Assembly (NCBI GenBank): GCA_041171045.1
Contig: JBEDMQ010000102.1
Span: 3,048 to 67,047, forward strand
Source: Pseudomonadota bacterium
Lineage (GTDB): Bacteria > Pseudomonadota > Gammaproteobacteria > Burkholderiales > Burkholderiaceae_A
Reading direction: 5' to 3'
DNA length: 64,000 nucleotides
The position numbers and the translations under genes were made by a program. Below are positions 1 through 64,000 of this stretch, in pieces. Numbering within the stretch: position 1 is the stretch's first letter; each line of letters starts with the position of its first letter. The notes under the pieces were generated by a model. That model worked only from the letters and a program-made list of their open reading frames with translations. It was not told where the DNA came from and ran no database searches.

Positions 1-852
1 ATCGTTGTTGGCCTGACCGAGCAGACGCTGGGTGTCGGGTACAGCCTCCGACTTCTTGGTATCGACGTTGGCCGAGGTGATGCCAGCCTCTTCGGCTGCC
101 AACATGGCGAAATGCACCCAGGTCACGAGCTTGGCCCAGTCTTCATCGCCGCGACGGACCACGGGACCCAGCGGCTCCTTGCTGATGATCTCGGGCAGGA
201 TCACATGGTCAGCAGGATTCTTCATGTCGTTGGCTCGAATTGCAGCCAACTGAGACGCGTCAGAGGTAAAGACCGCGCAACGTCCCTCTGCATAGGCAGC
301 AACCAGGGCCTTCAGGTCCTCGTAAACGACTGGCTTGTAGCTCATCTTCTTGGTGCGGAAGTAGTCAGCCAGATTCTTTTCGGTGGTGGTACCTGACTGA
401 ACACAGACCGTCGCACCCTTGAGTTGCTTGGCGGACTTCACATTGAGTTTCTTGGGGACCAGGAAACCCTGGCCGTCATAGAACGTCGTGACGCCAAAAC
501 TCAGACCCAGTTGGGTGTCACGGCTCATGGTCCAGGTGGTGTTACGAGACAGGATGTCGATTTCACCAGACTGCAATGCGGTGAAGCGCTGTGCAGCATT
601 CAAGGGCACATAACGCACCTTGTTGGCGTCACCCAGGGCTGCTGCAGCGACTGCGCGGCAGAAGTCAACGTCAAACCCAGTCCATTTGCCTGCACTGTCA
701 GCAATACCGAAACCACCAAGGCCGGCATTCACGCCGCAGGACACAGTGCCCTTTTGCTTGATGCTGTCCAGTGTTTTACCGGCAAAGGCAGAGGTTGAGG
801 ACAAGGCCAAGCCTGCCGCAAGGCCCAGGCTTAGAAGTGATTTTTTCAACAT
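1..852 (-). CDS. aapJ: General L-amino acid ABC transporter substrate-binding protein (AapJ/BztA family), 3' end outside the window
   Basis: Not in ORF track (runs off the edge). Hand translation from ATG at 852 (SD GGAGGAG): MLKKSLLSLGLAAGLALSSTSAFA signal peptide, then GFDVDFCRAVAAA, RFTALQSGEIDILSRNTTWTMSRD, FYDGQGF, ISKEPLGPVVRRGD, all AapJ hallmarks. Confidence 0.9.
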   Translation of the reverse strand, partial: MLKKSLLSLGLAAGLALSSTSAFAGKTLDSIKQKGTVSCGVNAGLGGFGIADSAGKWTGFDVDFCRAVAAAALGDANKVRYVPLNAAQRFTALQSGEIDILSRNTTWTMSRDTQLGLSFGVTTFYDGQGFLVPKKLNVKSAKQLKGATVCVQSGTTTEKNLADYFRTKKMSYKPVVYEDLKALVAAYAEGRCAVFTSDASQLAAIRANDMKNPADHVILPEIISKEPLGPVVRRGDEDWAKLVTWVHFAMLAAEEAGITSANVDTKKSEAVPDTQRLLGQANND

Positions 853-901
853 GAGGCACTCCTCCAGAAGTGTGAAAGACAAAGCAACCGCTTTTGATAA
901 G

Positions 902-918
902 AGCAAGTAGTGTGCCCG
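902..918 (-). promoter_or_regulatory. sigma54 (-24/-12) promoter for aapJ
   Basis: Minus strand reads CGGGCAC-ACTAC-TTGCT: GG-N10-GC with near-consensus flanks, about 50 nt upstream of the ATG. Confidence 0.7.
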
Positions 919-996
919 AAGGCTGCGAGCCTTGGTCAAAAGCCCGGGCAAAGCAAGGGCAAACCCTAGGGGCCTGCCGCTTATGCCGACCAAAGA

Positions 997-2817
997 CTAC
1001 TGGGCTTGGCGAGCCTGGAGCGCCCAGAGCTCGGCGTACCGCCCTCCTGCGGCCAAGAGGTCACGATGCTGGCCCTGCTCCACCAGCCGTCCTGACTCGA
1101 GCACCAGGATGTTGTCTGCCTCCACGATGGTGGAGAGGCGGTGGGCGATGACCAGGGTGGTTCGCCCTTTGGAGACCTCACGAATCTCCGCCTGAATGGC
1201 CCGCTCGGACTGGGAGTCCAGCGACGAAGTGGCTTCGTCGAAGACCATGATGGCCGGACGCTTGAGCAAGGCTCGGGCAATGGCCACCCGCTGCTTTTCG
1301 CCACCCGAGAGCTTCAGACCGCGTTCGCCGACCATGGTCTGGAGACCGTCCGGGAGCTTGGCCAGCAAGTCACCCAAATGTGCAGCCTGCGCCACAGCCA
1401 AGATCTCATCCTCGCTGGCATCGGGCCGACCGTATCGAATGTTGTAGGCCAGGGTGTCATTGAAGAGCACGGTGTCCTGCGGCACGATGCCAATGCTGCG
1501 CCTCAGCGAGGTCTGGCGAACATCCACGATGTCCTGACCATCGATCAGAATTCGACCAGACTGCGGATCGTAGAACCGATAGAGGAGCCGAGACAGCGTG
1601 CTCTTGCCCGCGCCAGACGACCCAACGACCGCAGTGGTTTTTCCTGCAGGACAGACAAAGCTCAGATCTTGAAAGATAGGCCGGCGGTCGTCGTATGAGA
1701 AATGAAGGTCTTCGAATCGGATCTCACCGTCTCGCACTTCCAGGTCCTGGGCATTGGGCTTGTCTGCGACCTCGCGGTGCACCACCAAGAGGCCAAACAG
1801 GCGCTCCATGTCGATGATGCTCTGTTTAACCTCGCGGTAGAGGACCCCCAGGAAGTTAAGCGGGATGTAGAGCTGGATCATGAAGGCATTCACCAACACC
1901 AGATCACCCAGCGTCATGCGGCCCTCTACCACCCCAACGGTCGCCTGCCACACCATCAGTGACACCGCTGCGGCGATGATCAGTGACTGTCCTACATTGA
2001 GGACCGACAAGGAGACCTGGCTTTTGATGGCGGCCTCCTGCCAACGCAACAGGCTTTGGTCATAACGACTGGCCTCAAACGCCTCGTTGTTGAAATACTT
2101 GACGGTCTCATAGTTCAGCAGCGAGTCAATAGCCTTGGCATTGGCCTTGGAGTCCAGGTCGTTCATCTGCCGACGAAAATGCGTTCGCCATTCCGTCACG
2201 GCGATGGTGTAGACCGCGTAGAGCACCAGAGCCGATAAGGTGATGACTGCAAAGATCGGTGGGTACTGCCAGGCCAGCCAGGCCGTCACCAGCAGGACCT
2301 CGACGGCGGTTGGAACAATGCTGTAAAGGGTGAAATTCACAAGCGTCGACACCCCGCGCGAACCACGCTCGATGTCTCGGGTCAGCCCACCGGTCTGTCG
2401 CTCCAGGTGAAAGCGCAGAGACAGGCTATGCAGGTGCTCAAAGACTCGTTTGGAAATGTCGCGAACGGCCCCCTGGGTCACCCTCGCGAAGACCACCTCG
2501 CGAAGCTCTGTAAAGGCGGTAGACGCCAGACGCATCAACCCGTAACCAAGGATCAGACCAATCGGTACGGTCAGCGGCGCGATGGCTGACGAGCTCAGCC
2601 CATCTACGATGTCTTTCAAAACAATCGGGACCCCAAGATTGGCCACCTTGGCCAAGAGCAGCGCAGACAAGGCAACCGCAATCCGCAGGCGATACGCCAG
2701 CAGATAGGGCAGCAGCGTCCTGATGACGGCCCAACTGCCCCGGGGAGCCCCTGTCGGAGGAGGAAATTTGGCAGCCTGCTGGGGATCAAACTCGTGAGTG
2801 GCGCTGTGGTGTCGCAT
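997..2817 (-). CDS. Atm1/ABCB7-type ABC exporter (fused permease + ATPase)
   Basis: FHLERQTGGLTRDIERG, DSLLNYETVKYFNNE, Walker A GSSGAGKST, LSGGEKQR, VFDEATSSLD. Start placed at MRHH (2817); the upstream extension of the ORF runs through a hairpin. Confidence 0.92.
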   Translation of the reverse strand: MRHHSATHEFDPQQAAKFPPPTGAPRGSWAVIRTLLPYLLAYRLRIAVALSALLLAKVANLGVPIVLKDIVDGLSSSAIAPLTVPIGLILGYGLMRLASTAFTELREVVFARVTQGAVRDISKRVFEHLHSLSLRFHLERQTGGLTRDIERGSRGVSTLVNFTLYSIVPTAVEVLLVTAWLAWQYPPIFAVITLSALVLYAVYTIAVTEWRTHFRRQMNDLDSKANAKAIDSLLNYETVKYFNNEAFEASRYDQSLLRWQEAAIKSQVSLSVLNVGQSLIIAAAVSLMVWQATVGVVEGRMTLGDLVLVNAFMIQLYIPLNFLGVLYREVKQSIIDMERLFGLLVVHREVADKPNAQDLEVRDGEIRFEDLHFSYDDRRPIFQDLSFVCPAGKTTAVVGSSGAGKSTLSRLLYRFYDPQSGRILIDGQDIVDVRQTSLRRSIGIVPQDTVLFNDTLAYNIRYGRPDASEDEILAVAQAAHLGDLLAKLPDGLQTMVGERGLKLSGGEKQRVAIARALLKRPAIMVFDEATSSLDSQSERAIQAEIREVSKGRTTLVIAHRLSTIVEADNILVLESGRLVEQGQHRDLLAAGGRYAELWALQARQAQ

Positions 2818-2864
2818 GACCCCATTGTAGGGGCAGCTCAAGCCACCAGAGCAGCCGACAGGCC

Positions 2865-2904
2865 ACCGGCTGGAGGGGCGGATCCGCCCGCCCCTCCAGC
2901 CGGT
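2865..2904. repeat. Perfect 17-bp inverted repeat (hairpin) between cynS and the ABC exporter gene
   Basis: ACCGGCTGGAGGGGCGG-ATCCGC-CCGCCCCTCCAGCCGGT; no U-tract on either strand. Confidence 0.85.
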
Positions 2905-2917
2905 CATCAGGCGCTCA

Positions 2918-3382
2918 TCAGTAAGTCTTGTATGGCAGGAACTTGCCAGACATCACGATCTGTACACGGTCACCATTCGGGTCATTCTGACGCTGCATAT
3001 CCATCTTGAAGTCGATTGCACTCATGATGCCGTCGCCGAACTCCTCGTGAATCAGTTCTTTGAACGTGGTGCCATACACGGAGATCAGCTCGTAGAACCG
3101 ATAAATCAATGGATCCGTTGGTACCGCGGTGGGCAGGGATCCTTTGTAGGGGACCGTCTCTAGGACGGGAATCGCTTCTGCTGGAAGACTAAAAATCTTG
3201 GCGATGGTCTTGGCCTGAGCGTTGGTCAAGGTCATCTGACCCAGACAGGCTGCCGTGACCCATTCCTTGGATAGCTTGAGCTTCGGAGCAACATCGGCCC
3301 ACTTGATTCGCTTTTGAATCTTGGCGGCCATAATCATGTCGGTGACTTCTTCGCGGGTCAGACTTTTAACGGCTGCAGACAT
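2918..3382 (-). CDS. cynS: Cyanate hydratase (cyanase)
   Basis: PTDPLIYRFYE, LIHEEFGDGIMSAIDF, MSGKFLPY signature; 154 aa. Confidence 0.97.
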   Translation of the reverse strand: MSAAVKSLTREEVTDMIMAAKIQKRIKWADVAPKLKLSKEWVTAACLGQMTLTNAQAKTIAKIFSLPAEAIPVLETVPYKGSLPTAVPTDPLIYRFYELISVYGTTFKELIHEEFGDGIMSAIDFKMDMQRQNDPNGDRVQIVMSGKFLPYKTY

Positions 3383-3395
3383 AAAACACTCCTTT

Positions 3396-4268
3396 TTAGT
3401 TAAGCGTGTTGACAGAGGAAGATGAGGCGGTGGAGAGGCCTGGGCTCACCATGCGTGGGCTCGAGGGCTTTTTCTCTTGGCCAACCGATATGGCTTTGGC
3501 ACGGTTAACCAGAAAATCCACCAAATGATTTCGAATGGGGTAGTACTGCGGCTGATGATGCAGGGTGGCTCGTCGACGATCACGAGGCAGGGTGTTGACA
3601 ACCACCTCGGCAATGACCGCCTGCGGACCGTTGGACATCAGCATGATCTTGTCAGCCAGGAAAATCGCCTCGTCCACGTCGTGTGTGATCATGAAGACCG
3701 TCTGACCCGTCTGCTGAACAATTTGAAGCAGCTCGTCTTGGATGCTGCCGCGGGTCAGGGCATCCAGGGCCCCAAACGGCTCGTCCAGAAGCAACATCTT
3801 CGGCTGTATAGAAAAGGCCCTCGCAATACCAACGCGCTGCTTCATGCCACCGGACAACTCCGAGGGGCGCTTGTCCTCGGCCCCCTTGAGATGAACCATC
3901 TCGATGTATCGCATCGCATGCTCGTCGACCTGGGCCCTAGACCAATCGGGATATCTTGAGCGAACAGCAAAAGCAACGTTGGCCTTAACAGTCAGCCAAG
4001 GCATCAGGGCATGAGTCTGAAAGACCACGCCCCTGTCCAGGCTTGGGCCAGACACCTCCCGACCATCCATAAAGACCTGGCCAGCGGACTGGCTCTCCAG
4101 GCCTGCCAAGACATTGAGGATGGTGGTCTTGCCACAGCCTGAGTGACCGATGATGCAGACGAACTCCCCTTTTTCAATCCCAAAGTTCACACCCTCAAAG
4201 ACCACGGTTTCACCACCCGAGCGCATGGGATAGATTTTTTTAAGCTGATCGACTTTAAGAAAGGTCAT
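3396..4268 (-). CDS. cynD: Nitrate/cyanate ABC transporter ATP-binding subunit (NrtD/CynD-like)
   Basis: IGHSGCGKT, LSGGMKQRVGIARAF, LLLDEPFGALDALTR, ITHDVDEA; directly upstream of cynS. Confidence 0.85.
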   Translation of the reverse strand: MTFLKVDQLKKIYPMRSGGETVVFEGVNFGIEKGEFVCIIGHSGCGKTTILNVLAGLESQSAGQVFMDGREVSGPSLDRGVVFQTHALMPWLTVKANVAFAVRSRYPDWSRAQVDEHAMRYIEMVHLKGAEDKRPSELSGGMKQRVGIARAFSIQPKMLLLDEPFGALDALTRGSIQDELLQIVQQTGQTVFMITHDVDEAIFLADKIMLMSNGPQAVIAEVVVNTLPRDRRRATLHHQPQYYPIRNHLVDFLVNRAKAISVGQEKKPSSPRMVSPGLSTASSSSVNTLN

Positions 4269-4272
4269 GGCA

Positions 4273-5115
4273 TCAATCCTTGTAGGTCAGGGCTTTCTGA
4301 AGCCGAGCGAAGAGAGTGTCCAGCAGCATGCCCACGAGACCGATGGCTAGGACTGCCACCAGAATGTTGGCAATCGAGAGGTTGTTCCACTCATTCCAAA
4401 CGAAGTAACCGATGCCTGTTCCACCAACCAGCATCTCCGCTGCCACAATCACCAGCCACGCGATGCCAATCGAAATCCGCATACCGGTCATGATGGTGGG
4501 TGCAGCGGCCGGTAAGACGACAAAAAGCGCCTTGCGGACTGGGTTGAGCTCGAGCGTCTTGGCGACATCCAGCCAATCCTTGCGGACCGCCGACACGCCA
4601 AAGGCTGTGTTCATGAGCATCGGCCAGACCGAGCAGATAAAAATCACGAACACGGCCGAGACATCGCTGTCCTTGAGGGTGAACAGAGCCAGCGGCATCC
4701 AGGCCAGCGGAGAAATGGGCTTGAGTACCTGAATGAATGGATCCAAGGCCCGCATCACGAGCGGCGACATGCCAATCAGAAACCCCAGGGGAACCGCCAG
4801 CAGTGCCGCTGCTCCGAAGCCCAACGCCACCCGACCAACCGAGTAGCCCAGCTGGATGCCAATGCCCTTGTCATTGGGTCCGTTGTCGTAGAACGGGTTG
4901 GTGAGTGCCTCGGCCAGCTTCTGACCAAGATCGGCGGGTCGAGGAAAGGCGGACTGCTGACCAGAGGCCGCTGCCCCTCCAACCAGCCGGGCGTAGTCAT
5001 CGTTCACGACCTGGCTGGAAGACACCGGCATCGTGGCGATATGCCAAGACACCAGAAAGGTCACCAAGATCAAAACCGATAGAACTGCAGCCCTGAGGGT
5101 GAGGGAGGCCTTCAT
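4273..5115 (-). CDS. cynB: Nitrate/cyanate ABC transporter permease (NrtB/CynB-like)
   Basis: PFYDNGPNDKGIG, LKPISPLAWMP, IAWLVIVAAEML, GIGYFVWNEWN. Confidence 0.85.
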   Translation of the reverse strand: MKASLTLRAAVLSVLILVTFLVSWHIATMPVSSSQVVNDDYARLVGGAAASGQQSAFPRPADLGQKLAEALTNPFYDNGPNDKGIGIQLGYSVGRVALGFGAAALLAVPLGFLIGMSPLVMRALDPFIQVLKPISPLAWMPLALFTLKDSDVSAVFVIFICSVWPMLMNTAFGVSAVRKDWLDVAKTLELNPVRKALFVVLPAAAPTIMTGMRISIGIAWLVIVAAEMLVGGTGIGYFVWNEWNNLSIANILVAVLAIGLVGMLLDTLFARLQKALTYKD

Positions 5116-5117
5116 GG

Positions 5118-6491
5118 TCAGACCCGTCCAATCTTGAAGCTCTTGGCGTAGGCGGCCGCCTTGGACGGGTCAAAGGGCTTGCCCATCACCGAGAAAGTCT
5201 TGCTGCTAGACGGCGGCGGTGTCAGACCAGCCTCCTTCATCAGACGAGCCGCGTCGGTAGCAAGGAAAACCTCTTTGGCCACCTTCTGATAGTCCACCTC
5301 ACCCTTGATCTGACCCCAGCGCTGCATCTGCGTGAGAATCCAAACAGCGAAGGACTCCCACGGGAAGGGGTCAAAATCGATTCGGTTGGCGTCTTTTTTG
5401 ACGTTGCCCAGCCCATCGGCATAAGTGCCGGTTAGGACTTGCTCGACCACCGTCACAGGCTGATTCAGATAATTGGTCGGAGAAATGGCCGCGGCGATCT
5501 CCTTTCGATTTTCAGGTTTCCGGGCATAGGCGGTGGCCTGAACAATCGCTCGCAGAAGCGCGCCATAGGTGTTGGGCATTGACGTCACAAACTCCTTGCT
5601 GGCTGCAAAGGCACAACAAGGGTGACCGTCCCAAATTTCTTTCGACAGGATGTGGATAAATCCAACCCCGTCGTAGACCGCCCTCTGATTGACCGGATCA
5701 GGTGCCAGGAAGCCATCGATGTTTCCGGCCCTCAGGTTGGCCACCATTTCTGGTGGTGGGACCACGCGAATCTGAATATCGGTATCAGGGTCCAAGCCAT
5801 ATTCCGCTACGTAGTACCGCAGCAGATAGTTGTGCATGGAGTAGTCAAAAGGAACCGCAAACTTGAAACCCTTCCAGGATTTTGGATCGCGACGGTCCTT
5901 GTGCTTCATGGCCAGCGTAATGGCCTGACCATTGATGTTCTCAACCGCAGGCATCGTGTAAGGCTGCGGGGCGGCACCGGCACCGAGGCTGATGGCCAAG
6001 GGCATGGGAGAGAGCATATGGGCGGCGTCGTACTCCTTGTTCAGGGTCTTATCCCGAATGACGGCCCAGCCAGCTGTCTTGACCACTTCCACATCAAGGC
6101 CCTGCTTGCTGTAAAAGCCCATGGGGTGAGCCATGATGATGGGCGTTGCACAGGTGATGGGGATGAAGCCGACCTTCAGTTTGGTCTTTTCCAATTTGCC
6201 AGGTGTCGCCGCAAAAGCCTCTTTGGCCATAGCCATTGGGAACAGACTGGAGACCGCCGCCATGGCGGTGGGCGTACCCACTGCCTTTAGAAAGCGACGA
6301 CGAAGGTCGTCATTGGGGAACAGGGCACGAAGAATGCCCTGTTCAACCACCCGGCCCGTCAGGGCGTCGTCTTGTTGGGCGAGTGCGCGGCTCTCGGCGG
6401 CAATGTGCTCGGCCTCGCTGGTGTGCTGGCCACATGAGCAGCGCGAGCGTAAGGAGATGTTGTGGTTAAACGGATTTGAAAAGATCGACAT
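5118..6491 (-). CDS. cynA: CmpA/NrtA-family substrate-binding protein, probably cyanate-binding (CynA), Tat-exported
   Basis: GFIPITCATP, NINGQAITL, FAVPFDYSMHNYLLRY, PPPEMVANL, HPCC; twin-arginine RRRFLK...AFA. Start at MSIFSNPF with SD GGAG. Confidence 0.85.
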   Translation of the reverse strand: MSIFSNPFNHNISLRSRCSCGQHTSEAEHIAAESRALAQQDDALTGRVVEQGILRALFPNDDLRRRFLKAVGTPTAMAAVSSLFPMAMAKEAFAATPGKLEKTKLKVGFIPITCATPIIMAHPMGFYSKQGLDVEVVKTAGWAVIRDKTLNKEYDAAHMLSPMPLAISLGAGAAPQPYTMPAVENINGQAITLAMKHKDRRDPKSWKGFKFAVPFDYSMHNYLLRYYVAEYGLDPDTDIQIRVVPPPEMVANLRAGNIDGFLAPDPVNQRAVYDGVGFIHILSKEIWDGHPCCAFAASKEFVTSMPNTYGALLRAIVQATAYARKPENRKEIAAAISPTNYLNQPVTVVEQVLTGTYADGLGNVKKDANRIDFDPFPWESFAVWILTQMQRWGQIKGEVDYQKVAKEVFLATDAARLMKEAGLTPPPSSSKTFSVMGKPFDPSKAAAYAKSFKIGRV

Positions 6492-6526
6492 GATTCGCTC
6501 CGGTTGAGGAAGAGACAACCGGTTAA

Positions 6527-6543
6527 TGCAGAAAGCATGCCAA
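6527..6543 (-). promoter_or_regulatory. sigma54 (-24/-12) promoter for the cyn operon
   Basis: Minus strand TTGGCATGCTTTCTGCA = GG-N10-GC, 36 nt upstream of the cynA ATG. Confidence 0.8.
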
Positions 6544-6606
6544 TCCCGTTTTCACCGCCACACCAACCAGATTGGTGACTCAGAACGATGTGGTGCCTCC
6601 CGTTGG

Positions 6607-6672
6607 GAACTGTTTTGGTGCGTTGGTCTCTCAAAATCGCACGAACAAGGTCCCCTCGCACCAGTTGGGTGC
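6607..6672. promoter_or_regulatory. NtrC-type enhancer sites
   Basis: Perfect GCAC-N7-GTGC at 6658-6672 (GCACCAGTTGGGTGC); one-mismatch copies at 6639-6653 and 6607-6621; 65-130 bp upstream of the sigma54 promoter. Confidence 0.7.
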
Positions 6673-7562
6673 TATTTTTTTCGTGGTGGCACGGTAGCAA
6701 TCCAACCTTCCAGGGGGTCCAGGTCGTCGGGCAGGCCAAACCTGGGTAGCACCGCTGCCTGAGCGGCCTGCAGTGCGCAGATCACGGCATCCAATGCATC
6801 TCCCCGCGCCTCCAAGATCATGCACTCGCGCAACGATTCCGGCACTCGACAGGCCACCGTCAGTCCTGCACGACCCGACAGCAACGCCTCGACAATCTGT
6901 GTTCTGGCAACCAGCCGATCGGCCGTCTGCTGTGATGGGTTATCTGACTTGTAGGAGGCGCGGGTCATCTGTCTAGCCGTAAACCCTGGGTAAGCCTCGA
7001 GGGCCACCCGGGCCTGGACCTGGTCGTCCGTCAGGCGGCCGTCAAATGTCCAAGCAGACAAGGGGTGGCGATGGGCTGGAAAAACCAGCCCCGCCGACTT
7101 CATACGCCCGATGCCCGCCTGCATCATCCAGGCGACCGGTGGATTGGTCCAACGCATGGCTGGGCTGGACCCGGCGGGCTTGTCGGCCTGTCGCCAGGCA
7201 AACTTCTGACCAACCGGTCTGGCATTGCACCACTGACGAAAAGACTCACGCAAGGACTCTCTGGGGGCGCCACAAAAAAAGTCCACAAAGGCCTCCCATT
7301 GCAAAGGCCAGCCATAGTGGGTGGCCAAGGCCCTGGGTTGACCAAACGGTAGATCAAACCCACCAAGCCAAGGCCCTGGTCGCTGCAGAAACTCAGAAAA
7401 GGCAGACAAGCTCTCCAGCCACTCCAGCCGATCCACCTGCAGGGTCGCTTGACTACTGGTCTCGAGTCTCAACTGCCCGACCGCGACCGCTATCGGCTTT
7501 CGCCGGCAGGGTGCACTGCTGAAATCCACGCCATAGACCGTGATGGACTTAGCCATTGACAT
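6672..7562 (-). CDS. DUF429-family protein (predicted RNase H-like nuclease fold)
   Basis: GVDFSSAP, GGFDLPFGQP, LEAYPG, GDALDAVIC, LEGWI motifs; overlaps the clsB stop. Confidence 0.75.
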   Translation of the reverse strand: MSMAKSITVYGVDFSSAPCRRKPIAVAVGQLRLETSSQATLQVDRLEWLESLSAFSEFLQRPGPWLGGFDLPFGQPRALATHYGWPLQWEAFVDFFCGAPRESLRESFRQWCNARPVGQKFAWRQADKPAGSSPAMRWTNPPVAWMMQAGIGRMKSAGLVFPAHRHPLSAWTFDGRLTDDQVQARVALEAYPGFTARQMTRASYKSDNPSQQTADRLVARTQIVEALLSGRAGLTVACRVPESLRECMILEARGDALDAVICALQAAQAAVLPRFGLPDDLDPLEGWIATVPPRKK

Positions 7563-8763
7563 GCGCCCGGCGACTGATCGCTACGAAGATCCTGAGCCCA
7601 AGGAGAGACATGGCCATGACCATCTGATGCAGCGCCCGTTGAGCCGACCCTCGGGCCCCTCGGTATCGAAGTCTGGGGGAATGCAGCCGCTCGGCCCCTT
7701 GTGCGATAGCCAACTCCAAGGCAGACCGAACCTGCACCGCGAATTGGGGCTGTTCGATCGCCAGGTTGGCCTCCAGAGACAGCATAAGAGAGAACGGATC
7801 GATGTTAGAAGACCCAATGGTGACCCAGTCGTCTACACACAGAACCTTGGCATGCAGAAAGCTCCTGCGATATTCATAAATCTCAACACCCTCGTCAACC
7901 AGTTCACTCACCAAAGCCTGCTGGGCCCAGTGGGCCCACCAGTACTCCACACGCCCTTGGATGAGCAGTCGGACACGAACACCCGACTGAGCGGCGCCCA
8001 CCAGCGCATTGCGCAGCGCTCGGGTCGGAAGAAAGTAGGCCATGGCCATCACGATGTCCCGTTCGGCCGAGCGAATGGCTTGGTGGTAAGCACGCTCAAT
8101 GGTGTGTCGATGCCGCAGGTTGTCTCGGAGTAGCAGTCGAACCTGTCGACGATCTCCTCCCGGTAAGGCGGATTGCCAAGGCCTGCGCAGCGTGGGCCGC
8201 AGGCTACGCCAGAGGTCCCTCACTTCTTGACCCTTTGGCCGAGATCTCAATAGAGTGGCCCAACTCAGGCGCCACCAGGTGGACTGGGCCAGGCGAGCCA
8301 CCTGACCACAGACAGAAGGCCACTGCGTTCGAACCGCCATGTCGAAACGGGGTTGCTCCAGTGATCCATGGTGTAGGTCCACATGGTCACCGATCAGGTT
8401 GATGCCGCCCAGGTACAAGGTCTGCTGATCAATCAGGACTAATTTTCGATGAAGACGGCGCCAGGATGACGGCGAAAACAGACGAACGCCAGGGCGAAAA
8501 ACGCGCCATGCCACACCGCTGTTCAGCCAGCGATCGCGCAGGGCTGATAGCCCGACTTGGCCACCAAACCCGTCCACCACCACCCTGACCCGAACACCCC
8601 GAGCGGCGGCTCTCTCAAGGGCGGTTAAAACCAGCTCGGTCTCCTGATCAACGGACAGCAGGTAGGTCTCCAGGTAAACCTGGTCGGTGGCGCGATCAAT
8701 GTCCTCAACGAGCCGAGCAAAATACTGCTGGCCATTGACCAGAAGCATTGGCTGACGCCTCAT
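7549..8763 (-). CDS. clsB: Cardiolipin synthase ClsB (phospholipase D family)
   Basis: Two HKD motifs (HRKLVLID, HAKVLCVD), GGIN, GSSNIDPFS, no N-terminal TM; follows an EEP/YbhP-like domain as in ybhP-clsB. Confidence 0.88.
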   Translation of the reverse strand: MRRQPMLLVNGQQYFARLVEDIDRATDQVYLETYLLSVDQETELVLTALERAAARGVRVRVVVDGFGGQVGLSALRDRWLNSGVAWRVFRPGVRLFSPSSWRRLHRKLVLIDQQTLYLGGINLIGDHVDLHHGSLEQPRFDMAVRTQWPSVCGQVARLAQSTWWRLSWATLLRSRPKGQEVRDLWRSLRPTLRRPWQSALPGGDRRQVRLLLRDNLRHRHTIERAYHQAIRSAERDIVMAMAYFLPTRALRNALVGAAQSGVRVRLLIQGRVEYWWAHWAQQALVSELVDEGVEIYEYRRSFLHAKVLCVDDWVTIGSSNIDPFSLMLSLEANLAIEQPQFAVQVRSALELAIAQGAERLHSPRLRYRGARGSAQRALHQMVMAMSLLGLRIFVAISRRAHVNG

Positions 8764-9995
8764 GGTCGGCGACGCAGTTGAGCGATCAAGGGCAAGTGGT
8801 CGGAGAGGCTGGCCCAGCGCGGACCACCACCGCCCCGCCGCGAGGCCACCAGATCAAATCCCCTGGCAAACATTCGATCCATGGGCAGTATCGGCATAAA
8901 ACTGGGGAAGGTGCGATCGGGCCGTCGATGTCCCGTTCGACCGATGGCCCGGCCTGATATTTCCTCCAGGCCAAGCGCCTGAAAAGCCGACAGGGGCAGT
9001 TGTCGCCGCCAATCATTGAAGTCACCCGCCACGATCAGCGGCGCAGAGGCTGGCACGGCCCGCTCGATCCAGCCGACCAGATGAGACAACTGTCGAAGAC
9101 GGCTCTGATGCAGCAGCCCAAAATGCACAACAAACAGGTATAAGGCCTCCGAGCCATACCGAACCACCGCATGCAGTACCGACCGCTTCTCGAGGGCATG
9201 ATCCGAGAAATCCTGCGCCTGGACAGTCAGGATTGGAAATTGCGACAGCAGGGCATTGCCGTGATGACCATGCAGGTAGTGCGCCGCTGGTCGGTATACG
9301 GCCTGATGGTATCCATTCGAGAGAAGGTCATGCTGTGATTCGAGGGGCCAATGTGCATGTCGCAGAGCGGCCCGGTCATTGCGTCCTTGCACTTCCTGAA
9401 GAAAGACCAAATCCGCTTGCATGCTGCCCAAGGCGGGCACCATCTCGTGGATGACCAACCGACGTCTCAGGCCCAGAAAGCCACTGGAGTGGCCCTTGTG
9501 AATGTTGTAACTCGCAATGGTGAGCAGCTGGGGAGGTATTAGACGAGACCATCCCAGTCGCTGGGCCAGCTGCTCGATGGCCAACACATTGGTCCATGAG
9601 AAACATCGCTCAGCGGCTCTTTGCCATGGGAGCCACTCGAAACGCAGGTGCTCTCTGGCCGATAAGACCGGCTGTGCGCCCGGTTTGATCTGAACAGAAA
9701 AGACATGCTCGGTGTTGTGGGTAACCCCAGGCGCGTACCGATGTCGCCAGTGCGCAAAAATTTCATAGCGCTGCGTCTGCTGCCAGTCCAGCCAGCTCTC
9801 TGAGGGACAGACAAATCCAGTCTCTTCAAGAAGCTCTCGCTGAGCCGCTACCATCGGGGCCTCAGATTCGTCGTCTAGGCTACCAGTGACTGACTGCCAA
9901 AATCCTGGCTTGTCAGCCCTTTCGATGAGCAGCACCTGACCCTGCCCATCATGGATGACCACCAGGACAGAGATGGGTATCTTGACGGACTTCAT
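8760..9995 (-). CDS. nudB: Fusion protein: NudB (dihydroneopterin triphosphate diphosphatase, Nudix) + YbhP-like endonuclease/exonuclease/phosphatase
   Basis: N-half KIPISVLVVI, FWQSVTGS, AAQRELLEETG, WRHRYAPGVTHNTEH; C-half SYNIHKG, LQEVQG, GNALLS, AGDFNDW, SDHLPL; single uninterrupted 411-aa frame. Confidence 0.88.
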   Translation of the reverse strand: MKSVKIPISVLVVIHDGQGQVLLIERADKPGFWQSVTGSLDDESEAPMVAAQRELLEETGFVCPSESWLDWQQTQRYEIFAHWRHRYAPGVTHNTEHVFSVQIKPGAQPVLSAREHLRFEWLPWQRAAERCFSWTNVLAIEQLAQRLGWSRLIPPQLLTIASYNIHKGHSSGFLGLRRRLVIHEMVPALGSMQADLVFLQEVQGRNDRAALRHAHWPLESQHDLLSNGYHQAVYRPAAHYLHGHHGNALLSQFPILTVQAQDFSDHALEKRSVLHAVVRYGSEALYLFVVHFGLLHQSRLRQLSHLVGWIERAVPASAPLIVAGDFNDWRRQLPLSAFQALGLEEISGRAIGRTGHRRPDRTFPSFMPILPMDRMFARGFDLVASRRGGGGPRWASLSDHLPLIAQLRRRP

Positions 9996-10007
9996 GCCAA
10001 GTCGACG

Positions 10008-10694
10008 CTAGACGTTGGTTCTCTGGCCAAAAAGTGTCGAGACCATCAGGCTAAACAGCAGAAGGGTCAAGAGTGTGACCAGAGCGGCCAGCAGGAGCAG
10101 GCGAATCCCGTCATTTGTTTTTTGATTGACCTGAGCATTTGAGTGATGCGCCTGCAGATGGGCCAGATGCGCCAGACGACCAGCCTTCCAGGCCGGAACG
10201 GCAGCAGCACTCGCCCAGACTGCTGCGGTCGGTACCCATTGCATGAGGCCCAAAAAAGGCAGGGCAACACAGGCCACGTACAGGCCCACTACCATCGTCT
10301 GAACCTGACCCTCGGTTGGATTTGAAGACGAGCGCCATTGGTCATAACAGGCCAATGCGAGGCCCGTTACCAGCCCCACACTCAGCGCAGAAGTCTCAAA
10401 GCGCTGAACAATGAGGAGTACTGTGAGGTTAACCAAAAAGGCCCCATAGCCGGTCAGGATGAGCATCCGGAACCAAAAGGGGAGTCCTTGAATTCGAGCG
10501 AGCCAGGGCCAAGGGCGACTGCCCAGCCAGACCTGTAACACCATCACCGCAGAGGCCTGAAGGGCCGCGAGACTTAAAAGCTCAGGCGCTACAGTGGGAT
10601 TTTCATGCCAGGCAACCGTCATGCCAATCAGGGCGGTGACCGGTGCATAGACCAGCGCCTGCCAGTAATCGATCGGCAGGATCCGATGTGTCAT
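10008..10694 (-). CDS. Multi-pass membrane protein, possibly a degenerate UbiA/MenA prenyltransferase homolog
   Basis: About 7 hydrophobic segments, ATGA-coupled to aspS; termini resemble MenA, but the Asp-rich motifs are missing. Confidence 0.6.
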
Positions 10695-12487
10695 GCCATG
10701 ACTTTGGGGGCTTCACGCAGACGAATGTGCAGTTCGCGAAGCTGCTTCTCGTCGGCTGGTGATGGTGCCTGGGTCAGCAGACACTGGGCCCTCTGTGTCT
10801 TTGGAAACGCGATCACATCTCGAATCGACTCAGCACCGGTCATCAGGGTCACCAGGCGATCCAGGCCAAACGCCAAGCCGCCATGAGGGGGCGCGCCGTA
10901 GCGAAGGGCATCCAGCAGAAAACCAAACTTGGCCTGGGCCTCTTCGGGTCCGATGTTCAGGGCCCGGAAGACCTTTGACTGGACTTCCTCGCGGTGAATA
11001 CGCACAGATCCCCCGCCCAGCTCCCAGCCGTTCAGAACCATGTCATAAGCCTTTGCCAGACAGGCCCCCGGATCGGAGTCCATCAGGTCCTCGTGGCCAT
11101 CCTTGGGCGCTGTAAACGGGTGATGAACCGCAGTCCAACGTTGGTTGTCCTCATCAAACTCAAACATCGGAAAATCGACCACCCAGAGTGGCTGCCAACC
11201 CGGCTTGAACAGACCATTGGCCTTGGCAAAATCACTCAGGCCAATCTTCAGACGAAGGGCCCCAATGGCATCGTTGACCACCTTGGCCTTATCGGCCCCA
11301 AAGAACACAATGTCCCCGGACTTGGCCTGGGTCAGGTCCAGAATGGCCTGCAAGGCGGTGTCATGGATATTCTTGACAATCGGTGACTGCAGGCCATCCC
11401 GGCCCGCTGCCAGGTCATTGACCTTGATCCAGGCCAAACCCTTGGCGCCGTATATCTTGACGAACTCAGTGTAGGCATCAATCTCACCGCGGCTCATGGA
11501 CGCACCACCCGGCACTCGAAGCGCTACCACGCGACCATTCTTGGCATTGGCTGGTTCAGAGAACACTTTGAACTCCACATCCTTCATCACAGGCGTGAGT
11601 TCAGTCAGGCGCAGATCGATTCTCAGGTCTGGCTTGTCCGAGCCATAGTCTTGCATGGCCTGGGCGTAGGTCATGGTGGGAAACACAGCCGGCAGTTGAA
11701 CCTGCAGATTGTCTGCAAAGACCTGACGAATCATCTCCTCAAACAACGCGCGAATCTCTTGCTCAGTCAAGAAAGAGGTCTCGCAGTCAATCTGGGTGAA
11801 CTCCGGCTGACGGTCTGCTCGGAGGTCTTCGTCACGGAAGCACTTGGTGATCTGGTAGTAGCGGTCGAACCCGGCCACCATAAGGAGCTGTTTGAAGAGT
11901 TGCGGAGACTGAGGCAAGGCAAAGAATTCACCCGCGTGCACCCGAGATGGCACGAGATAGTCCCGCGCACCCTCTGGGGTCGACTTGGTCAGCATGGGGG
12001 TCTCGATGTCGACAAAGCCCTGAGCATCCAGGTAACGACGAATCGCCATGGCGACACGGTATCTGAGCATCAGGTTGTGCTGCATCTGAGGGCGACGAAG
12101 GTCCAGAACCCGATGGGTCAGACGAGTGGTCTCAGAGAGGTTCTCATCATCGAGCTGAAAGGCCGGCGTCACAGATGGGTTGAGAACCTCGAGCTCGGTG
12201 GCGAGGATTTCCACAGCCCCGCTCGCAAGGTTCTGGTTAACCGTTCCCTCGGGCCTACGCCTCACCCGACCCTGAATACGAACACAAAACTCGTTACGAA
12301 GCGATTCCGCTGTGGCGAACACATCGGGCCGATCAGGATCACAGACCACCTGAGCGATGCCCTCTCGGTCACGCAGATCGATAAAGATGACCCCGCCATG
12401 ATCCCGCCGGCGATGCACCCAGCCGCAGAGGGTAACGGTCTGATCGAGTACCTCGGTGGAGAGGCTGCCTGAGAAATGAGTGCGCAT
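10691..12487 (-). CDS. aspS: Aspartate--tRNA ligase
   Basis: [60 protein letters not shown]. Confidence 0.98.
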
Positions 12488-12498
12488 GACGATCCTGC

Positions 12499-13104
12499 TT
12501 AAAAGTTGGATTTGGGACTGGCCTGGCTGGATGGCGGAACAGTGCCCATCGAAACGACGTAACGAAGTGCTGCATCAACCGGCATCGATAGAGGGATAAC
12601 GTCCGACTTGGGCAGCATGAGGAAAAAGCCAGAGGTTGGATTGGGCGTGGTCGGAACGTAGACGCTGACCATGTCGGCGCCCAGTACCTGACTCACCTCG
12701 CCCCCGGGCGTGCCAGTGACAAATGCAATGGTGTGAACACCGGGCCGGGGGTATTGCACCAAGACGGCCTGACGAAATGCTTGACCATTCGGCGCCAGAA
12801 TCGTGTCGCTCACCTGTTTTACAGAGGAGTAGATCGAGCGGACCAATGGAATCCTAGCCAGCAAGGCCTCCCAGACCTGCACAAGCCTGCGGCCAATCAA
12901 ATTGGCCCCGAGGAGCCCGGTAAACAAAACCAACAGGGCGACAGCCAGGACGCCAAAGCCGGGAATTTGAAAGCCAAACAACGCCTCTGGGCGCAAACCG
13001 ATTGGCACCACCCCATCGAGGGTCGTGACGATCATGTTGATGACCCAGGCGGTTATGCCAATGGGCACCCAAATCAGCAATCCCGTGACAAAGTAGCGTT
13101 TCAC
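12499..13104 (-). CDS. DUF502 membrane protein
   Basis: [40 protein letters not shown]; GTG start at 13104; commonly precedes aspS. Confidence 0.88.
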
Positions 13105-13131
13105 CGCGCAGCCTTTCGACATCAGAGCGTC

Positions 13132-13165
13132 AAAAAACAAAGCGCCGCGGAATGCGGCGCTTTTT
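13132..13165 (-). terminator. Intrinsic terminator-like hairpin downstream of ssb / in the DUF502-aspS leader
   Basis: AAAGCGCCGC-ATTCC-GCGGCGCTTT followed by GTTTTTT on the minus strand. Confidence 0.7.
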
Positions 13166-13218
13166 CCGACTCAGTCCCATTTTACTGGGTTTCGCCCTTA
13201 AAACAGGGCTCCAGCTGC

Positions 13219-13689
13219 TTAAAAGGGAATGTCATCATCCAAGTCGTCAAAGCCAGATGCTTTGGCACCGCCGGGTTTGCCCCCGCCGCTGGAGGCCGCC
13301 GGCATGCCCGGGTCATCCGATGGACCAGATGGACCGCCGCTCGAACCGCCGCCGTCACGCCCGCCCAGAAGTTGCATCTGGTCGGCCACGATCTCCGTGG
13401 TGTACTTCTCTTGACCGGCCTGGTCCTGCCATTTGCGAGTACGCAGCCGGCCCTCCACGTAGACCGGACGACCTTTTTTGAGGTACTCACCGGCAATCTC
13501 GGCGAGGCGACCGAAAAAAACGACACGGTGCCACTCGGTGTCCTCCCGCATATCCCCGCTTGACTTGTCCTTGTATCGCGAGGTGGTAGCAATTGAGACG
13601 TTGGCGATGGCTCCGCCATCGGGCGAATAACGGACCTCGGGGTCTCGGCCCAGGTTGCCCAACAGAATGACTTTGTTTACAGATGCCAT
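13219..13689 (-). CDS. ssb: Single-stranded DNA-binding protein
   Basis: [28 protein letters not shown]-terminal DDDIPF. Confidence 0.98.
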
Positions 13690-13746
13690 GTCACACACTC
13701 CATGAAGTAAAAGGGTCCCTACCCTAGAAATCGGATGGCTTCGGCG

Positions 13747-14988
13747 CTATCCACCAGTGGGATGATCAGCCGAACGACCGGCAGAACGAGCCCCAATTTC
13801 GACAAGACCTAGCGACATGATGCCCCAAATCGACAGGATGCCCAGGCAGAACAGGAAGATGCCTGTCAGACCGAAAGCCTTGGCCGCCAGACCGCCAGCA
13901 AGCCCACCAACAAACAAGCCCAATGACTGCGCCGTGTTGTAAAGCCCCATGACCAAGCCACGTTGCCGGACTGGAGCAGACCGCGAGACCCAAGACGGCA
14001 ACAGGGCCTCCATGAGGTTAAAGCCAAACATGAATAGCCAAATGGCGAACATCCAGCCGGGGAATTCGTCAGACTGCAGGAAGACCAGCTCCCCGACCAT
14101 CAGAATGGCGATGCCGACCAGAAAAATGGGGCGAAATCGGCCTCGTCTCTCCGCCCAGAAGATCAGCGGGATCATGCCAACAAAAGCCAACACGAGCATC
14201 GGCAGATAAACCTGCCAATGGCTGCTGGTCTGCAGCCCAAAACCCTGTAGGCCCAGCGGAATGGCTACAAACATAGCAGTCTGAACGGCCATCATGGCAA
14301 AAATCCCCAGGTTGAGGCGGCCCAGCTGACCATCAAAGAAAAGGGCCCAGCCGGATCGAAGAGGCGGTGCATCCTCCTGTGAGGATTGGGCAGTCGCACT
14401 CGCCGGCTCCTCAGGAACTCTCATCACCATGAGACAGGCCATCAGCGCCAACACACCAGTAAGGCCCAGCAGTCCCGATAGGCCTATTACGCCGTAGAGC
14501 AAGGGTGCAGCAACCAAGGACAAGGCAAAAGCCAGCCCAATCGAGGCCCCCACCATCGCCATGGCCCTGGTTCGGACCACCTCTCGAGTTCGGTCCGCCA
14601 AAAAGGCGCTGACTGCGGCTGAGACCGCCCCAGCGCCCTGAAGGGCCCGACCCACAATCAACACCCAGACAGAATCGGCATTGGCCGCCAGAAAGCTGCC
14701 CAAGGCAAAAACCAGCAGCCCAAACACGATGACGCGTCGACGACCGAGCCGGTCCGACGCCATCCCAAAGGGCAACTGCAAAAGGGCCTGGGTAAGACCG
14801 TAAATCCCCAGGGCCAGTCCAATCAGCCGCGGGTCATCTCCACCGTGGAGTTGCTGGGCGCCCAGCGCCATGACAGGCAGCATGAGAAACAGGCCCAGCA
14901 TCCTCAGGCCAATCACAAATGACAGCGAGAGACTGGCCGAGCGCTCCTGGGAGGTAAAGGCAATCCGGTTGTTCGCGTGCGAAGACAT
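13747..14988 (-). CDS. MFS transporter (YajR-like)
   Basis: LRMLGLF, motif [11 protein letters not shown], about 12 TM; usual uvrA-MFS-ssb context. Confidence 0.9.
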
Positions 14989-15026
14989 CGTTCGATATAG
15001 TAGTTGATTGACCTTTTTTGATCGCG

Positions 15027-17963
15027 ATGACCGAGAATCGACTGATCCGAGTTCGGGGTGCCCGGACCCACAACCTAAAAAACCTAAACCTAGACCTGCC
15101 GCGAGACCAATTGGTGGTGATCACAGGCGTGTCCGGTTCAGGTAAGTCATCCCTGGCCTTCGATACGCTCTACGCCGAGGGTCAGCGTCGGTACGTGGAG
15201 TCACTGTCGGCCTACGCCCGGCAATTTTTAGAACTCATGGCCCGGCCAGATGTTGATCTGATCGAAGGTCTATCCCCAGCGATTGCCATTGAACAAAAAG
15301 CTGGAAACCACAATCCTCGATCGACCGTCGGAACAGTCACCGAGATTCTGGACTACCTCAGGCTATTGTTTGCCAGAGCCGGAACGGCCCACTGCCCCAA
15401 CCATCCCGACGTCAGCCTGGCTGGCCAGAGCCTGACCGAGATGGTCGATGGCCTGATGAAACTGCCCAGTCAGACCAAACTCATCCTGCTGGCTCCAATC
15501 GCCTCGACCGATGCCGATGGTCTGCCGAGCCTGTTGGACGGTCTTCGCGCCCAGGGCTTTTCCAGGGTGCGCCTCCGAAGCCAGCAGGCCGAGTGGATCG
15601 AGCATCGGCTGGACGATCCACTGCCCGGCTTGTCCGGTCAGGCCAATGACGTCCAGGTCGTCATCGATCGGGTCCGTGTTCGACAAGAGGCCCGTGAACA
15701 AGATGACTTTCGTCAGCGACTGGCCGAATCCCTGGAGACCGCCATGCGGGTTGGGCAGGACAAGGCCATCGTCTGTGTTGAGGTCGATCCGGCGGAGGCC
15801 CGCCCCAGCGACCAGTGCACCCGAGGCGCCACGGAGCACGTCCTGTCCCAACGATTGGCCTGCCCCCACTGCGGCTTTTCCATCAAACACCTGGAGCCAA
15901 ACCAGTTTAGTTTCAACGCGCCATCCGGTGCCTGCCCAAGCTGCGATGGCCTAGGGGAGCAGGATTACTTTGATCCCAACCTGGTCGTGGCCTTTCCGCA
16001 CCTGTCTCTGTCCTCTGGAGCCATCGTCGGCTGGGATGCCCGTAATCCCTTTGCCTGGTCTCTGATTCAAAGCCTCGCTCAGCATGCGAATTTTTCGGTT
16101 GATGCACCCTTTGAAACCCTCACCGAGGTCCAGAAAAGCCTGCTGCTCTATGGTTCTGGGGACGTCAGCGTCACACTGACTTTTCCGGCAGAACGCGGCA
16201 AGTCCACAACCAGGCAGCAGCCCTTTGAGGGCATCATCCCCAACCTCGCTCGGAGATGGCGAGAGACCGACAACCAGGCCGTTAAAGAGGAGATCGGTCG
16301 ATTCAGACGACGCAGACCTTGCCCGGACTGCAATGGCTCGCGACTCGCGCCCCTGGCCAGGGCAGTTCGTCTCGGTGAGGGGGGTGTCAGCCTTCGCCTG
16401 CCAGAACTGTTGGCCATGCCACTGCAACTTGCGGACGATGCGCTGACAAAGCTAGAGCTCAAGGGTGGACGGCAAGCCGTAGCAGAACGGCTCCTGTCCG
16501 AGGTTCGCAGCCGCCTTGGATTTCTGATCAATGTCGGGCTGTCGTATCTCAGCCTAGACCGTGCTGCAACCGGTTTGTCGGGCGGAGAGTCCCAGAGAAT
16601 TCGACTGGCCAGTCAGATTGGTGCGGGCTTGTCTGGCGTCATGTATGTCCTCGATGAACCCTCCATCGGACTTCACCAGAGAGACAACGACCGCCTGCTG
16701 GGTACCTTGCGCCATCTCCGAGATCTGGGCAACGCCGTCATCGTGGTTGAACACGATGAGGATGCCATCCGAACCGCCGACTATGTCGTTGACATGGGGC
16801 CAGGCGCCGGAACCCATGGTGGGGAGATCATCGCCCAAGGCTCCCCCCAAGACGTGATGGCCAATCCGCAGTCCCTCACCGGTGCCTACCTCAGTGGACG
16901 CCTGGCGATTGCCGTGCCCTCCAAGCGTCGAGCCCCAGATGGGCGTTGGCTGCGCATCTGCGGCGCAAGAGGCCACAACCTTCGAATCGACCAGGTCGAC
17001 CTGCCAGTCGGCTGCCTCATCTGTGTCACGGGCGTATCTGGCAGTGGCAAATCCACACTGATCAATGACACACTGGTCGCGGCGGCCGCCTGCCAACTCA
17101 ATGGTGCCCAAGCCAAGCCGGCGCCCCATGACGCCATCGAGGGCCTGGAAGCTTTCGACCGGCTGATTGATGTCGACCAGAGCCCCATTGGTCGGACCCC
17201 CAGGAGCAACCCGGCCACCTACACCGGGCTGTTCACCACCATTCGTGAGCTGTTCGCAGGCTCTCCCATGGCTCGCGAACGGGGCTACGACTCAGGTCGT
17301 TTCTCTTTTAACGTGAAGGGTGGCCGGTGTGAGGCCTGTCAAGGCGACGGATTGGTGAAGGTGGAGATGCATTTTCTGCCAGACCTCTATGTGCCCTGTG
17401 ACCTCTGCCATGGCCTGCGCTACAACCGTGAAACCCTGGATGTTCGTTATAGGGGTAAGAACATCTCAGAGGTCTTGGATCTGACCGTCGAGGACGCCCT
17501 CGACTTTTTCTCTGCGGTGCCTAACTTGGCCCGCAGACTCACCATGCTGCAGGAGGTCGGGCTTGGCTATATCCGACTGGGCCAGAGTGCGACCACCCTG
17601 TCAGGAGGTGAGGCACAGCGAATCAAGCTGGCCTGCGAACTCGCGAAGCGGGATACCGGTAAAACGCTGTATGTGCTCGATGAGCCGACCACTGGTCTTC
17701 ACTTTCAAGACATCGATTTACTGCTGCGAGTCCTGTTTAAGCTCAGAGACCAGGGCAACACGGTGGTCATCATTGAACACAACCTAGATGTGATCAAAAC
17801 AGCGGACTGGATCATTGACCTGGGCCCCGAAGGCGGCCAAGGCGGAGGTCAAGTGGTGGCCTTCGGAACACCGGAATCCATCTGCACGGTCCAGGCCAGT
17901 CACACAGGCCAATACCTGGGCCGACTGCTCAGGCCAGCCACTCAGTCAGCCAGGCGTCCCTGA
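15027..17963 (+). CDS. uvrA: Excinuclease ABC subunit A
   Basis: [10 protein letters not shown], two GVSGSGKS Walker A motifs, LSGGE signatures, CxxC zinc fingers, TPRSNPATY. Confidence 0.97.
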
Positions 17964-18568
17964 GCCAACACCCGAAACTGGCCAGACCGGTCTGGCATGG
18001 CCACCACCAACTCGCCCATGGCCAGATAGACCCCCGTCAGGGCAGAGATGGTCACCTGGTGGGTCACCCAGACTTCAAACCCACGCTCTGCCTGCTGAAG
18101 TCGAGCGGCAGCATGGGCGCGGGCTTCACGCAACTGAGCCTGCCGGTCCCCATGCCCCTGAAAAAAAGAATTCAGAGCCGGAAAAGGTTGGACTGCGGCC
18201 TGGCTTGAGAAAGCCAGCCTGGCCGTCTCCAAGCATCGACACCATTGGCTGCTGAGGACGCGCTGGGGCTGTAAGCCCTGCCTGAAGAACCACTGGCCTA
18301 GTCGCACCGACTGCTGACGTCCGTCTTGGGACAGGTTGCGCTGAGTGGAACAGTCAGACAGGCGGAAATTTTCTGGGTCACCGAGGCCAGGCTCGGTCTG
18401 GGCGTGCCGAATCATGACCACCGCGCCGGGCGTTTTCATGGCTCGAACGAGGCTGGCCTGATCCTGTTCGGCTGCCCAGACGCCCGAGAATCCCAAGGAG
18501 AGTCCCGACCATAGCAAGGTCGATGTGAGGATGAGGCGGAAAAATCGCTGCAGGCGGGTGAGGCTCAT
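17942..18568 (-). CDS. Exported histidine phosphatase superfamily protein
   Basis: Signal peptide, MIRHAQT (RHG-type motif), [24 protein letters not shown]; 3' end overlaps uvrA by 22 bp. Confidence 0.8.
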
Positions 18569-18619
18569 GGGTATTCGAGAACCTCGCCCGAAAAAAGTTT
18601 CGCCTGCAGCCTGCTTCTG

Positions 18620-20086
18620 CTATCGAGGCAGATTCGACGCGCCCATGAGGAAGTGGTCCACCGCGTGGGCTGCCTGTCGACCTTCACGAATGGCCCAGAC
18701 CACCAAGGACTGTCCGCGCCGCATGTCACCGGCCGAGAAGACTTTGGCCACGTTGGTGGTGTAAGCCTTGCTGCCCTCCGTCGGAGACTTGGCGTTACCG
18801 CGCTGATCACGGTCCACCCCAAAGGCCTCCAACACCGACCCAACTGGTGATACGAATCCCATGGCCAGCAAAACCAAGTCTGCCTGGAAGACCCTCTCGG
18901 TACCAGGCACCTCTTGGAGCTTGCCATCCTTCATCTCAATCTGAACAGCCTTGAGCCCAGTCACCCGGCCGTTTTCACCGACGAACTCCTTGGTGGCAAT
19001 CGCAAACTCACGTTCACAACCTTCCTCATGACTGCTCGAGGTTCTGAGCTTCGTCGGCCAGTAAGGCCACGTCATCGCTTTGTTCTCGTGCTCCGGGGGC
19101 ATGGGCATGAGTTCAAACTGGGTCACGCTCTTGGCGCCGTGCCGATTGCTCGTTCCAACACAGTCAGAACCTGTATCACCCCCACCAATGACCACGACGT
19201 GCTTGCCGTCCGCACGAATCTGTCCCGGAAAGCCATCGCCTGCATTGACCTTGTTCTGCATGGGCAGGAATTCCATCGCAAAGTGCACGCCAGCCAATTC
19301 CCGGCCTGGCACTGGCAAGTCACGGGGTTGCTCGGCCCCGCCCGTCAGAAGCACGGCATCAAAATCAGCCATCAGGGACTCCGGGCTCACCGTCTGACTG
19401 GCCCAATTGGTGACCTTGGTGTCAGCGGGCAGGTTGGCGACCAGGGTGCTGGTCTTGAACAACACGCCCTCGGCCCTCATCTGCTCGACACGACGGTCGA
19501 TGTGATGCTTTTCCATCTTGAAGTCGGGGATCCCATAACGCAGGAGTCCACCAATACGATCGTTCTTCTCAAAGACCGTGACCTCATGGCCAGCCCGAGC
19601 CAGTTGCTGCGCAGCGGCCAGGCCTGCCGGCCCAGATCCAATGACTGCGACCCGCTTGCCGGTCTTGTGGCTGGGCGGTTGAGGTTGAACCCAGCCTTCA
19701 GCCCAGCCTCTGTCGATGATGGCGTGTTCGATGGATTTGATGCCAACGGCTTCGCTGTTGAAGTTCAGCGTACAAGCCGCTTCGCAGGGTGCGGGACAGA
19801 TGCGCCCCGTGAACTCCGGGAAATTATTGGTCGAGTGCAGCGTGTCAAGAGCCTCGCGCCATTGGTCTCTGTAGACCAGGTCGTTGAAGTCCGGAATGAT
19901 GTTGTTAACTGGGCAGCCGTTGTTACAAAAAGGAATGCCACAGTCCATGCATCGAGCGGCCTGCTGGTTGGCCTGCTCCGGGGTGAGCCCAATGACAAAC
20001 TCTTTGTAGTGCTTGAGCCGCTGGCTAGCGTCCTCGTAGCCCTCTTCCAACCTCTCGAGCTCCATAAATCCAGTGATTTTTCCCAT
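18620..20086 (-). CDS. gltD: Glutamate synthase small subunit
   Basis: [52 protein letters not shown]. Confidence 0.97.
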
Positions 20087-20128
20087 GTTCTGTCCTGTTA
20101 AATGTTCGTTGGATCGACTTGGTTGAGC

Positions 20129-23100
20129 TCAGGCGACTGCGGCTTCTGCCGACTTCTGAGCAGCCATCTCGCCTAAGGCCCTTCGATACTCATTGGGGAA
20201 GACTTTGACGAACTTGGCCCTGGCGCTAGCCCAGTGATCCAGGAGCTCACGAGCACGAACCGATCCAGTCCACCGATGGTGATCCTCAATCAGCCTGCGC
20301 AGTTGTTGCTCGTCGGTCATTCCCTGATGCCAGATGCCCTGGTCGATCGTGTCGCGCTGTTCTGAGTCGGAGAGCACCTTGTCCAGGCTGACCATGGCCG
20401 TATTGCAACGGTCTGCAAAACGCCCGTCCTCGTCATAGACATAGGCCACGCCACCGGACATACCAGCGGCAAAGTTCCGACCGGTTTGACCAAGAACCAC
20501 GACGGTACCACCAGTCATGTACTCACAACCGTGGTCACCGGTCCCCTCGACCACAGTGGTGGCCCCGGAGAGTCGAACGGCGAAACGCTCACCAGCCACA
20601 CCCCGGAAGAAGGCCTCCCCCGAGGTGGCCCCGTAAAGCACCGTGTTGCCGACGATGATGTTGTCGTGCGCAACACCGCGGAACTCGATGGATGGTCTGA
20701 CCACAATTCGTCCACCAGACATGCCTTTACCGGTGTAATCGTTGGCATCGCCAATCAGGTATAGGGTGATGCCCTTGGCCAGGAAGGCACCAAACGACTG
20801 ACCACCCGTGCCCTCTAGCTGGATGTGGAGGGTGTCGTCTGGCAGACCGTCCGGATGGTGCTTGATCAGTTCACCCGACAACATGGCCCCAACGGTACGG
20901 TTGACGTTGGTGGTGACCTCGATGAACTGGACTTTCTCACCGCGCTCGATGGCGGGACGCGACTTCTCAATGAGCACCCGATCGAGGGCCTTGTCCAGGC
21001 CATGGTCCTGCGTCGCCGAATGACGACGCTGGGCCGGGTCACTGACCTCTGGCTGAGCCAGCAGGCGAGAGAAGTCCAGCCCCTTGGCTTTCCAGTGCTC
21101 GACACCTCTGCGCATGTCGATCAGATCGGAGCGGCCGATCAGGTCTTCGAAATGACGAATACCCAACTGAGCCATGATCTGCCGGGCTTCCTCCGCTATG
21201 AAGAAAAAGAAATTCACCACATGCTCTGGTCGACCCTGGAATTTCTTGCGCAGCACCGGGTCTTGGGTCGCCACACCGACAGGGCAGGTGTTCAGGTGGC
21301 ATTTACGCATCATGATGCAGCCCTCGACGACCAAGGGTGCCGTGGCAAACCCCATCTCATCTGCACCCAGCAAGGCTGCAATCACGACATCGCGGCCGGT
21401 CTTCATCTGACCGTCGGCCTGAACCCGGATGCGATCCCGCAGCCCATTGAGTACAAGGGTCTGCTGGGTCTCGGCCAGGCCGATTTCCCAGGGCGAACCT
21501 GCGTGTTTAATCGAGGACAGGGGTGAGGCACCCGTACCGCCATCGTGGCCGGCAATCACCAAATGATCAGCCTTGGCCTTGGCAACACCCGCTGCCACCG
21601 TTCCGACGCCGACTTCGGATACGAGCTTGACCGAGATGTCCGCATGGGAGGCCACGTTCTTGAGGTCGTGGATCAACTGGGCCAAATCTTCGATGGAGTA
21701 GATGTCATGGTGGGGTGGCGGAGAGATGAGTCCCACACCGGGCACCGAATGACGAAGCTCGCCGATGTACTCGGACACCTTACCGCCAGGCAGCTGCCCA
21801 CCCTCTCCGGGCTTGGCACCCTGTGCCATTTTGATCTGAACCTGATCGGCGGAGACCAAATACTCAGTGGTCACACCAAAGCGTCCAGAGGCCACTTGCT
21901 TGATTTTGGATCGCAGGCTGTCGCCCTGCTCCAGGCTGTAGTCGGACTCGATCTGTTTGCTGCCGATGACATCAGATAGTTTGGTCCCGGCCGTGATCTG
22001 AATGCCCTTGAGCTCATTGCGATACCGACGCTTGTCCTCACCGCCCTCGCCAGTATTGGACTTGCCACCGATTCGGTTCATCGCCACAGCAAGTGTGGCG
22101 TGAGCCTCAGTCGAGATAGAGCCCAGTGACATCGCACCAGTGGCAAATCTCTTAACGATCTCAGCCGCTGGCTCCACCTCGTCGAGGGGAATGGCCTTGG
22201 CAGGATCCACCTTGAACTCAAATAGGCCACGCAGCGTCATGTGCCGACGGCTCTGGTCGTTGATGATCTGAGCGTAATCCTTGTAGGTGTTGTAGCTGTT
22301 GGCGCGCGTAGAGTGCTGCAGCTTGGCAATGGCATCCGGGGTCCACATGTGTTCCTCGCCGCGGACACGCCAAGCATATTCACCGCCCGTTTCGAGGCGG
22401 TTGCTCAGGACTGGGTCGTCACCAAAGGCTTCGGTGTGAGTCCGAATGGCCTCCTCTGCCATTTCGAAGATACCAATCCCCTCGACAGCGCTCGGGGTGT
22501 TGGTGAAATACTGGTCGATGGTGGCCTGATTGATACCAATGGCCTCAAAGATCTGGGCGCCACAGTAGGACATGTAGGTGGAGATGCCCATCTTCGACAT
22601 GATCTTAGAGAGGCCCTTTCCGATGGCCTTGATGTAATTGGCCACCGCCTTCTCGGGGCTGAGATCGCCAGAAAGCGTCTTGTGAAAGTCCACAATGCTC
22701 TCCATGGCCAGGTAAGGATGAACCGCCTCAGCGCCATAACCGGCCAATACCGCGAAGTGATGAACCTCTCTGGCCGAGCCAGTTTCAACCACCAGGCCAG
22801 CCAGTGTGCGTTTGCCCTCTCGGACCAGGTGCTGATGAATCGCCGAGAGCGCCAGCAGGGCCGGAATGGCCACGCGGTCAGGGCTTACGGCCTTGTCGCT
22901 GATGATCAGAATGTTGGCGCCGGCGGCAATCGCATCAACTGCCTCAGCACAGACCGTCGCCAGCCGGGCCTCGATGCCTTCTTTGCCCCAGGCCAGGGGG
23001 TAGGTGATGTCAAGCACCTGGCTTCTGAATTTGCCACGGGTGTGCTGCTCAATGTCTCGAAGCCGTCGCATGTCCGCAAAATTCAGAATGGGCTGGCTGA

Positions 23101-24829
23101 CCTCGAGTCGCAGGGGTGGGTTGACCTGATTGATATCCAACAGGTTCGGTTTGGGCCCAATGAAGGAATTCAGCGACATGACGATGGCCTCACGGATGGG
23201 GTCGATCGGCGGATTCGTCACCTGGGCAAACAACTGCTTGAAGTAATGGTAGAGCGGCTTGTTCTTGTCGGACAGCACGGCCAGGGGAGAGTCGTTGCCC
23301 ATCGAACCAATGCCCTCTTCACCGGCCTGGGCCATTGGTGCCATCAAAAATTTTATGTCCTCTTGGGTGTAGCCAAACGCCTGCTGCCGGTCTAACAATG
23401 CCAGGGGACTGGGCTCTGGTGAGTTCTCACCCTGGGCATTTAGGCTTGCCAACTCCACACGGACGTTCTCGATCCACTGCTGGTAAGGACGAGACTTGGA
23501 CAGGGCACTCTTGAGCTCGTCATCATGAATCATGCGGCCCTGCTCAAGGTCGATCAGGAACATCTTGCCCGGCTGAAGACGCCATTTGCGAACAATCTTG
23601 CTCTCCGGGACTGGCAGCACGCCTGACTCGGAGGCCATAATCACCACATCATCCTCAGTGATGCAGTAGCGAGACGGACGCAGTCCATTGCGATCCAGCG
23701 TAGCGCCGATCTGACGGCCATCGGTGAAGACAATAGAGGCGGGGCCGTCCCAGGGCTCCATCATGGAGGCGTGGTATTCGTAGAAGGCTTTTCGGCTTTC
23801 CTCCATGGTGGTGTGCTGTTCCCATGGCTCAGGAATCATCATCATCACGGCATGGGCCAATGGATAGCCAGCGGCTACGAGCAGCTCCAGGCAATTGTCA
23901 AAGGTCGCCGTGTCGGACTGCCCAGCAAAGCTGATGGGATATAGCTTTTGGAGGTCTGCGCCCAGGACGGGGCTGTTCATCACGCCTTCACGGGCGCGCA
24001 TCCAGTTGTAGTTGCCCTTGACGGTGTTGATCTCACCATTGTGGGCGACCATTCGGTAGGGGTGGGCGAGAGGCCACTCGGGAAAGGTGTTGGTCGAAAA
24101 CCGCTGGTGGACCAGAGCCAAGGCGGATACACAGCGTGGGTCAGAGAGGTCCTTGAAGTAGACCCCCACCTGGTCGGCCAGCAACAGGCCCTTGTAGACA
24201 ATCGTGCGACTGGACATGGAGGGCACGTAATACTCTTTGCCGTGTTTGAGTCCCAAGGACTGAATCGCGCTGGAGGCGGTCTTGCGGATGACATAGAGCT
24301 TGCGTTCGAGGGCGTCTTGCACCACGACGTCGTTGCCCCGGCCAATGAAGATCTGACGCATCACGGGCTCTTTGGCCCGAACTCGAGGTGACATCGGCAT
24401 CTGGGCGTCGGTCGGCACGTCCCGCCAGCCCAAGACCACCTGTCCCTCAGCCACCACAGCCTTCTCAAGGGCGCGCTCGCAGGCCAGGCGGCTGGCGTGT
24501 TCCTTGGGCAGAAAGACCATGCCCACACCATATTCGCCGGGGGGCGGCAGAGCGACGCCCTGACGACTCATTTCCTCGCGAAAGAAGGCGTCGGGAATCT
24601 GCAACAGAATGCCAGCGCCGTCTCCCATCAGCGGATCCGCTCCAACAGCACCCCGGTGATCGAGGTTTTTCAGGATCTGCAGGCCCTGCTGGACCATGTC
24701 GTGGGACTTGCGACCGCGCATGTGGGCCACGAAGCCAACTCCGCACGCATCGTGCTCGTGGGCCGGATCGTAGAGGCCGAAGGCTTGCTGGCTGACGTTT
24801 TGCTCGGTAAAAGAAGGCGTTTGGGCCAT
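20129..24829 (-). CDS. gltB: Glutamate synthase large subunit
   Basis: EHDA|CGVGF (Cys1), [40 protein letters not shown]; start uncertain (24829 preferred, ORF open to 24871). Confidence 0.97.
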
Positions 24830-24859
24830 GACTCTGCTGCTCTCGTTTACAAAAAGGGC

Positions 24860-25010
24860 GTTCATTGTCACTCAAACGATTTTTTTTGGGTGAACAGAAA
24901 TCTCTTCAAACCCCCTTAAAATCGAGTTTTTTAATGGGGTCAGATCATTTTATTCACCCCAGCAAGATTTTTGATGTTTTTATTGGTGACATAACAAACA
25001 CAGGGGAAGG
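24860..25010 (-). promoter_or_regulatory. AT-rich gltBD upstream/promoter region
   Basis: Markedly AT-rich with several A/T tracts; GACAAT -10-like hexamer near 24864-24869; GGGGTCAG (24936-24943) and GGTGACAT (24985-24992) motifs. Confidence 0.6.
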
Positions 25011-25018
25011 GCCCCGCC

Positions 25019-25744
25019 CTAGCCAACCGAATCGGACGAGGCCTCGCTGGCCTGAGGCGTTTTGGGTGGCCGGCCTCTTGGACGAAGCGTCCATTGCTGG
25101 ACAAACCCAGGCGGGCATGCTGACCACCCCTGGGCAGACAGCATGGGGCGGCCCTGGGCCAAGCCCCGGTGAATGTTCGCCAACACCCCCTCCTCGAGAG
25201 GCTCCTGCAGCACTCGGCGGTAAGCCTGTTCTCGGTCAAACGGCGTATTCCCCAGGCGCCAGTAACTGGCCAGTTCACGCACCGGACTGCCGACTGGGGG
25301 GCGCTGTCCAGCCCAGACCCCGGCACTCGACCAAGGCCAATCAACGGCCAATCCCACCAGGCCCTGGCGCTGCGCTTGACCGTCAATGTAGCGAGCCACC
25401 GACAAGCCAAAGACATCGGCCTCGACCCAATAACTCCGATACCGGCCGTCAAACGGGGTCCCACTTCGAGACCATCGACGATTGAACATCGGTACGTAGC
25501 GACGCCCCAATTGCTGCATGACCTCCGCCACCGCGGAGGCCCGTTGGGGCGTGACCAGCCAATGCCCTTCCCGGTCGGTACAAGACCAGGCATGGACCAG
25601 CAACCCACAGCCCTGAGCAGCCTCTAGAAAAAAGTCCAGGTAAAGCTGCCGGTCTTGGGCATCCAGGCAGAAGGCGTGTCCACCATGCCCTCGCTGCATC
25701 AGGTGATAGCTGCGGCCCGTGGCAATGGCCCTCGCTCTCCTCAT
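25019..25744 (-). CDS. RAYT / Y1 (IS200-like HUH) transposase-derived protein with degenerate catalytic motif
   Basis: YHLMQRGH (cf. HvxqRGnn), HAWSCTDREGHWLVTP (cf. aYcLMxNHvHLl), YVPMFNRRWSRSGTPFDGRYRS (cf. FNxrhxRsGxLwegRf), RYIDG, DWPWSSA, YWRLGNTPFDREQAY, C-terminal PRGRP. Confidence 0.8.
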   Translation of the reverse strand: MRRARAIATGRSYHLMQRGHGGHAFCLDAQDRQLYLDFFLEAAQGCGLLVHAWSCTDREGHWLVTPQRASAVAEVMQQLGRRYVPMFNRRWSRSGTPFDGRYRSYWVEADVFGLSVARYIDGQAQRQGLVGLAVDWPWSSAGVWAGQRPPVGSPVRELASYWRLGNTPFDREQAYRRVLQEPLEEGVLANIHRGLAQGRPMLSAQGWSACPPGFVQQWTLRPRGRPPKTPQASEASSDSVG

Positions 25745-25766
25745 AGGCCTATCTGCCCATCTCGCC

Positions 25767-26927
25767 CTAAAGCCCGATCGGAGACGGCCAACAGGCCCTG
25801 CCGGGAAAGACTCTGGCATGGGTCAGGGCGGCATATCGATCGGTCATACCTGCAATCTCGTCCGCAGCGCGGCGATGGGGAGACCTGTCATCCGAAGCAT
25901 CAAACGGTTGCTCCAGCAACCAGCCGAATAAATCATGGATCACTCGCTCGGCCACATTCGTCATGTCCACCACGCGAGGATGGCGATAGAGCCGCTGCCG
26001 AAGAAACCGCTTGAGGTCCAAGACCTGTCGGCCCAACTCGAGAGAAAAACCAACCAGGGGCAGGGCTTGACGCCGGACATCCTGGTCGTCAGCGATGCCC
26101 TGGCTGAGCAGTTGCTGCCGGGTGGTCTGCGTCAGGTCATCCACCTGTTCGTTGATCATGCCGCGAATCACCTCAGCCATCAGACGGTGACGAGCCAATT
26201 GCGGGTGCGCTTGCTGCAATCGCCGCACATGAGGGGCCACCAGAGGCTGCTCAATGACCTCTTCAAACACCAGCAGCCCGGACCGAAGGCCATCATCCAA
26301 GTCGTGGTGGTTGTAGGCTAGCTCGTCAGCCAAATTGGCCAGCTGAGCCTCTAGGCTCGGAGACTCGCGTTTGACAAACCGGTGTGCGACCTCGCCCAAC
26401 TCCTGAGCCAGAGAATCTGCGCAGTGCTTCAGGATGCCCTCTCGGGTCTCAAATGTCAGGTTAAGGCCATCGAAAGCTGCGTAACGCTGCTCCAATTTAT
26501 CCACCACCCGCAAGCTTTGCAGGTTGTGCTCAAAACCTTTTTGACCCGCGGTGGCATCTCGTAGCGCCTGATTGAGGGCATGCTGGCCAGCGTGGCCGAA
26601 AGGCGTGTGCCCAAGATCGTGCGCCAGGCAGATGGCCTCGGTCAGCTCTTCATCTAGCTGAAGGCGTCGTGCAACAGATCGGGCGATCTGCGCCACCTCT
26701 AGACTGTGCGTCAGGCGCGTTCGAAAGAGGTCACCCTCATGGTTTACAAAGACCTGCGTCTTGTAGAGCAGTTTTCTAAAAGCGGTTGAATGAACAATGC
26801 GGTCTCGATCCCGCTGGAAAGCGGATCGACCCATCGGCTCTGATTCGGGGTGAAGACGGCCCCTGCTGCGATGGGCCTGGGCCGCAAACGGGGCCACCAG
26901 CGGACCGGTCTGCGCAGACCCGCTCAC
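25767..26927 (-). CDS. dgt: Deoxyguanosinetriphosphate triphosphohydrolase
   Basis: FQRDRDRIVHS, RTRLTHSLEV, AHDLGHTPFGH, AGMTDRYA. Confidence 0.95.
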   Translation of the reverse strand: MSGSAQTGPLVAPFAAQAHRSRGRLHPESEPMGRSAFQRDRDRIVHSTAFRKLLYKTQVFVNHEGDLFRTRLTHSLEVAQIARSVARRLQLDEELTEAICLAHDLGHTPFGHAGQHALNQALRDATAGQKGFEHNLQSLRVVDKLEQRYAAFDGLNLTFETREGILKHCADSLAQELGEVAHRFVKRESPSLEAQLANLADELAYNHHDLDDGLRSGLLVFEEVIEQPLVAPHVRRLQQAHPQLARHRLMAEVIRGMINEQVDDLTQTTRQQLLSQGIADDQDVRRQALPLVGFSLELGRQVLDLKRFLRQRLYRHPRVVDMTNVAERVIHDLFGWLLEQPFDASDDRSPHRRAADEIAGMTDRYAALTHARVFPGRACWPSPIGL

Positions 26928-28102
26928 GCAGATGCCAGCCCTTTTTTTGATGCCTCAATGGCCGTGCGAACCAAGGCATCATCCACCGCCTTGAGTTCGG
27001 ACTGACCAAGCCCTTTGAGCAGGATGTACCGAATGGCACCGCCAGAAGATTTTTTGTCATGGGCCATCCAGTCCAGGTAATCCTGCGCTGGCCAACCAGG
27101 AGGCGTGAGCGGCAAACCAGCTTGATGGATGAGGTTAATCACTCGCTTGAACGATGGGGTATCGAGTTGACCCAGCTGAGATGACAGCAATGCTGCCATG
27201 GCCATACCGCAGCCCACCGCCTCACCATGAAGCCAGCTGCCGTAGCCCATACCAGCCTCGATGGCATGTCCAAAGGTGTGGCCAAAATTAAGCAGAGCCC
27301 TCTGGCCAGAGGATTCCCGTTCATCAGCGGATACGACCCCCGCCTTGAGCTGGCAAGACCGCTCAATGGCATAGGCCAGAGCAGCAGAATCCTTCGCAAC
27401 CAGAGCGGACATGTTGGCCTCTAGCCAGCTAAAAAAGTCGGCATCCAAAATACAGCCGTATTTAATGATCTCCGCAAGCCCAGCGGAGACCTCTCTCGCA
27501 GGAAGCGTTCTCAGAACCAACATATCAATGATGACGGCCCTGGGTTGATAAAAAGCGCCAATCATGTTCTTGCCCAAGGGGTGGTTAATGGCCGTCTTGC
27601 CGCCCACCGAGGAGTCGACCTGAGAGAGCAGGGTGGTGGGGACCTGAACAAAATCAATACCACGCTGGTAACAGGCCGCTGCAAAGCCGGCCATGTCCCC
27701 AATCACACCGCCCCCCAAGGCGACGACCGTGGCCGATCGATCCACGTGCTCTGCCATGAGGTGATCAAAAATCTTCATGAGACTGGTCATGTCTTTATGG
27801 GACTCGCCATCGGGCAACACCACCTGCGAAGTCTGGCAGCCCAAATCCGTCAGAGCCGCCAGGACCTGATGACCATACAGCGGCATGACCACCTCATTGG
27901 AGACCACCACCACACGACCGGGCCGGCCCGACCGGCCGGGCCCAAGGGCCTGACGCCAGACTTTGGCTTGATCGAGCAGACCCTCGCCGATCCAAATTGG
28001 ATAACTGCGGTCAGCCAAGCCGACCTGGACCGTCGCACGTACGCCATGCGGTCCGGATTCTGCGGCGGTCTTATCGAGAGGGCGCGGTGAGATCTGATTC
28101 AT
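26924..28102 (-). CDS. aroB: 3-dehydroquinate synthase
   Basis: LGGGVIGDMAGF, PTTLLSQVDSSVGGKT, LNFGHTFGHAIE, LHGEAV; start at MNQI (28102). Confidence 0.96.
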   Translation of the reverse strand: MNQISPRPLDKTAAESGPHGVRATVQVGLADRSYPIWIGEGLLDQAKVWRQALGPGRSGRPGRVVVVSNEVVMPLYGHQVLAALTDLGCQTSQVVLPDGESHKDMTSLMKIFDHLMAEHVDRSATVVALGGGVIGDMAGFAAACYQRGIDFVQVPTTLLSQVDSSVGGKTAINHPLGKNMIGAFYQPRAVIIDMLVLRTLPAREVSAGLAEIIKYGCILDADFFSWLEANMSALVAKDSAALAYAIERSCQLKAGVVSADERESSGQRALLNFGHTFGHAIEAGMGYGSWLHGEAVGCGMAMAALLSSQLGQLDTPSFKRVINLIHQAGLPLTPPGWPAQDYLDWMAHDKKSSGGAIRYILLKGLGQSELKAVDDALVRTAIEASKKGLASA

Positions 28103-28658
28103 GCTGGGAGTCTTCGAATGTATGAGAAATAAGGCCATCGGCCAGCAGATGGCCGATGACCTGACTGACCACCTGGCTAGGCGACCCTTGGCTACTGGGG
28201 ACCACCACCGAGGCCAAGTCACGATAAACCGGGTCTCTCGATTGGTAAAGCGCCTCTAGGGTCGCCTTGGGGTCTTGAGACTGGGTGAGCAGTGGCCGAC
28301 TGGTGTCCTGCCGCAGCCGCTGCCAGAGTTGTCTGGGTAATGCGTGGAGGTAAACCACGTAGCCCTGGGCGATCACTGGCCGATTGTCCGGCTGTATCGG
28401 AGCGCCTCCGCCAGTCGTCACAATCTGGCCCGGTTGGGCCATGATCTCAGCGAGTACCTTGGACTCCCTCCGACGAAAGCCCGCCTCACCCTCCACCTCA
28501 AAAATGGTCGCCACGGACGTCCCGCAACGGGACTCGATGACCTGGTCGGTGTCGACCAGAGGCCATTGAATTCGCTGTGCCAGCCGCCGACCAATCGTGG
28601 TCTTGCCGGCGCCCATCAGGCCGATCAGGACGATATTTCTTTTTGGCTGGCCATTCAT
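28071..28658 (-). CDS. aroK: Shikimate kinase
   Basis: GLMGAGKTTIG, EGEAGFRRRE, TTGGG, RPLL. Confidence 0.95.
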   Translation of the reverse strand: MNGQPKRNIVLIGLMGAGKTTIGRRLAQRIQWPLVDTDQVIESRCGTSVATIFEVEGEAGFRRRESKVLAEIMAQPGQIVTTGGGAPIQPDNRPVIAQGYVVYLHALPRQLWQRLRQDTSRPLLTQSQDPKATLEALYQSRDPVYRDLASVVVPSSQGSPSQVVSQVIGHLLADGLISHTFEDSQHESDLTAPSR

Positions 28659-28693
28659 CGAAATCAGTCTAGCAGGCGATACACTTGGTTGTT

Positions 28694-30931
28694 ATGCGCC
28701 TTTTGATTCGTTTCATGCTCCTGGGGCTGTGGTCCTTTCTAGGCCTGGTCGGCATCAGCCTGCTGGTTATTGCCCTGGCCACGCCAAGGCTCCCAGAGGT
28801 CACTGCCTTGGCCGACTACCGGCCGAAAGTACCCCTTCGGGTCCTGACGGCCGATGGGGTCCTGATTGGGGAGTTTGGCGAGGAACGGCGAAGCGTCGTC
28901 CGAATCTCTGAGGTGCCCAAATCCCTCATTCACGCCATTCTGGCCGCCGAGGACGACCAGTTTTACCAACATGCCGGGATCGACCCCGCCGGCATTCTGC
29001 GGTCTGTCTTCGCCAACCTCTTGGCTGGCAGCAAAGCCCAAGGCGCGAGCACCATCACGATGCAGGTGGCTCGCAACTTTTACCTGTCGACCGAGAAAAC
29101 TTTTACCCGAAAAATCTACGAAGTGCTGCTCGCCTTTGAGATTGAGCGCAAGCTCACCAAGGACCAGATCCTTGAGCTCTACATCAATCAGATTTACCTG
29201 GGACGCAGAGCCTATGGGTTCGCATCCGCTGCACAGATCTACTTCGGAAAACCCATTGGTCGCCTAAGTATCGCGGAGTCTGCCATGTTGGCGGGTCTGC
29301 CCAAAGCCCCCTCCAGCTACAACCCTGTGGCCAACCCACGAAGGGCCCAGGCCAGGCAGCAATACATCCTGGGTCGAATGCAAAAGCTCAGGCTGATCAG
29401 CAATGCCCAGTTCAACCAGGCCAGCCGAGAGGAATTGAAAGTGGTGAGCCGAGGCGAGGACTATGCCGTATCAGCGCCCTACCTGGCTGAAATGGTTCGC
29501 CAACAAATCGTTGCCCAGTTTCCAGACGACGCCTACAGCCGAGGACTCACTGTATTCACCACCATTCGGGCCAATGAGCAGAAAGCGGCCCAGAATGCGA
29601 TGCGCTCAGGGCTGATTGAATTTGACCGGCGTCAAGGCTGGCGGGGTCCGGAGGCCTTTGTCACGCTGCCCAAGAACGGTCCGGAGCTAGAAGACCTGGT
29701 GGAGGACACGCTGGCAGATAGGCCCGATAGCGATGGTCTGCTCACCGCGGTCGTCATCGAGGTGAAAGAGGGATCGGTGCGGGTCATGCGGGCTCAAGGC
29801 AAAACCTTTGACATTCAGGGTGATGGCTTGAAATTCGCCTCCAAAGGACTCTCGGCCAGCGCCCTGCCCGCCCTGAAAATTCGACCCGGTGCCGTTGTTC
29901 GGATCCAACGACTCGATGCAGAGCGCTGGGAAATCAGCCAGATCCCAGAGGTCGAGGGGGCATTCGTCGCCATTCAGACTGACACGGGCGCCCTGCGGGC
30001 CCTCGTCGGCGGCTTTGATTTTCGGCAGAACAAGTTCAATCACGTCACGCAGGCTTACCGTCAGCCTGGTTCGACCATTAAGCCCTTTGTCTACTCAGCA
30101 GCATTGGAAAAAGGGTTCTCTGCGAGCAGCATCGTTAACGATGCGCCTGTGAACTTTGACCCCGGACAGACCGGCGGACAGGTGTGGGACCCGAAGAACT
30201 ACGACGGCACCTACGAGGGGCCGATCACCCTTCGTGACGCCCTGGCCAAGTCCAAAAACATGGTCTCGATTCGATTGCTGCATGCGGTTGGGCCCAAGTA
30301 CGCCCAAAACTACCTCTCACGCTTCGGTTTCGAAGCGCAGCGGAATCCGCCCTACCTCACGCTGGCCCTGGGGGCGGGTAGCGTCACTCCACTTCAAATG
30401 GCCACTGCCTACGCGGCCTTTGCCAACGGTGGCTTTCGCGTCACGCCCTATTTTATTGACCGTGTGGTCGACGAGCGCGGCGCGCTCGTCAGTCGCACCG
30501 AACCCGCCAAGGCCGGTGATGAGGCCCCCCGGGTGCTGGATGAGCGCTACGCGTACCTGATGCACAACCTTCTGCAGGGTGTGGTGAAAAACGGGACTGG
30601 ACGCAAAGCGCTACAACTGGGGCGAACAGACCTCGCCGGCAAAACTGGTACCACCAACGATGCTCAGGATGCCTGGTTCGCAGGCTATCAGCCCAAATTG
30701 GCTGGGGTAGCCTGGGTGGGCTACGACCAGCCTCGAACACTGGGTGAACGGGAGACTGGTGGGGGTCTTGCCTTGCCCATCTGGATGTCTTTTATGGCAG
30801 AGGCCCTGAAGAAAATACCGCAACAAACGGTCAACCCGCCTGCGGGGATGCTCAAGATCGGAAATGAATATTACGTTCCCGATAATGCCCCGGGTGTCGG
30901 GGTCCCATCCCTTGGTGTCAACAATCCCTGA
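28694..30931 (+). CDS. mrcA: Penicillin-binding protein 1A
   Basis: N-terminal TM, AEDDQFYQH, GASTITMQVARN (transglycosylase), QPGSTIK, SKN, KTG (transpeptidase). Confidence 0.96.
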   Translation: MRLLIRFMLLGLWSFLGLVGISLLVIALATPRLPEVTALADYRPKVPLRVLTADGVLIGEFGEERRSVVRISEVPKSLIHAILAAEDDQFYQHAGIDPAGILRSVFANLLAGSKAQGASTITMQVARNFYLSTEKTFTRKIYEVLLAFEIERKLTKDQILELYINQIYLGRRAYGFASAAQIYFGKPIGRLSIAESAMLAGLPKAPSSYNPVANPRRAQARQQYILGRMQKLRLISNAQFNQASREELKVVSRGEDYAVSAPYLAEMVRQQIVAQFPDDAYSRGLTVFTTIRANEQKAAQNAMRSGLIEFDRRQGWRGPEAFVTLPKNGPELEDLVEDTLADRPDSDGLLTAVVIEVKEGSVRVMRAQGKTFDIQGDGLKFASKGLSASALPALKIRPGAVVRIQRLDAERWEISQIPEVEGAFVAIQTDTGALRALVGGFDFRQNKFNHVTQAYRQPGSTIKPFVYSAALEKGFSASSIVNDAPVNFDPGQTGGQVWDPKNYDGTYEGPITLRDALAKSKNMVSIRLLHAVGPKYAQNYLSRFGFEAQRNPPYLTLALGAGSVTPLQMATAYAAFANGGFRVTPYFIDRVVDERGALVSRTEPAKAGDEAPRVLDERYAYLMHNLLQGVVKNGTGRKALQLGRTDLAGKTGTTNDAQDAWFAGYQPKLAGVAWVGYDQPRTLGERETGGGLALPIWMSFMAEALKKIPQQTVNPPAGMLKIGNEYYVPDNAPGVGVPSLGVNNP

Positions 30932-30954
30932 AGCCCCGCGGCGATCGGGTCCTT

Positions 30955-31299
30955 CTAGAAGTCCTCGGTTCGTCCCCTAGGGGGACAGTCCACCCCCGCC
31001 AACTGACTGGCATGAGACGCAAATACCTGCTCAAACAGGCCAGCACCCCTCGTGTCTAACCACCCCTCGGTGGTGAGCACAAAGTGATGTGCACCGAACT
31101 GGGAGGCCATCCAGAGTTGTTGGGTGGGTGCCTGAGCGTTGGTGATGATCTTTTGTCCCGACTCAAATTCGGTCTCCAACACAGGGCCATGACGGCCGGT
31201 CTCAATCACCATGTCATGGGACTGATTCCAGTTGTCTACCTGAGTCTCAATCCAGGCAAAAGCAGACTCTATTTTTTCAAGATACTCGGTTTCCGTCAT
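30955..31299 (-). CDS. cyaY: Frataxin-like iron donor CyaY
   Basis: MTETEY, acidic helix, KIITNAQAPTQQLWMAS..GAHHF; context mrcA-cyaY-lptM-lysA. Confidence 0.88.
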   Translation of the reverse strand: MTETEYLEKIESAFAWIETQVDNWNQSHDMVIETGRHGPVLETEFESGQKIITNAQAPTQQLWMASQFGAHHFVLTTEGWLDTRGAGLFEQVFASHASQLAGVDCPPRGRTEDF

Positions 31300-31410
31300 A
31301 CTCCCACCATCATGAAAACGCACGACCATCATTGTCCATCAGTTCAGATCGGGGACCAGACTTCCCGGTGCAATCCTGGGGATAAACAAGGCTTTGGTCG
31401 ACAGGGTGGC

Positions 31411-31542
31411 ATGGCAGTGAGCCTGTCAGCCCTGATGCTTGCCCTGGCTCTAAGCGGGTGCGGACAAAAAGGCCCTCTGTTTTTGCCCAAACCACAATTC
31501 CCCCCCGACGGCGAAGCAACCCAGCCTCAGGAGGCGCGGTGA
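31411..31542 (+). CDS. lptM: Small lipoprotein LptM/YifL family
   Basis: Lipobox LSGC followed by GQKGPLFLP; GTGA overlap with the lysA start. Confidence 0.85.
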   Translation: MAVSLSALMLALALSGCGQKGPLFLPKPQFPPDGEATQPQEAR

Positions 31543-32855
31543 CCGATCGTTATGAATCCGAGCATCCCATGCTGCCAGGCTCGTTTGGCTGGCGCCAGGG
31601 CGAGTTGCATTGCGAGCAGCACAGCCTGTCCAAGCTCGCCGAGCAGTTCCAAACCCCTTGTTACATTTACAGTGCTGCAGCCATCCGCTCGGCCTACCGG
31701 GCTTTTGCAGACGCCTGTCAGTCTCTCGGCGCTGAGGTGGACATTCTGTATGCGGTCAAGGCCAACCCCAATCTGGCCATCCTCGCAGAGTTAGCGGCCC
31801 TTGGGGCTGGCTTCGATATCGTCTCGGCCGGGGAAATGAGACGGGTACTGGCTGCAGGTGGGCGGGCCAACAAGATGGTCTTCTCAGGAGTGGGTAAGAC
31901 CGACGCTGAGCTGCGTGACGCTCTGGTGGCCGGGGTTGGTTGCATCAACCTCGAGAGTCTTTCAGAAATGCACCGACTCAACCGAATCGCCGAGGAGCTT
32001 GGCTGCAAGGCCCATGTCTCGCTTAGGATCAACCCAGACATCGATGCCAAGACTCACCCCTACATCTCAACCGGTCTGAAATCCAATAAGTTTGGACTGC
32101 CGATCGAGCAGGCCGCGCAAGGCTATCAAGACGCCAAAGCCCTCGCCCACCTCCAGATCGTCGGAGTGGACTGCCACATCGGTTCCCAGATCACCGAACT
32201 GTCGCCATTCCTGGACGCGACAGACCGCGTCTTGACGTTTGTAGACGCCCTGGAAGCCAAGGGCATCGCGATTGATCACATTGACCTTGGTGGCGGGTTG
32301 GGCATTTGCTATCACGACGAGACGCCTCCTACTCCACAGGCCCTGATGCAGTCTCTCGTCGGCAAGGTAAGGGCCTGGTCAATGGCCCGCAACCGGCCGA
32401 TGCCTAAGCTGATCTTTGAGTTTGGACGAGCCATCATCGGGCCTGCAGGCGTTCTGCTAAGCCGCGTCGTCGCCCTTAAACCCCAGAGCTCCCCAGAGAC
32501 CACTGCCTTTGCAATTATTGACGCGGCCATGAACGATCTCATGCGACCCAGTCTCTATGAGGCTTGGCATGAGATCTTGGCGGTAAGCCAGGACAGTTCG
32601 GCGCCACCCCAGACCTGGGACATCGTTGGACCGGTCTGTGAGAGTGGGGACTGGCTGGGTCGTCAGCGCCGGCTAAGTCTTCGAGAGGGTGATTTGGTCA
32701 TTCTGGCCTCCGCTGGTGCCTATGGGTCCTCAATGGCCTCCAACTACAATTCGCGGCCCAGGCCTGCGGAAGTCATGATCTACCCCGATGCCTCGCCCAG
32801 GCTTATTCGACGTCGGGAAACATTCGAGGATCTCGTTGCGGCGGAAAGGCTCTGA
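31539..32855 (+). CDS. lysA: Diaminopimelate decarboxylase
   Basis: YAVKAN, FDIVSAGE, HPYISTG..NKFG, CHIGSQ, GPVCESGD, SNYNSRP; GTG start with SD AGGAGG. Confidence 0.96.
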   Translation: MTDRYESEHPMLPGSFGWRQGELHCEQHSLSKLAEQFQTPCYIYSAAAIRSAYRAFADACQSLGAEVDILYAVKANPNLAILAELAALGAGFDIVSAGEMRRVLAAGGRANKMVFSGVGKTDAELRDALVAGVGCINLESLSEMHRLNRIAEELGCKAHVSLRINPDIDAKTHPYISTGLKSNKFGLPIEQAAQGYQDAKALAHLQIVGVDCHIGSQITELSPFLDATDRVLTFVDALEAKGIAIDHIDLGGGLGICYHDETPPTPQALMQSLVGKVRAWSMARNRPMPKLIFEFGRAIIGPAGVLLSRVVALKPQSSPETTAFAIIDAAMNDLMRPSLYEAWHEILAVSQDSSAPPQTWDIVGPVCESGDWLGRQRRLSLREGDLVILASAGAYGSSMASNYNSRPRPAEVMIYPDASPRLIRRRETFEDLVAAERL

Positions 32856-32893
32856 CCTCGCCAATCTCCCGTCACGGCCAGTTGGTTTTTGGC

Positions 32894-33469
32894 TTACTTC
32901 CTCCAACTCGGCCTGAGTCGCATCATCAGCAGACCAGACCAGATCGCCAGAAAAACGACCGGCTGGGTGAAATCATTCTTGCCGGCCTTGTGCAGGGCAT
33001 AGTGAAGAATTCCCATCAGAACAATGGGCCAGCTCAAGCGGTGAAGTAGCTTCCAGTTGTGTCCGAGGCGGCGCATGCTCCAACGATTAGAGGTCATGGC
33101 CAGCAGGCTCATCGCGGCAAGACAGACCACCCCCACCGTGACAAAAGGTCGATGCCAGAGGTCGTCCCAAATGGCCCACCAAGCCAAATCATGCTCAAAC
33201 TGGAGATAAGCCAGAACATGAATACAGGCATAGGCAAAGGCCCAGAGCCCCATGGCGCGTCGATGTTGAACAACTCCGCGTAGCCGGGTCTCAGGGCGGA
33301 GCCTTGCCAAGGCGGGCATGGCAAGAACCAGGCACAGGATCATCAAGGTCTGCCGACCGAGGCCCCGAAGAATCTCCTCCTGCGGGTTCGCGCCCAATGC
33401 ATCTAGGGCTAGACGGATCACCAGTTCGACGAGTGGCCCAACCGCCCAGAGTGATAAAGACAGCCCCAT
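32894..33469 (-). CDS. msrQ: Heme-binding membrane subunit MsrQ (YedZ)
   Basis: LGANP, HRRAMGLWAFAY..IH, LAMTSN, WKLLHRL..LH. Confidence 0.9.
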   Translation of the reverse strand: MGLSLSLWAVGPLVELVIRLALDALGANPQEEILRGLGRQTLMILCLVLAMPALARLRPETRLRGVVQHRRAMGLWAFAYACIHVLAYLQFEHDLAWWAIWDDLWHRPFVTVGVVCLAAMSLLAMTSNRWSMRRLGHNWKLLHRLSWPIVLMGILHYALHKAGKNDFTQPVVFLAIWSGLLMMRLRPSWRK

Positions 33470-33475
33470 GCTGGG

Positions 33476-34447
33476 TCAGTAGTACTGTCGTAGGTCCATG
33501 CCGGTATAGAGATGGGCCACCTGCTCTGCATACCCGTTGAACGGCAGCGTTGGACGCCGGGGGGAGAGCAGACCGTCCTCCCCAATTCGACGCTCCGTGG
33601 CCTGAGACCAACGACGATGTGGCACGCTGGGATTAACGTTGGAGTAAAAACCGTATTCCTGAGGAGCAGCCTGAACCCAGCTCGGTGTTGGTTGTTGTTC
33701 GATGAGCCTGATTCTGACAATCGACTTGGCGCTCTTGAAGCCATACTTCCAGGGAACCACCAGCCTGATGGGTGCACCATTCTGAGCAGGCAGTGTTTTG
33801 CCATAGAGGCCCACCGCCAATGTGGTCAGGGGGTGCATGGCCTCATCCAGGCGAAGCCCCTCACGATAGGGCCAGTCCAGGACTCGCGAGGACAAGCCTG
33901 GCATCGTGGTCTTATCAGCCAGGCTGACAAACTCGACGTACTTGGCGGAACCAAGTGGCTGGGCCTTGGCAATGAGCCTGCTCAGGCTAAAACCGACCCA
34001 GGGAATCACCATGGACCAGCCTTCGACGCACCTCAGGCGATAAATCCTCTCCTCCAAGCCAGCCTGGGCCATCAGGTCATCGATGCCCAGTACCTGTGGT
34101 TTGGCGACGAGGCCCTCGATGCTGAGTTGATAAGGTCTGACCAACAATCGACCTGGTGCGTTTCTCTGCGGATCAGCCTTGTCAGTTCCAAACTCGTAGA
34201 AGTTGTTGTAACCGGTGACATCGTGGATCGGCGTGAGCCTCTCGGTTGGCATGCCGGGCCAAGGGGTATAGCGCAGGGGCTGCGTCGGCTCGGCCAGGCG
34301 AGCCTGCTGGCGAGGGTCTTTTGCATGGGCGGGACCCGCCAGTGACAGCCCCGAACCAAGGGCCGTCAGGGCCGAGGCAGCACCCAGCAGTCGGCGGCGC
34401 CCATGAAAAATGGCCTCGGGCGTGATCTCTGAAGCCCGAATGTCCAT
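33476..34447 (-). CDS. msrP: Molybdoenzyme methionine-sulfoxide reductase MsrP (YedY)
   Basis: Tat [47 protein letters not shown]. Confidence 0.95.
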
Positions 34448-35767
34448 TTAAAGCTGCCCGTAGGAGTGCAGGCCCGAGAGAAACATGTTGACCCCAAGGA
34501 ACGCAAAACCCGTGATCAACAAACCCACCAAGGACCAATAGGCGGCGAACTGGCCGCGCAAGCCCTTCATCAGACGAAGGTGTAGCCAGGCGGCATAGTT
34601 GAGCCAGACAATGAGGGCCCAGGTTTCTTTGGGGTCCCACTGCCAATAGGTCCCCCAGGCCTCAGCGGCCCAGAGTGCCCCCAGAATGGTGGCGACGGTG
34701 AAGAAGGCGAATCCAATGGCGATGGCTCTGTACTGGATATCGTCCAGAATCTCTAGAGACGGCAGTACCTCTGCAATCCTCCGGCGGGCCGCCAATATGC
34801 CGCCAACTGCTGCGGCAGAAATCCCAAAATAAAGCGCCCAATAGTCAGGAAGGCCGGAGCGCCGAAAGACCAGCGGCTCGGCACACAAGAGCACGCCAAG
34901 AACGAACAGCGGGATAAGGGCTGCCTTACTTTTGGTCTGGGCATTTGATTTGACCAGATACGCAAAGGCCACCATGGCGGCAATCGAGAAAGTGCCATAC
35001 CCGACGAAATTGGCCGGTACGTGAATCTTCATCCACCAAGACTGCAAGGCAGGCACCAATGGCTGGATCTCATGTGCAGATCGAGTCGCCGTATACCAGA
35101 GCAGAAAACCAACAGCAGCAACAATCACCAAAGTGACAAAAGCACCGAGGCTACGGGTCTGGTAGCGACGCTCGTAGAAGAGGTAGAACAACGCAGTGAG
35201 CAATGAGAACAGAACAAAGACCTCATAGAGGTTGCTCACTGGGATGTGCCCGACATCCGGAGAGATCAAATAAGACTCGTACCAACGAACAAGAAGGCCC
35301 ACCATGCCCATTACCGTGGCGGCCCAGGTCAGGACCGACCCAGCCCAGAGTGCCGTGGCGCCGCGAAACAGCAAGCCCACCCAATAAGACAGGCAGCCAA
35401 GACCATACAGGGCACACATCCAGAGGACGGCAGACTGCGAGGACAGCAGATACTTCAATAGAAATGACTGTTCAGCACTGGCCAACTGGCCCCCGTAGTT
35501 GCCGATGCCGGCCAAGGCCAGCAACCCGCAGCCCAGCGTGAACCACCGCATGGCAGGCCAGAGCCATCCAATAAATAAAAGCCCAGGCACGCAAGCCCAC
35601 AGGATGACCAACTCGTAGACATCCATAAACTGGCTGTAGCGGCTGGTTGCAAACCAAGCACCCGCAGCCAATACCAGGGCAAAAACCAGGTCACGCCAAT
35701 CGAGACGGCCACCGCCGACCTGTTGAAGTCTGGCGTGGCTGAAATCGGCTGAGCTTGAAACCGTCAT
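34448..35767 (-). CDS. System II cytochrome c biogenesis protein, WWD-domain (ResC/CcsA-type)
   Basis: LVPALQSWWMKIHVP, GALWAAEAWGTYWQWDPKETW, GLHSYG; start at MTVSS with SD GGAG. Symbol left blank because ccsA/ccsB naming differs between organisms. Confidence 0.93.
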   Translation of the reverse strand: MTVSSSADFSHARLQQVGGGRLDWRDLVFALVLAAGAWFATSRYSQFMDVYELVILWACVPGLLFIGWLWPAMRWFTLGCGLLALAGIGNYGGQLASAEQSFLLKYLLSSQSAVLWMCALYGLGCLSYWVGLLFRGATALWAGSVLTWAATVMGMVGLLVRWYESYLISPDVGHIPVSNLYEVFVLFSLLTALFYLFYERRYQTRSLGAFVTLVIVAAVGFLLWYTATRSAHEIQPLVPALQSWWMKIHVPANFVGYGTFSIAAMVAFAYLVKSNAQTKSKAALIPLFVLGVLLCAEPLVFRRSGLPDYWALYFGISAAAVGGILAARRRIAEVLPSLEILDDIQYRAIAIGFAFFTVATILGALWAAEAWGTYWQWDPKETWALIVWLNYAAWLHLRLMKGLRGQFAAYWSLVGLLITGFAFLGVNMFLSGLHSYGQL

Positions 35768-35779
35768 GTCTATCTCCAA

Positions 35780-37906
35780 TTAGTGAGCCCGAGACAGGCG
35801 CTGCGTCAGTTCCTCAAACTCTCTATCGAAGTCCAAAGAATGCCTCGGGGTGGACGCAGCCATCAAGACACTGGTCTGGCCCGAGGCGTCCGAAGGCTGT
35901 TTGATCCAAATCCAGAACCGACGTTCCCTGACATAGAGCATGGCGAAAACGCCCAGGGTAAGCAATAAACAGCCTAGATAGACCGTGGTCTTTCCTGGTG
36001 AACGCGTGACTTGGAAAACCGAGGCCTTGACCTCGGTAAAGTCCGCCATGGTGATCAGCAATGGAGCGTCAAAGAGCTTGGCGTCGCTGTAGGCATTAAG
36101 GGCTCGCTGGGCAAAGCTCTGATTGGCCTCATTGAGTGGCTGCCTGGGGAGCCCACGGGACAACCGAGATTGCTGCAACACCTCCCAGAAAGCCCCAGTG
36201 AGCATTCGGACCACGACGTCTGCGGCCCGCTCACGTTCAGAAGCCTGAACGGTCTGCTCGAGGATATTGGCCAGACCAACCAACCCATTGGAGGCCAGTG
36301 CATCTAGCGCCTTCTGGGCGCTGTCGGACAAGGCCTTCTGCATGGGAGGGGGCGCTGCAGACAAGGCAAAAGCCTGCGCAGCCTTGGCTCGGATGGTGGG
36401 GTTGTCCATGGCGGCCCGTAAATGCAAGAAGGCCTCGAGAGAGTCCTTCTCATCGGCGGGAATCCTGAGGTAGCGGAAGGACTCATCCGGTGAGTTTCGA
36501 ACACCTGCGAGAAATACTCGGCTTCCGTCTAGCTCGACGGGCAGCATGTAGACATGAAACTCCCGGGCTTGACCAGCCGCATCGCGCAGCTTGTATTGGA
36601 AGGCAGCGCCCACATTGGTCAGTGACTTGGTCTTGCCGGCATTGGCTGCGGGCGATAAAACGGAGGCAACGTTCTTCTGAAAGGCGTCGGTCTCCTGTGG
36701 TCCATTGCCTGCCAAATTCTCAACATTGATCGCCTTGAAGCCTGAGATCTCTAGGTTGAGGGTCTGCGTCGCATTCTTAAGTGCCAAGGCCTGCCCCACC
36801 CCCAGCTCGATGGGCAAGGGCTTTTGAACGGGTCCACTCAAGGGGTGGGCCAGTAGCTTGAGCTTCGACCCACCATCGTCGAAACTAGATTGGTAGATGG
36901 CAATGCCCTTGTGGATGAGTGGTCGGTTCACCTCGATGACCGCAGACTTGGTTTGGCCTGTCTCTTTGTCTGTCAGGACCACATCGCTGGCAAAAAGCTT
37001 GGGCATTCCAGTGTTGTAGTACTCAATGCGAAACTGCTTGAGTTCCAGTTCAAATGGCAGATCGACCAGCAAAGCCCCCTTGGGCTGATTGATAACTGCC
37101 AGATCCGAGCGCTGCCCCTCCGGGATGAGAAGATTGGCCCGATAGGTGGGAGTAGATTGTGGAAGGCGTGCTGAATCGGGCACCTGGTCACCCGAGAGAT
37201 TGGCCAAGACAACGGGTGCCTTGTTCCACCACCAGACGGCCATCTTGGTCGGCACCTCAGAGTCTAATAAGCCCCCAAGTGAGATGACCACGATCGCCAG
37301 ATGCGCAGCGATATAACCCAATCGATTGCTCGCGCCTTTTTTGGCAACCAGTCTCGGGAGGCCTGCCTGGGCGTCATAGGTCCTGGTTCGATAGCCCTGC
37401 TGCGTCAGGGCGTTGGCAATCTCCTGAATCTTGGCTTCGGCTTGGTCTGGTCGGTCGAGCTGAAATTGTTGCCGATAAGGAAAAGCGTTGAACCCGGCAT
37501 CCCTGACTTTCTCACGCCAAACCCGCATGTCTTTGAGCATGCGTGGCGTGTTTCGAATGAGGCACAGGCTGGTCGAAGTCAGCATGAGCACCATGACGAT
37601 CAGAAACCAGGGTGCGTTGTAAACCCGAAACACGTCGAACCAGGTAAAGACCTCGGCCCAGAAGGCCCCAAACTGATTAACGTAATTAATCGGTGGGGAG
37701 TTCTGCGGCACGATGGTGCCAATGGCACTGGCAATGCCAACAACGGAGAGAGCAGAGATCGCAAACCGCATGGACGAGAGCAGCTCAACGCTCTCTTTGA
37801 GCAGCCTGCCGCCGCCTCGGAGTTCTAGGCCAGTGGTCGATGCTCGGTAAAGACCGGACGCATCGACCTGGGACTCCTTATCGGAGTCCTGCGATGTACT
37901 CTGCAA
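35780..37906 (-). CDS. resB: System II cytochrome c biogenesis protein ResB/Ccs1
   Basis: LLSSMRFAI..L....IASAIGT, GYIAAH, MPKLFASD, VNRPL...IYQSSF, SVFQVTRSPG; start codon uncertain. Confidence 0.9.
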   Translation of the reverse strand: MQSTSQDSDKESQVDASGLYRASTTGLELRGGGRLLKESVELLSSMRFAISALSVVGIASAIGTIVPQNSPPINYVNQFGAFWAEVFTWFDVFRVYNAPWFLIVMVLMLTSTSLCLIRNTPRMLKDMRVWREKVRDAGFNAFPYRQQFQLDRPDQAEAKIQEIANALTQQGYRTRTYDAQAGLPRLVAKKGASNRLGYIAAHLAIVVISLGGLLDSEVPTKMAVWWWNKAPVVLANLSGDQVPDSARLPQSTPTYRANLLIPEGQRSDLAVINQPKGALLVDLPFELELKQFRIEYYNTGMPKLFASDVVLTDKETGQTKSAVIEVNRPLIHKGIAIYQSSFDDGGSKLKLLAHPLSGPVQKPLPIELGVGQALALKNATQTLNLEISGFKAINVENLAGNGPQETDAFQKNVASVLSPAANAGKTKSLTNVGAAFQYKLRDAAGQAREFHVYMLPVELDGSRVFLAGVRNSPDESFRYLRIPADEKDSLEAFLHLRAAMDNPTIRAKAAQAFALSAAPPPMQKALSDSAQKALDALASNGLVGLANILEQTVQASERERAADVVVRMLTGAFWEVLQQSRLSRGLPRQPLNEANQSFAQRALNAYSDAKLFDAPLLITMADFTEVKASVFQVTRSPGKTTVYLGCLLLTLGVFAMLYVRERRFWIWIKQPSDASGQTSVLMAASTPRHSLDFDREFEELTQRLSRAH

Positions 37907-38564
37907 GAGCTTCCATCTCCTGATCGGTCAGCTGAGCAGAAATCTTGGCCATTTGTGCGCTGTTGGCTCGCGCACCAGATCGGAATGCAGTCAGTTGGGC
38001 CTTGGTGTACTGGGCGTATTGACCCGAGAGACGAGGATATTGGGCGGGGATACCGGCCCCATTGGGGGCATGGCAGCCTACACAGGCTGGGATACCACGG
38101 GCGGAGACGCCTGCCCGATAGATGGTCTGACCAAGGGCCAGTAGCTCTTTTTTCTGGGCATAGGACGGTTTGATGGCCTGCGCAGCGTAAAAGGCCGAGA
38201 CATTGCGGATGTCGTCTTCAGACAAGGCTGCTGCAAAACCAGCCATGACGGCGTTCTCTCGCTCAGCCTTTTTAGCATTGGGTTTGACCTGGAAATTGTG
38301 CAACTGCTTTGAGAGGTAAGCAGCATGCTGGCCCGCCAAAATGGGGAAATCAGGCACGGCGCTGTTGCCGTCCACCGCGTGGCAGCCAACGCAGACTTGA
38401 CCAGCGATCGAGGCGCCCTTTTGCAGGTCGATCTTCTGGGCCACTGGTGTCGCAGTCGCGGGGGCAGCGGGCGCTGCGGCATTCAGGGCCATGGGCATCA
38501 GGGCCAAGCTAGCCAAGAGGCTGCTGCGGGCGGATCGAACAAAGAAATTCGTGTCAGACTTCAT
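37878..38564 (-). CDS. Di-heme cytochrome c4
   Basis: Signal peptide, two CVGCH motifs, PILAGQ/PRLSGQ; start MKSD with SD AGGAG. Confidence 0.92.
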   Translation of the reverse strand: MKSDTNFFVRSARSSLLASLALMPMALNAAAPAAPATATPVAQKIDLQKGASIAGQVCVGCHAVDGNSAVPDFPILAGQHAAYLSKQLHNFQVKPNAKKAERENAVMAGFAAALSEDDIRNVSAFYAAQAIKPSYAQKKELLALGQTIYRAGVSARGIPACVGCHAPNGAGIPAQYPRLSGQYAQYTKAQLTAFRSGARANSAQMAKISAQLTDQEMEALAEYIAGLR

Positions 38565-38648
38565 CTTCAGGATTCTCCTAGGGGCTCGGACTTCGCTTAC
38601 TGAAACCAATGGTCTGGCCTGCGAAATCCTCAACAGTTTAAATCATTC

Positions 38649-39413
38649 ATGCCTGAATCCACCGACTCATCCACCCTTCCCGCACTAGACACCTGGATTT
38701 CACAAGTCCAGTTTCTTCAAAGTGGCGCCAAGGTCTCAGACCTTCCAAGGGCGCATATCCCGGAAGTCGCCATCGCAGGTCGCTCCAATGCTGGCAAGAG
38801 CACAGCGCTCAACGTGCTGTGCCAACGCAAACGCCTGGCCTTCGCGAGTAAAACCCCGGGTCGTACAAGGCTGATCAACCTGTTTAGCCTGATCTACAAA
38901 GAACAAGAGGTGGGTCGGCTGGTGGATTTGCCTGGTTATGGCTACGCGTCGGTTGACAAACAGACCCAGGCCCAATGGCAGCAACAGCTCGCCAGATACC
39001 TCGACACGCGAGACAGTCTCGTCGGGCTGATTCTGGTCACCGACATTCGTCACCCCCTTGGGCCACTGGACGTTCAGATGCTGGACTGGTTTGCTAGACG
39101 GATGCGGCCCATCCACGTATTGCTGACGAAGGCGGACAAACTGACGCGGCAGCAGCAGCAAAGGACCGTATCCGAGGTTCGGGCCATCCTGACGGCACAA
39201 CAGTCGAAATGGGGGCCCGTCAGTCTGTCTGTATTCTCAGGGTTGAAGAAGACTGGCCGAGATCCCGTCTTGGCTCGGATTAGTCTGTGGCTAGGGTTGA
39301 GCCCCGGCGAGCAAGATCCCCAAAAAAAACCGGCAGACCAGCTGCCGGATAAGAAGCCTATCGAGGAGGCACCCGCTCAGGGAGGAGAAGCGGGAGACGA
39401 AACGTCTGTTTAA
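38649..39413 (+). CDS. engB: Ribosome biogenesis GTPase YihA/EngB
   Basis: GRSNAGKS, SKTPGRT, DLPGYG, TKADK. Confidence 0.95.
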   Translation: MPESTDSSTLPALDTWISQVQFLQSGAKVSDLPRAHIPEVAIAGRSNAGKSTALNVLCQRKRLAFASKTPGRTRLINLFSLIYKEQEVGRLVDLPGYGYASVDKQTQAQWQQQLARYLDTRDSLVGLILVTDIRHPLGPLDVQMLDWFARRMRPIHVLLTKADKLTRQQQQRTVSEVRAILTAQQSKWGPVSLSVFSGLKKTGRDPVLARISLWLGLSPGEQDPQKKPADQLPDKKPIEEAPAQGGEAGDETSV

Positions 39414-39444
39414 TAGACGACAGATAATGGGACAAGTTCAATAA

Positions 39445-40497
<1,053 letters not shown>

Positions 40498-40506
40498 TGA
40501 AGACGT

Positions 40507-40539
40507 AAAAAAACCCCGCCCTAAACGGACGAGGTTTTT
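40507..40539 (-). terminator. Intrinsic terminator after rplQ (possibly bidirectional with hemB)
   Basis: Minus strand AAAAACCTCGTCC-GTTTA-GGGCGGGGTTTTTTT with G-U pairs and a U7 tract. Confidence 0.8.
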
Positions 40540-40561
40540 GGTGGAAACCGCGGCAGGCTGA

Positions 40562-40954
40562 CTACTGGCCGTCGGTCTCCACAACGTCTGATGACTCCGG
40601 ACGATCAACCAGCTCCATGAGGGCCATGGGCGCGTTGTCTCCCTGCCTGAATCCCCACTTCAGAATGCGGCAGTATCCACCAGGACGGCTGGCGTAACGA
40701 GGCCCGATTTCATCGAACAGCTTCACCACGATCTCGCGGTCACGAAGACGGTTGAAGGCCAGGCGCTTGTTGGCCAGCGTAGGGGACTTGCTGATGGTGA
40801 TCAACGGCTCTACCACCTTGCGCAGTTCCTTTGCCTTTGGCAGGGTTGTCTTGATGGCTTCATGTCTCAACAGGGCATTGGCCATGTTGCGAAACATGGC
40901 AGCGCGGTGGGACGAAGTGCGATTCAGCTTACGAAGGCCATGACGGTGACGCAT
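40562..40954 (-). CDS. rplQ: 50S ribosomal protein L17
   Basis: [17 protein letters not shown]. Confidence 0.98.
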
Positions 40955-40975
40955 GGGTTTTCTCCTATCTAACTC

Positions 40976-41950
40976 TTATCGATCCATGCCTGCGGGCGGC
41001 CAATTCTCGAGCTTCATGCCCAAGGTCAGACCGCGCGAGGCGAGGACTTCTTTAATTTCATTGAGAGACTTGCGACCCAAGTTCGGTGTCTTGAGTAGCT
41101 CATTCTCGGTGCGTTGAATCAGGTCACCGATGTAGTAGATGCTCTCAGCTTTCAGGCAATTGGCCGAGCGAACCGTGAGCTCTAGATCATCGACAGGGCG
41201 CATGAGCATTGGGTCAACCGCAGCTGAACGGCTGGCCTCGGCAATCGGTTCTCCGCCCTCTAGGGCAGCGAAGACCGACAACTGCTCAACCAGAATACGG
41301 GCTGCCTGGCGAACAGCATCCTCGGGCTCGATAACACCGTTGGTCTCCACTTCGATGACCAGACGGTCCAGGTCGGTACGTTGCTCGACTCGAGCGCTTT
41401 CCACCAAGTAGCTGACGCGACGGACGGGAGAGAAAGAGGCATCCAGAACGATACGACCGATGGAGCGGGTGTTCTCCTCGCCCAGGTTGCGCATGGTGCC
41501 GGGAACATAGCCGCGACCCTTTTCAACCCGAACCTGAAGCTCCAGGCGGACATCGTCTGACAGGTTTGCAATCACATGCTCAGGGTTGAGAATGGTCACG
41601 TCGTGAGGCAGTTCAAAATCTCCAGCGGTCACTGGGCCGGTGCCCTGCTTGCGCAAGGACAACAGCACATCTCCACGACCCTCCAGGCGAAAGACAATGC
41701 CCTTGAGGTTCAACAAAAGATCGACGACGTCCTCTTGAACGCCCTCCATGGTGGAATACTCGTGTACGACCCCAGCGATCTGCACCTCAGTGGGGGCGTA
41801 GCCCTCCATGGAGGACAGCAGGACGCGGCGAAGGGCATTGCCCAGTGTGTGACCAAACCCACGCTCAAACGGCTCCATCACAATCTTGGCCGTGTTGGTG
41901 CCGGTGGGTTCGACTTCAATAATGCGAGGCTTTAAAAAGGCATTCAGCAT
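40976..41950 (-). CDS. rpoA: RNA polymerase alpha subunit
   Basis: [36 protein letters not shown]. Confidence 0.98.
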
Positions 41951-41991
41951 AACAATCCTTGGTCGTGTTGCGTGATCAGACGGTGCGAGAC

Positions 41992-42615
41992 TTAGCGTGA
42001 GTAAAGCTCGACGATCAGGCTCTCGTTGATTTCAGCAGACAGGTCGGTACGATCGGGCAGTTGCTTGTAGACGCCTTCCATCTTCTTGGGGTCTACAGAA
42101 ATCCAGCCCGGCAATCCGTTCTGCTCGGCCAGCTCCAGCGAGGCGACGATACGAGCCTGGCCACGAGACTTTTCGGCAATGCTCACCACGTCGTTGGGCT
42201 TGACCTGGGCCGAGGGAATGTTACAGACCCGACCATTGAGAAGCACCGCCTTGTGGGACACCAGCTGACGCGCCTCTGCGCGGGTCGAACCAAATCCCAT
42301 GCGAAACACGACGTTGTCCAGACGAGACTCTAGGAGTTGCAGCAGGCTAACGCCGGTATTGCCCTTCTTGCTCGAAGCCTGGGCAAAGTAGCGACGAAAC
42401 TGACGCTCCAACATGCCGTAGATGCGCTTGACCTTTTGCTTCTCACGCAACTGCTTGCCGTAGTCAGAGGTACGGGCACCGGAAGTGCGGCCGTGCTGAC
42501 CAGGCTTGCTGTCTTGTTTACATTTTGACTCTAGAGAGCGGCGAGCGCTCTTCAGACCGAGGTCGGTGCCTTCACGGCGCGACAATTTACAACGAGGACC
42601 TACGTAACGTGCCAC
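41992..42615 (-). CDS. rpsD: 30S ribosomal protein S4
   Basis: [32 protein letters not shown]. Confidence 0.98.
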
Positions 42616-42725
42616 TTCGAATTCCTTTCGAAAGCCGCCGCCATTTCCCTTGGCTAGCGAAGTGTCCTAGAAAACCAGGACGGTGGACTTAGAAAAAGCA
42701 CCAGCGCAAAGCCGGTGCCACCAAA

Positions 42726-43121
42726 TTAAATACGGCGACGCTTGGGAGGGCGGCAGCCGTTGTGAGGAACGGGGGTCACATCAGAAATCTGAGTCACACG
42801 AATACCCAATGCATTGAGGGCACGAACCGTGGATTCACGGCCAGGTCCTGGACCCTTGATACGGACTTCAATGTTTTTAACGCCACACTCAACCGCCACT
42901 CGACCAGCGGCTTCAGCGGCTACCTGGGCTGCAAAAGGCGTGCTCTTGCGACTTCCCTTGAAGCCCGCGCCACCAGCAGTGGCCCAGGACAGCGTGTTGC
43001 CCTGACGATCGGTGATGGTGATGATGGTGTTGTTAAACGATGCATGAATATGAGCAACGGCGTCGCTGACATTCTTGCGAACTTTTTTGCGCGTGCGCTG
43101 AGAAGCTTGAACCTTAGCCAT
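42726..43121 (-). CDS. rpsK: 30S ribosomal protein S11
   Basis: [29 protein letters not shown]. Confidence 0.98.
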
Positions 43122-43130
43122 GGTGATTCC

Positions 43131-43499
43131 TTAGCCTTTCTTCAGAGTAATGCTGCCCTTACGAGGACCCTTGCGGGTACGGGCATTGGTTCTGGTGCGC
43201 TGGCCACGGACTGGCAGGCCCTTACGGTGGCGCATGCCACGGTAACAGCCCAGGTCCATCAGGCGCTTGATCGACATCGAGATCTCACGGCGCAGATCAC
43301 CTTCGGTGGTGAACTTGCCCACCTCGTTACGCAGACGCTCAAGCTCATCATCGGTCAAGTCCTTGACCTTCTTGGTGACTGGAACCCCAGCAGCCTCACA
43401 AATCAGACGGGCACGTGGACGCCCGATGCCATAAATGGCGGTGAGACCAACGTCGGTGTGCTGGTGGCTGGGGATGTTGATACCGGCAATACGAGCCAT
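43131..43499 (-). CDS. rpsM: 30S ribosomal protein S13
   Basis: [28 protein letters not shown]. Confidence 0.98.
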
Positions 43500-43514
43500 T
43501 CAAACGCTCCTTCT

Positions 43515-43628
43515 TTAACCTTGACGCTGCTTATGACGAGGGTCGGTGCAGATAACCCGCACGACGCCGTGTCGCTTGATGATCTTGCAGTTGCGGCAGA
43601 TGCGCCGTACCGATGCGAGAACTTTCAT
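43515..43628 (-). CDS. rpmJ: 50S ribosomal protein L36 (zinc-ribbon C+ form)
   Basis: Hand translation [37 protein letters not shown]; below the ORF-track cutoff. Confidence 0.97.
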
Positions 43629-43649
43629 GATGGATCCTTTGGTTCCTTT

Positions 43650-43868
43650 TTACTTCGCTCTGAAAACAATTCGGGCCCGCGACAAGTCGTAGGGCGTGAG
43701 TTCCACAGTGACCTTGTCACCGGGAAGAATCCGGATGTAATGCATGCGCATCTTCCCCGAGATGTGGCCCAACACCACGTGGCCATTCTCGAGTTTCACT
43801 CGGAAGGTGGCATTGGGCAGGTTCTCGATGATCTCGCCCTGCATCTGGATGGCATCGTCTTTCGCCAT
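43650..43868 (-). CDS. infA: Translation initiation factor IF-1
   Basis: [13 protein letters not shown]...[16 protein letters not shown]; TAATG overlap with the secY stop. Confidence 0.97.
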
Positions 43869-45172
43869 TACTGACCGAGGCCTCCTTTGAAATTCGACTT
43901 CTTGAGAAGACTCTCGTACTGCTGGGACATGATGTAAGACTGGACCTGGGCCATGAAGTCCATGGTGACCACACAGATGATGAGCAATGACGTGCCGCCG
44001 AAATAGAAGGGCACGTTCCACTTCATCACCAGGGCCTCTGGAATCAGGCAGACGAGGGTGATGTAGAGCGCCCCGACCAAAGTCAGGCGCATCAGAATTT
44101 TGTCGATGTACTTGGCGGTTTGATCGCCGGGCCGGATGCCTGGAATCAGGGCGCCGCTCTTCTTAAGGTTGTCGGCGGTTTCTTTGCTGTTGAACACCAG
44201 AGCTGTGTAGAAGAAGCAGAAAAAGATGATTGCTGCCGCGTATAAAGCCATGTGCAGAGGCTGCCCGGGACTCAGGGCGGCCGAGAGATCGGACAGCCAG
44301 CGCATGCTCTCGGAGCCTGAGCTAAACCAAGAGGACAGGGTGGCTGGGAACAGGATGATGCTGGAGGCGAAAATAGGGGGGATGACGCCAGCCATGTTCA
44401 GTTTGAGAGGCAGGTGTGAGGTCTGGCCCTGGTAGATCTTGTTGCCGACCTGACGCTTGGCGTAATTCACCAGAATGCGTCGCTGGCCCTTCTCTACAAA
44501 AATCACAAAGGCGGTCACCAACACCACCAGGGCGATGATGAACAGCAGGGCGATGGCGGAGAGGGATCCAGTACGAACCAATTCAAACAAGCCGCCCAAG
44601 GCCGTCGGCAGTCCGGCAACGATACCGGCAAAAATGATGATGGAAATACCGTTGCCCAAGCCACGCTCAGTAATCTGCTCGCCCAGCCACATGAGGAACA
44701 TGGTTCCGGTCACCAGTGAGACCACCGTGGTGAATCGAAAGACCATCCCCGGGTCGACCACAAGACCAGGCTGTGACTCTAGGGCTACTGAGATGCCAAT
44801 GGCTTGAACAATGGCCAAAAAGACTGTGCCGTAACGGGTGTACTGGGTAATCTTGCGACGACCGGCCTCGCCCTCTTTTTTAAGGGCTTCCAGCTGAGGG
44901 GACAGAACGCTGGCCAGCTGCATGATGATCGATGCAGAAATGTACGGCATGATGCCCAGCGCGAACACGGTGAACCGGGACAATGCACCGCCCGAGAACA
45001 TGTTGAACATGCCAAGAATGCCACCCGACTGAGACTGAAATAGCTTGGCCAGCTCAACCGAATCGATGCCCGGAACAGGAATGTGCGCCCCCAGACGATA
45101 GACGACCAGAGCGAGCACCAGAAACAACAGGCGCTTGCGCAGGTCGGCAAATTTATCGGTCTTGGGCAGCAT
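43868..45172 (-). CDS. secY: Preprotein translocase SecY
   Basis: [54 protein letters not shown]. Confidence 0.98.
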
Positions 45173-45194
45173 CTTGGTCTGGTCTTAGAGCGGC

Positions 45195-45695
45195 TTAAGC
45201 GGCCGGCTTGTTCTTGGGGGGCAGCTTGCGAACTTTTTCGACCACCTCAGGGGCGATCACCTGGCCACCAACCGCCTCGATGGCAGCCTTGGCACCGGCG
45301 GTCACGCCCAGGCCACGAACGGTCACTTTGCGCGACAGCTTGCCAGACAGAATGACTTTGGCAGCCCTGGCCAGCTCAGAGACAACGCCAGCCTGCTTGA
45401 GAGCCAGCATGTCGATCTCATCAATGGGCATGCGCTCGATGTCAGACAGGCGAACCTGTTCGATAAATTTGCCAAAGGGCGCCGTGAAACCGCGCTTGGG
45501 CAGGCGACGATGCATGGGCATCTGGCCGCCCTCAAAGCCAACCTTGTGGAAACCACCTGAGCGCGACTTCTGGCCCTTGTGTCCACGACCAGCGGTCTTT
45601 CCAAGACCGGATCCAATGCCACGTCCAACCCGCTTCTTGGGGTGTTTGGCGCCCTCGGCAGGTGCGATCGAATTCAAACGCATGGAATCTTTCAT
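45195..45695 (-). CDS. rplO: 50S ribosomal protein L15
   Basis: [28 protein letters not shown]; short C-terminal extension. Confidence 0.97.
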
Positions 45696-45704
45696 TTCAA
45701 ACCC

Positions 45705-45884
45705 TTAAACGATTTGGACCAGGTACTGGACCTTGGTGATCATGCCGCGGACGGCCGGGGTGTCCTCGAGAACGCGAGTCTGATGTAGCTTTTTCAGACC
45801 CAACCCAAGGACGGTGGCGCGATGGTCACTGCGAGTGCCGACGGGGCTGCGGACCAGTTTGACGGTGACGGTTTTCTTATCCAT
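45705..45884 (-). CDS. rpmD: 50S ribosomal protein L30
   Basis: Hand translation [30 protein letters not shown]...[19 protein letters not shown]. Confidence 0.96.
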
Positions 45885-45894
45885 GGCTTGTGCC

Positions 45895-46413
45895 TTAATT
45901 CAGAATCTGCTCGATTGACAGGCCACGCTTGTTTGCAACCTCTGACGGGGTCTGCATGCGCTTTAGCCCATTGATAGTGGCTCGAACCATGTTGTAGGGG
46001 TTGGTAGAACCGATGCTCTTGGCCACCACATCGGTCACGCCCATGACCTCGAAGATGGCGCGCATAGGGCCGCCGGCGATGATGCCAGTACCTTTTGCCG
46101 CCGGCGAAATCAGAACGGTCGATGCGCCATGCTTGCCGGTAACGGTGTGGTGAAACGTGCCCCCCTTGAGAGAGACTCGAACCATCTTCCGGCGGGCCTC
46201 ATCCATGGCCTTCTGAACAGCGACGGGTACTTCCCGAGACTTGCCCTTGCCCATGCCGATGCTGCCATCGCCATCGCCAACCACCGTGAGGGCCGCAAAA
46301 CCCAAAATACGGCCACCTTTGACGGTCTTGCTGACCCGGTTGACCGCAATCATCTTTTCCTTCAGACCATCATCACGGTCTTCGGTATTTACACGTGCTT
46401 GCATTTTTGCCAT
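45895..46413 (-). CDS. rpsE: 30S ribosomal protein S5
   Basis: [29 protein letters not shown]. Confidence 0.98.
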
Positions 46414-46429
46414 TGCGATTCCTTTGGTC

Positions 46430-46795
46430 TTAGAACTGCAGCCCGCTCTCGCGAGCAGCCTCTGCCAGGGCCTTCACACGGCCGTGATAACGAAAACCTG
46501 CTCGGTCGAAGGCCACGGCGGTGATGCCAGCAGCCTTGGCCTTCTCGGCAACGCGCTTGCCGACCAGCGCAGCGGCGGCAGCATTACCGCCCTTGCCGGA
46601 ATGACCAGCCAGTTGGGCGCGGATCTCGGCCTCAACCGTCGATGCACTGACCAGCACCTTGTCACCGTTGGGGTCGAGAATGGTTGCGTAAATGTGCAAA
46701 TTGGTGCGATGTACCGACAGACGATGCATGCGCAGCTCGCGGATCTTGGCCCGAGTCTGACGTGCTCTGCGCAGCCTTGCTTTTGTCTTGTCCAT
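46430..46795 (-). CDS. rplR: 50S ribosomal protein L18
   Basis: [25 protein letters not shown]. Confidence 0.98.
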
Positions 46796-46843
46796 GGATC
46801 TTGTCCTTGCTTCTGGAAATGTGGTTTGTTCGAGGGGACCGAA

Positions 46844-47377
46844 TTACTTCTTCTTGGTCTCTTTGATGATCACAACCTCGTCGACGTAGCGAACACCTTT
46901 GCCCTTGTATGGCTCAGGCGGACGGTAGGCGCGAACCTCGGCGGCCACCTGACCCACTCGCTGACGATCGATACCCTTGATCACAATCTCTGTGGGGGTG
47001 GGGGTTTCGGCTTTGATGCCCTCGGGCAGCGCGTAATCCACTGGGTGCGAAAAGCCAAGTGCCAGATTCAGGCTCTTGCCTTGAGCTGCGGCTTTGTAGC
47101 CCACACCGACCAAGGACAGCTTTTTCTCAAAGCCCTTGGATACGCCCGTGACCATGTTGTTGACCAGGGCCCGGAGTGTGCCACTCATGGCCTTGGCGTG
47201 ACGGCTCTCATCGGCCACCTCGAAGCTGATTTGGCCATTGTTCACCAAGAGCTTGACCGAGCCGTCCAGAGACTGCTGCAAGGTGCCCAATGGCCCTTTG
47301 ACCGTGATGGCATCGGCCGCCACATTGGCCTCAACGCCAGCGGGCAACTTAACGGGGTATTTAGCGATTCTTGACAT
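46844..47377 (-). CDS. rplF: 50S ribosomal protein L6
   Basis: [17 protein letters not shown]. Confidence 0.98.
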
Positions 47378-47389
47378 GGTTTGATCCCC

Positions 47390-47785
47390 TTAGGCCACGA
47401 TGCCGATGACTTCGCCACCAATGCCAGAGGCACGTGCTTTGCGATCGGTCATCAAGCCCCGAGAAGTAGATACAATGGCCACACCCAGGCCGTTCATAAC
47501 GTTGGGAATGCTGTCGCGGTCACGATAGACGCGCAGGCCGGGTTTGGAGACCCGCTCAATGCGCTCAATGACCGGGCGGCCAGCGTGGTACTTCAGGCTG
47601 ATCTCCAGATCGGCCTTTGGACCTTCTTGGCGTACGGCATAGCCATCAATGTAGCCCTCGTCTTTCAGCAGGGTGGCGATGGCCACCTTGATCTTGGAGG
47701 ACGGCATTTGTACCGACCGCTTCTCCACCCGCTGCGCGTTGCGAATGCGGGTGAACATGTCGGCGATGGGATCGTTCATGCTCAT
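47390..47785 (-). CDS. rpsH: 30S ribosomal protein S8
   Basis: [28 protein letters not shown]. Confidence 0.98.
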
Positions 47786-47827
47786 GGATGAGAACCCTTT
47801 TCTTTCAAGCTTCTAAGTAAGTCGGAT

Positions 47828-48133
47828 TTACCAGCTGGCCTTGGTAAGGCCGGGAATTTCACCGCGGAAGGCGGCTTCACGAATCTTCATACGACCCAGC
47901 CCAAACAACCGATAGGTGCCACGAGGACGACCGGTCAGCTGACAGCGGTTGCGCTGACGAACTGGGCTGGAATTTCGGGGGAGCTTCTGGAGCGCAAGGC
48001 GAGCCTCATAGCGCTCTTCTTCAGTCTTAGACTGATCCTGAATGATGGTGAAGAGCGCTGCCCGCTTTGCGGCGTATTTCTTAACCAAGGCCTCGCGCTT
48101 CTTCTCGCGATTGATCATTGACAGTTTTGCCAT
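47828..48133 (-). CDS. rpsN: 30S ribosomal protein S14 (long C- form)
   Basis: [23 protein letters not shown]. Confidence 0.98.
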
Positions 48134-48152
48134 TTGAGATGGTCCTGTTCAG

Positions 48153-48692
48153 TTAATTCTTGAAGGGGAACTTGAAGCCAGCCAGCAGGGCTTTCGCTTC
48201 GGCGTCGGTCTTGGCTGTGGTGGTCACGCTGATGTTCAGACCGCGGACAGCATCGACCTTGTCGTATTCAATTTCCGGAAAAATGATCTGCTCTTTCACG
48301 CCGATGTTGTAGTTGCCACGGCCGTCAAAAGACTTTCCAGAGATACCGCGGAAGTCGCGAACCCGGGGCAAGGCGACCGTCACAAATCGATCGAGGAACT
48401 CGAACATGCGGGCGCCACGCAGCGTCACCATGCAGCCAATGGGATAACCCTCGCGAATCTTGAAGCCCGCGATGGCCTTGCGAGCCTTGGTCACGACAGG
48501 CTTTTGACCAGCAATTTTGGTGAGGTCGGCCACGGCAGCCTCGATCACTTTTTTGTCGGATACGGCCTCGCCAACGCCCATGTTCAGGGTGATTTTGGTC
48601 AGGCGAGGCACTTCCATCTTCGACTTGTAGCCAAACTTGGCCATCAAGGCTGGTGCGACCTGGTCACGATAAATTTCTTGCATGCGAGACAT
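48153..48692 (-). CDS. rplE: 50S ribosomal protein L5
   Basis: [24 protein letters not shown]. Confidence 0.98.
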
Positions 48693-48701
48693 GTCGGTTC
48701 C

Positions 48702-49034
48702 TTATGCAGCAGCGGCAGCGGCCGGTAGGGGTTCTTTGGAGGAGGCATACACGCGGACCTTGCTGCCGTCTTCTTTCACCTGAATGGCAACCCGATCGGC
48801 CTTTTGGGTCTTGGGGTTGTAGATGGCAACGTTGGACTGGTCAATGGGCATGGCCTTGTCGACGATGCCACCCTGGTCACCCTTCATGGGATTGGGCCGC
48901 TGATGCTTCTTGGCCAGATTGACACCCTCAACGACCAGGTATTGTTCGTCAACGCGACGCAGAACAAGACCGCGCTTGCCCTTGTCCCGACCTGTGATGA
49001 CGATCACCTCGTCACCTTTTCGAATCTTGTTCAT
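48702..49034 (-). CDS. rplX: 50S ribosomal protein L24
   Basis: [20 protein letters not shown] (KOW). Confidence 0.98.
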
Positions 49035-49069
49035 ATTGGATCCGCCTCTTGAATCTCTATTTCGACTGC

Positions 49070-49438
49070 TTAAATCACTTCGGGTGCGAGCGAGACAATC
49101 TTCATGAATTTCTCGCTACGCAGTTCACGCGTCACCGGGCCAAAAATACGGGTACCGATGGGCTCTAGTTTGGTGTTCAACAGGACGGCGGCATTGCCGT
49201 CGAACTTGACGAGTGATCCATCAGGGCGACGAACACCCTTGGCGGTGCGAACCACAACCGCGTTGTAGATCTCACCCTTCTTGACCCGACCACGCGGTGC
49301 GGCATCTTTGATAGAGACCTTGATGATGTCCCCAATACCGGCATAGCGGCGCTTGGATCCACCAAGGACTTTGATACACATGACTGAACGGGCCCCGGTG
49401 TTATCGGCCACGTCCAGACGCGATTGCATCTGAATCAT
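49070..49438 (-). CDS. rplN: 50S ribosomal protein L14
   Basis: [24 protein letters not shown]. Confidence 0.98.
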
Positions 49439-49599
49439 GATTCGTCATTCCCAATAAACGGACTACACAACAATTTGGAAACCTGCTCCCCAACTTGCTG
49501 ACAAAAAGCGTCAGCAGTATTGGGCTCCGTCGATCCAGATACTCGTCGGCTATGGCCAACCAGTCTCTGGGCGTTGGAGAAGATGGGTACTACGCCAAG

Positions 49600-49638
49600 A
49601 AAGCCCTCGATCATACAACAAAGACCAAGAGCCTGCAA
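49600..49638 (-). promoter_or_regulatory. sigma70 promoter of the spc operon
   Basis: TTGCAG-17 nt-TATGAT followed by CGAGGGCTTT. Confidence 0.75.
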
Positions 49639-49652
49639 GGCCCTTCTAAAAC

Positions 49653-49919
49653 TTAGACCACCACCGCCTTGGAGACCAGCTTGGTCACCTTCCAGGATTT
49701 CGTCTTGGAAATGGGGCGGGTCTCCGCGATCTCGACCGTATCGCCCATGCCGACGCCGTCGAGCTCGATGTGGGCGTGATACTTCTTGGACTGACCGATG
49801 AACTTGCCATAAACGGGGTGCTGGATACGACGCTCGACCAAAACGGTCACCGTCTTCTGCATTTTGTCGCTAACGACGCGACCCACCAGGGTCCGGGTGA
49901 GGGATTGGTTCTGGCTCAT
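49653..49919 (-). CDS. rpsQ: 30S ribosomal protein S17
   Basis: [23 protein letters not shown]. Confidence 0.98.
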
Positions 49920-50107
49920 GCGGTCTTCCTTTCACGAATGAGCGTCTTGACCCTGGCAATGTCACGCTTAACCGCACCAAGCTGGGCGGTATTGGCGAGT
50001 TGCTGGGTGCCGTGCTGCATGCGCAGGTTGAAATGGGCGCGAAGCAGGGACTCAAGCTCAGTGGTGAGCTCGGTCTCAGACTTGGCACGTAATTCGGATG
50101 CTTTCAT
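49916..50107 (-). CDS. rpmC: 50S ribosomal protein L29
   Basis: [22 protein letters not shown]. Confidence 0.97.
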
Positions 50108-50124
50108 CTCTGATCCTTTTTTAA

Positions 50125-50541
50125 CTAGCGGCCAACCTGACGGACCACAAAGGTGGTGGACAGGGGCAGTTTTGCCGCGGCCAGACGGAAGGCTTCACGG
50201 GCCAGAATCTCGTCGACCCCGTCCATCTCGTAGAGCACCTTGCCGGGCTGGATCTCTGCGACGTAGTACTCGATGTTGCCCTTGCCGTTGCCCATACGAA
50301 CTTCAGCAGGCTTCTTGGAAATGGGTTTGTCCGGAAAAATACGGATCCAGATTCGACCGCCACGTTTGATGTGACGGGTCATCGCCCGACGGGCAGCCTC
50401 AATCTGGCGTGAGGTCAGTCGACCACGAGCCGTGGCTTTTAAGCCGTACTCGCCAAACGAGACAGCCGTTCCACGGGTCGCCAAGCCAGTGTTACGGCCT
50501 TTCTGTTCTTTCCGGTATTTGCGACGTGCAGGTTGCAGCAT
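50125..50541 (-). CDS. rplP: 50S ribosomal protein L16
   Basis: [20 protein letters not shown]. Confidence 0.98.
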
Positions 50542-50558
50542 GATAAATCCGCCTTTGA

Positions 50559-51371
50559 CTATGAGGATGCAGACTGGTCGCCCTCGGCGGCCGCTGCGGT
50601 GACTTTACGAACACGCTTAACCGCCGGCTTGGCCTCGACCGCCTCGCCTTCGGGCTTGGTCCGTTTGGCGGGTGCACGACGGGGTTTTTTCTCGGGCTCG
50701 GCAGCCGTGGGTTCTTGAGCCGCCACCGCAGGCGCATCGCCACGACCGAGTGTGTCCCCCTTGTAGACCCAGACTTTGACGCCAATGATGCCGTAGGTCG
50801 TCACGGCTTCGGCAAAGCCATAGTCGATGTCCGCACGCAAGGTATGGAGGGGTACACGTCCTTCGCGATACCACTCGGTACGGGCAATCTCTGCCCCATT
50901 GAGTCGACCGGAGCTCATAATCTTGATGCCCTGCGCACCCAGGCGCATGGCATTTTGCATGGCACGCTTCATGGCCCGACGGAACATGATGCGCTTTTCT
51001 AGCTGCTGGGTAATGCTCTCAGCAATCAGCTGAGCGTCAACTTCTGGCTTGCGAATTTCCTCAATGTTGACGTGAACTGGCACGCCCATCATGGCGGACA
51101 GCTGGGTCTTGAGTGCTTCGATGTCTTCGCCTTTTTTGCCAATCACAACGCCAGGGCGGGCACTGAAAATGGTGATCTTGGCATTCTTGGCTGGACGCTC
51201 AATCAAGACACGGCCAACAGCAGCGCTCTTCAACTTGCGCTTGAGGAAGTCGCGAACCTTGATGTCTTCGTTGAGCATCTTGCCAAAATCGCGAGGATTG
51301 GCAAACCAACGTGATGACCAGTTACGCGAGACCGCGAGGCGAAATCCTGTGGGGTGAACTTTTTGTCCCAT
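50559..51371 (-). CDS. rpsC: 30S ribosomal protein S3
   Basis: [25 protein letters not shown]; low-complexity C-terminal tail of about 55 aa. Confidence 0.98.
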
Positions 51372-51380
51372 CGCTCTTCC

Positions 51381-51710
51381 TTAGTTTCCGACGGTGATGC
51401 TGATATGGCAGGTTGGCTTTTCGATCCGGACGCCGCGACCCTTGGCACGAGCGGAGAACCGACGAAGCTTGGTGCCGCGCTCAACCGTAATGGTCTTGAC
51501 CTTGAGCTCGTCAATGTCAGCGCCGTCATTGTGCTCGGCGTTCGCAATTGCTGACTCGAGCACTTTTTTAACGATGACTGCGGCCTTCTTGGGCGTGTAG
51601 GTCAAGGTGTTGAGAGCCTGCTCAACCGGCTTGCCGCGAATGAGGTCTGCGACCAACCGACCTTTTTGGGCCGAGAGTCTTACGCCTCTGAGTTTTGCTG
51701 AAGTTTCCAT
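51381..51710 (-). CDS. rplV: 50S ribosomal protein L22
   Basis: [28 protein letters not shown]. Confidence 0.98.
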
Positions 51711-51744
51711 GTCTATTTCCTTGGTCCGATGTCAGAGGCCTGGC

Positions 51745-52023
51745 TTATTTCTTAACGGCCTTCTTGTCAGCCGCGTGCCCCTTGAAGGTACGGGTGAGGG
51801 CAAATTCGCCGAGCTTATGACCCACCATGTTGTCGGTTACATAGACCGGCACATGCTGGCGGCCGTTGTGAACGGCGATGGTCAGGCCGACGAACTCGGG
51901 CAGGATGGTCGAACGACGCGACCAGGTTTTGATGGGGCGCTTGTCCTTCGACTCAACGGTGATCTCGACTTTTTTGTAGAGATGATCGTCAACGAAGGGG
52001 CCTTTTTTTGCTGAACGTGCCAT
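51745..52023 (-). CDS. rpsS: 30S ribosomal protein S19
   Basis: [23 protein letters not shown]. Confidence 0.98.
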
Positions 52024-52042
52024 GTGCTAATTCCCTCTACCC

Positions 52043-52873
52043 TTATTTCCGCTTGTGACGGCTGGTCACAATCATGGAATTGGTGCGTTTGTTTCGACGT
52101 GTCTTGTAACCCTTGGTTGGCGTACCCCATGGGCTCACCGGCTCACGGGCCTCACCCGTTCGGCCCTCGCCACCACCATGCGGGTGATCGATTGGGTTCA
52201 TGGCCACACCACGAACCGTTGGGCGGACACCGCGCCAACGGGTCGCACCGGCCTTACCAAGCTGGCGCAGGTTGTTTTCGGTGTTACTGACCTCGCCCAG
52301 CGTCGCACGGCATTCGATGTGCACGCGACGGATCTCACCAGAGCGCAGACGGACCTGAGCGTAGGTACCCTCTCTGGCCAGCAACTGGGCACTACCACCA
52401 GCGGCGCGCACGATCTGTGCACCCTTGCCCGGCAAGAGTTCCACACAGTGGATGGTGGAACCAACGGGAATGTTGCGAATAGGCAGGGTGTTACCCGGCT
52501 TGATGGGCGCCTCTGAACCGCTCATCAGCTCAGCACCGACTTCGATCCCCTTGGGCGCAATGATGTAACGACGCTCTCCGTCTGCGTAGCAGAGCAGAGC
52601 AATGTGGGCGCTACGGTTTGGGTCGTATTCAATGCGCTCAACCTTGGCAGCAATGCCGTCCTTGTCACGACGAAAGTCGATGATTCGATACTGCTGCTTG
52701 TGGCCACCGCCACGATGTCGCGTGGTAATGCGGCCATTGTTGTTGCGGCCCGCGGTCTTGGATTGGGATTCCGTTAGGGAATCCAGTGGGCGGCCCTTGT
52801 AGAGGTGGGGATGAACCACCTTGACCACGGCCCGCTGACCAGCGGAGGTTGGTTTGAGTTTGACGATAGGCAT
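52043..52873 (-). CDS. rplB: 50S ribosomal protein L2
   Basis: [31 protein letters not shown]. Confidence 0.98.
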
Positions 52874-52875
52874 GA

Positions 52876-53175
52876 TTACGCAGCCTCCCCACCGAAGTTG
52901 ATTTCTTGACCCTCAGCCAGGCAGACATAAGCTTTACGCGTGTCCCGACGACGGCCGGAGGTCTTGCCATGGCGCTTGGCCTTGCCCTTGACGTTCAAGA
53001 CCTTGACTTCGGCCACACGAACTTTGAATAACAGTTCCACAGCTGCCTTGATCTCAGGCTTGGTGGCGTCGGGGGTCACCCGGAAGGCCACTTGGTTGTT
53101 CTGCTCACCGATCTGAGTGCTCTTTTCAGAAATGATCGGCGACAGCAGGACCTTAAGCAGACGCTCTTGATTCAT
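52876..53175 (-). CDS. rplW: 50S ribosomal protein L23
   Basis: [22 protein letters not shown]. Confidence 0.97.
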
Positions 53176-53792
53176 GACAGCATCTCCTCAAAACGGGCCA
53201 GAGCGGCACGAGTCATTAGAACCTTGTCGAAATAAACCAGCGAAACCGGATCTGCAGCCTCTGGCTCAAGCACGGCAATGCTCTGCAGGTTGCGAGACGC
53301 GAGGTAAAGCGACTCGTCCAGGTTGTCGGTGATTAACAAAACCGACTCCATACCCATTTGCTTGAGCTTGTCAGCCACCAGCTTGGTCTTGGGAGCCTCG
53401 ACCTCGAACTTCTCTACGATCGCCAGTCGGCCTTCACGAGCCAACTGAGAAAGAATGGCCCGCACGCCAGCGCGGTACATTTTTTTGTTGACCTTGTGGC
53501 TGAAGTTCTCGTCGGGAGAATTGGGGAAGACCTTGCCACCGCCACGCCACAGGGGGCTGGAAGCGCGGCCCACACGGGCGCGACCCGTGCCTTTTTGGCG
53601 CCAGGGCTTGCGTGTGGATTTGTTGATTTCGGACCGGTCTTTTTGCTTGCGATTGCCACTGCGAGCATTGGCCTGATAGGCGACAACCACCTGGTGAATC
53701 AGGGGCTCGTTGAAATCCCGGTTGAAGACGACGTCTGTGGCCTGAACGGTTCCGGCTGCCTGACCAGCGTCGTTTAAGAGCGTGAGTTCCAT
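53172..53792 (-). CDS. rplD: 50S ribosomal protein L4
   Basis: [19 protein letters not shown]. Confidence 0.98.
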
Positions 53793-53803
53793 GTCCGCGC
53801 CCC

Positions 53804-54454
53804 TTATGACTGTGCGCCCGCACGAACGGCGGGACGAATGATGAGGTGGCCGCCCTTGGATCCGGGGACTGCACCCTTGATCAGGACCAGCTGACGGTCA
53901 ACGTCGACCCGCGCCACCTCGAGGTTTTGAACCGTGCGACGAACGTGGCCGTCATGACCCGGCATACGTTTACCGGGGAAGACGCGACCGGGGTCCTGAG
54001 CCATACCAATGGAGCCAGGAACGTTGTGCGAACGGGAGTTACCGTGAGAGGCCCGCTGGGAACCGAAGTTGTGGCGCTTGATGGTGCCCGTAAAGCCTTT
54101 ACCCTGGGTGGTACCGGTGACGTCGACCTTTTGGCCTGCCGCAAAGAGATCCACCGATAGGGTCTGCCCAGCGGCCAAATTGGCAAGCTGGTCCGCAGAC
54201 ACTGGGAATTCCCGCAGAATTTCACCGGCCTCAACGCCAGCCTTGGCGAAATGACCTGCGGCTGGCTTGGTGACACGGGAGGCCCGCTTGGTGCCGTAGG
54301 CGACCTGGACGGCGCAATAGCCGTCTGTCTCGTTAGACTTGAGTTGGGTGACACGGTTGTCTGACACGTCAATCACGGTAACGGGAACAGTGTCGCCGTC
54401 TTCCGTGAAGATGCGGGTCATACCAACCTTGCGACCGAGTAGTCCAAGGCTCAT
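53804..54454 (-). CDS. rplC: 50S ribosomal protein L3
   Basis: [34 protein letters not shown]. Confidence 0.98.
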
Positions 54455-54467
54455 CTTCTTCTCCGAT

Positions 54468-54487
54468 CCTGGCTACGATTGGCCAGG
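54468..54487 (-). promoter_or_regulatory. Putative L4-responsive leader hairpin in front of rplC
   Basis: CCTGGC-CAATCGTA-GCCAGG immediately 5' of the rplC SD; the loop resembles the CAAUCGUA segment recalled from the E. coli S10 leader. Confidence 0.5.
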
Positions 54488-54526
54488 GCTGTTAAAAATA
54501 GGTCTCTGGCGCTATGTGGCTACCAG

Positions 54527-54566
54527 AAAAGCCCTCTATGATAAATCTAATTCAGGTTTGTTGCAA
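54527..54566 (-). promoter_or_regulatory. sigma70 promoter between rpsJ and rplC
   Basis: TTGCAA-17 nt-TATCAT followed by AGAGGGCTTTT, starting 5 nt after the rpsJ stop. Confidence 0.72.
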
Positions 54567-54571
54567 GTGCC

Positions 54572-54880
54572 CTACTGGAGTTTGATTTCCACGTCCACGC
54601 CGGCTGGCAGATCCAGCTTCATCAGGGCATCAACCGTCTTCTCGGTTGGGTCCACGATGTCCATCAGGCGCTGGTGAGTCCGCAACTCGAACTGGTCGCG
54701 AGACGTTTTATTCACGTGGGGGCTGCGCAGAATGTCGAAACGACGGAATCGAGTGGGCAGGGGAACTGGGCCACGCACGACAGCACCAGTGCGCTTGGCT
54801 GTTTCCACGATTTCGAGGGCGGACTGATCGATCAGTTTGTAATCGAAAGCCTTGAGGCGAATGCGAATTTTTTGCTGCAT
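54572..54880 (-). CDS. rpsJ: 30S ribosomal protein S10 (NusE)
   Basis: [24 protein letters not shown]. Confidence 0.98.
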
Positions 54881-54892
54881 GGTTCACTCCAA

Positions 54893-54912
54893 AAAAGAAC
54901 GAATAAAGAACA
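54893..54912 (-). promoter_or_regulatory. Tandem boxA-like elements upstream of rpsJ
   Basis: TGTTCTTTA (54904-54912) and CGTTCTTTT (54893-54901) just 5' of the SD GGAG. Confidence 0.5.
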
Positions 54913-54970
54913 AAGCCCGATTTAGGGTTGCAACGGCTGACGTCGGGATTCGTCAGCCGCTTGGTCGCTA

Positions 54971-56161
54971 TTAATCCAGTACTTTTGCGACGACGCCGGC
55001 GCCCACGGTACGGCCGCCCTCACGGATCGCAAAGCGCAGGCCCTGCTCCATGGCGATCGGCGCAATCAAGGTCACCGTCATCTTCACGTTGTCACCAGGC
55101 ATCACCATCTCAGTGCCCGAAGGCAGTTCAATGGAACCCGTCACGTCAGTCGTACGGAAATAGAACTGAGGACGATAGTTGTTAAAGAACGGCGTGTGAC
55201 GGCCACCCTCTTCCTTGGACAACACATACACCTCACACTCAAACTTCTTGTGTGGGTTGATCGAACCGGGCTTGGCCAACACCTGACCACGCTCAACCTC
55301 TTCACGCTTGGTACCACGCAGCAACACGCCAACGTTGTCACCAGCCTGGCCCTGGTCGAGCAGCTTGCGGAACATCTCAACACCCGTACAGGTGGTCTTC
55401 TGAGTGTCCTTGATACCAACAATCTCAATCTCGTCACCAACGTTGATGATGCCGCGCTCAACACGACCCGTCACCACCGTGCCACGACCAGAGATCGAAA
55501 ACACATCTTCAATCGGCATCAGGAACGCGCCATCAATCGCACGCTCAGGCGTAGGAATATAAGAATCCAAGGCATCGGCCAGCTTCATAATCGCCGCCTC
55601 ACCCAACTCACCCTTGTCACCCTCAAGCGCTAGCTTGGCAGAGCCCTTGACAATCGGCGTGTCATCGCCAGGAAAGTCATACTTGGAGAGCAGCTCACGA
55701 ACTTCCATCTCAACGAGCTCAAGCAACTCAGCATCGTCAACCATGTCGCACTTGTTCAAAAACACAATGATGTAAGGCACGCCAACCTGACGGGCCAACA
55801 AAATGTGCTCACGCGTCTGGGGCATCGGACCATCAGCAGCCGAACACACCAAAATCGCACCGTCCATCTGCGCCGCACCCGTAATCATGTTCTTCACATA
55901 GTCAGCGTGGCCAGGACAGTCCACGTGCGCATAGTGACGCGAAGCCGTCTCATACTCCACGTGCGCCGTGTTAATCGTAATACCGCGGGCCTTCTCTTCA
56001 GGCGCCGCATCAATCTGGTCATAGGCCTTGGCCTCACCACCAAACTTCGCCGACAAAATCGTCGTAATAGCAGCCGTCAACGTCGTCTTACCATGGTCCA
56101 CGTGACCAATCGTCCCTACGTTCACATGCGGCTTCGTACGCTCAAACTTACCCTTGGCCAT
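54971..56161 (-). CDS. tuf: Elongation factor Tu
   Basis: [33 protein letters not shown]. Confidence 0.99.
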
Positions 56162-56198
56162 TTTGTGCTTCCTTCTTTAACTGGTTTGGTTGTCGTGA

Positions 56199-58301
56199 TT
56201 ACTTGGTGCGGCTGGTCATGACTGCTTCAGCCACGTTACGGGGTGCTTCTGAGTAGTGCTTAAATTCCATGGTGTAGGTGGCACGACCCTGGGTCAGCGA
56301 CCGCAGCGTCGTTGAGTAACCGAACATCTCGGCCAGTGGAACCTCAGCCTTGATGATCTTGCCACCGCCGCCGGGCAGCTCGTCCATGCCCTGAACCATG
56401 CCACGGCGAGAAGACAGGTCACCCATCACCGTACCCGCGTAGTCTTCGGGTGTCTCAACCTCAACAGCCATCATGGGCTCGAGCAGAACGGCGTTGGCCT
56501 TTCGCATACCGTCTTTGAAGGCCATAGAGGCGGCCAGCTCGAAGGCGATCTGCGAGGAGTCGACGTCGTGGTACGAGCCATCAAACAAGGTGACCTTGAT
56601 GTCGACCACGGGGAAGCCAGCCAAGACGCCAGAGTTCATGGTGTCCTGACAGCCCTTGTCCACCGAGGGAATAAATTCGCGAGGCACGACACCGCCCTTG
56701 ATGGCGTCTACAAACTCATAGCCCTTGCCTTCTTCCTGAGGATCGAGCTTGATCCAGACGTGTCCGAACTGGCCTTTGCCGCCAGACTGCTTGACGTATT
56801 TGCCCTCGATTTCGACCGATTTGCGGATGGTTTCACGGTAGGCAACCTGTGGCTTACCAACCGTTGCTTCCACGCCGAATTCACGCTTCATTCGATCGAC
56901 CAAGATCTCAAGGTGCAGTTCACCCATGCCGGAAATAATGGTCTGGCCCGACTCCTCGTCTGTGCGAACACGGAAAGAGGGGTCTTCTTTGGCCAAACGA
57001 TTCAGGGCAATGCCCATCTTCTCTTGGTCTGCCTTGGTCTTCGGCTCTACAGCCTGAGAGATCACGGGCTCGGGAAACTCCATGCGCTCGAGCACGATGA
57101 CCGCATCGGGATCGCACAGGGTATCGCCAGTGACCACGTCCTTGAGGCCCACAGCGGCAGCGATGTCGCCGGCCAGGATCTCGGTGATTTCCTCACGATT
57201 GTTTGCGTGCATCTGCAGCAGACGACCGATACGCTCTTTCTTGCCGCGGACCGAGTTCAGGACAGCATCACCCGACTTGAGAACACCCGAATAGCAGCGA
57301 ATGAAAGTCAGCTGACCGACGAAGGGATCGTTCATCAGCTTAAAGGCCAAGGCCGAGAATTTCTCTTTGTCATCGGCCTTGCGGCTCGCCTCTGCACCAT
57401 CTTCATTGGTACCTGCGACCGGTGGGATGTCCACGGGGCTCGGCATGAACTGAATAACGGCATCGAGCATGCGCTGAACGCCTTTGTTCTTGAAGGCCGT
57501 GCCACAGAGCATGGGCTGAATTTCGCCAGCGATGGTACGGGCCCGAATGCCACCCATGACCTGCTCTTCAGTCAGGTCGCCGTTCTCGAGGTAGCTGTTC
57601 ATGAGTTCTTCACTGGACTCAGCGGCAGCTTCGAGCATCTTCTCGCGCCACTCTTCGGCGCTGGCCTGCAACTCAGACGGGATGTCGATGTATTCGAACT
57701 TCGTGCCCTGGCTGGCCTCGTCCCAGACAATGGCCTTCATCTTGATCAGGTCAACAACGCCCTTGAAGTGCTCTTCAGCGCCGATGGGAATGACAATGGG
57801 CACCGGGTTGGCACGCAGGCGGGCCTTCATCTGGTCAACGACCTTGAAGAAATTAGCGCCAGTGCGGTCCATCTTGTTCACAAAGGCCAGGCGAGGCACT
57901 TTGTATTTATTGGCCTGACGCCAGACGGTCTCCGACTGAGGCTGGACACCACCCACGGCACAATAAACCATGCAGGCCCCGTCTAGAACGCGCATCGAAC
58001 GCTCCACCTCGATGGTGAAGTCAACGTGTCCCGGGGTGTCGATGATGTTGATTCTATGCTCGGGCATGGAACCGTCCATGCCTTTCCAGAACGTGGTAGT
58101 CGCCGCCGAGGTGATGGTGATGCCACGCTCCTGCTCCTGCTCCATCCAGTCCATGGTGGCAGCGCCGTCGTGAACCTCACCAATCTTGTGGTTTACGCCG
58201 GTGTAGAAAAGAATGCGCTCGGTAGTGGTGGTCTTACCAGCATCGATGTGCGCGCTGATACCAATGTTGCGGTAGCGCTCGATCGGGGTCTTACGGGCCA
58301 T
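56199..58301 (-). CDS. fusA: Elongation factor G
   Basis: [38 protein letters not shown]. Confidence 0.99.
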
Positions 58302-58340
58302 GGAACGTCCTGTCAGTTAAGTGGGTGAGAGCCGCGAGGC

Positions 58341-58811
58341 TTAGAAGCGGAAATGGGAGAAGGCTTTATTGGCCTCTGCCATGCGGTGTACTTCGTCGCG
58401 TTTCTTGACTGCACCGCCACGACCTTCGGCTGCCTCCAGCAGCTCGCCGGCCAGGCGCAGGTTCATCGACTTCTCACCGCGTTTCTTGGCAGCCTCACGC
58501 AGCCAGCGCATGGCCAAGGCAGTACGGCGAGCAGGGCGTACCTCTACGGGTACCTGATAGTTGGCACCACCCACTCGGCGGCTCTTAACCTCGACCAGTG
58601 GCTTGGCGTTGCCCAGGGCAGCCTGGAACACCTCAATGGGATTCTTTTTGGCGACTTGTTCAATGTGATCAAAAGCGCCGTAAACGATGCGCTCAGCAAC
58701 GGCCTTCTTGCCGTGGAGCATGACAACGTTCATGAACTTGGAGACTTCTTCGCTGCCGAACTTGGGATCGGCCAGCACAATACGTTTGGGTACTTCGCGA
58801 CGACGAGGCAT
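58341..58811 (-). CDS. rpsG: 30S ribosomal protein S7
   Basis: [25 protein letters not shown]. Confidence 0.98.
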
Positions 58812-58917
58812 GTTCTTCCTTTTTTGTCTTCAGTTGGGTTTAACCCAGCCCGCATGAGCGGGCCCTTACGTTCGCGCCCCCCACATGAGAGACGCGGCCT
58901 AACTACTAGAGAAAGCC

Positions 58918-59295
58918 TTAGGCTTTCTTGGGGCGCTTGGCGCCGTACTTGGAGCGGGACTGCTTCCTGTCCTTGACGCCCTGGAGGTCCAGTGAGCCAC
59001 GAACAATGTGATAACGCACACCAGGCAGGTCTTTGACACGACCACCGCGAATCAAGACCACTGAGTGTTCCTGAAGGTTGTGACCCTCACCGCCAATGTA
59101 AGAAATCACTTCGAAGCCATTGGTGAGGCGAATCTTGGCCACTTTCCGAAGCGCGGAGTTCGGCTTCTTGGGAGTCGTGGTGTAGACACGGGTGCAGACC
59201 CCACGACGCTGAGGACAGGCCTCTAGCGCTGGGCTCTTGCTCTTAATCGTCTCAGTGGTTCGACCTTGGCGAACCAGCTGGTTAATCGTCGGCAT
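58918..59295 (-). CDS. rpsL: 30S ribosomal protein S12
   Basis: [29 protein letters not shown] (wild-type K42/K87 region). Confidence 0.99.
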
Positions 59296-59338
59296 TTTCT
59301 AAAAATCCTTTGGTTGTGCTTTGAGTTTCACTGCAATT

Positions 59339-59383
59339 GGTGAAAAGCCCTCGATTTTCAGGGCTTTTCACCTAGGCTGTCAA
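59339..59383 (-). promoter_or_regulatory. str operon promoter overlapping a 13-bp inverted repeat and the rpoC stop codon
   Basis: TTGACA (contains the rpoC TGA) - 18 nt - GAAAAT - CGAGGGCTTTT; inverted repeat GGTGAAAAGCCCT / AGGGCTTTTCACC at 59339-59372. Confidence 0.65.
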
Positions 59384-62300
59384 GCGGATTCTCCTGATTC
59401 CTGGCTGCTGTCGTCGGAATCAGAGCCCCCAGAAAACAGGGCCTCCGCCTCCAGGGCAGCCTGCTCAGCCAGGGTCTTGGCCTCTAAGGCCTCGGCCTGT
59501 TCCCGATCCTTACGGGCTCGGTGGTAGGCCAGACCGGTACCGGCTGGGATCAGTCGACCGACAATGACGTTCTCCTTCAGGCCGCGCAGGTCGTCCTTCT
59601 TGCCCATAATCGCCGCCTCGGTCAGGACACGAGTGGTCTCCTGGAAGGAGGCCGCCGAGATGAAGGAATCAGTCGACAAGGAGGCCTTGGTGATGCCCAG
59701 CAACAGGTTTTCATAGAGCGCGGGGCGCTTGTCTTGTGCTGTCGCAGCATCGTTTTCTTCGAGCAGCTCGGAACGCTCAACCTGCTCACCCGGGATGAAC
59801 CGGGTGTCGCCTGGGTCGGAGATCTGCACTCGACGCAACATCTGGCGAACAATCACCTCGATGTGCTTGTCGTTGATCTTCACACCCTGCAGGCGGTAGA
59901 CGTCCTGGACCTCGTCCACGATGTAGCGCGCCAGCGCCTCAATGCCCAACAGCCGAAGGATGTCTTGCGGGTCGGCGGGGCCGTCGACAATCATCTCGCC
60001 CTTGTTGACGATCTGTCCGTCGTGGACCAACACACTCTTTTCCTTGGGAATCAGGAACTCCTGGGCAACGCCGTCCATGTCGGTGATGACCAGACGCTGC
60101 TTACCCTTGGTGTCCTTACCGAACGAGACCGTGCCGGTGACTTCCGCCAGCATGCCGGCATCCTTGGGTGAACGAGCCTCGAATAGCTCGGCCACTCGTG
60201 GCAGACCACCGGTGATGTCGCGGGTCTTCTGGGATTCTTGGGGAATACGCGCCAAGACCTCACCAACGGCCACCTCTTGTCCATCACGAACCGTGATCAG
60301 TGCACCGACGGGGAAGCTGATGTTGACCGAATGATCGGTGCCAGCAATCTTGACCTCTTCACCCTTGGCATCCAGCAGCTTGACCTGGGGACGAACGCCC
60401 TTGGAGGCGGTGCTTCGACGCTTGGCATCGATGACGACCAGGGTCGAAAGGCCCGTGACGTCGTCGATCTGCTTGGCCACGGTTACGCCCTCTTCGACAT
60501 TCTCGAAGCGAACCGTACCGGCGTACTCCGTGATGATCGGACGAGTGAGTGGGTCCCATGTGGCGAGGATCGCGCCAGCTTTGATGACATGCCCATCAAT
60601 GTGGGCCAAGGTCGCACCGTAAGGTACCTTGTGGCGCTCACGCTCACGGCCGTTGTCATCCACGATCAAGACCTCACCAGATCGCGAGATCACGACCGGT
60701 TCGCCCTTGGCGTTGGTGACATACCGCATGGTCGCGGTGAAGCGGACCGTACCGTTTGACTTGGCCTCAATGTTGGACTGGGCGGCTGTTCGTGATGCTG
60801 CACCGCCGATGTGGAAGGTCCGCATGGTCAGCTGCGTTCCTGGCTCACCGATGGACTGGGCAGCAATCACACCAACCGCCTCGCCAACGTTGACCAGGTG
60901 GCCACGCCCGAGATCACGTCCGTAGCACTTGGCGCACAAGCCAAAACGCGTGCCACAGGTCAGCGGCGTGCGAACTCGAACCTCATCGATGCCAAGGCGC
61001 TCGATGGCGTCAACAGCATCCTCGTCAAGCAACTCGCCGGAGGCGATCAGGGTCTCTTGGGTTTCTGGGTTGACCACCTCGGATGCAGTCACTCGACCAA
61101 GGATACGGTCGCGCAGTGCTTCGATGACCTCACCGCCCTCGACCAAGGCCTTCATGGTGATGCCATTGTCCGTACCGCAATCGTCCTCGATCACCACCAG
61201 ATCCTGAGTGACGTCCACCAGACGACGTGTCAGGTAGCCGGAGTTGGCGGTCTTAAGTGCCGTATCCGCCAGACCCTTTCGAGCACCGTGAGTGGAAATA
61301 AAGTATTGCAGAACGTTCAAACCCTCACGGAAGTTGGCGGTAATGGGCGTCTCGATGATGGAGCCATCGGGCTTGGCCATCAGACCACGCATACCAGCCA
61401 ACTGACGAATCTGAGCGGCAGAGCCACGGGCACCAGAGTCGGCCATCATGTAGATGGAATTGAAGGATTCCTGGCGCACGTCATTGCCCTTGCGATCCTT
61501 CACGACCTCGCCAGCGAGCTGATCCATCATCGCCTTGCCCACCTGGTCACCAGCACGGCCCCAGATGTCCACGACTTTGTTGTAACGCTCACCAACGGTC
61601 ACCAGACCAGAGGCATACTGCTGTTCGATCTCTTTCACCTCGGCCTCGGCCTTTGCCAGGATGTCCACCTTCTGGACAGGTACCAGCATGTCGTCCACAC
61701 AGATCGAGATACCGGCACGGGTGGCCAGGGAGAAGCCTGATTGCAGCAGCTTGTCCGCCAGAATGACGGTCGCACGCAGGCCACAACGACGGAAAGAGGC
61801 ATTGATAAGGCGGGAGATTTCTTTCTTCTTAAGGGCCTTGTTCATGTGGGTGAACGACAGGCCTGCAGGAAGAATCCGCGACAGCAGCGCGCGGCCGACG
61901 GTCGTCTCGTAACGCACCATTCGCTTGGTCTGCTCACCGCTGGCGCGGTCCACATCGAATTCAGCGATGCGAACGGTGATCTTGGTGCCAAGCTCAACCT
62001 GCTGGTTCGCGTAGGCACGATCGACCTCGGTCACGTCAGCAAAGAACATCCCTTCGCCGCGGCCGTTCACCTTGTCACGGGTGGCGTAGTACAGACCGAG
62101 CACGATGTCCTGGGACGGCACGATGGAGGGCTCGCCGTTGGACGGGAAGAGTACGTTGTTGGAGGCCAGCATCAGGGTGCGGGCTTCCATCTGCGCCTCA
62201 AGCGATAGGGGCACGTGGACGGCCATCTGGTCGCCGTCGAAGTCAGCGTTAAAGGCAGCACAGACGAGCGGATGCAGCTGAATGGCCTTGCCTTCAATCA

Positions 62301-63624
62301 GGACCGGCTCAAAGGCCTGGATACCCAGACGGTGCAGCGTCGGCGCACGGTTGAGCATGACCGGGTGCTCACGAATAACCTCTTCGAGGATGTCCCAGAC
62401 CTCGGGCACCTGCTGCTCCACCAGCTTCTTGGCAGCCTTGATGGTCGTGGCCATGCCACGCAGCTCGAGCTTGTTGAAGATGAAGGGCTTGAAGAGCTCC
62501 AGGGCCATGAGCTTTGGAAGGCCGCACTGGTGCAACTTGAGCGTAGGGCCCACCACGATAACGGAACGCCCTGAGTAGTCGACTCGCTTGCCCAACAGGT
62601 TCTGACGGAAGCGTCCGCCTTTGCCCTTGATCATGTCAGCCAAGGACTTGAGAGCGCGCTTGTTAGCACCCGTCATGGCCTTGCCACGACGGCCATTGTC
62701 GAGCAGAGAGTCGACCGACTCTTGCAGCATCCGCTTTTCGTTGCGAACGATGATCTCTGGCGCACGAAGCTCTAAAAGGCGCTTGAGCCGGTTGTTTCGA
62801 TTGATCACTCGACGATAGAGATCGTTGAGGTCTGACGTGGCAAACCGGCCACCGTCCAGAGGCACCAGAGGGCGCAGTTCAGGCGGCAGAACCGGTAGCA
62901 CCTTCATGACCATCCAGTCGGGCTTGACGCCTGACTTGTGGAATCCTTCGAGTACCTTCAGGCGCTTGGCAATTTTCTTAATCTTGGCGTCAGACGAGGT
63001 CTCGGCCAGGTCTTTTCTGAGCTGCTCGATCTCGCGTTCCAAATCAATCGAAGACAGCAAGGCAGCTACACCTTCGGCTCCCATGGTGGCGACAAATTCG
63101 CCTTCACCATATTGCTCGACCTTGGCGAGGTAATCATCTTCGGACATGATCTGCCCGCGCTTGAGCGGCGTCATGCCGGGCTCGACAACCACATAGGCTT
63201 CGAAATACAAGACACGCTCGATGTCACGCAAGGTCATGTCCAGCACCATACCCAGGCGGGATGGCAGGGACTTGAGGAACCAGATGTGTGCGATTGGGCT
63301 TGCGAGCTCAATGTGGCCCATGCGCTCACGACGGACCTTGGCCAACGTCACCTCGACACCGCACTTCTCGCAGATCACACCGCGGTGCTTGAGGCGCTTG
63401 TACTTGCCGCACAGGCATTCGTAGTCCTTGATCGGGCCAAAGATCTTGGCGCAGAACAGACCATCACGCTCGGGCTTGAAGGTACGGTAGTTGATGGTCT
63501 CGGGCTTTTTGACTTCGCCGAAAGACCACGAACGGATCTTCTCGGGCGAGGCCAGACCGATTTTGATGGCATCGAAATGCTCGTCAGGCGTGAATTGCTT
63601 GAACAGGTCGAGGAGTGATTTCAT
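59380..63624 (-). CDS. rpoC: RNA polymerase beta' subunit
   Basis: NADFDGD catalytic motif, zinc finger CLCG...[17 protein letters not shown]. Confidence 0.99.
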
Positions 63625-63650
63625 GGTTTAAATCCTTGGCTTCCTGTTGA

Positions 63651-64000
<350 letters not shown>

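Follow-up and report, generated by a model that had tools for sequence, protein, structure and literature searches.

A strong candidate for a transposase-turned-regulator upstream of gltB in Burkholderiales

Introduction

Why does an uninterrupted transposase-like gene stand directly upstream of gltB, the gene for the large subunit of glutamate synthase, and could its product have become a regulator of that gene? The locus lies in a 64,000-nucleotide stretch of a Burkholderiales contig (the window), for which an initial annotation had proposed a nuclease-dead transposase retained to control gltBD. For eukaryotes there is ample evidence that transposases have been domesticated as regulators. 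Among bacteria it has recently been described for TnpB: TldR proteins (for example PMC13622181) are nuclease-dead, TnpB-derived, RNA-guided repressors whose function was shown experimentally. Such domestication is not known to have been described for Y1 TnpA. Our literature searches returned nothing relevant on RAYT/IS200-like genes linked to gltB or on inactive HUH transposases with a regulatory role. The host role of single-copy RAYT-like genes, a long-open question, becomes testable at this locus through a defined protein, a putative 110-bp DNA target and a gltBD readout. We present the locus as a strong candidate for a transposase-turned-regulator, as judged from its sequence.

Results

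We placed the features of the locus on the window (Table 1), and all coordinates of the initial annotation were reproduced. The open reading frame was confirmed as uninterrupted between dgt and gltB, starting 22 bp past the dgt stop codon (25769..25767), and it is single-copy in the source genome (1.23 Mb, 73%-complete). A spacer of 189 bp separates it from the gltB start at 24829; the spacer had been called AT-rich, and its G+C content is 41% versus 64% in the Y1 ORF. The N-terminal part of GltB is 75-96% identical across the sampled order. Terminator-like sites, one of them directly 3' of the Y1 stop codon, number two in the region versus 1.1 expected by chance.

Table 1. Features of the gltB-linked locus in window coordinates
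Feature	Position	Strand	Evidence or remarks
gltB, glutamate synthase large subunit, conserved downstream neighbour	20129..24829	-	ORF list and order-wide synteny
Imperfect hairpin, distal box paired with downstream GGGGG block	24909..24941	-	ssDNA fold -9 kcal/mol, z -2.8
Distal right-end box CTGACCCCATT	24933..24943	-	reverse complement of TIRYT repeat core GGGGTCAG; A-tract follows
Proximal right-end box aTGTCACCAAT, degenerate form of CTGTCCCCAAT	24982..24992	-	position and spacing match other families
Weak terminator-like hairpin directly 3' of Y1 stop codon	25000..25017	-	6 pairs, then T-rich tail
Y1-transposase-derived ORF	25019..25744	-	241 aa plus stop; basic, pI 9.9
R221-P-R-G-R-P226, AT-hook-like, in disordered C-terminal tail	25067..25084	-	conservation across 106 homologs
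G165-N-T-P-F169, signature of gltB-linked orthogroup	25238..25252	-	invariant in 106 homologs
Tyr motif region Y119-I-D-G-Q123; Tyr kept, NP of YxxxNP gone, Gln at +4	25376..25390	-	alignment
HUH position E59-G60-H61, first His to Glu	25562..25570	-	alignment
dgt-like HD phosphohydrolase, upstream neighbour	25767..26927	-	aroB beyond, 26924..28222

We modelled the protein with AF2 (pLDDT 92.8, pTM 0.87) and compared the model with known structures. The best Foldseek match was E. coli TnpA-REP (4er8_A, E 1.7e-7), and the top matches (4er8, 2xm3, 2a6m and 2vju; E 1.7e-7 to about 1e-4) identified a Y1 HUH fold; a direct sequence search of the PDB gave no relevant match. The protein scored 12.3 bits against Pfam Y1_Tnp (PF01797, gathering cut-off 23), for which intact gltB-linked orthologs scored 33-57 bits, and 21.6 bits against NCBIfam REP_Tyr_transpos (NF047646, equivalog cut-off 80). 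Among five gltB-linked orthologs compared with the latter, the intact ones scored 83-84 (two) and 74.5, and two with altered HUH or Tyr residues scored 55.7-75.3. Because similarity to curated models is weak, the family was assigned from the predicted fold and intermediate homologs. On that footing the protein is a member of TnpA-Y1 subclass 2.1, which corresponds to RAYT group 1 and to 'TIRYT' (Quentin et al. 2018, PMC6006769; Bertels et al. 2017, PMC5581495; Di Nocera et al. 2013, PMC3733652). The RAYT/Y1-like identity first proposed is upheld by the TnpA-REP-type fold and the intermediate homologs, although the curated cut-offs are not reached.

The likeness to the subclass covers length (about 238 aa; 241 aa here), a Ser-Ser after the core (WPWSS in the window protein) and a conserved C-terminal extension (Table 1 of PMC6006769), which is retained in 106 homologs here. 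It also covers the NHVH/YIELNP core of intact gltB-linked orthologs, the lack of classical REPs, low copy number, and terminal inverted repeats with GGGGWSAS (here GGGGTCAG). The window copy differs in its E-G-H, the missing NP, the missing left repeat, the lack of dispersed repeats and its scores below the curated HMM cut-offs.

At the catalytic site, the readings E-G-H for the HUH position and YIDGQA for the Tyr motif, with Y119 at 25390..25388, were borne out. The protein lacks both the His-hydrophobic-His metal motif and the Y...NP motif; the catalytic Tyr on the following helix is present as Y119 in the window and its closest clade. In other genomes of the window's family (f1) that position is Trp or Ala. 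The first-His position is Glu in all f1 genomes but G080 (Val, likely a pseudogene) and in 56 of 106 close homologs. E59, H61 and Q123 are left as possible metal ligands alongside Tyr119. The protein is a candidate nuclease-dead enzyme, in which the retained Tyr119 and these possible ligands may still allow activity.

The spacer corrected one earlier statement, that no IS ends lie beside the gene: it holds two right terminal repeat remnants, 49 bp apart. The proximal-to-distal spacing is 48-50 bp, at the same position, in other families too. Across nine aligned genomes of the window's family, the distal box with its flanks is the only invariant run of the spacer, and nothing else upstream of gltB is conserved as well as the two boxes. 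No left terminal repeat was found at the window locus, where dgt abuts the left side; inverted repeats flanking the gene on both sides are absent from the window and present in intact relatives (L014-L016, L018, L022 and L026). Of 200 shuffled sequences, 1 folded at least as stably as the predicted imperfect hairpin at the distal box, and 8 of the 9 aligned relatives have a GGG(G)T block at a comparable distance. In many families a conserved -35/-10-like block begins about 10 bp past the distal box; a sigma-70 consensus scan found no promoter, which counts against a regulator. An Rfam search of 24700-25900 returned no family, and the spacer is therefore not a known RNA element.

The source genome contains the 11-mer CTGACCCCATT a single time. 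It has three matches to the looser 12-mer CTGACCCYAWTT; the two outside the locus are occurrences, on two contigs, of one G+C-rich, coding-like sequence, and the box motif was accordingly rejected as a dispersed regulon site there.

We then compared catalytic state with dispersed repeats. Erosion of the HUH and Tyr residues, part of the original proposal, proved recurrent, with catalytic residues lost at least ten times as state changes on the protein tree. Copies of CTGACCCYAWTT numbered 0-48 (median 5) in the genomes of 25 intact enzymes and 0-3 (median 1) in those of 27 eroded enzymes. Hairpin doublets built from the terminal repeat and dispersed in the genome accompany intact copies and never eroded ones; a phylogenetically independent sign test gave p of about 0.125, with only 5 usable pairs. 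One intact relative (G069) has 48 box-motif copies, mostly hairpin doublets, which fold as ssDNA hairpins at -26.6 and -26.9 kcal/mol (z -11 and -14). No REP/REPIN-like hairpin population was found in the source genome, where the box motif has its one locus copy.

These data bear on whether the window protein is still an active HUH enzyme that uses a variant metal site (E59, H61, Q123) with Tyr119 to nick or process ssDNA at the hairpin beside the distal box, perhaps while the DNA is replicated or transcribed. We consider this improbable: sister species at 47-55% identity have Trp or Ala at the Tyr position under equal constraint, the genome holds no dispersed target copies and the left end is missing. 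Persistent activity would nevertheless fit the Tyr119 kept in the closest clade, the Gln at +4 as in IS200-type Y...Q enzymes, the conserved Glu at the first-His position and the z-score of the local hairpin. Some active HUH enzymes, moreover, carry only one His.

Selection on the gene was strong and purifying, not neutral, in line with the initial proposal of a retained gene. Between the window and G129, dN was 0.092 and dS 1.34, giving a dN/dS of about 0.07; for Tyr-less copies dN was 0.17-0.20 with saturated dS. All 10 genomes of the window's family (two genera, streamlined at 1.6-2.2 Mb) carry a copy, and the frame is open in 9. The exception, G080, has an in-frame stop in the Y1 gene and an insertion of about 0.7 kb ahead of gltB, which counts against a regulator. 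That stop, the very low curated-model scores and the long stem branch of the family would suit a decaying relic without present function, its deletion merely pending; we hold this to be very improbable in view of the low dN/dS with saturated dS, the open frames in streamlined genomes of two genera, the invariant motifs outside the active site and the confident AF2 model.

We next consider whether the gene is fixed at gltB. In 9 Burkholderiales families, orthologs with GNTPF and RPRGRP immediately precede gltB, and GNTPF is found in all 52 gltB-adjacent copies, out of 91 copies in that sample. It is missing from a 37-copy clade of non-adjacent paralogs and from other-order matches. The initial statement that a transposase gene precedes gltB in many Burkholderiales was substantiated: gltB immediately follows the Y1 gene in 28 of the 30 best matches across the order and in 77 of 80 loci in a sample defined by the motif WxLGNTPF[ED]. 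On the protein tree, host family must change 11 times among the gltB-adjacent copies, against a minimum of 8 and a mean of 35.6 after shuffling; paralogs that are not adjacent to gltB fall into a starred clade of their own, in which host families are mixed. Host-family clustering and the synteny counts together support fixation at gltB with mainly vertical descent.

The shared position could instead reflect repeated site-specific insertion before gltB rather than one ancestral insertion. The within-family distribution of the Y1 gene is patchy, the junction in G022 resembles a clean empty site, and families f36, f58, f61 and f13 are split on the tree. Against this, the number of host-family changes is near its minimum, eroded and immobile copies without a left end occupy the same place, and GNTPF marks the gltB-linked copies and is missing from the more mobile paralog clade; we give repeated insertion hardly any credence.

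The C-terminal extension contains the reported motif PRGRP (P222-P226, 25081..25067), a putative AT-hook, and RPRGRP is essentially invariant among orthologs. Across 106 homologs G224, R225 and P226 are invariant, and at least 90% retain R221, P222 and R223. The full stretch, RPRGRPPK (residues 221-228), has the R-G-R-P core of an AT-hook and lies in a tail with pLDDT 61-73. With Pfam AT_hook the window protein scored 12.7 bits (cut-off 17.4), and 10 of 49 orthologs matched at E<=1. Apart from this sub-threshold match, Pfam found nothing in the C-terminal part, and matches in the ESM Atlas were confined to short clusters without names. Folded alone, the C-terminal 97 aa reached a pTM of 0.40, short of a confident domain, with no Foldseek match in the PDB, which counts against a regulator. 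A recognisable HTH or DnaA-C domain, an idea taken from PMC6006769, was rejected, as neither Pfam nor Foldseek supported it and the pTM was low.

Finally, we compared the presence of boxes and protein across genomes. In family f23, four genomes carry aroB-dgt-Y1 apart from gltB, and the boxes remain at gltB; these four cases are equally well explained by boxes acting as cis-only promoter parts. Where f23 genomes lack the protein, searched for in the whole genome, the boxes are absent in 2 of 2. In f13, 16 loci without an upstream Y1 gene have no boxes (scope limited to the locus; two have just 144-202 bp upstream). Among the 25 f23 and 28 f13 gltB loci surveyed, none had boxes without the protein. 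One genome (G822) has the protein and no boxes at its gltB-like match, which counts against a regulator. Many relatives keep gltB without the Y1 gene and without boxes, and the protein would therefore be an accessory regulator at most. The co-occurrence is partly historical because protein and boxes stem from one insertion.

A different function for the boxes has to be weighed here, namely that they now serve the gltB promoter as exapted cis elements, for instance spacing or UP-like elements or sites of another factor, while the protein is kept for a job unrelated to gltB and its adjacency is a frozen accident of one old insertion. The boxes that stayed at gltB after the gene moved away, the -35/-10-like block close to the distal box in many families, and the gain or loss of gene and boxes as a unit in f13 are consistent with this. 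The lack of any genome with boxes and no protein among the f23 and f13 loci speaks against it, as does the restriction of GNTPF to the gltB-linked orthogroup; profile, Pfam and ESM Atlas searches of the protein, moreover, indicated no alternative function. We regard this explanation as rather unlikely, and as a more serious contender than persistent activity.

Discussion

From the observed ancestry, fixation, erosion, selection, and box conservation and co-occurrence, we infer DNA binding and regulation: the protein would be an immobilised, domesticated Y1 transposase kept at gltB as a DNA-binding modulator of gltBD, a reading whose chances we judge evenly balanced. A descendant of a TIRYT-type Y1 (HUH) transposase would have stood between aroB/dgt and gltB since the early radiation of core Burkholderiales. 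In lineages with intact enzymes, dispersed hairpin doublets derived from its own terminal repeat still accompany it. In the window's lineage transposase activity would be gone, as suggested by the first His changed to Glu, the lost NP, Tyr-less sister species and the absence of a left end and of dispersed copies. Purifying selection has kept the Y1 fold, the GNTPF helical extension, the RPRGRP AT-hook and the two right-end boxes at their spacing. The protein, presumably dimeric like other Y1 enzymes, would recognise the G+C core of the boxes and place its AT-hook in the adjoining A/T tract, and once bound it might modulate promoter use at gltBD in either direction. Y1 enzymes normally read ssDNA hairpins, which argues against a duplex operator.

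In its boldest form, to which we give slightly less than an even chance, the proposal would make the protein the first HUH/Y1 transposase in bacteria to act as a transcription factor, with its own end boxes as operator and an AT-hook docking it, tuning glutamate synthase across core Burkholderiales; the intact lineages with REPIN-like repeats would be a living intermediate. The single orthogroup forms an unusually clean natural series, from active enzymes with dispersed repeats through partial loss to eroded enzymes that keep protein, AT-hook and end boxes, and the eroded members adjoin a central nitrogen-assimilation operon.

Several known systems offer comparisons. E. coli TnpA-REP/RAYT (PDB 4ER8) is the best structural match and likewise a single-copy, vertically inherited transposase; it differs in sequence (15% identity), in lacking the 90-aa extension with AT-hook of the window's family and in the sequence type of its repeats. 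Intact gltB-linked relatives accompany dispersed hairpin doublets as RAYTs do REPINs, whereas the window's lineage has lost its repeat population and retained the gene. TldR shares an IS200/IS605-type component, repeated loss of catalysis and control of host genes (proposed for the window protein); it derives from TnpB rather than Y1 TnpA, is RNA-guided and has an experimentally shown function, whereas regulation by the window protein is putative. The C-terminal motif resembles HMGA-type AT-hooks (PF02178) in its R-G-R-P core, flanking Pro and basic residues, disordered tail and the A/T tracts of its putative target; it differs in its sub-threshold Pfam score and as a single hook at the C-terminus of a bacterial protein, with putative binding. 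In the TIRYT and TnpA-Y1 papers (PMC3733652, PMC6006769), gltB or glutamate has 0 text matches, and the accessible sections of the subclass 2.1, TIRYT and RAYT group 1 papers contain no GNTPF signature, AT-hook or repeated catalytic loss.

At least 597 species-level genomes probably have the Y1 gene wrongly annotated as a simple 'transposase'. A cultured Burkholderiales isolate has a Y1 protein with 87% identity across 220 aligned residues, and the gltB-linked Y1 loci include the model genera Herbaspirillum, Janthinobacterium and Roseateles.

Locus and family assignment

We rechecked the HUH site, the tyrosine, PRGRP and the 22-bp gap between dgt and the 241-aa ORF, and all the coordinates in the initial annotation were right. 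A 266-aa reading from an upstream ATG was rejected: it overlaps dgt, and all homologs begin at the shorter start. The G+C content was 41% in the gltB spacer versus 64% in the ORF. A weak terminator-like hairpin immediately 3' of the ORF stop codon would part the aroB-dgt-Y1 transcript from gltB. The gene occurs once in the window's genome (1.23 Mb, 73% complete). One 41-nt stretch was found twice in this genome (contigs C37:~1749 and C38:~962), probably an assembly overlap or a duplicate in the MAG.

Features of the gltB-linked locus (window positions)
Feature	Position	Strand	Remark
aroB	28222..26924	-	upstream of dgt-like gene
dgt-like HD hydrolase	26927..25767	-	upstream neighbour of Y1-derived ORF
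Y1-derived ORF	25744..25019	-	241 aa, between dgt-like gene and gltB
E59-G60-H61	25570..25562	-	HUH site, ORF reading
Y119	25390..25388	-	inside YIDGQA, ORF reading
PRGRP	25081..25067	-	ORF reading
Terminator-like hairpin	25000-25017	-
Spacer ORF-gltB	gltB from 24829	-	189 bp
Proximal box	24992..24982	-	degenerate
Distal box	24943..24933	-
Distal-box hairpin	24909-24941	-	imperfect

The window's protein scored 12.3 bits against Pfam Y1_Tnp (cut-off 23) and 21.6 bits against NCBIfam REP_Tyr_transpos (cut-off 80). Intact orthologs from other families (H-x-H, Tyr and N/Q at +4 all present) exceeded the Pfam cut-off (33-57 bits). Among five orthologs scanned with the NCBIfam profile, two intact copies passed the 80-bit cut-off (83-84 bits). 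A third intact copy scored 74.5, and the two whose HUH or Tyr motif is altered scored 55.7-75.3. The alignment-based AlphaFold model was confident (pLDDT 92.8, pTM 0.87); in the PDB it best matched 4ER8, the REP-associated Y1 transposase of E. coli, with the ISDra2 and IS608 transposases next. Residues 150-216 were modelled confidently as helices packed against the core, and the last 25 residues, with RPRGRPPK, had low model confidence. Folded alone, the C-terminal 97 aa gave no stable domain (pTM 0.40) and no PDB match. We assign the protein to TnpA-Y1 subclass 2.1 (Quentin et al. 2018, PMC6006769) by its length, its WSS motif, its conserved C-terminal extension, the lack of classical REPs and the NHVH/YIELNP core that intact members have. 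This subclass corresponds to RAYT group 1 (Bertels et al. 2017, PMC5581495) and to the 'TIRYT' (Di Nocera et al. 2013, PMC3733652); the TIRYT paper and the TnpA-Y1 classification make no mention of gltB or glutamate synthase.

The gene is retained at gltB and inherited vertically

In a subsample of 400 genomes spanning the 61 families in the GTDB order to which the window belongs, 190 had a relative of the protein. In 28 of the 30 best loci the next gene downstream was gltB, in the same orientation, and dgt or aroB usually lay upstream. With these loci extended by 60, 52 of 91 copies adjoined gltB, spanning nine families (the window's own, f1, and f10, f13, f23, f36, f37, f58, f60 and f61). 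In a protein tree from a 'quick' search, 37 of the 39 non-adjacent copies fell into one starred clade of mixed host families, the paralog clade, where f19 and f28 showed no host clustering whatsoever. The gltB-adjacent copies grouped by host family, with 11 label changes (minimum 8; shuffled mean 35.6; 0/200 shuffles as low). Retention at gltB and mainly vertical descent, both expected of a domesticated gene in the initial annotation, were thus borne out.

A second subsample consisted of species-representative genomes scanned with the peptide WxLGNTPF[ED], a set defined by motif and not by synteny. It yielded at least 597 confirmed relatives, and gltB lay 80-310 bp downstream in 77 of the best 80 loci out of these at least 597. 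Named hosts included Roseateles, Ideonella, Pelomonas, Leptothrix, Herbaspirillum, Janthinobacterium and Lautropia, and a cultured Burkholderiales isolate carries a copy 87% identical over 220 aligned residues. In a class-wide subsample of 400 genomes, the best matches from other orders had neither GNTPF, the signature of the gltB-linked orthogroup, nor a gltB neighbour, and the core was intact in all; this statement is independent of one such locus (L113) from an unpublished genome (G541). The gltB-linked gene stems from a single old TIRYT-type insertion upstream of gltB, inherited mainly vertically.

Catalytic residues and dispersed repeats

In the paralog clade, RYIE.NP was kept in 37/37 copies, and the HUH motif read N-H-hydrophobic-H (MTNHVHLL or a close variant) in 35 and NQVH in two. 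Only 25 of the 52 gltB-linked copies kept H-x-H, Tyr and N/Q at +4 together; the remaining 27 were not intact, and the catalytic state changed at least 10 times on the tree, in line with the suspected HUH/Tyr erosion. Within the window's family, Glu replaces the first His in 9 of 10 genomes (Val in G080), and W or A stands at the Tyr position outside the small clade to which the window belongs. Of the 106 database homologs closest to the protein, only 23 kept H, H and Y together, and 56 had Glu in place of the first His, more than had any other residue there.

The earlier description of the window's protein as nuclease-dead holds for the first His, which is Glu, and for the lost NP, but Tyr119 is kept and the protein is not certainly dead. 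It also has E59, H61 and Q123 as candidate metal ligands; however, sister copies lacking Tyr show that the conserved function does not require this residue.

We inspected the element ends in detail in six intact loci (L014-L016, L018, L022, L026). The left end, AATTGGGGTCAGAGTC, lay 26-59 bp ahead of the start, and the right proximal box, CTGTCCCCAATT, just past the stop. The right distal box, GACTCTGACCCCAATT, lay 48-50 bp beyond the proximal box, and it is this distal box that forms the true inverted pair with the left repeat. These ends match the GGGGWSAS repeat reported for TIRYTs (PMC3733652). The left repeat is lost in the window's genome because dgt abuts the gene. There the 11-mer CTGACCCCATT occurred in the gltB spacer only, as the distal box, with the proximal box 49 bp upstream; the looser 12-mer CTGACCCYAWTT had two further matches, one G+C-rich coding-like sequence on two contigs. 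Nine genomes of the window's family, saturated at synonymous sites, were aligned over the spacer, and the only invariant run was the distal box with its flanks. The distal box also pairs with a downstream GGGGG in an imperfect hairpin (-9 kcal/mol, z -2.8), perhaps a tail-to-tail doublet that has degenerated; 8/9 aligned relatives have a GGG(G)T block at similar spacing.

G069, a genome with an intact enzyme, held 48 copies of CTGACCCYAWTT and none of a control pattern. Most were intergenic inverted doublets (about 24; L091-L102, e.g. L092:58-118) of TTAATTAGGGTCAGAGTCGAATT, a loop and the complement, and two that we folded as ssDNA gave hairpins with near-perfect pairing (-26.6 and -26.9 kcal/mol, z -11 and -14). 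These doublets are a REPIN-like population, belonging to a RAYT group that has been described as having no association with REPs. Over 52 genomes, those with intact enzymes (25) had a median of 5 CTGACCCYAWTT copies (range 0-48; at least 4 in 18/25), and those with eroded enzymes had 0-3 copies (median 1), none of them reaching 4. Phylogenetically independent pairs always pointed in the same direction (5 usable pairs, p ~0.125). These sequences show repeated loss of catalysis along with loss of the dispersed repeats.

The boxes stay with gltB

Among 25 f23 genomes with a gltB match, the gene and boxes lay directly upstream of gltB in 17, and one more locus ended at a contig end. In G801, G813, G818 and G332, aroB-dgt-Y1 lies away from gltB (4.8 kb, other contigs, or 1.5 kb); the boxes stayed at gltB in all four, and none went with the displaced gene. 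G022 and G079 had no protein relative anywhere in the genome and no boxes. In G022 (L154), dgt leads straight into a conserved promoter-like block (..GTAATTGGGTTGATAC..), and this clean 'empty site' could reflect precise loss or the pre-insertion state. One exception, G822, had the protein and no boxes at a gltB-like match. In f13, gene and boxes occurred together at 10 loci and were both absent at 16 (locus level only; two with 144-202 bp of upstream sequence), and one locus, at a contig edge, had a box. The right-end boxes are thus retained at gltB.

The main rival explanation is that the boxes have turned into cis-only promoter parts and the protein has another job. No genome with boxes and no protein was found among the 25 f23 genomes and the f13 loci. 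This co-occurrence supports a link between boxes and protein and does not prove it, because the genomes share ancestry and a single insertion brought in both parts.

Selection and a possible role at gltBD

G165-N-T-P-F169, R171 and G224-R-P226 were invariant in the 106 homologs, and R221-P-R223 was conserved in at least 90%. GNTPF was present in 52/52 gltB-linked copies and 0/37 of the paralog clade. Between the window and its congener G129, dN was 0.092 and dS 1.34 (ratio ~0.07), with dS saturated in all pairs compared; four Tyr-less copies of the sister genus gave dN 0.17-0.20, dS again being saturated. For the N-terminal portion of gltB from these loci the ratio was 0.01-0.08; the Y1-derived protein therefore evolves several times faster than gltB yet far from neutrally, which bears out the non-neutral dN/dS anticipated at the outset.

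All 10 genomes of the window's family, which are small (1.6-2.2 Mb), have a copy. The copy in G080 (L010), of the window's genus, carries an in-frame TAA, its HUH and Tyr positions are altered, and ~0.7 kb is inserted ahead of gltB, with box-like motifs still beside gltB. It is probably a pseudogene, so the gene can be lost inside this genus. That the gene is generally a relic without function is unlikely, since the substitution patterns show that the fold, the GNTPF region and the AT-hook are still kept by purifying selection.

Pfam AT_hook gave only sub-threshold matches in the C-terminal part of 10/49 orthologs. The window's protein is basic (pI 9.9), and each box runs from a G+C core into an A/T tract, the kind of site that an AT-hook would need. 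We infer that the protein binds the right-end boxes ahead of gltB, and that this binding would modulate gltBD transcription, with either sign.

Other features of the gltB upstream region

After the distal box, a block shared across families reads GTTGA, ~14-17 nt, then a TGCGGCGCAGTAGAGT-like element, with a small palindrome TGCGnCGCA (L014-L016, L020, L022, L025, L027, L029 and many f23 loci). This block is probably the gltB promoter, and a further regulator may have its site there. In the window's family a different block, TTTTAWAAGGGGTTT, lies downstream of the distal box. The f13 loci without the transposase gene (L169, L171, L173-L177, L180) share a separate conserved gltB leader (TATACT/TATAGT, then ..TTCGAC.., then ..GCTGCACTGCG..), which suggests that gltB has another kind of control region in genomes lacking the element.
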